Positions 1 through 27,967 of a stretch of DNA of 27,967 nucleotides are shown piece after piece. The stretch's first letter is position 1; every line of letters begins with the position of its first letter. The position numbers and the translations under genes are program-made. Source of the stretch: a virus (taxonomy: Duplodnaviria; Caudoviricetes); IMG/VR virus record IMGVR_UViG_3300006867_000070, positions 1 through 27,967 of that record. One strand, given 5' to 3'. The notes beneath the pieces are model-generated. The model did no database searches and was not told the DNA's origin. It saw only the letters and a list, made by a program, of their open reading frames with translations.

Positions 1-2
1 GC

Positions 3-212
3 GGCAAGTTACATGCTCGGTTAAACAATCTAGCTGCGAGAATTCAACAAGATAAAATAACTTTGCCTGAAGCTTGGGCAGAGATAGAAGGATGGGTCGA
101 AGAGCTTAACGAGCCACAGCATAAGAGGTGGTTAGTGGGCGAGTTAGATGGAGTTAGATGTTATATAAACGGCAATAACATCATAATGACCAAACAAGAC
201 CTGTATCAATAA
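3..212 (+). CDS. 3' end of a hypothetical protein (truncated by window start)
   Basis: Open frame from position 3 to TAA at 210-212 (GKLHARLNNLAARIQQDKITLPEAWAEIEGW...QDLYQ*), read manually. Confidence 0.6.
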   Translation, partial: GKLHARLNNLAARIQQDKITLPEAWAEIEGWVEELNEPQHKRWLVGELDGVRCYINGNNIIMTKQDLYQ

Positions 213-230
213 GCCAACCCACGGGAGCTT
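211..230 (+). promoter_or_regulatory. Hairpin motif AAGC-CAA-CCC-AC-GGG-A-GCTT upstream of terS (copy 1)
   Basis: Near-identical to 4147-4167, with a compensatory outer base pair. Confidence 0.45.
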
Positions 231-247
231 AATCTACGGTAGATTAA
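229..247. repeat. Perfect inverted repeat TTAATCTAC-G-GTAGATTAA
   Basis: 9-bp arms around a central base, 10 nt upstream of the terS ATG. Confidence 0.8.
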
Positions 248-257
248 AATAGATACT

Positions 258-524
258 ATGGCACTAGGAAAAAAAACAGGTGGTAGAAAGAAGGGTACAC
301 CCAACAAGAAAACCTCTTCAGTTCAAGAAAAGCTGGATAGGTTGGGTTGTGATCCAATTGAAGGAATGGCCATAATAGCTAATAGAGCTATGGCTGAAGG
401 AGATTTACCTTTAGCTGGATCAATGTATAAAGAATTGGCTCAATACGTTGCACCCAAGCGTAAGACAGTAGAGCTATCAAATGAAGAAGGGTCAGGACCG
501 CTAAGGATCGAATGGAAATCGTAA
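258..524 (+). CDS. terS: Terminase small subunit
   Basis: N-terminal GKKTGGRKKGTPNK motif typical of small terminases; overlaps the start of terL. Confidence 0.8.
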   Translation: MALGKKTGGRKKGTPNKKTSSVQEKLDRLGCDPIEGMAIIANRAMAEGDLPLAGSMYKELAQYVAPKRKTVELSNEEGSGPLRIEWKS

Positions 525-1759
525 TTCCTTATAAGCCTAGAGAGCTTCAATTAGAATTCCATCAAAATATGAAAAGATGGAATCTTCTAGTTTGTCATAG
601 GCGGTTCGGCAAGTCAGTTTGTGCTATCAACCAGTTAGTTAAGTCATGTCTAACCTGTACTTTAGAGCGGCCTAGATTTGGTTATATAGCACCTTTCTAT
701 AAACAAGCTAAACAGATAGCTTGGGATTACTCTAAACACTACTCTAGACCGATTCCAAATATTAAAATAAACGAAGCCGAGCTTAGGATTGACTATCCGA
801 ACGAAGCTAGACTGCAATTGTTTGGAGCTGATAACCCTGATTCAATGAGAGGGTTATACTTTGATGGTGTTGTGCTGGATGAGTATGGAGATATGTCACC
901 ACGACTATTTACTGAGGTAGTTAGGCCAGCATTATCAGATCGCAAGGGATGGGCGCTCTTTATCGGATCTGCTAAGGGTGGAACTATCTTTCATGAGCTT
1001 TATGAGTTAGTCAAAGATGATCCTGACTGGTATGTTCAAGTCTATAAAGCCTCTGAGACAGGAATAATTGACTCGGATGAACTAGCCTCAGCACGAAAGT
1101 TAATGGATGAGGACGAGTACAACCAAGAGTATGAATGTTCTTGGACTGCAAGCATTAAAGGCGCGTACTACTCTAAGCAGCTGATAGAGGCTGAGGCAGA
1201 TAATAGGATTACTTCAGTACCCTACGAGAAGCACCTAAAAGTCCATACGTTTTGGGATTTGGGTGTTAGTGATGCAACTTCAATATGGTTTGTGCAGGCG
1301 CATGGGAAAGAAATCAGATTTATCGACTACTACGAAGCAGAGGGTGAAGGATTGCCCCACTACGCAAAGATCCTGCAAGACAAGGGTTATATATATGACC
1401 GCCATTGGGCCCCGCACGATATCAAGGTTAGGGAATTGGGAAGCGGACGTAGTAGAATTGAGACCGCTAGATCGCTAGGTATTAACTTCGATATTGCTCC
1501 AAATGATTCTATTCACAATGGGATTAACGCGGCTAGAGTCATATTTAATAGATGTTGGTTCGATGAGAAGAGATGTAAAGAAGGTATTCAAGCGCTAAGA
1601 AACTACAAGAAGGACTACAACGAGCGCAGGAGAGAATTCTCTAGAAACCCATTACACGATTGGTCATCCCATGCAGCGGACGCATTCAGATATTTTGCTG
1701 TTAGTTGGACAGACAAGAAGGATCGTAAACCAGTACAAGCTAAGGTGAATATCGCATGA
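512..1759 (+). CDS. terL: Terminase large subunit
   Basis: Walker A HRRFGKS, Walker B VVLDEY, RNase H-like nuclease motifs WDLG and SHAADAFRY. Confidence 0.97.
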   Translation: MEIVIPYKPRELQLEFHQNMKRWNLLVCHRRFGKSVCAINQLVKSCLTCTLERPRFGYIAPFYKQAKQIAWDYSKHYSRPIPNIKINEAELRIDYPNEARLQLFGADNPDSMRGLYFDGVVLDEYGDMSPRLFTEVVRPALSDRKGWALFIGSAKGGTIFHELYELVKDDPDWYVQVYKASETGIIDSDELASARKLMDEDEYNQEYECSWTASIKGAYYSKQLIEAEADNRITSVPYEKHLKVHTFWDLGVSDATSIWFVQAHGKEIRFIDYYEAEGEGLPHYAKILQDKGYIYDRHWAPHDIKVRELGSGRSRIETARSLGINFDIAPNDSIHNGINAARVIFNRCWFDEKRCKEGIQALRNYKKDYNERRREFSRNPLHDWSSHAADAFRYFAVSWTDKKDRKPVQAKVNIA

Positions 1760-1902
1760 ACATGGAGCAAATGCAGGACTTGAAACGAATGAAAGCAGAT
1801 ATCGAGGCGTTAAAGCAGCGAGTCAAAGAAATTGAAAACCGACCAAAACCAGGCCGGAAACCAAAGAGATCAGAGAATGCTATCAGACAGTCAAATAGCT
1901 AG
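1756..1902 (+). CDS. Small coiled-coil/basic protein, 48 aa (not in ORF track)
   Basis: ATGA overlap with the terL stop; MNMEQMQDLKRMKADIEALKQRVKEIENRPKPGRKPKRSENAIRQSNS*. Confidence 0.6.
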   Translation: MNMEQMQDLKRMKADIEALKQRVKEIENRPKPGRKPKRSENAIRQSNS

Positions 1903-3874
1903 TATTGTAGCGGCGGAAGAGTCGCAAGCGATTGGGTATCTTGGAGAAGGTTCTGAGATCCAACAAAACAGAGCTACACTCCTAGACTACTACAACCAAC
2001 GTCCGTATGGTGATGAGATCGACGGACAAAGCCAAGTAGTAACGAGTGATGTTAGTGACGTTATAGAAGGAATGTTGCCTCAACTGTTACGAATGTTCAC
2101 GCAAGGCCGGACGATAGGCTCATTCTCTTCTACTGACCCAAACTACGATCAAGAAGCCCAGCAAAAAGAAGAATATTCTAATTGGGTATTTATGCAACAG
2201 CACGATCCTGTTCTAATCCTTCACAATATGTTCAAAGATGCTCTCCTGCAATATACGGGAGCGGTTAAGGTTGTATGGGATGAGTCTGAAGAGTCTGACG
2301 AGGAACGTTATAAAGGTCTCTCTCAGGATGAGCTAACTAAACTCGAACTAGATACTAATTTTGAAGTTAAAGAGATCCTCCAAGACGAAGAAACCGGATT
2401 GATGGACGTAGTTGGGGAAAGAGTTAACAAGAGCGGAAAGGTTTGTATAGAGAATATCCCACCCGACGAGCTACTCATAGCAAGAAGGTCCAGAGGATTC
2501 GATAAGCCTCCATTCATCGGCCAATATACCCCTAAAACGCGCTCAGAGCTTCTAGAAATGGGTTTTGATCGTAATGTGGTAATGAGTCTAGGCCAAGATA
2601 ATCAAGATGACAGTGAGGTTAAGCTTTCTAGAGAGTTTAATTTAGAGGGTGGAGTAGATAGCAATCCTACGGGCGACAAATCCAAAGACCTCATCTATCT
2701 AGGCGAATACTATTTATACATAGATGCGGATGAAGATGGTATATCCGAATATTGGCAAGTTTTCTTCGCTGAAGGCAGAGTGTTAGAAAAGACTCGCATA
2801 GACGACCACCCATTTTGTGTTTGCGTACCTGTACCGATGCCTCATAGAGCAATAGGGACGTGCCCAGCTGACCAGGTAGCTGACCTTCAATTTCTGAAAT
2901 CAACACTTGTTCGACAGCTTCTCAACAACATATACGCTACTAACTACAACCGAATGATAGTTAATGAGCGTGTAGACCTGGACGACCTATTGACGCCTAG
3001 AGCTGGAGGCGTGATACGTGTAGACGGTTCTGGGCCAGTGGGTGATAGTGTTACTCCACTAGTCTCGCAACCTCAAACTCAAGGTATTTTACAGGCTATT
3101 GAATATACCGATTCAATGCGAGAGATCAGGACTGGAATAACGCGCTACAACCAAGGGTTAGACACTGAGAGCCTTAACAAGACCGCTACAGGCTTCCAAG
3201 GCATACGTGACATGTCACAGATGCGAATAGAGCTTATAGCGCGTGTGTTTGCTGATACGGGCGTTAAGAAGATATTCGAGCGGATTATAGAGCTGGCTAG
3301 CAAATATCAAAATGAACAGATGCAATTGCGAGTTCACGGTCAGACGTTAGATATCGACCCTTCAGCATGGCACTATAAAACGCAATGCAATATAGATATT
3401 GGATTGGGTAGCGGAGACAGGCAGGAGAAAGTAGCTAATCTGTCATATTTCTATCAACAGCAGAAAGAATTATTACAGTTGGGAAGCCCTCTAGTTGACT
3501 CTAAGAAGCTCTACAACACTCTGGAAAAGGTTGCTGTAGAGGTTGGGTTAAAGGGTGCAGATCTGTACTTCAACGATCCGGAGGTTCCTCAAGAGCTTCT
3601 ACTTGCAGAGAATGAGCAATTGAAACTAATGGTTCAACAGATGCAGGCTCAAATGAACAACCCGCTAGCCGAAGCTGAAGCAGTCAAAGCGCAAGCAGCT
3701 TTACAATTAAAGCAGATGGATGCTCAGATTAAAGTTTTACAAGAGCAAGTCAAGGCTCAAGGCAAGACCGCTGAACTACAGCAGAAAGAGCGGTTCCACG
3801 ATGATGAGATGGCTTTGGAATTAACTAAGATAGAAGCGCAGAATAGTGTTAACGTACCAGGTAGCCTAATATGA
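1877..3874 (+). CDS. Portal protein (P22/SU10-like)
   Basis: ~665 aa after terL with a C-terminal Q/A-rich coiled coil; ATG 1877 preferred to TTG 1832 because the latter lies deep inside the 48-aa ORF. Confidence 0.92.
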   Translation: MLSDSQIASIVAAEESQAIGYLGEGSEIQQNRATLLDYYNQRPYGDEIDGQSQVVTSDVSDVIEGMLPQLLRMFTQGRTIGSFSSTDPNYDQEAQQKEEYSNWVFMQQHDPVLILHNMFKDALLQYTGAVKVVWDESEESDEERYKGLSQDELTKLELDTNFEVKEILQDEETGLMDVVGERVNKSGKVCIENIPPDELLIARRSRGFDKPPFIGQYTPKTRSELLEMGFDRNVVMSLGQDNQDDSEVKLSREFNLEGGVDSNPTGDKSKDLIYLGEYYLYIDADEDGISEYWQVFFAEGRVLEKTRIDDHPFCVCVPVPMPHRAIGTCPADQVADLQFLKSTLVRQLLNNIYATNYNRMIVNERVDLDDLLTPRAGGVIRVDGSGPVGDSVTPLVSQPQTQGILQAIEYTDSMREIRTGITRYNQGLDTESLNKTATGFQGIRDMSQMRIELIARVFADTGVKKIFERIIELASKYQNEQMQLRVHGQTLDIDPSAWHYKTQCNIDIGLGSGDRQEKVANLSYFYQQQKELLQLGSPLVDSKKLYNTLEKVAVEVGLKGADLYFNDPEVPQELLLAENEQLKLMVQQMQAQMNNPLAEAEAVKAQAALQLKQMDAQIKVLQEQVKAQGKTAELQQKERFHDDEMALELTKIEAQNSVNVPGSLI

Positions 3875-4134
3875 CACCAGAAGAGAAGAAGAAACGCAAG
3901 GGAGAAGATGCCAAGCGACTATTAAGCGATCCAGTATTGAAAGAGGCGTTGTCTACTCTCAGAAACACATGCTTCAATAATATTGAATCCTCTTCACACG
4001 ACCAACAAGGTCAGCGTGAGGATTTGTATTACATGCTGAGATGCATTACAGCATTCGAACGGCAGTTAAAGCAGTATATACAGGAAGGCACGGTAAGCGT
4101 GTACAATTCAAACGTTAACAGATTAATAAGGTAA
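3871..4134 (+). CDS. Small helical protein between portal and scaffold (Bbp19-like position)
   Basis: ATGA coupling to the portal; usual position in podovirus head modules. Confidence 0.7.
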   Translation: MTPEEKKKRKGEDAKRLLSDPVLKEALSTLRNTCFNNIESSSHDQQGQREDLYYMLRCITAFERQLKQYIQEGTVSVYNSNVNRLIR

Positions 4135-4139
4135 ATTTT

Positions 4140-5060
4140 ATGAGCATAGCCAACCCACAGGGAGCTAGCATTAGTGAAGCAGTAAGTAAGTTGAAAGGCA
4201 TTCTAGCGGAGCCCTCCGAGCCAACCACAGAACAGAATGCACAGCCTGAAGCCAAACAGGAGCAGATCAACCAAGCGAAAGAGCCGGAAACGCAGTCTAA
4301 GACTAGCGACACAGAAGCCCCTAGCAGACGACGAAAAGCGAAATTAGGCGACCGTGAGATAGAGTTTGAAGTGTTGACCGATGACGTTGATCTAGATTTG
4401 ATTCCTAAAGGATTGATGATGGAGAGCGATTATCGGCAGAAAACTATGTCTCTAGCTGATGAGCGGAAAGCTTTTGAAGCTAACAAATCTGAATTCGATA
4501 CTAAGTTAGCAGAACTCCAAGACCTGGTATTAATGGAAGCTGATAATTTAGAATCGGAAGAGATGAAACAGCTAAAAGAGTATGACCCAGATCAGTATTG
4601 GAAACAGTTTGATCAGTTAAAAGGCAAAGCTGAACGTTTAAAGGAGTACAAATCTAAACGTGATGCCGAGCTATTAGAGCAACAGCAAAAGCTATTTGAG
4701 GCTGAGACAGCTAAATATACTCAACTAATTCCAGAATGGTTAGACGAGAGTGTTAAGCAGTCTGATGCGAAGATGATTATAGACTCACTATCTAAGATTG
4801 GATTCAGTCAAGACGAGATTGGTGGTTTATATGATTCGAGAATGATAGCGATTGCTAGAAAGGCAGCTCTATATGATCAAATTCAAAAACAGAACATTGA
4901 GGCGAAACGAGTTAAACCGGTTCCGAAGTCTTCAAAACCAGCGGCAACGACTGAAGCAGCGGAAAAAACGCACGGTCAGAAATCAATGGATAGACTCAGG
5001 AAAACCGGAAAGCTAGGTGACGCACAAGCAGCTATTAGAAATTTAATCCTCGGAGGATAG
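4140..5060 (+). CDS. Capsid scaffolding protein
   Basis: Acidic disordered N-terminus, DYRQKT motif, long coiled coil, C-terminal coat-binding-like helix (RLRKTGKLGDAQAAI); directly precedes the capsid gene. Confidence 0.88.
   Translation: MSIANPQGASISEAVSKLKGILAEPSEPTTEQNAQPEAKQEQINQAKEPETQSKTSDTEAPSRRRKAKLGDREIEFEVLTDDVDLDLIPKGLMMESDYRQKTMSLADERKAFEANKSEFDTKLAELQDLVLMEADNLESEEMKQLKEYDPDQYWKQFDQLKGKAERLKEYKSKRDAELLEQQQKLFEAETAKYTQLIPEWLDESVKQSDAKMIIDSLSKIGFSQDEIGGLYDSRMIAIARKAALYDQIQKQNIEAKRVKPVPKSSKPAATTEAAEKTHGQKSMDRLRKTGKLGDAQAAIRNLILGG
4147..4167 (+). promoter_or_regulatory. Hairpin motif TAGC-CAA-CCC-ACA-GGG-A-GCTA in the first codons of the scaffold gene (copy 2)
   Basis: Matches 211-230; the stem can extend with GC 4144-45/GC 4168-69. 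Confidence 0.45.
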
Positions 5061-5063
5061 ACA

Positions 5064-5165
5064 ATGACAGTACCAACTAATACAGTTACAGAATTCGACC
5101 TCGGAACCGGCGGAGCAGATTCGACCCGTGAAGATTTGAGCGATATCATCTACAATATTGCGCCT
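5064..5165 (+). CDS. Major capsid protein, exon 1 (34 aa)
   Basis: SD GGAGG at 5052-56, ATG 5064; MTVPTNTVTEFDLGTGGADSTREDLSDIIYNIAP followed by TGA at the start of the intron; REDLSDIIYNIxP-TETPF is the N-terminal motif of DUF5309/SU10-type capsids. Confidence 0.92.
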
Positions 5166-5194
5166 TGATTTCTAGGGCCATTTTATGTAGTATC

Positions 5195-5209
5195 GTAGGC
5201 TATGCCTAC
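5195..5209 (+). promoter_or_regulatory. Hairpin GTAGGC-TAT-GCCTAC sequestering the HNH start codon
   Basis: 6-bp perfect stem covering AGG and ATG 5202-04. Confidence 0.55.
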
Positions 5210-5987
5210 ACAAGTACAATGCAAACAATGTGGGAAAGCTCAAGAAGTTATCCCAGCCAGAGCCAAGACTTATAAGTTTTGTTCTTATGAGTGCAGAGGC
5301 AAATGGCGAAAAGAAAACTGGACTGGAAAGAATCATCCAAACTGGAATGATGAGGCTAGAGCTAAATCATGCAAGGGTTGTGGTGGTGAATTCAGACAGA
5401 AAAAGACAGAGGCTATATCAACTTTCAGAAGTCGAAAGTTTTGCTCCAAGCCTTGTGCTGATAAGCATGGTTTTAGATATTCTGGATCGGATCATCCAAA
5501 TTGGAGAGAAGATTCCAGGCGAAAAAATCGTAGTGGTCAGCATAAGAAATGGAGAGATGCTGTAATAAGCAGAGATAAAGCCAAATGCTGTCATTGTGGT
5601 GAGAGTGATATTGAATTACACGCTCATCATATAAAATCATACAAAGATTATCCAGAATTGAGATTTGATGTCGATAATGGGTTGACTCTTTGTTACGTTT
5701 GTCATTGGAAAGTGCATACTGCGCAAAATGCAAACGGGGTGAATTCGGGGGAAGCCTCAGCACGTAAAGGTGGTGGTAATCCCGAGCCAAGCTTGAATGG
5801 AAACATTCTTGAAGGTGTAACGACTAGAGGACGAGCCTACAGGAGATGGGTAGGCAACTGTGATTACTGTGGCAAGGTGATCAGCAAAGCATTGAGCGAT
5901 GTTAAAGGTAAAAAACGTCATTATTGCAATAAAAGCTGTTCATCAAAAAACAGAATCAAGTTGTATGGCCCAATCAAACGGCAGTAA
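5202..5987 (+). CDS. Intron-encoded HNH homing endonuclease with Zn-finger repeats
   Basis: RD..CCHCG..HAHHI..DNGLTLCYVCHWKVH HNH core; three CxxC..(F/Y)CxxxC modules; two GxxHPNW repeats. Confidence 0.92.
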   Translation: MPTQVQCKQCGKAQEVIPARAKTYKFCSYECRGKWRKENWTGKNHPNWNDEARAKSCKGCGGEFRQKKTEAISTFRSRKFCSKPCADKHGFRYSGSDHPNWREDSRRKNRSGQHKKWRDAVISRDKAKCCHCGESDIELHAHHIKSYKDYPELRFDVDNGLTLCYVCHWKVHTAQNANGVNSGEASARKGGGNPEPSLNGNILEGVTTRGRAYRRWVGNCDYCGKVISKALSDVKGKKRHYCNKSCSSKNRIKLYGPIKRQ

Positions 5988-6085
5988 TTCCTCCAAGAGC
6001 GCCCTGGCCGAAAGGTATGATATAGTCTGAGCTGCAACGGAAACTTGCAGAAGCAGTAATTAAAAAAGCTGCGATAACAAAACTG

Positions 6086-6988
6086 ACAGAAACCCCATTC
6101 ATGACCTCGATCCCACGAGTTGGAGCTTCCCAGGTTTATCACGAATGGCAAACCGATACCCTAGACGATATCGGAACCAACCGAGCTATTGAGGGCGACG
6201 ACCCAACAGCTAAGACCTACAGCGCTTCTACTCGTGTGGGTAACTACTGCCAGATCTCGCAAAAAACCGTTAGTGTGTCGGGTACTGCAATCAAATCAAA
6301 CCATGCTGGCTTTGCTAGTGCGTTATCTTACCAAGTCGCTAAACGTGGTAAAGAGCTTAAGCGAGATATGGAGAGAGCGTTAGTATCTAACCAAGCCTCT
6401 AGTGCTGGCGGTGCTGGTACTGCTAGATCCTTGGCATCTGTAGAATCATGGCTATCTACTAACAAAACCTCTGAGGGTACTGGAACGGCTCAAACTACTC
6501 CAGGCTTTGCGAGTGGTACTGTAGCAGCTCCTACTGATTCAACCGTAGCAGGTACTTTCGAGAAGGTTCCACTAGATGCCATTATCCAAGAGATCTATGT
6601 AGAAGGTGGCGAGCCTACTGTGATTATGGTAGATCCTTTCAACCGTACTAAGATTTCAGGTTTTAGCGGTATCTCAACCCTTCAAACCGATGCCAACATG
6701 AATTCTGATGTTTCATTGATTGGAGCGGTGGACTTCTACAAATCAAACTTTGGTATCTTGAAGGTAGTTCCAAATAGGTTTATGCGTTCAGCCAAGTGGA
6801 GTGATTCAGTATCTACTGCGCTAATCCTAGACCTTGATTATTGGGCAGTTGCTTACCTTCGACCGTTCGAGCTTAATCCTCTGGCTAAGACTGGCGATAG
6901 TGAAAAACGTCAAATGCTGGCTGAATTTACGCTCGAATCTCGTAACGAGGCGGCATCGGGTAAAGTAACTGATTTGACAGTTTCATAG
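6086..6988 (+). CDS. Major capsid protein, exon 2 (spliced product 334 aa; DUF5309/SU10-like)
   Basis: Begins TETPFMTSI..HEWQTD; NYCQIS, ELKRDME and LAKTGDS..EFTLE motifs; the ORF-track start at 6101 is internal. Confidence 0.93.
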   Translation, partial: TETPFMTSIPRVGASQVYHEWQTDTLDDIGTNRAIEGDDPTAKTYSASTRVGNYCQISQKTVSVSGTAIKSNHAGFASALSYQVAKRGKELKRDMERALVSNQASSAGGAGTARSLASVESWLSTNKTSEGTGTAQTTPGFASGTVAAPTDSTVAGTFEKVPLDAIIQEIYVEGGEPTVIMVDPFNRTKISGFSGISTLQTDANMNSDVSLIGAVDFYKSNFGILKVVPNRFMRSAKWSDSVSTALILDLDYWAVAYLRPFELNPLAKTGDSEKRQMLAEFTLESRNEAASGKVTDLTVS

Positions 6989-6999
6989 GCGAACGGTTA

Positions 7000-7032
7000 A
7001 CTAGCATCTTTACATATTGTGAGGGTGCTAGT
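7000..7032 (+). other. 15-bp RNA hairpin after the capsid stop
   Basis: ACTAGCATCTTTACA-TAT-TGTGAGGGTGCTAGT with three G-U pairs on the + strand; no U-tract. Confidence 0.75.
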
Positions 7033-7037
7033 AATGA

Positions 7038-7110
7038 GTGTCACACTTAGTGTCTTTTCCATATGGGTATATATATATCACCCAAGACGAAAAGACACCT
7101 AGTGTGACAT
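7038..7110 (+). other. Long interrupted hairpin (10+10+5 bp) with an (AT)n apex
   Basis: GTGTCACACT/AGTGTGACAT, GTGTCTTTTC/GAAAAGACAC, TGGGT/ACCCA. Confidence 0.8.
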
Positions 7111-7161
7111 ACTGGCAAAGAGTAATTATGTCTTACCAAGAAACAAAGGGTGGAAATATGT

Positions 7162-7491
7162 ATGAGTAGGAAGCTTCTAGATTATGATCCATTAACAAGA
7201 ACGGCTGAATGGCATTTTTACGATGAGATGTCGAAGAAAACCTATATCAAGACTGTACAGGATGTAGAGCCAATCTTGGAGACTAACAAGAGGAAGCAGA
7301 ATTCTCTGAACACATCCCGTTTTACCAAAAAGGATGATATGTATCACTTTGCATCGGTTCCAAATTCTGTATTGTTGGAATGGAAGCAAAAATACAACAT
7401 AGACTGGAACAGAAAAGAGGATCTACCAAAGATCGAGAAGCTGTTAATGTCTAGTGAATATAAATATCTAAGGACTGTTGATAGGATATGA
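7162..7491 (+). CDS. Small protein downstream of the capsid gene (putative virion/head protein)
   Basis: QDVEPIL..NK and HFASVP..L.EW motifs resemble ORFs that follow this capsid type; ATG 7162 preferred to GTG 7150. Confidence 0.7.
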   Translation: MSRKLLDYDPLTRTAEWHFYDEMSKKTYIKTVQDVEPILETNKRKQNSLNTSRFTKKDDMYHFASVPNSVLLEWKQKYNIDWNRKEDLPKIEKLLMSSEYKYLRTVDRI

Positions 7492-8864
7492 TTGAAGACC
7501 TAAAACGAGCTAAAGGAATAGTCGATTCAGAACCCGACGAGGCTATGAGAATATGCTGCGAGGTGATGAACAAGGAGCTGGATTCGGATGTAGGCCAGAT
7601 GGCGTTATTCATGGCTGGTTACATCATGATGAATGCAGGTAGAACAGGCATTGCTTACCATATGTTTATGAGATGCGCTCAGTTAAAGCCTAATGAGCCT
7701 GAAATATACTCGAATATGGGTATGTGCTTGGAAGAGGATAAGCCAGAAGAGGCTGTTAAGCTGTTTAAGAAGGCTATGAAGCTGAAGCCTGGGAACGTTA
7801 CAGCAATGGCTAATCTTGCTTTGATGAACCTCCAAATGGGAAGGCCGGACGAATGCATAAACTTATGTAATCGAGTACTCAAAACTAATCCAGAATCGAG
7901 AGCAGCTCATCACAACAAAGGCTTAGCCAAGTTGATGAAACGAGACTTTAGCGGCTGGGATGAGTATTTTAAAACGTTAGGCGTTAAACATAGAGAGGCC
8001 AGATCTTACGGTTTGCCGGACTGGAACGGCGAAGAAGGAACGGTATTAGTCTATGGTGAGCAAGGTGTGGGTGATGAGATCATGTTCGCGTCATGCTTTG
8101 AAGACCTGCAAAAGACCAACAAGATCATATTTGACTGTGACAAAAGGCTTGAGTCAATATTCAAACGTAACTTTGATTTTGAGATTCATGGAACAAGATT
8201 CAGCGACAAGCCTATTGAGGTTTCAGAAACTCCAGACTACCAATGTGCTATAGGTCAATTACCCTACTTCTTTAGAAGAAATGAATCAGACTTCCCTGGC
8301 AAGCCTTACCTCAAGCCAGATCCAGAACGAGCCATTCAATGGGAATCAATACTAGAAAGAGGTCCGAGAATTGGCATAGCTTGGAATGGCGGCACTAAGG
8401 GCACTAGACAACAATACAGATCTACAGATTTAGAGCAGTTTAAACCCATCATAGATATGGACGCTCAGATAGTTAATCTCGAATATAAGCCTGTAGATGA
8501 CGATCAGATGAAGGAATACGGTATCACGAATTGGCCTAGAGCTGTTCTAAAAGGCTGTGATCTAGAAGATACTTTAGCATTAATCAGTAGATTGGATTGT
8601 GTTGTTACAGTTTGTACTACTGTTGTCTATTTAGCGGGGGCTCTTGGGATACCCTGTTATGTTATAGTTCCTGAATATTGCGGTTATAGATATCATAGTT
8701 TTGGCTCATCATTTCCGTGGTATAATAGCGTGAAGCTGTATAGAGGTGGTTTTAACAAATCAATCAGGGAGATTAAAACGGATGTTGAAAATATTCATCG
8801 GATACGACCCACGCGAGACCGTAGCTTACCATGTACTCTGTCACTCAATACTAAGGCAGGCTAG
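7488..8864 (+). CDS. TPR-repeat protein fused to a GT-B glycosyltransferase domain (GT9-like)
   Basis: TPR signatures (LKPNEPEIYSNMG, LKPGNVTAMANLA); EQGVGDEIMF, RIGIAWNG and LISRLDCVVTVCTTVVYLAGALG motifs. Confidence 0.85.
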   Translation: MIEDLKRAKGIVDSEPDEAMRICCEVMNKELDSDVGQMALFMAGYIMMNAGRTGIAYHMFMRCAQLKPNEPEIYSNMGMCLEEDKPEEAVKLFKKAMKLKPGNVTAMANLALMNLQMGRPDECINLCNRVLKTNPESRAAHHNKGLAKLMKRDFSGWDEYFKTLGVKHREARSYGLPDWNGEEGTVLVYGEQGVGDEIMFASCFEDLQKTNKIIFDCDKRLESIFKRNFDFEIHGTRFSDKPIEVSETPDYQCAIGQLPYFFRRNESDFPGKPYLKPDPERAIQWESILERGPRIGIAWNGGTKGTRQQYRSTDLEQFKPIIDMDAQIVNLEYKPVDDDQMKEYGITNWPRAVLKGCDLEDTLALISRLDCVVTVCTTVVYLAGALGIPCYVIVPEYCGYRYHSFGSSFPWYNSVKLYRGGFNKSIREIKTDVENIHRIRPTRDRSLPCTLSLNTKAG

Positions 8865-9444
8865 CGGGCCAGTTAGTTTTACACCCATCAATAAGCGCAA
8901 TATTCCAGAATTCACTAGAGGGATGGAAGATGGGTCTACAGAGTTCAGTTTTTCGCGGTTCCTCACTCCCTATCTAACAGGGTTCAGTGGCCAGGCATTA
9001 TTTATGGATTGTGACATGCTTGTTAGATGCGATATCTACGAGCTACTAGCCTACGGTACAATCAGTAGTGCCGTTAGTGTTGTACAGCATGATTACACAC
9101 CCAAACCAGATAAGAAATTCCTCGGCAATACCCAGCACATATACCCAAAAAAGAATTGGTCTAGCCTGATGTTGTTTAATTGCAGCCATACAGACTGTTT
9201 TAACCTTCATGCATACAAGATTAACCACTGTACAGGTAAATATTTACATCAATTTGAATGGGCGCAGGATGGAGTTGGAGCTATACCTCTAGACTACAAT
9301 CATTTAGTGGGAGAATATGACCCCAATCCAGACGCTAAAATAGCCCATTTCACACTAGGTACGCCATGTTTCAAGGGATACGAGAGTCAAGAGTTTGCTG
9401 ACGAATGGTTCGCTGAAAGGGAAATGATGCTACATGCAGACTAA
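8782..9444 (+). CDS. GT-A glycosyltransferase (GT8-like, CDI-type)
   Basis: IFIGYD, STEFSFSRF, DxD motif (FMDCDML), KNWSSLML, HFTLGTP; SD GGGAG at 8767-71 before ATG 8782. Confidence 0.88.
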   Translation: MLKIFIGYDPRETVAYHVLCHSILRQASGPVSFTPINKRNIPEFTRGMEDGSTEFSFSRFLTPYLTGFSGQALFMDCDMLVRCDIYELLAYGTISSAVSVVQHDYTPKPDKKFLGNTQHIYPKKNWSSLMLFNCSHTDCFNLHAYKINHCTGKYLHQFEWAQDGVGAIPLDYNHLVGEYDPNPDAKIAHFTLGTPCFKGYESQEFADEWFAEREMMLHAD

Positions 9445-10252
9445 TCCTAGCATTAACTTCTTTGGGCCAAATGAAGAGATAGCATCGGGAAGATACCGCA
9501 ACATAATGCCGTTTAACTGGCTAAAGGATAATGGGTGGGAAGTAGGCAACGATGTGCTAGTGACCATGAAGCATAGATGGCCATTCAACCCTTTAGAACC
9601 ATACTCTAAATATATATTTGACGTATGCGACGATCATTTCGATACAATGTTTAGAGAGCATTATCTAAAACACTGTAACGAATCCAACCTTGTCACCTGC
9701 AATTCGGAAGAGATGTCTAGAATCATCAAGGAACGGACCGGAAGAGAGGCTCAAATAATACCTGATCCTATCGAATACGACACACAGCCAGCACACTATA
9801 AAGATAGATTCCTGACGTTTGGCAATGAGTGGAATATTGCATTGTTGCGCAATGTACCGAACCTATTAAAAGCCCTAAACGGTAGATCGTTAGATATTAT
9901 TTCTAAGCCTGTAGAACCCTCAATTATTCCTTGGAGCCGTGAGGCAATGATAGAAGGGTTTAAACGTGCTGGAGCTGTTATTATTCCAGTAGGTAATAAG
10001 ATAGCTAAGAGCGCTAATCGGTTGTTGGAATCAATTAATGCGGGATGTTTTGTAATAGCTAACAGCATGCCAGCCTATGACGAATTCAAGGATTTTTCGT
10101 GGATTGGTGATATCGCTCAAGGTATAGACTGGTATTTAAACAACAAGGAAGAGGCTCTAATTAAGGTAGAAGCAGGTCAGAGGTATATACTCGACCGCTA
10201 CACTATCGACAAGGTAGGGCCGATGTGGGAGAAAGCAATTGGGTCATGTTAA
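9434..10252 (+). CDS. Putative GT-B (GT4-like) glycosyltransferase
   Basis: FDVCDDHF, VTCNS, IIPDP, KSANRLLESINAGCFVIA and a C-terminal YILDRYT helix. Confidence 0.7.
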   Translation: MQTNPSINFFGPNEEIASGRYRNIMPFNWLKDNGWEVGNDVLVTMKHRWPFNPLEPYSKYIFDVCDDHFDTMFREHYLKHCNESNLVTCNSEEMSRIIKERTGREAQIIPDPIEYDTQPAHYKDRFLTFGNEWNIALLRNVPNLLKALNGRSLDIISKPVEPSIIPWSREAMIEGFKRAGAVIIPVGNKIAKSANRLLESINAGCFVIANSMPAYDEFKDFSWIGDIAQGIDWYLNNKEEALIKVEAGQRYILDRYTIDKVGPMWEKAIGSC

Positions 10253-10823
10253 TCAGAGGATCTTTTTAGAACGGATGGGAGGCCAGCTACACGGGCCTGT
10301 ATTAGAGGTTGGCAGCAAAGACTACGGAAACACACAGGACTTTAGATCTTTAGTCAGCGGTGAATACGTTGGTTTAGATTTGGAGGACGGTAAAGGCGTT
10401 GACGTAGTACATGATCTATCAGACGGAGTTGGACCACTCAAAAAAGGCCATTTTAATCTGATTATATGCTGTTCGATCTTAGAGCATGTAAAGAACCCCT
10501 GGATAGTTGCTGAAACATTAATGGATCTACTGAGCGATAACGGAAAGATCTACATTTCTACTCCGTGGATTCAACGTTACCATAAATATCCAGACGATTA
10601 TTGGCGGTTCACTCTTCCAGCGCTTAAACTGTTATTTAATAGATTAGAGTTAACCAAGCCATATCTAAGCACCTTCACAGCTGGCGAGTTCATGGATCTT
10701 GAAACATATCCAGACTGCGACAACTCACTTGCAATAATGCACGATGGCAGAAAGTACCTACCTTGCTACGAATTACACACTATTGGGCTGAATAATGGCA
10801 ATAAACACATACGCGAACCTTAA
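10239..10823 (+). CDS. Class I SAM-dependent methyltransferase
   Basis: VLEVGS, YVGLD..GVDVVHD, SILEHVKNP, H.YPDDYWRF; TTG start with SD GGGAG. Confidence 0.88.
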   Translation: MGHVNQRIFLERMGGQLHGPVLEVGSKDYGNTQDFRSLVSGEYVGLDLEDGKGVDVVHDLSDGVGPLKKGHFNLIICCSILEHVKNPWIVAETLMDLLSDNGKIYISTPWIQRYHKYPDDYWRFTLPALKLLFNRLELTKPYLSTFTAGEFMDLETYPDCDNSLAIMHDGRKYLPCYELHTIGLNNGNKHIREP

Positions 10824-11409
10824 AACAGCAATTGAGGCTTGGTCACATAGAACAGATATTTCTAATGTGATAGATAACTTCATAGAGCTAGCAGAGAATG
10901 AGATAGACAAGCGATTAATGCTCAGAAATAACGAGTTGAGAGCTATTGCAACCATGTCCACCTCAGAGCGATTCTTGGCGCTTCCTGACCGTTTTTTGAA
11001 GATGCGTAGGCTTACATTAGTAAACGGCACATTGAACTACGAGATAGCCTATAGAAGCCCTGAATCAATGCCTGTGCAAGATAGCGCAGGCAGGCCAAAA
11101 TACTTCACTGTAACATCACAACTTGAGTTCGATAGAACAGCAGACTCAGCCTATACACTGGAAATGAGCTACTTTTCTAGGATCGTACCTCTAACCTCTT
11201 CCAACACATCAAACGACACGCTCACAGATTACCCTGATTTGTACCTGTGGGGATGCCTTGTTCAGCTCGCATTGTGGGAGCAAGATTTTGACAAAGCGAA
11301 TATTTATCAGGGCAAATTTGATAGATCCATTGAAGAGGCTAACAAGCAGGAAAGAAAAGGTCGGTATGGTACAGCACCACGCATGATGAAAGAAGGATCT
11401 ACCCCATAA
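10795..11409 (+). CDS. Head-tail adaptor / tail tubular protein A-like
   Basis: TYANLKTAI..W..RTD..FIELAE and YPDLYLWGCL motifs; position before the gp10-like gene. Confidence 0.8.
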   Translation: MAINTYANLKTAIEAWSHRTDISNVIDNFIELAENEIDKRLMLRNNELRAIATMSTSERFLALPDRFLKMRRLTLVNGTLNYEIAYRSPESMPVQDSAGRPKYFTVTSQLEFDRTADSAYTLEMSYFSRIVPLTSSNTSNDTLTDYPDLYLWGCLVQLALWEQDFDKANIYQGKFDRSIEEANKQERKGRYGTAPRMMKEGSTP

Positions 11410-12842
11410 TGTATAAAACGATTCCTGTACAAGTTGTGGGTGGCTCGAATCCATCAAGGTCAAAGGCAGTATCGCAAGAAAGAACTTTAAACCTTTATCC
11501 TGAATCAGTGCCTTCTGGATCGCATCCTTCTACCCTCTACCCGTGGCCAGGCTCAACTCAATTTAGTGATGGCACAGGATCAGGCGCGTCTAGAGGTATC
11601 TACACACACGAACGAACGGGAGTAGTTTACAAGATAGCAGACACTACGCTCTATTCTATGGATTCTAACGGGGTAGAAACATCAATAGGAACGATAGCTG
11701 GAAGCGGTTTAGTAATATTTGAGTCTCTTTATGACAATATAGTCAATATAGGAACGAAGCTTTTAATAACTTCTAACACTAAAGGCTATGTTTATGATGT
11801 TGACTCAGGTAGTCTAACAGAGGTGACGGATGCTTCATATGTTGCGGGCGGTTCTGTAGTCGCTATTAATTCGTTCGCAATATGGCAGCTAGATAAAAAC
11901 CGTTACGCGGTGGGTGATGTTGGTGATCCTGCATCTATTCAGGCGGAAAATATCAGTACAACCATAACATATGGCGACGATTTAGTCAGGATCTTTAAAT
12001 ACAAAGAAACAATATACATGATGGGTTCTGTTGGTGTAGAGCCATATTATATAGGTTCATCCGGCACTAATCCTTTAGTTTCAATTCAAAATAGTTCAAT
12101 GCCTGTTGGGTTAATAGATCGTGGTTGTGTAGACTCTAATGATTATGCAATGTATTGGATTGGCAGCGATAAGATCCTATACAGAGCTACAGCATACCAA
12201 CAACAGAGCGTCACAACTCCATCAATAGCTGGCGCATTCTTTGATCTAGACTTTACTGGGTCTAGAGTAAAATGTATAAAGTTTGCTGGTCAAAACTTTG
12301 TAATGGTCCTGACTAACTCTAAAAGCTGGGTTTACTGCGAGACAACTAACCTATGGATTGAACTCGCCTACACTGCCAACGAATACCCCTATCTTGCCTA
12401 CGATTATACCTACGCTTACGGAACCCACTACATCCAGTCTAGACTTGATTCTAGAGTATTAAAACTAGATCCTAACGTCTATACTGATAACAACCAAACG
12501 ACGATTAGAGAGCGTGTTACGGCGCCTATAAACGGCGGTCAGCTTGGCTTGGAGGGTGGGCGTTTTACGGTAAAGCGCGCTGAGATAGTTTGCGCGAGTG
12601 GCATAGGGAATTTGAGTGAAGCAAATCCATTAATTATGATCAGCAATTCCATAGACTTCGGCCAATCGTTTTCTAATGAGTCTTGGATTCGAGCAGGAAG
12701 AGATGATGAGAACAATCTGAGGGTTGAATACGATTTCATAAGATCATGCAGGCAAATACAATTCAAAATAAGAACCTCAGACCCAAACTTTTTTAACTTT
12801 CAATCATTCGCTATTGATGTTCAGCGAGGTGGCCAGTTTTGA
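11409..12842 (+). CDS. Packaged DNA stabilisation protein / tail nozzle (P22 gp10-like)
   Basis: 477 aa beta-rich protein; NLYPE, PG..F, YD/YC..T..W and S.DFG.SFS motifs. Confidence 0.82.
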   Translation: MYKTIPVQVVGGSNPSRSKAVSQERTLNLYPESVPSGSHPSTLYPWPGSTQFSDGTGSGASRGIYTHERTGVVYKIADTTLYSMDSNGVETSIGTIAGSGLVIFESLYDNIVNIGTKLLITSNTKGYVYDVDSGSLTEVTDASYVAGGSVVAINSFAIWQLDKNRYAVGDVGDPASIQAENISTTITYGDDLVRIFKYKETIYMMGSVGVEPYYIGSSGTNPLVSIQNSSMPVGLIDRGCVDSNDYAMYWIGSDKILYRATAYQQQSVTTPSIAGAFFDLDFTGSRVKCIKFAGQNFVMVLTNSKSWVYCETTNLWIELAYTANEYPYLAYDYTYAYGTHYIQSRLDSRVLKLDPNVYTDNNQTTIRERVTAPINGGQLGLEGGRFTVKRAEIVCASGIGNLSEANPLIMISNSIDFGQSFSNESWIRAGRDDENNLRVEYDFIRSCRQIQFKIRTSDPNFFNFQSFAIDVQRGGQF

Positions 12843-13342
12843 CGCAGGTGGATCCATTCGTTTATCCAATACCGCAACGACTTCAAGAAGATCCTGAAGT
12901 AAGAGCATATTTTGAGTATTTTAGTAGGTGGGCGCATGATATGTGGCTACGGACGGGTGGAAGTGAAGACGCTGTATCTGATACAGGTGTCAGAGAGTCT
13001 TACCCCTGGGCGCAGGACTTCATAGGAGATGACAAGAACAGTATACAGGCTCTTTATTCCTGCGGCACTGAAACGCAAATCATAACAACTAAGACGATCT
13101 CTAGAGAAACCTATACCGCAGTAGATAACATGTTTGTGTATATGACTAATGATTCTACTCTATATCTTCCTGCTAACCCTGTTAGGAATAGCGTTGTATA
13201 TATGACTAAGGATGCAAGCAGGTCTAGAGTGAACGGTAACGGTAAAACTATAAACGGAAAGAGTGAGTATGTGTACTACAGGCCAGAGCTGGCTAGGGTA
13301 TTCCAATATTTTATAGATAGTGATGAGTGGCGTATAAGATGA
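12839..13342 (+). CDS. Putative tail/virion protein
   Basis: Coupled to the upstream stop; lies in the tail module; LYLPANP..VNGNGKTING is tail-fibre-like. Confidence 0.6.
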   Translation: MTQVDPFVYPIPQRLQEDPEVRAYFEYFSRWAHDMWLRTGGSEDAVSDTGVRESYPWAQDFIGDDKNSIQALYSCGTETQIITTKTISRETYTAVDNMFVYMTNDSTLYLPANPVRNSVVYMTKDASRSRVNGNGKTINGKSEYVYYRPELARVFQYFIDSDEWRIR

Positions 13343-13485
13343 GTTATGAAGGTGATAACAGTCAGCACGAGCGGAGTATAGAGCAGATCCTAGAGGATAT
13401 GCTAGTACAACTGAAATTACTGTATCTAGTGCTAGAGGAAGCGGTAGAGACAGGCATAAAGAAAGAGGATCTTGACAATGAGTAG
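13339..13485 (+). CDS. Small acidic helical protein, 48 aa (not in ORF track)
   Basis: ATGA coupling; MSYEGDNSQHERSIEQILEDMLVQLKLLYLVLEEAVETGIKKEDLDNE*; fills the gap between neighbours. Confidence 0.65.
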   Translation: MSYEGDNSQHERSIEQILEDMLVQLKLLYLVLEEAVETGIKKEDLDNE

Positions 13486-14053
13486 CATACTTGACGGTAA
13501 GGGCAGGGGATATAGAGCAGGAGTTAACTCTAATAACCAGTTGGAAACTTTCTCTGTTACTGAAAGCAGAATAGCAGACATATCTAAGACTGGGTATTCG
13601 TTTCTAGTAGCAACTGATTTTGTATCGCTTACTACAACAGGATCTTTCAACGGGCTGTTATATATAAAAAACAATAGTACTGTAAGGGATATCTTTATTA
13701 AAACCATAAGAGTGTGCTCGGCTGAAACGGGCTATGTCCAGATTAGGGCTATCAGGAACCCATCTACAGGAACTCTTATATCTGATGCTAACTCAGCCGA
13801 CAAACTATCTGCTAACGCAGGGTCGAGCGTAGTGTTTGATGGGCTGGCCTATGCTGCAAGCGGCGATGGGAAAACGGTTACTGATGGAGACAACTGGACG
13901 CAATTTATAAACAGAAGTCCAGGACATAGCGTTCAAGACTATGAAGGAGCAATCGTTATACCTGGCGGGAAATCAATGGCTTTAACAGCTAAACCGTCTG
14001 TATCTATGACGATATGCGTAGAGGTTCAATTGTGGTTCGAGGGGGATGAATAA
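13478..14053 (+). CDS. Putative virion beta-sandwich protein, paralog 1
   Basis: Shares DG.G.GYRA.VN.NNQ, LYIKNN, RNP..GT..SDA and KT.TDGD with the next gene; ATG 13478 with SD GAGG. Confidence 0.7.
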   Translation: MSSILDGKGRGYRAGVNSNNQLETFSVTESRIADISKTGYSFLVATDFVSLTTTGSFNGLLYIKNNSTVRDIFIKTIRVCSAETGYVQIRAIRNPSTGTLISDANSADKLSANAGSSVVFDGLAYAASGDGKTVTDGDNWTQFINRSPGHSVQDYEGAIVIPGGKSMALTAKPSVSMTICVEVQLWFEGDE

Positions 14054-14643
14054 TGTATTTAGAAGATGGCGGCGGATCGGGCTACAGAGCGAAGGTCAAC
14101 AAGAATAATCAGATTTATGTAAATTCAGTCAGTAAGGCGGAGGAACGAAAAGCGACAAAAGATGGGCGCAGTTACAACATTAATACCGGATCTATTGAAT
14201 TGACTTCTGCTAATGAGAGCGCTGTACTTTACCTGAAGAACAATGAAAATCAAGACCTGCATATCACGAGTATTATAGCGATTCTCGGCCAATCTACAGG
14301 CGGTTCTGCTACTGATGACGTCATAGTTGAGGTGTTGAGAAACCCCACAGCAGGCACCGTGGTTAGTGATGCAACGGCGGTAGGTGTTAACAGTAATAGA
14401 AATTTCGGTAGTAGCAACACGCTTACGGCTGATGTATATAAGGGCGCAGAGGCTAAGACGTTAACAGATGGCGACCAACACATTTTAAGCTTAATATCCG
14501 AAGGAACTAGAGTATCATTTGAGATAGATGAGGTTCTGCCGAAGGGTTCAAGTATTGGTGTTACTATAAACCCACCTGCTTCTAATACCTCAATGGACGT
14601 GATGGTAGCCATACTCTGTCACCTGGAAGATCCTAATGATTAA
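14053..14643 (+). CDS. Putative virion beta-sandwich protein, paralog 2
   Basis: Aligns by eye along its length with 13478-14053. Confidence 0.7.
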   Translation: MYLEDGGGSGYRAKVNKNNQIYVNSVSKAEERKATKDGRSYNINTGSIELTSANESAVLYLKNNENQDLHITSIIAILGQSTGGSATDDVIVEVLRNPTAGTVVSDATAVGVNSNRNFGSSNTLTADVYKGAEAKTLTDGDQHILSLISEGTRVSFEIDEVLPKGSSIGVTINPPASNTSMDVMVAILCHLEDPND

Positions 14644-15061
14644 GTCTGCAATAATAGACGTTTTTACTGGCAGAGCGGCGAGAGTTAGTCGTTTTGGTGA
14701 GGTGGTCACTGGCAGGTATGATTACAGTGATCCGCAATTCCAGAGCATGTCTAGCACTGGAACGGCGTACAATTTCTTTGCCCCTATTTCTAACAAAAGA
14801 CTCGTAATCACAGACATTTTAGTTGATGCGGATAGGAATGTTAGCGGGGCTACTCCGGCGACCATAGACATTTACGAATCATCCGGCTCAACTGATACAA
14901 CGATTGATAAGCAGATATTGAAGCTGGAGTTGCTAAAGAACAGTTTTAGAGATTTTACCGCGCTGAATCTTATTGTTTCTACTGGAAAATGGGTTAACGC
15001 TAAGACAGATGACGCGACTGTTAATATCACTATCGCTGGATATTATGTGAAAGAAGTTTAA
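14636..15061 (+). CDS. Putative virion protein, distant paralog 3
   Basis: N-terminal I.D..TGRAARVS..GEV resembles the two upstream genes. Confidence 0.6.
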   Translation: MIKSAIIDVFTGRAARVSRFGEVVTGRYDYSDPQFQSMSSTGTAYNFFAPISNKRLVITDILVDADRNVSGATPATIDIYESSGSTDTTIDKQILKLELLKNSFRDFTALNLIVSTGKWVNAKTDDATVNITIAGYYVKEV

Positions 15062-15075
15062 GGCGGGAAATACTA

Positions 15076-15417
15076 ATGACTACACTAAACAGCTTTGTAT
15101 CAGAGACTCAGCTAACAGGTTCAGAGTCTACTTTAGTTTCAACTAACACGACTGAGAAGAAGTTTATCGGAAAGATGACATTAACAAACACGTCTACTAG
15201 CAACGTAGAGGTTACATTATGGCGCATAGCTTCAACAACTACGGGAACTACGGGAAGCGGTGGTAACTGGATCTTTAAAGAGACTATTCCAGCGGGAAAG
15301 GTGGTTACTGTAGATAAGCTACAAGGTCATGTTCTGGGCGTAAGTATGAAAATTTCAGGGTTAGCTGGAACGGCTAGCGTTATCAATGTGGATGTGAGCG
15401 GAACTACTGAGACATGA
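15076..15417 (+). CDS. Small T/S/G-rich virion protein
   Basis: Beta-rich pattern (TLTNTS..VEVTLW..TIPAG..ISGLAGTASVINV.VSG); located in the structural module. Confidence 0.65.
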   Translation: MTTLNSFVSETQLTGSESTLVSTNTTEKKFIGKMTLTNTSTSNVEVTLWRIASTTTGTTGSGGNWIFKETIPAGKVVTVDKLQGHVLGVSMKISGLAGTASVINVDVSGTTET

Positions 15418-15815
15418 TTCGACCAGTAACCCTGGCAGATATGGATTTCTGTCAGAGCATTGCTATTAAATTCTGCGAGATAGCCGGAACTAACTACGAT
15501 AGATCCACTGTTGAGAATACTGTAGAACAACTAATTAATAACGGTATTATGATTAGAAGCGATCGCGGAATTATAGGGGGTCTAGTCTTCCCTTTATTTA
15601 TGAGCGGCGAGACAGTGGCACAGGAATTCTTTTGGTATTCAGAAGGCAAGGACGGCAAAGAGTTATTGGAAGCCTTTGAAGATGCAGCAAAAGAGAAGGG
15701 AGCAACAAAAATTATAATGGTTAGTCTTCACAACGAATATCAATCAAAGATAGATAAAATCTATACAGATCTAGGTTATATAGAGTCAGAAAAATCTTTT
15801 ATTAAGGGGATATAG
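15414..15815 (+). CDS. GNAT-family acetyltransferase-like protein
   Basis: MIRPVTLAD, EFFWY, GKELLEAFEDAAKEKGA, YTDLGY; typical position before podovirus ejection genes. Confidence 0.8.
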   Translation: MIRPVTLADMDFCQSIAIKFCEIAGTNYDRSTVENTVEQLINNGIMIRSDRGIIGGLVFPLFMSGETVAQEFFWYSEGKDGKELLEAFEDAAKEKGATKIIMVSLHNEYQSKIDKIYTDLGYIESEKSFIKGI

Positions 15816-15816
15816 A

Positions 15817-16491
15817 ATGGCGGTATCAACAGGAGCAGCATTATTGGCGGGTGGTCTAGCGGCATCGACAGCCTACGGTGCAAACCGACAAAAGAAGGCA
15901 GCAGAGGCGGCAGCAAACGCGCAAACACAAGCGGCAGAGCAAGGTATAGGATTCCAGAGGGAAGCGCTACAGTCCTTTAATGAGCGCACAGAACCATTCA
16001 GACAGCTTGGAGTTGGTGTGTTGCCACAATTAACACAGCAGGCAGGCATGGGTCAGAGTCCGTTATTCAGCGCTCTACAAGACGATGTGACCAGGCGCGT
16101 ATTCGCAAATCAAGCGGCGCAAGGCAGGACTGGCGGCACAGAAACCGCTGTAGCTCTAGCTAATGCTCTAGCACCATTACAAATACAGCAGCAGCAACAA
16201 CAGTTTGCTAACTTATACGATCTTGCAAGACTTGGCTCTAATGTTGCGGCGGGACAAGGTACAGCAGGATTAAGTACGGCTGGGAACCTGGCGAATCTAG
16301 CTGGGAATATTGGTCAGGCTCAATCTCAAGGACAGATAGGAAAAGCTAACGCAATCAATCAAGGCTTGGGTGGTCTAGCGAGCCTAGCAGGTTTTGGCTT
16401 AGCTGGAGGGTTTGGCGGTGGCGGCGGTGGGTCAGGATTGGGCGGTGGTTTAATGTCACCTTCAACACTTTCTAATACCTGGTACGCATAG
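15817..16491 (+). CDS. DNA ejection/transfer protein (P22 gp7-like)
   Basis: A/G/Q-rich with a hydrophobic N-terminus and Gly-rich C-terminus; EPFRQLG motif. Confidence 0.75.
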   Translation: MAVSTGAALLAGGLAASTAYGANRQKKAAEAAANAQTQAAEQGIGFQREALQSFNERTEPFRQLGVGVLPQLTQQAGMGQSPLFSALQDDVTRRVFANQAAQGRTGGTETAVALANALAPLQIQQQQQQFANLYDLARLGSNVAAGQGTAGLSTAGNLANLAGNIGQAQSQGQIGKANAINQGLGGLASLAGFGLAGGFGGGGGGSGLGGGLMSPSTLSNTWYA

Positions 16492-16500
16492 GGGGGATAC

Positions 16501-17484
16501 ATGACAAACCTATTCAATGAGTTCATTAAAGGCCAACAAGCAGCGCAGAATTTTCAACTCAATAAAATGAGACTTGCTCAGGCTAATGCACTATTCCCAG
16601 CTGAACAGCAGATAAAACAACTAGAGATAGAGAGATTGCAGCAAGCATTGGCTACTGGAAAACAAGCAGAATTTCAGCAGGCACAGCAGAAAGAGCTAGC
16701 GGGCTACACGTTCAACCCTGCAACTGGTCAATACTCTATTAATCCAGCTCTGAAACAACAAATAGAAGCAACAAAGGCTCTCGCAGCTAAACCAGAATTA
16801 AAGGTAAGTGATATATCCTCTATTAACAAGGATCTGACAGCGTTAACTAAGGATGCCAGAGGTATTAAAGCGGCTGCTGATAGCTTGATAAGCCTTAAAG
16901 AGAGTTCAAGCCCAGCTTCAAAACTTGCAGCTGTGTTTAAGTTTATGAAAGCGTTAGATCCAACCTCTGTAGTAAGAGAAACAGAACAAGGTCAGGTTTA
17001 TGAGTCTCAAGGCATACCAGAACTATTATTAGGCAAGCTAAATAATATAACCGGAGAAGGCAAGCTTACTGGTCAGGCGTTCCAAGACCTCGTAGATACC
17101 TCAAAAATAATGGCTAACTCAGCCCTAGAGACCTCTAGAGAAGAGGCTATAAGCTTTTTAGATGTATTCTCAGAGCTTCCAGATGACAGACGAGCAGCTT
17201 TTGAAAAGAGGGTTCCAACACTGTTCGACGTTTCCAATATTAAACCGATTAAACCAGATCAACCTGCAATGGTAAATATTGGGAGTGGGCGCAATAAGCG
17301 AATAGTGCCTGCGGATGCTATTCCGGTTACAGAGCTTACTAATGAGCAGCTCATGCAAGAATACGAACGATTGCGAGGGAGTGGGCGCAATAAGCGAATA
17401 GTGCCTGCGGATGCTATTCCGGTTACAGAGCTTACTAATGAGCAGCTAATGCAAGAATACGAACGATTGCGAGGTGGTCAATAA
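16501..17484 (+). CDS. DNA ejection protein (P22 gp20-like position)
   Basis: Q/A-rich helical protein; FKFMKALDPTSVVRE motif; synteny. Confidence 0.65.
   Translation: MTNLFNEFIKGQQAAQNFQLNKMRLAQANALFPAEQQIKQLEIERLQQALATGKQAEFQQAQQKELAGYTFNPATGQYSINPALKQQIEATKALAAKPELKVSDISSINKDLTALTKDARGIKAAADSLISLKESSSPASKLAAVFKFMKALDPTSVVRETEQGQVYESQGIPELLLGKLNNITGEGKLTGQAFQDLVDTSKIMANSALETSREEAISFLDVFSELPDDRRAAFEKRVPTLFDVSNIKPIKPDQPAMVNIGSGRNKRIVPADAIPVTELTNEQLMQEYERLRGSGRNKRIVPADAIPVTELTNEQLMQEYERLRGGQ
17281..17472 (+). repeat. In-frame 96-bp tandem duplication (2 copies, 1 synonymous mismatch)
   Basis: 17281-17376 vs 17377-17472; C17352/A17448; encodes GSGRNKRIVPADAIPVTELTNEQLMQEYERLR twice. Confidence 0.97.
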
Positions 17485-19367
17485 TGGCAACTCTACAAGA
17501 AATAGAGGCTGAGTTATCGAGGCGTGGTCTATCAAGACAACAGCAAATAGAGGCTGAATTGTCGAAGAGAGGTCTAGACGTTGTAAACCCAAAATGGGCA
17601 GCTGAGCAGGCATCCAATATAGATGGAGTACCTAGCCAACCAGAGCCAGATCCAGAGACTAGAACGGTGGGGGATGCATTAAAAGGCGCGTTTGAAACTG
17701 GAATAGCATTGGTTGGCGGCGGTCTGGCAGGCAGTTATGGCTATGTTGGTGGACTTGCTGAAAGCTTGGTTAAAGAGGCGGCTAGTGGACAGTTTGACGC
17801 GGACAGAATAAGACAGTTAACCGAGCAAAGAGCGGCTGAATTTGCAAGACCTTTCATGCCAGAATCAGAAGCGGGAAGAGAATATACGCAGACTATTAGC
17901 GAATTACTCGGAAATATTCCGATGATCCCACAACTAGCTATAGAGCAACAAGCATTAAAAAATCTTGGTAGAGCAGGATTACAGGTTATCCCAGCAAAGA
18001 CTAAGGTAATCAATGACAATCTAGCTCAAGCGGCTAAGATTGTGAGAGAGCAGGCTTTCAAACGCAATCAACAATCTGCCAATCTTCCTTTGGGGTCTGT
18101 GGGTGCTCAAGCATTGAGTGATGCACAGATTAGAGCTGAAGCGGCAAAGAATTTACCAGTACCCATATATCTAACCAAGGGGCAATCTACAAGAGAATTT
18201 GATCAGCAACGATTCGAGAGAGAAACAGCAAAGCTAGAGGATGTTGGCGAACCATTAAGACAGAGATTTGCAGATCAGAACAGCCAATTGATACAGAATT
18301 TTGACTCATTCATAGACGAGGTTGGAGCAGAATTATATTACCCTTTAGAGATCGGGGAATCTGTTGTTAAAGCGATTCGAGCCGATGCAGCCAAAGATAA
18401 GGCTAAGATTAGAACGCTCTACAATCAGGCTAGAGAGGCCGGAGAGATGGGTAGAAAGGTAGATCTGAACCCTCTTTCTGACTACTTGAACGCTAATAGA
18501 GCAGAACGAGCTGAAAATAGCATAATGACCAAAACACAACGTCAATTAGAGGTTCTGGAGGTCGCTGGAGGATCATTTGAAGAAGGTACTCTATCATTGC
18601 GCCAAATGAGTTTAAACGAGGCTGAAGCTGTTAGGCGCTTCATAAACCGCAATGTAAACGATGCAGATCCTAATGATGTGAGGATAGCCACGAACCTTAA
18701 GAACCTCATAGATGCCTCCACAGAAGGACAGGGAGGTGAAAAATACAAGGCAGCTAGAAAGGCTAGGTTTGATTATGCGGAGAAGTTCGAGAACGTTGGA
18801 TTAATAGACAATCTGTTAACAACCAAGCGAGGAACCGTAGACAGAAAGATCGCTCTAGAGGATGTTGTCAGGAAGTCGGTAATATCCTCAGCCACCCCCT
18901 ACCAATCTACCTACCACCTCAGAAAGCTGCTACAAAATGCAGGCGAAGAAGGAAAGCAGGCGTGGAGAGAGTTACAGGGTTCAACGTTGAGACACCTAAA
19001 AGACCAGATGACTAAAAACGTAGCACGCAATGAAAGAGGTGATCCGGTTGTTTCGGCTGCGGCTCTAGATCGTGAGTTAATGGCATTAGATAGAAATGGA
19101 AAATTAGATCTTCTATTTGGCAAGAGTGGAGCCCAGAAACTACGAACTATTAATGATGTAGCAAAAGTGGTTCTAACCTCACCTCCTGGATCTGTTAATC
19201 ATTCCAATACTGCTACGGTATTAGCTGGATTGATGGACATTGCTGTAAGTGGATCGAGCGGAGTACCCGCCCCTGTTTTCACCTCTGTTAAGTTATTGAC
19301 TGATGGTTTGAAAGACAAGAAATTAAAGAAACGTGTCGCTGATGCTTTAAAAACTGAAGAGGAATAA
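17484..19367 (+). CDS. DNA ejection protein (P22 gp16-like position)
   Basis: 627-aa helical protein with a Gly-rich hydrophobic segment; LTKGQ.TR and VNHSNTA motifs; synteny. Confidence 0.65.
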   Translation: MATLQEIEAELSRRGLSRQQQIEAELSKRGLDVVNPKWAAEQASNIDGVPSQPEPDPETRTVGDALKGAFETGIALVGGGLAGSYGYVGGLAESLVKEAASGQFDADRIRQLTEQRAAEFARPFMPESEAGREYTQTISELLGNIPMIPQLAIEQQALKNLGRAGLQVIPAKTKVINDNLAQAAKIVREQAFKRNQQSANLPLGSVGAQALSDAQIRAEAAKNLPVPIYLTKGQSTREFDQQRFERETAKLEDVGEPLRQRFADQNSQLIQNFDSFIDEVGAELYYPLEIGESVVKAIRADAAKDKAKIRTLYNQAREAGEMGRKVDLNPLSDYLNANRAERAENSIMTKTQRQLEVLEVAGGSFEEGTLSLRQMSLNEAEAVRRFINRNVNDADPNDVRIATNLKNLIDASTEGQGGEKYKAARKARFDYAEKFENVGLIDNLLTTKRGTVDRKIALEDVVRKSVISSATPYQSTYHLRKLLQNAGEEGKQAWRELQGSTLRHLKDQMTKNVARNERGDPVVSAAALDRELMALDRNGKLDLLFGKSGAQKLRTINDVAKVVLTSPPGSVNHSNTATVLAGLMDIAVSGSSGVPAPVFTSVKLLTDGLKDKKLKKRVADALKTEEE

Positions 19368-19369
19368 TC

Positions 19370-21181
19370 ATGGCTTGGACTCCAATTTCTGGAACTATGA
19401 CTCAATACCAAACAAGTACGGGAGATCTAGCCAGCAGCTATTATCTCAAATTCTATCAATCCGGCACGACTACAGCTTTTAATATGGCTACAGACTCAAC
19501 CGGAGGAACCACGCTTGCAAAATGTCAGCTAGATAGTTCAGGTTATCCCACCACGGACGGATCGACTAGATTTATCCCACACGTTAACCAGAAATATAAG
19601 ATCGTTCTATACAAAAATTCTACGGACGCAGACGCAAATACAACAGGCAACGCGGATTGGGTTATAGATGCAGTTGATCAGGCGGCAATAAAAGCAGAGA
19701 ATGAGATAATATTTGAAACTGTAGCAGCGATGGTTGCAGACACTACTCTATCAGTAGGGGATCACGTTAGAACGCTTGGCTATACTACCATAGGTGATGG
19801 AGGCGGTAATGAATATGATGTTGTGGCAGCGGCTACTGGTACGGATGATGGAGGTTCCTATATTGATTTAGCTACACATCAAGCTAAAGGACTATTCCCT
19901 AACGACTACTACAGCGTAAAGCATTTTGGATCTGTTAGTGATGGCTCTACTGATGATACAGCGGTTATTTTGGTGGCTGCGGCTGCATATAAATATATAC
20001 ACATTCCCTATAACACTAAATACGACCCTCAAACGTTATTAGCCACTCTACCGACGGATGTTGTAATTTTCGACGCCTCAATGATCAATAGTTTCAACTC
20101 AGCGGGAGAGACTACTAAAGAAGTAGGTCTCATATCAAAAGATACAGCTGCAAGCGATACGCACTGGTTAATAGCAAGTGACCACCATGCGATTTTGCAG
20201 TTATCCAACTTCGGCGGCGCTGGCACTACTTCTGCGAGCCAGAGAAAGGGGTCAATGGTATGGACAGCCGGTAAATTTGAAAACGCCTCAGCTACTAATA
20301 AGAATGGGTGGCGAGGTGGCGCAATCAAGCAATTCACAAAAGAAAGTAGCGGATCGTACTGGATAGAAACCCTTAGATGCTTGGCTCCTTGGGCGGCGAT
20401 AGGTGGCGACTATGAGAGGTGGAAGACTGGCGAATCTGTATCAAGCGGCGATTATAGAACGAATGATGATCAACATTATGTAGCAGCGTCTACGGGTACG
20501 ACCGGAGCGACAGGACCAACTCATACTACAGGCACCGTTTCGGATGGTGGAGTAGATTGGACATGGATTGATACAGCAGACAGAACTATCTATCAGATTG
20601 ATGAGTACGGTAGATTCCTAATCGGTACAGGTTCAGCAGGGTCTACTTTTCGGCATAAGGTTGGCCTAACTGATCCCGTGGGCAATTATGTTGGTCAATT
20701 TGCAGCAAGAGGTACATCCAAAACGGTTAGACTTGCCTTCTACCCTACGGATGGCGCAGACGCAGAAGAGTTACAGCCTTATATACTAGCTCAAGCTGGT
20801 GTTGGGCTAAGGATCTTCAGCAGCACTGGCACAGAGATAGCAAGATTCAATGACGATTTGGGAACCTATCTAAAAGAAAACGCTAGATCCTGGACAATGG
20901 TTAGCGATGGTGATACCACTCCAAGCGTGGATGGTGTTGCAACTATTTACACTCAGAATACAGGGGCCACCTCGATTACCGCGTTTGATGATGGTGATGA
21001 TGGACAGGTTGTAGATCTTGTCATCATTGATGCTAATACGACTTTAGTACATAGTTCCACGTTCATGCTGGCTGGTAGCGTGAATCTAACCACTCCGGCG
21101 GCATATACGACTGTCACATTCCAGAAAGTACCTTCATCAATTTCTAACCGTTGGATCGAGATAGGGAGAAGCGAGAAATAG
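19370..21181 (+). CDS. Tailspike / receptor-binding protein
   Basis: N-terminal anchor; TLGYTTIGDGGG..Y module; VKHFG..DG.TDDT beta-helix cap motif; CBM-like W..G...PTHTTGTVSDGGVDWTW insert. Confidence 0.85.
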   Translation: MAWTPISGTMTQYQTSTGDLASSYYLKFYQSGTTTAFNMATDSTGGTTLAKCQLDSSGYPTTDGSTRFIPHVNQKYKIVLYKNSTDADANTTGNADWVIDAVDQAAIKAENEIIFETVAAMVADTTLSVGDHVRTLGYTTIGDGGGNEYDVVAAATGTDDGGSYIDLATHQAKGLFPNDYYSVKHFGSVSDGSTDDTAVILVAAAAYKYIHIPYNTKYDPQTLLATLPTDVVIFDASMINSFNSAGETTKEVGLISKDTAASDTHWLIASDHHAILQLSNFGGAGTTSASQRKGSMVWTAGKFENASATNKNGWRGGAIKQFTKESSGSYWIETLRCLAPWAAIGGDYERWKTGESVSSGDYRTNDDQHYVAASTGTTGATGPTHTTGTVSDGGVDWTWIDTADRTIYQIDEYGRFLIGTGSAGSTFRHKVGLTDPVGNYVGQFAARGTSKTVRLAFYPTDGADAEELQPYILAQAGVGLRIFSSTGTEIARFNDDLGTYLKENARSWTMVSDGDTTPSVDGVATIYTQNTGATSITAFDDGDDGQVVDLVIIDANTTLVHSSTFMLAGSVNLTTPAAYTTVTFQKVPSSISNRWIEIGRSEK

Positions 21182-21216
21182 CTTGATTAGTGCAAAGAAT
21201 AATCTAAAATTAAGAT

Positions 21217-21513
21217 ATGCATGATCACGAAATACCATCATTTATATTATGGACAATAATCCTTGGCTACTCAGTAATAGCGGTACAGTTTAGTAAGTTG
21301 CTGAGTACGTCGAAGAATGAGCGCGGTAGGAAAGCCCTTCTATACTTGATCGGAATTTTTATATTATGCTCATTTTGTGGGTATGCGTCACATTTTATTC
21401 CATCTAGTTATAAATGGATTATTATAGGCGGCCATATTATTTTATCTATCCTTACATGGCTATATATCCTTACACACCAAGTTGAAGTCGTTATCAACAT
21501 TTTCAGAGATTAG
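21217..21513 (+). CDS. Three-TM membrane protein (putative holin or lysis regulator)
   Basis: Three hydrophobic segments; first gene of the lysis cluster. Confidence 0.6.
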   Translation: MHDHEIPSFILWTIILGYSVIAVQFSKLLSTSKNERGRKALLYLIGIFILCSFCGYASHFIPSSYKWIIIGGHIILSILTWLYILTHQVEVVINIFRD

Positions 21514-21515
21514 CT

Positions 21516-21749
21516 ATGGATTTTCTTGAGATGTTCACGGGGCCGAGCGGCGGATCACATGCGGCGTTTTATATAATCGGCATTGTTACTGGTTGGGGAA
21601 TAGCTCAGAAAACGATTGTTAAACGAGCGGATGAGCGAGTAGAAGAGCTGAAACAGAGAATAGAGAAGCTGGAATCTAGATTAACTGATGTAGAGGATTC
21701 ACGATTTGAGGCAATCATTAACGTTAATACCACCTCACCGGACCACTGA
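21516..21749 (+). CDS. Single-TM plus coiled-coil protein (holin/antiholin-like)
   Basis: AAFYIIGIVTGWGIA followed by heptad repeats; adjacent to the endolysin. Confidence 0.55.
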   Translation: MDFLEMFTGPSGGSHAAFYIIGIVTGWGIAQKTIVKRADERVEELKQRIEKLESRLTDVEDSRFEAIINVNTTSPDH

Positions 21750-22131
21750 CAAACACGGGTCTGGATCCTATGGCGCGGCTAGAGGCGATCGTAGTCATCG
21801 AGGCATAGATTATGCTGCATATCCTGGCTCTACCCTACTCTCACCTGTTTCTGGCCTGGTTAACCGGATTGGATATCCCTACTCTAGGCTTGGTCCAAAA
21901 GGCGATTATCAGCTAATTGAGATCCAAGTAGATGATCAAACTATGGCTAAGTTCTTTTATTTAGATCCACTTGTTCAGCCTGGTAGGAAGGTCATGCGAG
22001 GCCAACCATTGGGAATAGTCCAAGATTTAGGAAAGGTCTACCCAGGCATAACAAACCACTTTCATCTAGAGATATGGATAGAAGGCCAGCACGTTAACCC
22101 TCAAATATGGTTAGATAACTACGGTGAATAG
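21706..22131 (+). CDS. M23-family Zn metallopeptidase endolysin
   Basis: HRGID (HxxxD), HFH (HxH) and VNP motifs. Confidence 0.88.
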   Translation: MRQSLTLIPPHRTTDKHGSGSYGAARGDRSHRGIDYAAYPGSTLLSPVSGLVNRIGYPYSRLGPKGDYQLIEIQVDDQTMAKFFYLDPLVQPGRKVMRGQPLGIVQDLGKVYPGITNHFHLEIWIEGQHVNPQIWLDNYGE

Positions 22132-22133
22132 CA

Positions 22134-22523
22134 ATGGGGTTCTTTTCTAAGTTATTGGGCGATACAGCAGCGGCTCCTATCGAGGCGATTGGTAACATCA
22201 TTGATGATATACATACGTCTACTGAAGAGAAGCTAGAAGCTGAACAGACTCTATACAAGGTTCAGGCTAAATTACAAGGTTTGCAGGCTGAGATAACCAA
22301 ACAAGAAGCCACTCACAGGACCGTATTCGTTGCTGGTTGGAGGCCAATGATTGGCTGGGTATGTGGTACAGGTATAGCAATAAACTTCATTTTAGCGCCT
22401 CTCGTTAGTCCGTGGTGGATCATCCATACTGCTAACCCTGATGCTCTATTTACCCTATCACTAGCCATGATGGGTGTTGCTGGGTTACGGACGGTCGAAA
22501 AGGCTAAAGGTTTAACTCGTTAG
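22134..22523 (+). CDS. Holin (GTA-type 3TM holin family)
   Basis: FVAGWRPMIGWVCG and GLRTVEKAKG motifs. Confidence 0.85.
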   Translation: MGFFSKLLGDTAAAPIEAIGNIIDDIHTSTEEKLEAEQTLYKVQAKLQGLQAEITKQEATHRTVFVAGWRPMIGWVCGTGIAINFILAPLVSPWWIIHTANPDALFTLSLAMMGVAGLRTVEKAKGLTR

Positions 22524-23011
22524 ACTCCCCTCAATAGCGTATTGTTCATGTCACGTTGTCGGAACTCTTCTTTCTGTTCCTCAGTCATACTATCCCATTT
22601 GACATAGAGGCCATTTGCCATTATTCCCTTTCTATCCTTAATCTCATTCCAAGCTATATAGAAACAGTCCTCAAGCTTCCATCCGTTATACTCACACAGC
22701 GCGTATAATGCTCTCATAGCAGCTCGGTAGGAACCGTTTATAACACACTTTGCGCACATCCCAATTCCACTGTGAGCAAAGCTATCCAGTTTAAACTCAT
22801 ATTCAAACAGATTTTGAAACCTCGCAGCATTGACTATGCATACCGCTATGTCTCCTACTGCATCCATTCTATCAAGCATACTGCTTGCCGTTAGATACTC
22901 TCCTATCTCTTCCAACGCCTTAGCTTTCTGATGAGCCTCTGTTGACTGATCATAGATACCTCTAACAATAGCCCAACCCTCAACATTGCGTTTAAATTCG
23001 CTAAACCTCAT
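22520..23011 (-). CDS. MazG-like NTP pyrophosphohydrolase
   Basis: WA..RGI, KALEEIGE, DAVGD and C...AWNEIKDRKG.M..G.YVK motifs. Confidence 0.8.
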   Translation of the reverse strand: MRFSEFKRNVEGWAIVRGIYDQSTEAHQKAKALEEIGEYLTASSMLDRMDAVGDIAVCIVNAARFQNLFEYEFKLDSFAHSGIGMCAKCVINGSYRAAMRALYALCEYNGWKLEDCFYIAWNEIKDRKGIMANGLYVKWDSMTEEQKEEFRQRDMNNTLLRGV

Positions 23012-23130
23012 TAGTCATCCCCCATGATTAATTTATACCCTCCGAATAGTGCCAGAGCAAACCCGATGGGCGGCATGAAAGGTATAGCAAACACTCCTAC
23101 AACACCAGTTAACAAGTAAAGCATGTTCAT
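23011..23130 (-). CDS. Small membrane peptide, 39 aa (not in ORF track)
   Basis: SD AAGGAG; MNMLYLLTGVVGVFAIPFMPPIGFALALFGGYKLIMGDD*; stop overlaps the mazG-like ATG. Confidence 0.7.
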   Translation of the reverse strand: MNMLYLLTGVVGVFAIPFMPPIGFALALFGGYKLIMGDD

Positions 23131-23143
23131 AATATCAATCTCC

Positions 23144-23347
23144 TTATTTTCCATCAAACGGGTTAATCTTATTCCAAAATGTTCTAGGTTCTTCCTGTCC
23201 TAGCTCAGACTCTATATAATAGAAACCATCAACTGCTCTTTCATATGCCCACACATGCCAGTTCATGTGTCCTATCAGGATTCCGACAGCAACCGGAACC
23301 CCCTTTTCTCTGATAAACCTCTTACATTTTTCTATTTCGTTTTTCAT
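23144..23347 (-). CDS. Hypothetical protein
   Basis: SD AAGGAG upstream; lies in the - strand operon. Confidence 0.65.
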   Translation of the reverse strand: MKNEIEKCKRFIREKGVPVAVGILIGHMNWHVWAYERAVDGFYYIESELGQEEPRTFWNKINPFDGK

Positions 23348-23483
23348 ATTCGCAAAACTCCTTGTATGCTGCCATTGGTCTATGTGTTAACTTGTCTATC
23401 TTCCTTTTCGCTGATATTAGGTTGCACAAGAAGAAGACTAATATCAATCCGGTCACGAAAAACACTCCACTCCATTCTATCAT
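23322..23483 (-). CDS. Small single-TM protein, 53 aa (not in ORF track)
   Basis: MIEWSGVFFVTGLILVFFLCNLISAKRK...; ATGA coupled to the upstream ORF. Confidence 0.65.
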   Translation of the reverse strand: MIEWSGVFFVTGLILVFFLCNLISAKRKIDKLTHRPMAAYKEFCEYEKRNRKM

Positions 23484-23614
23484 TGTAAACCTCTCATGCA
23501 TTCAGACATTTGTTGAAACATCTCAATCTGATCCAGCCGTTGATTCATGCTATTCAGTTGAGTACCCATAATTACGACTAAGACTGCCAGTATTACCAAA
23601 TTCCATTTATCCAT
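23480..23614 (-). CDS. Small single-TM protein, 44 aa (not in ORF track)
   Basis: MDKWNLVILAVLVVIMGTQLNSMNQRLDQIEMFQQMSECMRGLQ*; SD GAGGTG. Confidence 0.65.
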   Translation of the reverse strand: MDKWNLVILAVLVVIMGTQLNSMNQRLDQIEMFQQMSECMRGLQ

Positions 23615-24593
23615 GCTTCACCTCGCTCAACCAATCCCATGATCTACCATTCCTTGCTACTACCCTACCCTCTAGCTCTTCCAAAACCTGCTTGGCCGTA
23701 TTCTTGGAGCCGCCACACTTTTCTACCAGAGTATCGTATTTCAGGTTTGGTACTGACCTGTTAATGATGGCAGTACGCATTTTAGTACGGTACTTATCTG
23801 AGGTTGTTCCGGTACGGTTAGGCGGTACTGAATCCCGTTTAGTACTCGTTTCGGTACTATTTGGGCCATTTAGTACTGAAACCGGACGCTCAGCCCAATC
23901 ATTTGACTCACTTTTAACCTGTTTTACTGGTCGTGATGTCATAGTCGCTGCGGCTCCTAAACTAACTTCCATGCAGACCAGAATGAATGTCAAGCACCAC
24001 ATTGTAATAAGCGTAACAATCTCAACAGGCTTTCCAGTGAGCTTTGATAGATACCCAAACACAGCCATAGCGCCAGATTCAAACCTGCCATTCTTAGATT
24101 CTAGCTTAGCCAAGCGCTCCCTAGCATTGCTGAGCTTCTCTTCAAGCACAGCCTTTTGGTCTCCGACTTTTCGAGCGTTCCAAGGATTTTGGGTGGCTAG
24201 CAGGGTGGCTATCTCTAGATTCCTGGCTGATATTTGGTCCTTCAGATCGTCTATAGTATCTCTAATCACAGCAATCTCAGGATCAGCTTTGTTTGTACCT
24301 GCATTCAACCACGCAGCTGAAGACACGAAGATCGTAAATACTAACAATCCAACAGTTGCGATGGCAGACATCCCCTTTAATAACCAGCCTGGCAGCTTCT
24401 TAGCGTAGAAGAAGGTCAAAGAGAATAGGGCGATTGCAAATAGATACGAGTATCTAGGGTCGAAGTTTGATCCATAATCGAATGCAAATGAGCTAGTGCA
24501 ATAAGCTACACCCAGCGTCATTACAATTAAGAATATCCGTGATGTTAATATGTCTAAGAATCCGTTAGCGGCTCTTTCTAGTCTTCCTTCCAT
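23607..24593 (-). CDS. Multi-TM, coiled-coil protein with a C-terminal winged-HTH-like domain
   Basis: Three TM segments, coiled coil, fourth TM, S/T linker, then LKYDTLVEKCGGSKNTAKQVLEELEGRVV; strong SD GGAGG before ATG 24593. Confidence 0.75.
   Translation of the reverse strand: MEGRLERAANGFLDILTSRIFLIVMTLGVAYCTSSFAFDYGSNFDPRYSYLFAIALFSLTFFYAKKLPGWLLKGMSAIATVGLLVFTIFVSSAAWLNAGTNKADPEIAVIRDTIDDLKDQISARNLEIATLLATQNPWNARKVGDQKAVLEEKLSNARERLAKLESKNGRFESGAMAVFGYLSKLTGKPVEIVTLITMWCLTFILVCMEVSLGAAATMTSRPVKQVKSESNDWAERPVSVLNGPNSTETSTKRDSVPPNRTGTTSDKYRTKMRTAIINRSVPNLKYDTLVEKCGGSKNTAKQVLEELEGRVVARNGRSWDWLSEVKHG
23750..23876. repeat. Array of nine GTAC-centred motifs (consensus ~TTTRGTACK)
   Basis: GTAC at 23750, 23773, 23785, 23790, 23812, 23825, 23842, 23854 and 23873. 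Confidence 0.8.
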
Positions 24594-24762
24594 TTTTCTT
24601 CCTCCTTCGTTTAAGAATCTTGTGCAGATCACAGCGTCTACAGATCCGCACAGTGAATATCCAATGTGTTATGTAAGTTATGATTACTAGATAGATCAGT
24701 AAGATCCCAATCTGAACAACCAGTAAACAATCGCTACACCCGTTAATAAAAGACAAATCCAA
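24565..24762 (-). CDS. Small single-TM protein with a basic tail
   Basis: Hydrophobic segment then a K/R-rich C-terminus; SD AGGAG. Confidence 0.55.
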   Translation of the reverse strand: MDLSFINGCSDCLLVVQIGILLIYLVIITYITHWIFTVRICRRCDLHKILKRRRKKNGRKTRKSR

Positions 24763-24772
24763 TCAACTCCTG

Positions 24773-25000
24773 TTAGTTTCCTGTCATCCATTTTAGATCC
24801 TCCTTGTTTCTCATCCAGACCGTTATTTCCTGTTCAATTACATCTCTAATTTTAGTTACAGTCAGATCCCGTAATTCTATTGATGTGATCTGATCCATAA
24901 TGATATCTGTTAGCGCTACTTGCTCGCTGAAACTATCCGCTAGAAAATATTTACTAATGATATCTGCTACTTCTTCCCTACATACGTTACGTCCTATCAT
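24773..25000 (-). CDS. Hypothetical protein
   Basis: SD AAGGAG; operon context. Confidence 0.7.
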   Translation of the reverse strand: MIGRNVCREEVADIISKYFLADSFSEQVALTDIIMDQITSIELRDLTVTKIRDVIEQEITVWMRNKEDLKWMTGN

Positions 25001-25056
25001 GTGACTCTCCTTGAATTGTTAGAGTGGGAGAGGGTACTACATGATCCCTCAGTTAA

Positions 25057-25299
25057 TTAAAATGGCATATCGTCGTCAAAAGCTTCCTGCTTGTTGCTCT
25101 CCTTTGTCCCATATCCTCCTTCTTGCTTCTCCTTAAATGATAATGACATATACTTCACGCCATTCTTGCTCTCGTTAAGCCATGATGAAATGTAATACTC
25201 AACTCCATCAATCATAGCCTGCCCTTTGTAATCTGGATGTGTATCCTTCTCCTTCTCCTTGTTTCTGAATAATGCTCCACTATTGTCTTTCTGGTTCAT
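25057..25299 (-). CDS. Small ssDNA-binding-like protein (DUF736-like)
   Basis: NSGALF.N..K....PDYKG..I.G.EY..S.W motif; acidic SSB-type tail FDDDMPF. Confidence 0.75.
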   Translation of the reverse strand: MNQKDNSGALFRNKEKEKDTHPDYKGQAMIDGVEYYISSWLNESKNGVKYMSLSFKEKQEGGYGTKESNKQEAFDDDMPF

Positions 25300-25943
25300 G
25301 CTGTCACCTCATAATCGTATGTTTCGATAATTTGCGTATAGTCCTCAACTAACTTAAAAAACTTCTCTTCTCTCCTTTGTAGTCTCTCCACTTCCTCCTT
25401 CACTTGGTTAATGTGTAGCCTGCATATAAACAGGCGCTTGTCTTCTGGAAACTCTGCGCAGTAGCTAACGAAGTCGATCCATTGTCTGCCAGTGTGGTAC
25501 ATGTTGCCAATAATCTGCCATTTATAGGCAGGGTCATACGATTGACGCTTCAGGTTGGTAAGATGAACGTTAGCTATTACCGACTTAATCTCGATCAATC
25601 CATCATCTCCCACTAAACCATCGGGGCTACAACCAACCAGGCCACAGTCAAAGAATCCGCCGTTTGTTACTTCTGAGAATGTTCGGTCTTCATAAGCCAT
25701 TCGCGCTACAGGCTCTTGTTCGTGGCCTCTTTCCATATGATCATTCGAGTAAGAAGATCCAGCAGGGCGGCCTGTGATGCGTTCTACAGCTATTGTCATG
25801 GCTAGCTTCTTAGCTGGTTCGCCGAAAGCCTTACCATCATTCGCCATGATCTTACCGAAGCTGGAGCCTGTTAGCTTGCCAGCCCTCAGTAAATACCATT
25901 CGTCGCTATTCTGTTCAACGTTGTGAAATTGCATTATTGACAT
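25296..25943 (-). CDS. YqaJ / lambda exonuclease family protein
   Basis: QNSDEW..LR.G.LTGS, RGHEQEP.AR, GCSPDGL, IEIK and Y.WQ motifs. Confidence 0.93.
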   Translation of the reverse strand: MSIMQFHNVEQNSDEWYLLRAGKLTGSSFGKIMANDGKAFGEPAKKLAMTIAVERITGRPAGSSYSNDHMERGHEQEPVARMAYEDRTFSEVTNGGFFDCGLVGCSPDGLVGDDGLIEIKSVIANVHLTNLKRQSYDPAYKWQIIGNMYHTGRQWIDFVSYCAEFPEDKRLFICRLHINQVKEEVERLQRREEKFFKLVEDYTQIIETYDYEVTA

Positions 25944-26431
25944 TCTCCCACAAGTTGGAGCTCAAGATCGGGAGTGATAGTCATTCTCTTCTTAACCGCA
26001 TTGAGATTGCCATCACGCTGAAAAGCCGCTTTAGCGTTATCCCATGCCTTAGAGCCTGGCACGAGAGGCGGCAGGGTGGTTCTAGGCTTCTCTGTTGAGA
26101 TGCGTAAACCTTCTACCGTATCTCTGCCAAACCGGACTGAGCTATCTACATAAACCGTAACAGGTAGGTTCTGCCAGTCATCTATAAACTTGGACCCACT
26201 GAGGCTTGCAAGGGTCCGGCTGTTTGTTGCGTTCAAGATCATGGGCTTCAGCTTCTCACCTTGTCGAATTTCCTTCTCGACAAAGTATGCAGTATTGAAA
26301 AGATCCTTGGATTTCTTCGATTTGTCACTCTCAAGCTTCACCTGAGATATTGTAAGCACAGTAGGCTCTACAATGTCAGCCGAGCTGAGGTAGGGCGAGT
26401 TGAAAGCTTTTCTGTAATGAGTCTTTTCCAT
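25934..26431 (-). CDS. Recombination-associated protein (putative ssDNA-binding/annealing)
   Basis: Overlaps the exonuclease start; YL...D, KPMILNATN, DDW and GLRI motifs; function inferred from context. Confidence 0.55.
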   Translation of the reverse strand: MEKTHYRKAFNSPYLSSADIVEPTVLTISQVKLESDKSKKSKDLFNTAYFVEKEIRQGEKLKPMILNATNSRTLASLSGSKFIDDWQNLPVTVYVDSSVRFGRDTVEGLRISTEKPRTTLPPLVPGSKAWDNAKAAFQRDGNLNAVKKRMTITPDLELQLVGECQ

Positions 26432-26433
26432 TT

Positions 26434-26640
26434 CTATATCTCCACTAAATTTGTTTTATCAATTGCCATTTCTCTAACTAAGATGATGGCAGCCTTTAAT
26501 TTACAATCCTCTACAGCCTTTGTAGCTCGGTATCTGTGGAAGGGGCCGTAGAATGTAGCTACAGCCCAACCACCCACTGTTAACTCAGACGAGTACCATT
26601 TGTGCCTAAGCGTTGTCTTTAACTGGTTGTGACGTTGCAT
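26434..26640 (-). CDS. Hypothetical protein
   Basis: Fills the operon up to the next gene; start uncertain. Confidence 0.5.
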   Translation of the reverse strand: MQRHNQLKTTLRHKWYSSELTVGGWAVATFYGPFHRYRATKAVEDCKLKAAIILVREMAIDKTNLVEI

Positions 26641-26719
26641 TTGAGAAGCCGTCCATAGCCCGAGATGTGAAGAGGAACCCTAGAAGGGGCAAGCAAAGCA
26701 TGAATTTGATCAGGTCCAT
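26606..26719 (-). CDS. First early ORF, 37 aa, signal-peptide-like (not in ORF track)
   Basis: SD AAGGAG at 26733-28; MDLIKFMLCLPLLGFLFTSRAMDGFSNATSQPVKDNA*. Confidence 0.55.
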   Translation of the reverse strand: MDLIKFMLCLPLLGFLFTSRAMDGFSNATSQPVKDNA

Positions 26720-26752
26720 TTATGTATCTCCTTGTCGTGTTGGTATGATCTA

Positions 26753-26781
26753 ACTATAACGTTGTAATTTATAATTGTGAA
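26753..26781 (-). promoter_or_regulatory. Sigma70-like leftward promoter
   Basis: -35 TTCACA (26781-76), 17-bp spacer, -10 TATAGT (26758-53). Confidence 0.7.
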
Positions 26782-26802
26782 ATAACGTGTTCTCATAAAA
26801 AG

Positions 26803-26849
26803 TAACTACTACTATTACTTTATATTATTAGTAATAACTACTACTATTA
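26803..26849. repeat. 15-bp direct repeat TAACTACTACTATTA x2 (operator candidates)
   Basis: 26803-17 and 26835-49, 32-bp period, just upstream of a -10-like TATACT (26852-57) for the HTH gene. Confidence 0.8.
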
Positions 26850-26877
26850 ATTATACTCGCTACAAGGAGGTGTCAAA

Positions 26878-27066
26878 ATGAACTATCAACAAATTATGGC
26901 AGAACTGAAAGAAGCAGGATGGAGCAACTATCGTATTAACAAGGTGACAGGATTAAACACTAAGACTCTTCAAAATCTACGAGATGGATTAGTGACCAAT
27001 CCCAGACTAACTACGCACAATACTATCATTGCGTTGTACAACAAGGAGATCAAAAGGGATGTTTGA
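26878..27066 (+). CDS. Cro-like HTH transcriptional regulator
   Basis: GWSNYRINKVTGLNTKTLQNLRDG...NPR HTH pattern; SD AAGGAGG. Confidence 0.82.
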   Translation: MNYQQIMAELKEAGWSNYRINKVTGLNTKTLQNLRDGLVTNPRLTTHNTIIALYNKEIKRDV

Positions 27067-27253
27067 TTTTAATGTGATAGCGAACGAAAAACTCAATAGA
27101 GCTGTGATTGATGTAGGCTCAGTTAGATATGTTATAGAGATGAACGCGCAGCATTGCTATAGCGCTTTGATCTACAGGGATGTTGAAGGCGGCTATCATT
27201 GTAATAGTAAGTCAATTTATTTTGAAATGGGTTTTGAAACGAGGGAGATTTAG
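27059..27253 (+). CDS. Hypothetical protein
   Basis: ATG 27059 overlapping the end of the HTH gene; SD AAGGAG. Confidence 0.55.
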   Translation: MFDFNVIANEKLNRAVIDVGSVRYVIEMNAQHCYSALIYRDVEGGYHCNSKSIYFEMGFETREI

Positions 27254-27255
27254 AC

Positions 27256-27480
27256 ATGGATTGTACAGACTGCGGGTTGCAGATTAGCTCAGAAGACGAG
27301 CTAAGAGGCTATGAGATGTGTTTGAAGTGCCGACTAGACGAACCTATGGATCTCATTAACAAACTGATGAGAGAAGGCTGGGGAAGCCAAAGCGCAGCTG
27401 ATGAGGTACAGCGCAGGCTAAAACTGAATGATTCAGACACGCTAGCAGCTGCTTATTATTGTGAATTGTATCGAGAGTAA
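27256..27480 (+). CDS. Small Zn-finger (CxxC..CxxC) protein
   Basis: CTDC and CLKC; SD GGGAG. Confidence 0.65.
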   Translation: MDCTDCGLQISSEDELRGYEMCLKCRLDEPMDLINKLMREGWGSQSAADEVQRRLKLNDSDTLAAAYYCELYRE

Positions 27481-27688
27481 TCACCATCAAATATATGTTT
27501 TCTATCCTGTTAAGGTCAAGCCGAAGCAGGGTAGCAAAGTTATCATTTGCCGGAAATCTTCAGTAGAAATAGCAGTGTTTGAAGGCAGTCAATTTTTAAT
27601 CAATCAGAACGTTGTGCAGGATGTGAAGTGGTGGGGATATCTTCCGAAGCATCCTAATACACTAAATACACAATGTAGGAAATTATAG
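27461..27688 (+). CDS. DUF551-like hypothetical protein
   Basis: C-terminal VKWWGYLPKHP resembles the VTHWMPLP motif. Confidence 0.5.
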   Translation: MNCIESNHHQIYVFYPVKVKPKQGSKVIICRKSSVEIAVFEGSQFLINQNVVQDVKWWGYLPKHPNTLNTQCRKL

Positions 27689-27689
27689 C

Positions 27690-27938
27690 ATGCAAAGTTT
27701 AACGCAGGATAAGGAAGGAATAGTAGCAAATGGTGTGCGTTACAAGTACAAAGATCTTGGCGTAGATCCTAATAATGTAAGAGTTTTTCAGACAAACGGA
27801 AGGCTATTTGTCAACGGGAAAGAAGTAACCAAGGTAATAGCGAAGAGTCAGGATGATAGGTTGCCTCATGGCCGGTATATCTTAATTCTATTGGGTGCAG
27901 CGATCGGTATTTGCCTGGCGATTTGGAAAGCTAGTTAA
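27690..27938 (+). CDS. Hypothetical protein with a C-terminal TM anchor
   Basis: NGRLFVNGK repeat-like motif; hydrophobic C-terminus. Confidence 0.65.
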   Translation: MQSLTQDKEGIVANGVRYKYKDLGVDPNNVRVFQTNGRLFVNGKEVTKVIAKSQDDRLPHGRYILILLGAAIGICLAIWKAS

Positions 27939-27945
27939 TAATCAT

Positions 27946-27967
27946 AGCCCAGGTTTCTCTGGGCTTT
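27946..27967 (+). terminator. Probable intrinsic terminator (U-tract cut off by window end)
   Basis: AGCCCAG-GTTTCT-CTGGGCT followed by TT, just after a stop codon. Confidence 0.6.

Follow-up and report, generated by a model that had tools for sequence, protein, structure and literature searches.

The DNA analysed here, which we call the window, is a 27,967-nt stretch: a linear virus record carrying genes for a terminase, an SU10-type portal, a protein in the scaffold position and an SU10-type major capsid protein. The portal matches the SU10_portal profile with E 2e-170; the terminase profile match is weak. The capsid gene is split. Its frame, running from 5064, halts after codon 34 and picks up again at 6086, and exon 1 terminates in an in-frame stop at the splice site. 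Exon 2 matches PF17236 from profile position 24 on and, with the portal and terminase upstream, this match identifies the host gene as an SU10-type capsid gene. Of 313 phage records that match exon 2, 281 cover at least 80% of it. Pelagibacter phage HTVC106P has an intronless head protein, whose sequence over the exon junction is DLADIIYSIAP-TETPFM. Joining the two exons restores IAP-TETPF as in this protein, which places the intron bounds at 5166 and 6085 (Table 1). Immediately 3' of the capsid gene lie a TPR-containing glycosyltransferase-like gene and its neighbours (7488-12842). A YqaJ-like viral recombinase on the minus strand (25296-25943, E 1e-19) could serve homing repair.

Table 1. 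Features of the interrupted capsid gene, with positions in the window
Feature	Position	Strand	Remarks
Major capsid protein exon 1	5064-5165	+	34 codons, translation ends ...YNIAP, last base U
Predicted group I intron	5166-6085	+	920 nt; U before 5' site, G at 3' end; splicing predicted
P1	5162-5178	+	U5165.G5175 at 5' splice site
P10 candidate	5169-73 with exon 2 6088-92	+	read from sequence
P2 5' strand	5179-5193	+	pairing
Promoter-like TAGTAT with TTGATT	5188-93 and 5165-70	+	TTGATT 17 nt upstream; weak, 8/12; hexamer survey
Endonuclease ORF	5202-5987	+	261 aa: Zn1, Zn2, HNH, core-coded linker, Zn3
Zn modules 1 and 2	5220-5456	+	C7/10/27/31 and C57/60/81/85; P2 loop; zf-FCS
HNH domain	5586-5717	+	C129, C132, H142, H143, N159, C164, C167, H168, H172
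P2 3' strand	5716-5730	+	doubles as codons 172-177
Core 5' part, translated as protein	5735-5837	+	codons 179-212
P3 5'	5735-41	+	core 5' part
P4	5744-49/5781-86	+	core 5' part
P5/P5a	5755-76	+	core 5' part
P6/P6a	5787-5815	+	core 5' part
P7 5'	5822-26	+	core 5' part
P7.1	5827-31 (GAGGA)/5989-93 (UCCUC)	+	pairing
P7.1a	5835-37 (GCC)/5980-82 (GGC)	+	46-47 of 47 paired
P7.1a loop	5838-5979	+	codes third Zn module
Ribozyme 3' part	5980-6085	+	P7.1a 3' to terminal G 6085
ORF stop codon	5985-87	+	within ribozyme 3' part
P3 3'	6000-06	+	ribozyme 3' part
P8	6007-16	+	ribozyme 3' part
P7 3'	6023-27	+	ribozyme 3' part
P9	6032-50	+	ribozyme 3' part
Major capsid protein exon 2	6086-6988	+	300 codons, TETPF at start; SU10_MCP PF17236, E 1e-81

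The predicted intron and its three-part protein

The 920 nt between the exons are likely a mobile group I intron, predicted from its sequence to be self-splicing. It has a U.G pair in P1, the terminal G6085, a core built on the P3-P7 pseudoknot, P4-P6, P8 and P9. Rfam model RF00028 matches 5674-6050 with 40.4 bits (E 1.3e-8), short of the gathering score of 50. A scan of the window at the gathering threshold accordingly returned no match, and the intron surfaced only by E-value; two relatives, L083 and L294, score 51.6 bits. Between P7 and the 3' strand of P3 lies a P7.1 with an internal loop, followed by P7.1a. P7.1 is a mark of subgroup IA introns.

Comparison with 47 family introns bears out the fold. 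The U.G pair at the 5' splice site is found in 47/47, the remaining P1 pairs in 43-46 with compensatory types, and the pairs of the core helices (the P3-P7 pseudoknot, P4-P6, P8, P9) are maintained in 40-47. Compensatory changes occur in P1, P2, P3, P4, P5, P6a, P7.1, P8 and P9, and RNAalifold finds two-sided change in 10 of 26 pairs; P7 is invariant and was partly fixed by the DNA search pattern that collected the family.

A single ORF begins in the P2 loop, reads P3 through P7.1 and places its final module in the P7.1a loop. The sequence-only reading of this DNA had ended the HNH domain at the 3' strand of P2, and the codon of His172 (5715-17) does overlap 5716-30. It had the frame open from P3 to the 5' strand of P7, as it is over 261 codons, and the linker peptide, the two strands of P7.1 and the third-module Cys codons (5859, 5868, 5925, 5937) lie where it had put them. 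It had assigned the third module to the extension closed by P7.1; the module is inside, more precisely in the sub-loop closed by P7.1a. The frame crosses the entire P7 5' strand, the P7.1 5' strand and both sides of P7.1a.

What kind of protein is this? PF01844 covers residues 129-172 with E 1e-4 and 22.7 bits, against a cut-off of 21.4. H142, H143, H168 and H172 are present in 121/121 aligned proteins and N159 in 120/121; together with the CxxC pairs, these features make the domain an HNH endonuclease. From its location in an intron and from the one insertion region shared by the family, we infer that it is a homing endonuclease. The third module has the pattern CxxC-x18-CxxxC (C220, C223, C242, C246). 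Scored within the whole protein, residues 219-248 match zf-FCS PF06467 above the cut-off (E 3e-5); alone, the module matches PF06467 with E 6e-4 and archaeal TRASH with E 1.6e-3, both under the curated cut-offs. Judged by sequence, it is likely a four-Cys module of treble-clef and zinc-binding type. Its separate translation is ruled out, the window's loop holding no in-frame ATG.

A structure model built from 116 sequences (mean pLDDT 81, pTM 0.51) is confident within the modules. Residues 175-199 are disordered. A strand at 202-206 (block pLDDT about 59) precedes strands 212-219 and 226-230, and pLDDT is 80-91 over residues 211-260. The protein of the intron-less locus L086 has, after an 8-residue link, the order strand, strand, strand, helix, helix, as in the window; since the strand order matches, the end of the core-coded stretch (202-206) is predicted to belong to the third domain. 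The HNH model aligns with the GVE2 HNH structure 5h0o over 85 residues (Z 8.5, rmsd 4.0). Foldseek against the PDB gave no match at E 0.001, and a wider structure search mainly covered residues 104-180.

Conservation of the frame and of the third module

The window ORF matches 557 protein clusters. The best 120 of these 557 have 52-84% identity over 80-100% of the query, and C220, C223, C242 and C246 are kept in 121/121 aligned proteins. Because that list favours full-length matches, we also searched with residues 1-172 alone, over a length range that admitted proteins ending right after the HNH domain. Of the 112 matches, 91 reached at least 107 bits, and the remaining 21 are distant HNH proteins. 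None of these 91 close matches stops after the HNH domain: 89 have the core peptide and the module, and two have the module without the core. The four-Cys module is likewise present in 185 of 187 stored proteins that bear the core peptide.

At the DNA level, a core pattern that made no requirement for an open frame and allowed a gap of 10-35 nt found 58 metagenome and 30 viral matches. The gap was 21 nt in 88/88, and these 88 independent contig matches rule out an assembly artefact. With L083 added, they amount to 65 distinct cores, one of which belongs to the lineage of the window. All 65 are open through the core in the ORF frame and 63 have an intact module, counts that overstate independence because the sequences are related, although synonymous sites outside the core are near saturation. 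The exceptions are L221, frame-shifted inside the module, and L294, which has lost it. Homologs checked for stops in the core or lost cysteines have thus kept both frame and Cys residues, and the earlier proposal of coherent domains in two loops is borne out, with one conserved frame.

Could an open frame be a by-product of a conserved ribozyme? In the family, 63/63 scorable cores are open in the ORF frame, with both remaining frames closed. The control, 87 phage cores from outside the family that share the Q-R motif, has 9 open in the ORF frame and 24 in any. P5 length points the same way. Its values in the family are 40 (57 cores), 46 (5 cores) and 37 (1 core), each of which keeps the frame; only 17 of the 87 control cores fall in that in-frame class. 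Over codons 173-212 of 57 sequences, about 11 stops would be expected from column frequencies and none is seen. Frame shifts inside the core do occur in a few proteins (P0265, P0274, P0283).

Substitutions separate the two pressures. In 19 disjoint pairs drawn from 55 ORFs chosen as intact, pN/pS is 0.35 for Zn1, 0.34 for Zn2, 0.23 for HNH, 0.94 for the core and 0.35 for Zn3. From its ratio of 0.35 (pS 0.66, pN 0.23), the third module is conserved as protein on a par with Zn1 and Zn2. Its invariant cysteines use both Cys codons, and Ser228 is kept through AGC and TCN codons. In the core, pS is 0.11, a low value that is partly built in because the DNA pattern fixed Q, R and some P7.1 letters. 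The P4 pair 5749-5781 changes from G-C to U-A in 11/47; G183V and P194T co-vary because both codons share this one base pair. By these patterns, core residues follow RNA pairing and protein selection maintains the frame and not the residues: the RNA sets the letters, the protein the frame. The suggestion that selection acts on both RNA fold and protein is thus upheld for the compensatory pairs and for Zn3; in the core itself it extends to the frame only. Selection for the third module would be what holds the frame open across the core.

All 47 introns with a readable 5' junction interrupt one and the same capsid gene. They use two insertion sites separated by a single codon (3 nt), one after Pro and one after Pro-Thr, and the guide sequence changes to match. 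In seven introns (L216, L237, L247, L272, L279, L282, L294) the nuclease is partly or wholly deleted in the P2 loop, which is the usual decay of homing genes. One of them, L294 (minus strand, core about 1908-2137), is a complete intron of 276 nt without an ORF, both coding loops deleted. Its core is 98.5% identical to that of the intact L277; it is a natural minimal ribozyme. Searching 50,697 phage records with the intron by blastn gave 10 short matches, none covering 80%, and hence no cultured phage with the intron among these records. A search of sequencing runs listed no RNA dataset that contains it. Family ORFs carry McrA-like or hypothetical labels, and the intron scores under the Rfam cut-off, which concerns annotators. 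What emerges is a widespread and conserved form of mobile group I intron, whose reading frame is locked through the ribozyme core by selection on the domain that follows it.

Expression, history and function

How could one RNA be both folded and translated? Forty introns have a usable start; 27 have leaders extending at least 18 nt past the P2 5' strand and 13 have short ones. In 23 of the 27 long-leader introns (for example L223, L233, L251, L259, L287) the Shine-Dalgarno sequence and start are buried in a hairpin (mean -12.8 kcal/mol). A TATAAT-like hexamer with T at the last place lies just upstream in 24/27. In a transcript beginning about 7 nt past the hexamer the hairpin is lost (mean -2.6 kcal/mol), although four still reach -5 kcal/mol or lower. 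No Shine-Dalgarno sequence is present in the 13 introns with short leaders, among them the window with its 8 nt, and these could be leaderless. Leader class tracks insertion site. In the window, the TAGTAT hexamer also pairs with the His172-Thr173 codons in P2, and a promoter scan did not list the site at 5188-93. Because the match is weak and overlaps P2, we treat an internal promoter there as a candidate. The arrangement recalls the T4 td intron, in which a hairpin burying the ribosome-binding site and an internal promoter protect splicing, and opening the hairpin lowers it (PMC2988022).

We consider it probable that an HNH gene open from the P2 loop to the P7.1a loop, across the predicted catalytic core, yields one protein from one of two transcripts, its nuclease flanked on either side by zinc modules that likely bind DNA. 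RNA pairing would set the core letters, and the protein would tolerate residues 175-199 as a mostly disordered spacer, with the third domain predicted to begin with a strand made of the last core-coded residues, 202-206. Folding and translation conflict, and the two transcripts would likely resolve this. In the capsid pre-mRNA, the nuclease start would be hidden or lack a ribosome-binding site, and the intron would splice; a transcript from the internal promoter, without P1 and the P2 5' strand, could not splice and would be translated. Splicing, homing, DNA binding by Zn3 and the internal promoter are steps that we infer. One stretch would then likely serve both as RNA enzyme and as protein part. 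This bears on the sharing of one sequence between ribosomes and splicing in a capsid gene that is highly expressed, and on whether ribozymes can be a source of new protein sequence. With its natural deletions and intron-less relatives, the family offers a test system for the evolution of overlapping codes for RNA structure and protein.

The three-part protein also exists outside introns. Four bacterial genome loci (L084, L085, L086, L088) have the same gene with no intron motif, no Rfam match and no capsid gene nearby. Their free-standing Zn-Zn-HNH-Zn proteins share the modules and their order with the window protein, with 31-45% identity within alignment A2/A6, and the third domain has the same secondary structure by prediction; they differ in a shorter linker and often an N-terminal extension. 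The relative at L088:2002-3699 lies in a Pelagibacter chromosome near a weak tmRNA match and is perhaps part of an integrated element. A profile search gave 116 scorable proteins; 32 have a module after the HNH domain without the core motif, although in a few of them the core is variant or broken, and 26 have the core. Most core-less linkers are 25-34 residues long, and the core-less proteins are more diverse than the intron-borne ones.

That the Zn finger was gained in a second loop, as the sequence-only reading had it, is hence one of two histories, since intron-less relatives have the same protein; the module is where it was said to be, and its gain is the part in question. The first history, towards which we lean, begins with core creep out of P2; a Zn module is then captured within the P7.1a loop, and escapes from the intron follow later. 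Its reverse starts from a free-standing three-module nuclease whose short linker was replaced by the ribozyme core, the function being that of our main explanation. The reverse order would suit the diversity of the core-less proteins, the intron-less bacterial loci, a core-less clade on a long, fully supported branch and a helix-turn-helix-like N-terminal extension found in 17/27 core-less rows against 1/28 core rows; as a shared feature, the extension suggests common descent of the free forms, or recombination. We nevertheless think it unlikely. It requires two in-frame insertions. A core that is read through but has no module behind it is a frequent starting state (14/107 phage cores, see below). 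Core-like letters are also retained in core-less linkers (EGVTKEGRAFRRW in P0277, EGVIKGR in P0187, and P0272, in which P3-P5 are deleted), and they derive from an RNA motif common to about 700 stored viral stretches, a sequence trace that speaks for escape from the intron. A tree built without the linker, from 28 core and 27 core-less rows, interleaves the two kinds: the core label changes 7-9 times, at least three changes are forced by starred branches, and a single change is found in 0/200 bootstrap trees. An AU test holding the core rows in one clade gave a borderline p of 0.048, and the tree does not settle the history; an earlier tree on 125 columns was mostly unresolved. A mixture of both routes is improbable.

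Three sequences known as proteins only (P0346, P0256, P0270) have an HNH-core-Zn layout with different P4/P7-type letters. The third module of P0346 resembles module 1, possibly an independent origin; a DNA search found no locus spanning this protein. A bolder reading, which we offer tentatively and rather doubt, makes the core an obligatory coding part of a folded enzyme, supplying spacer and first strand of a domain the nuclease requires. The layout would have arisen more than once (P0346), and genes leaving introns would have seeded free-standing bacterial nucleases with eroded-ribozyme linkers. If true, it would mean protein sequence born from catalytic RNA.

What does the third module do? 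By analogy, and from its retention in intron-less forms, its role is most likely DNA binding. A Mantel test of Zn3 against exon-flank distances gave rho about 0 (p 0.5, n 32). Since the distances do not track each other, sequence-specific reading of the exons by Zn3 is without support, and the module may instead hold an invariant part of the site or the DNA backbone. Zn1/Zn2 distances follow those of exon 1 with p 0.02, uncorrected, among 10 tests. The module might otherwise serve the intron RNA, as a maturase or cis-acting folding aid. Treble-clef/TRASH-type folds do occur in RNA-binding proteins, and distances that do not follow exon sequence would fit such a role. I-AniI is a maturase (PMC1995217). 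This is nonetheless quite improbable, given that the module, with its S-K-R-x-S-D surface motif, persists in intron-less relatives and that L294, which lacks both protein parts, is still a complete intron. The module's retention where no intron exists suggests that it acts in the nuclease and not in splicing.

Ordinary core creep, in which read-through and module would be an unselected run-on or the decaying relic of a second nuclease, is a described process (PMC3073962) and would fit the core's pN/pS near 1 and the tail past the module, but it can hardly account for a module intact in 63/65 that lacks an ATG of its own, has pS far above pN and keeps its cysteines and Ser228 through alternative codons.

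Read-through in other introns

Core creep has been described with a product held to be dispensable and variable in length, and with overlaps of 9-81 nt between ORF and core (PMC3073962). As far as that account extends, its variable, dispensable extension differs from what we find, namely a fixed frame, near-fixed length and purifying selection; the prediction of a harmless run-on is broken in hundreds of sequences. Only the tail past the module fits it: 31/60 run on via P3', P8 and P7' and stop just after P7', and 17/60 stop like the window or one base off (-34/-35, two frames). This tail is ordinary core creep.

The layout had been called unusual, and this needs dividing. In a second class of phage cores, 14/107 have a long ORF that enters before P4 and passes P7, and 10 of these 14 ORFs are HNH-like. 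Whole-core read-through is therefore not rare in phage introns. In none of the 14 is the core followed by a module; the conserved module that follows it in the window's family is the unusual part. Among the papers that our literature searches brought up, none describes domains on both sides of a translated core; supplementary intron tables (PMC11835236, PMC11878797) could hold members.

Several known systems share parts of the arrangement. T4 td/I-TevI is also a phage group I intron whose nuclease ORF enters core helices (PMC3073962), with an overlap of 20 nt; in the window the overlap spans about 120 nt of P2-P7.1a, its frame is fixed, and a conserved domain follows. In the L1917 intron of Synechococcus sp. 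C9 an ORF that starts in a loop crosses P7, P3 and P8, overlapping from P6 to P9, and double selective pressure was noted (PMC1995217). Unlike the window ORF, it is a LAGLIDADG gene in an rRNA gene that uses one loop and ends in P9, with no second domain reported in the part of that source consulted. Capsid genes split by group I-type introns with nuclease ORFs are found in LittleE (PMC3706429), where splicing was demonstrated, and in crAss-like Delta/Zeta phages (PMC7886860). The LittleE ORF lies on the opposite strand, unlike ours; both systems belong to different capsid families, and the excerpts of these two papers describe no core read-through. Fungal mitochondrial introns also show core creep (PMC8393795). 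There the extension serves expression. The window ORF, by contrast, has its own start and folded modules on either side of the core, and an in-frame stop closes exon 1 at the splice site.

Other phage introns show further forms. Nine (L100, L481, L559, L455, L465, L477, L501, L505, L514) have LAGLIDADG-like or HNH read-through ORFs that stop near P3'/P7' and add no extra domain. L011 has a related HNH in P2 with a stop at P3/P4. In L025, L030, L038 and L071, related Zn-HNH ORFs stop before the Q element is reached, apparently within a loop of the P5 region. In L134 and L499 a single open frame spans the entire intron core, continuing in L134 into a capsid-like downstream exon; unspliced transcripts may give read-through products.
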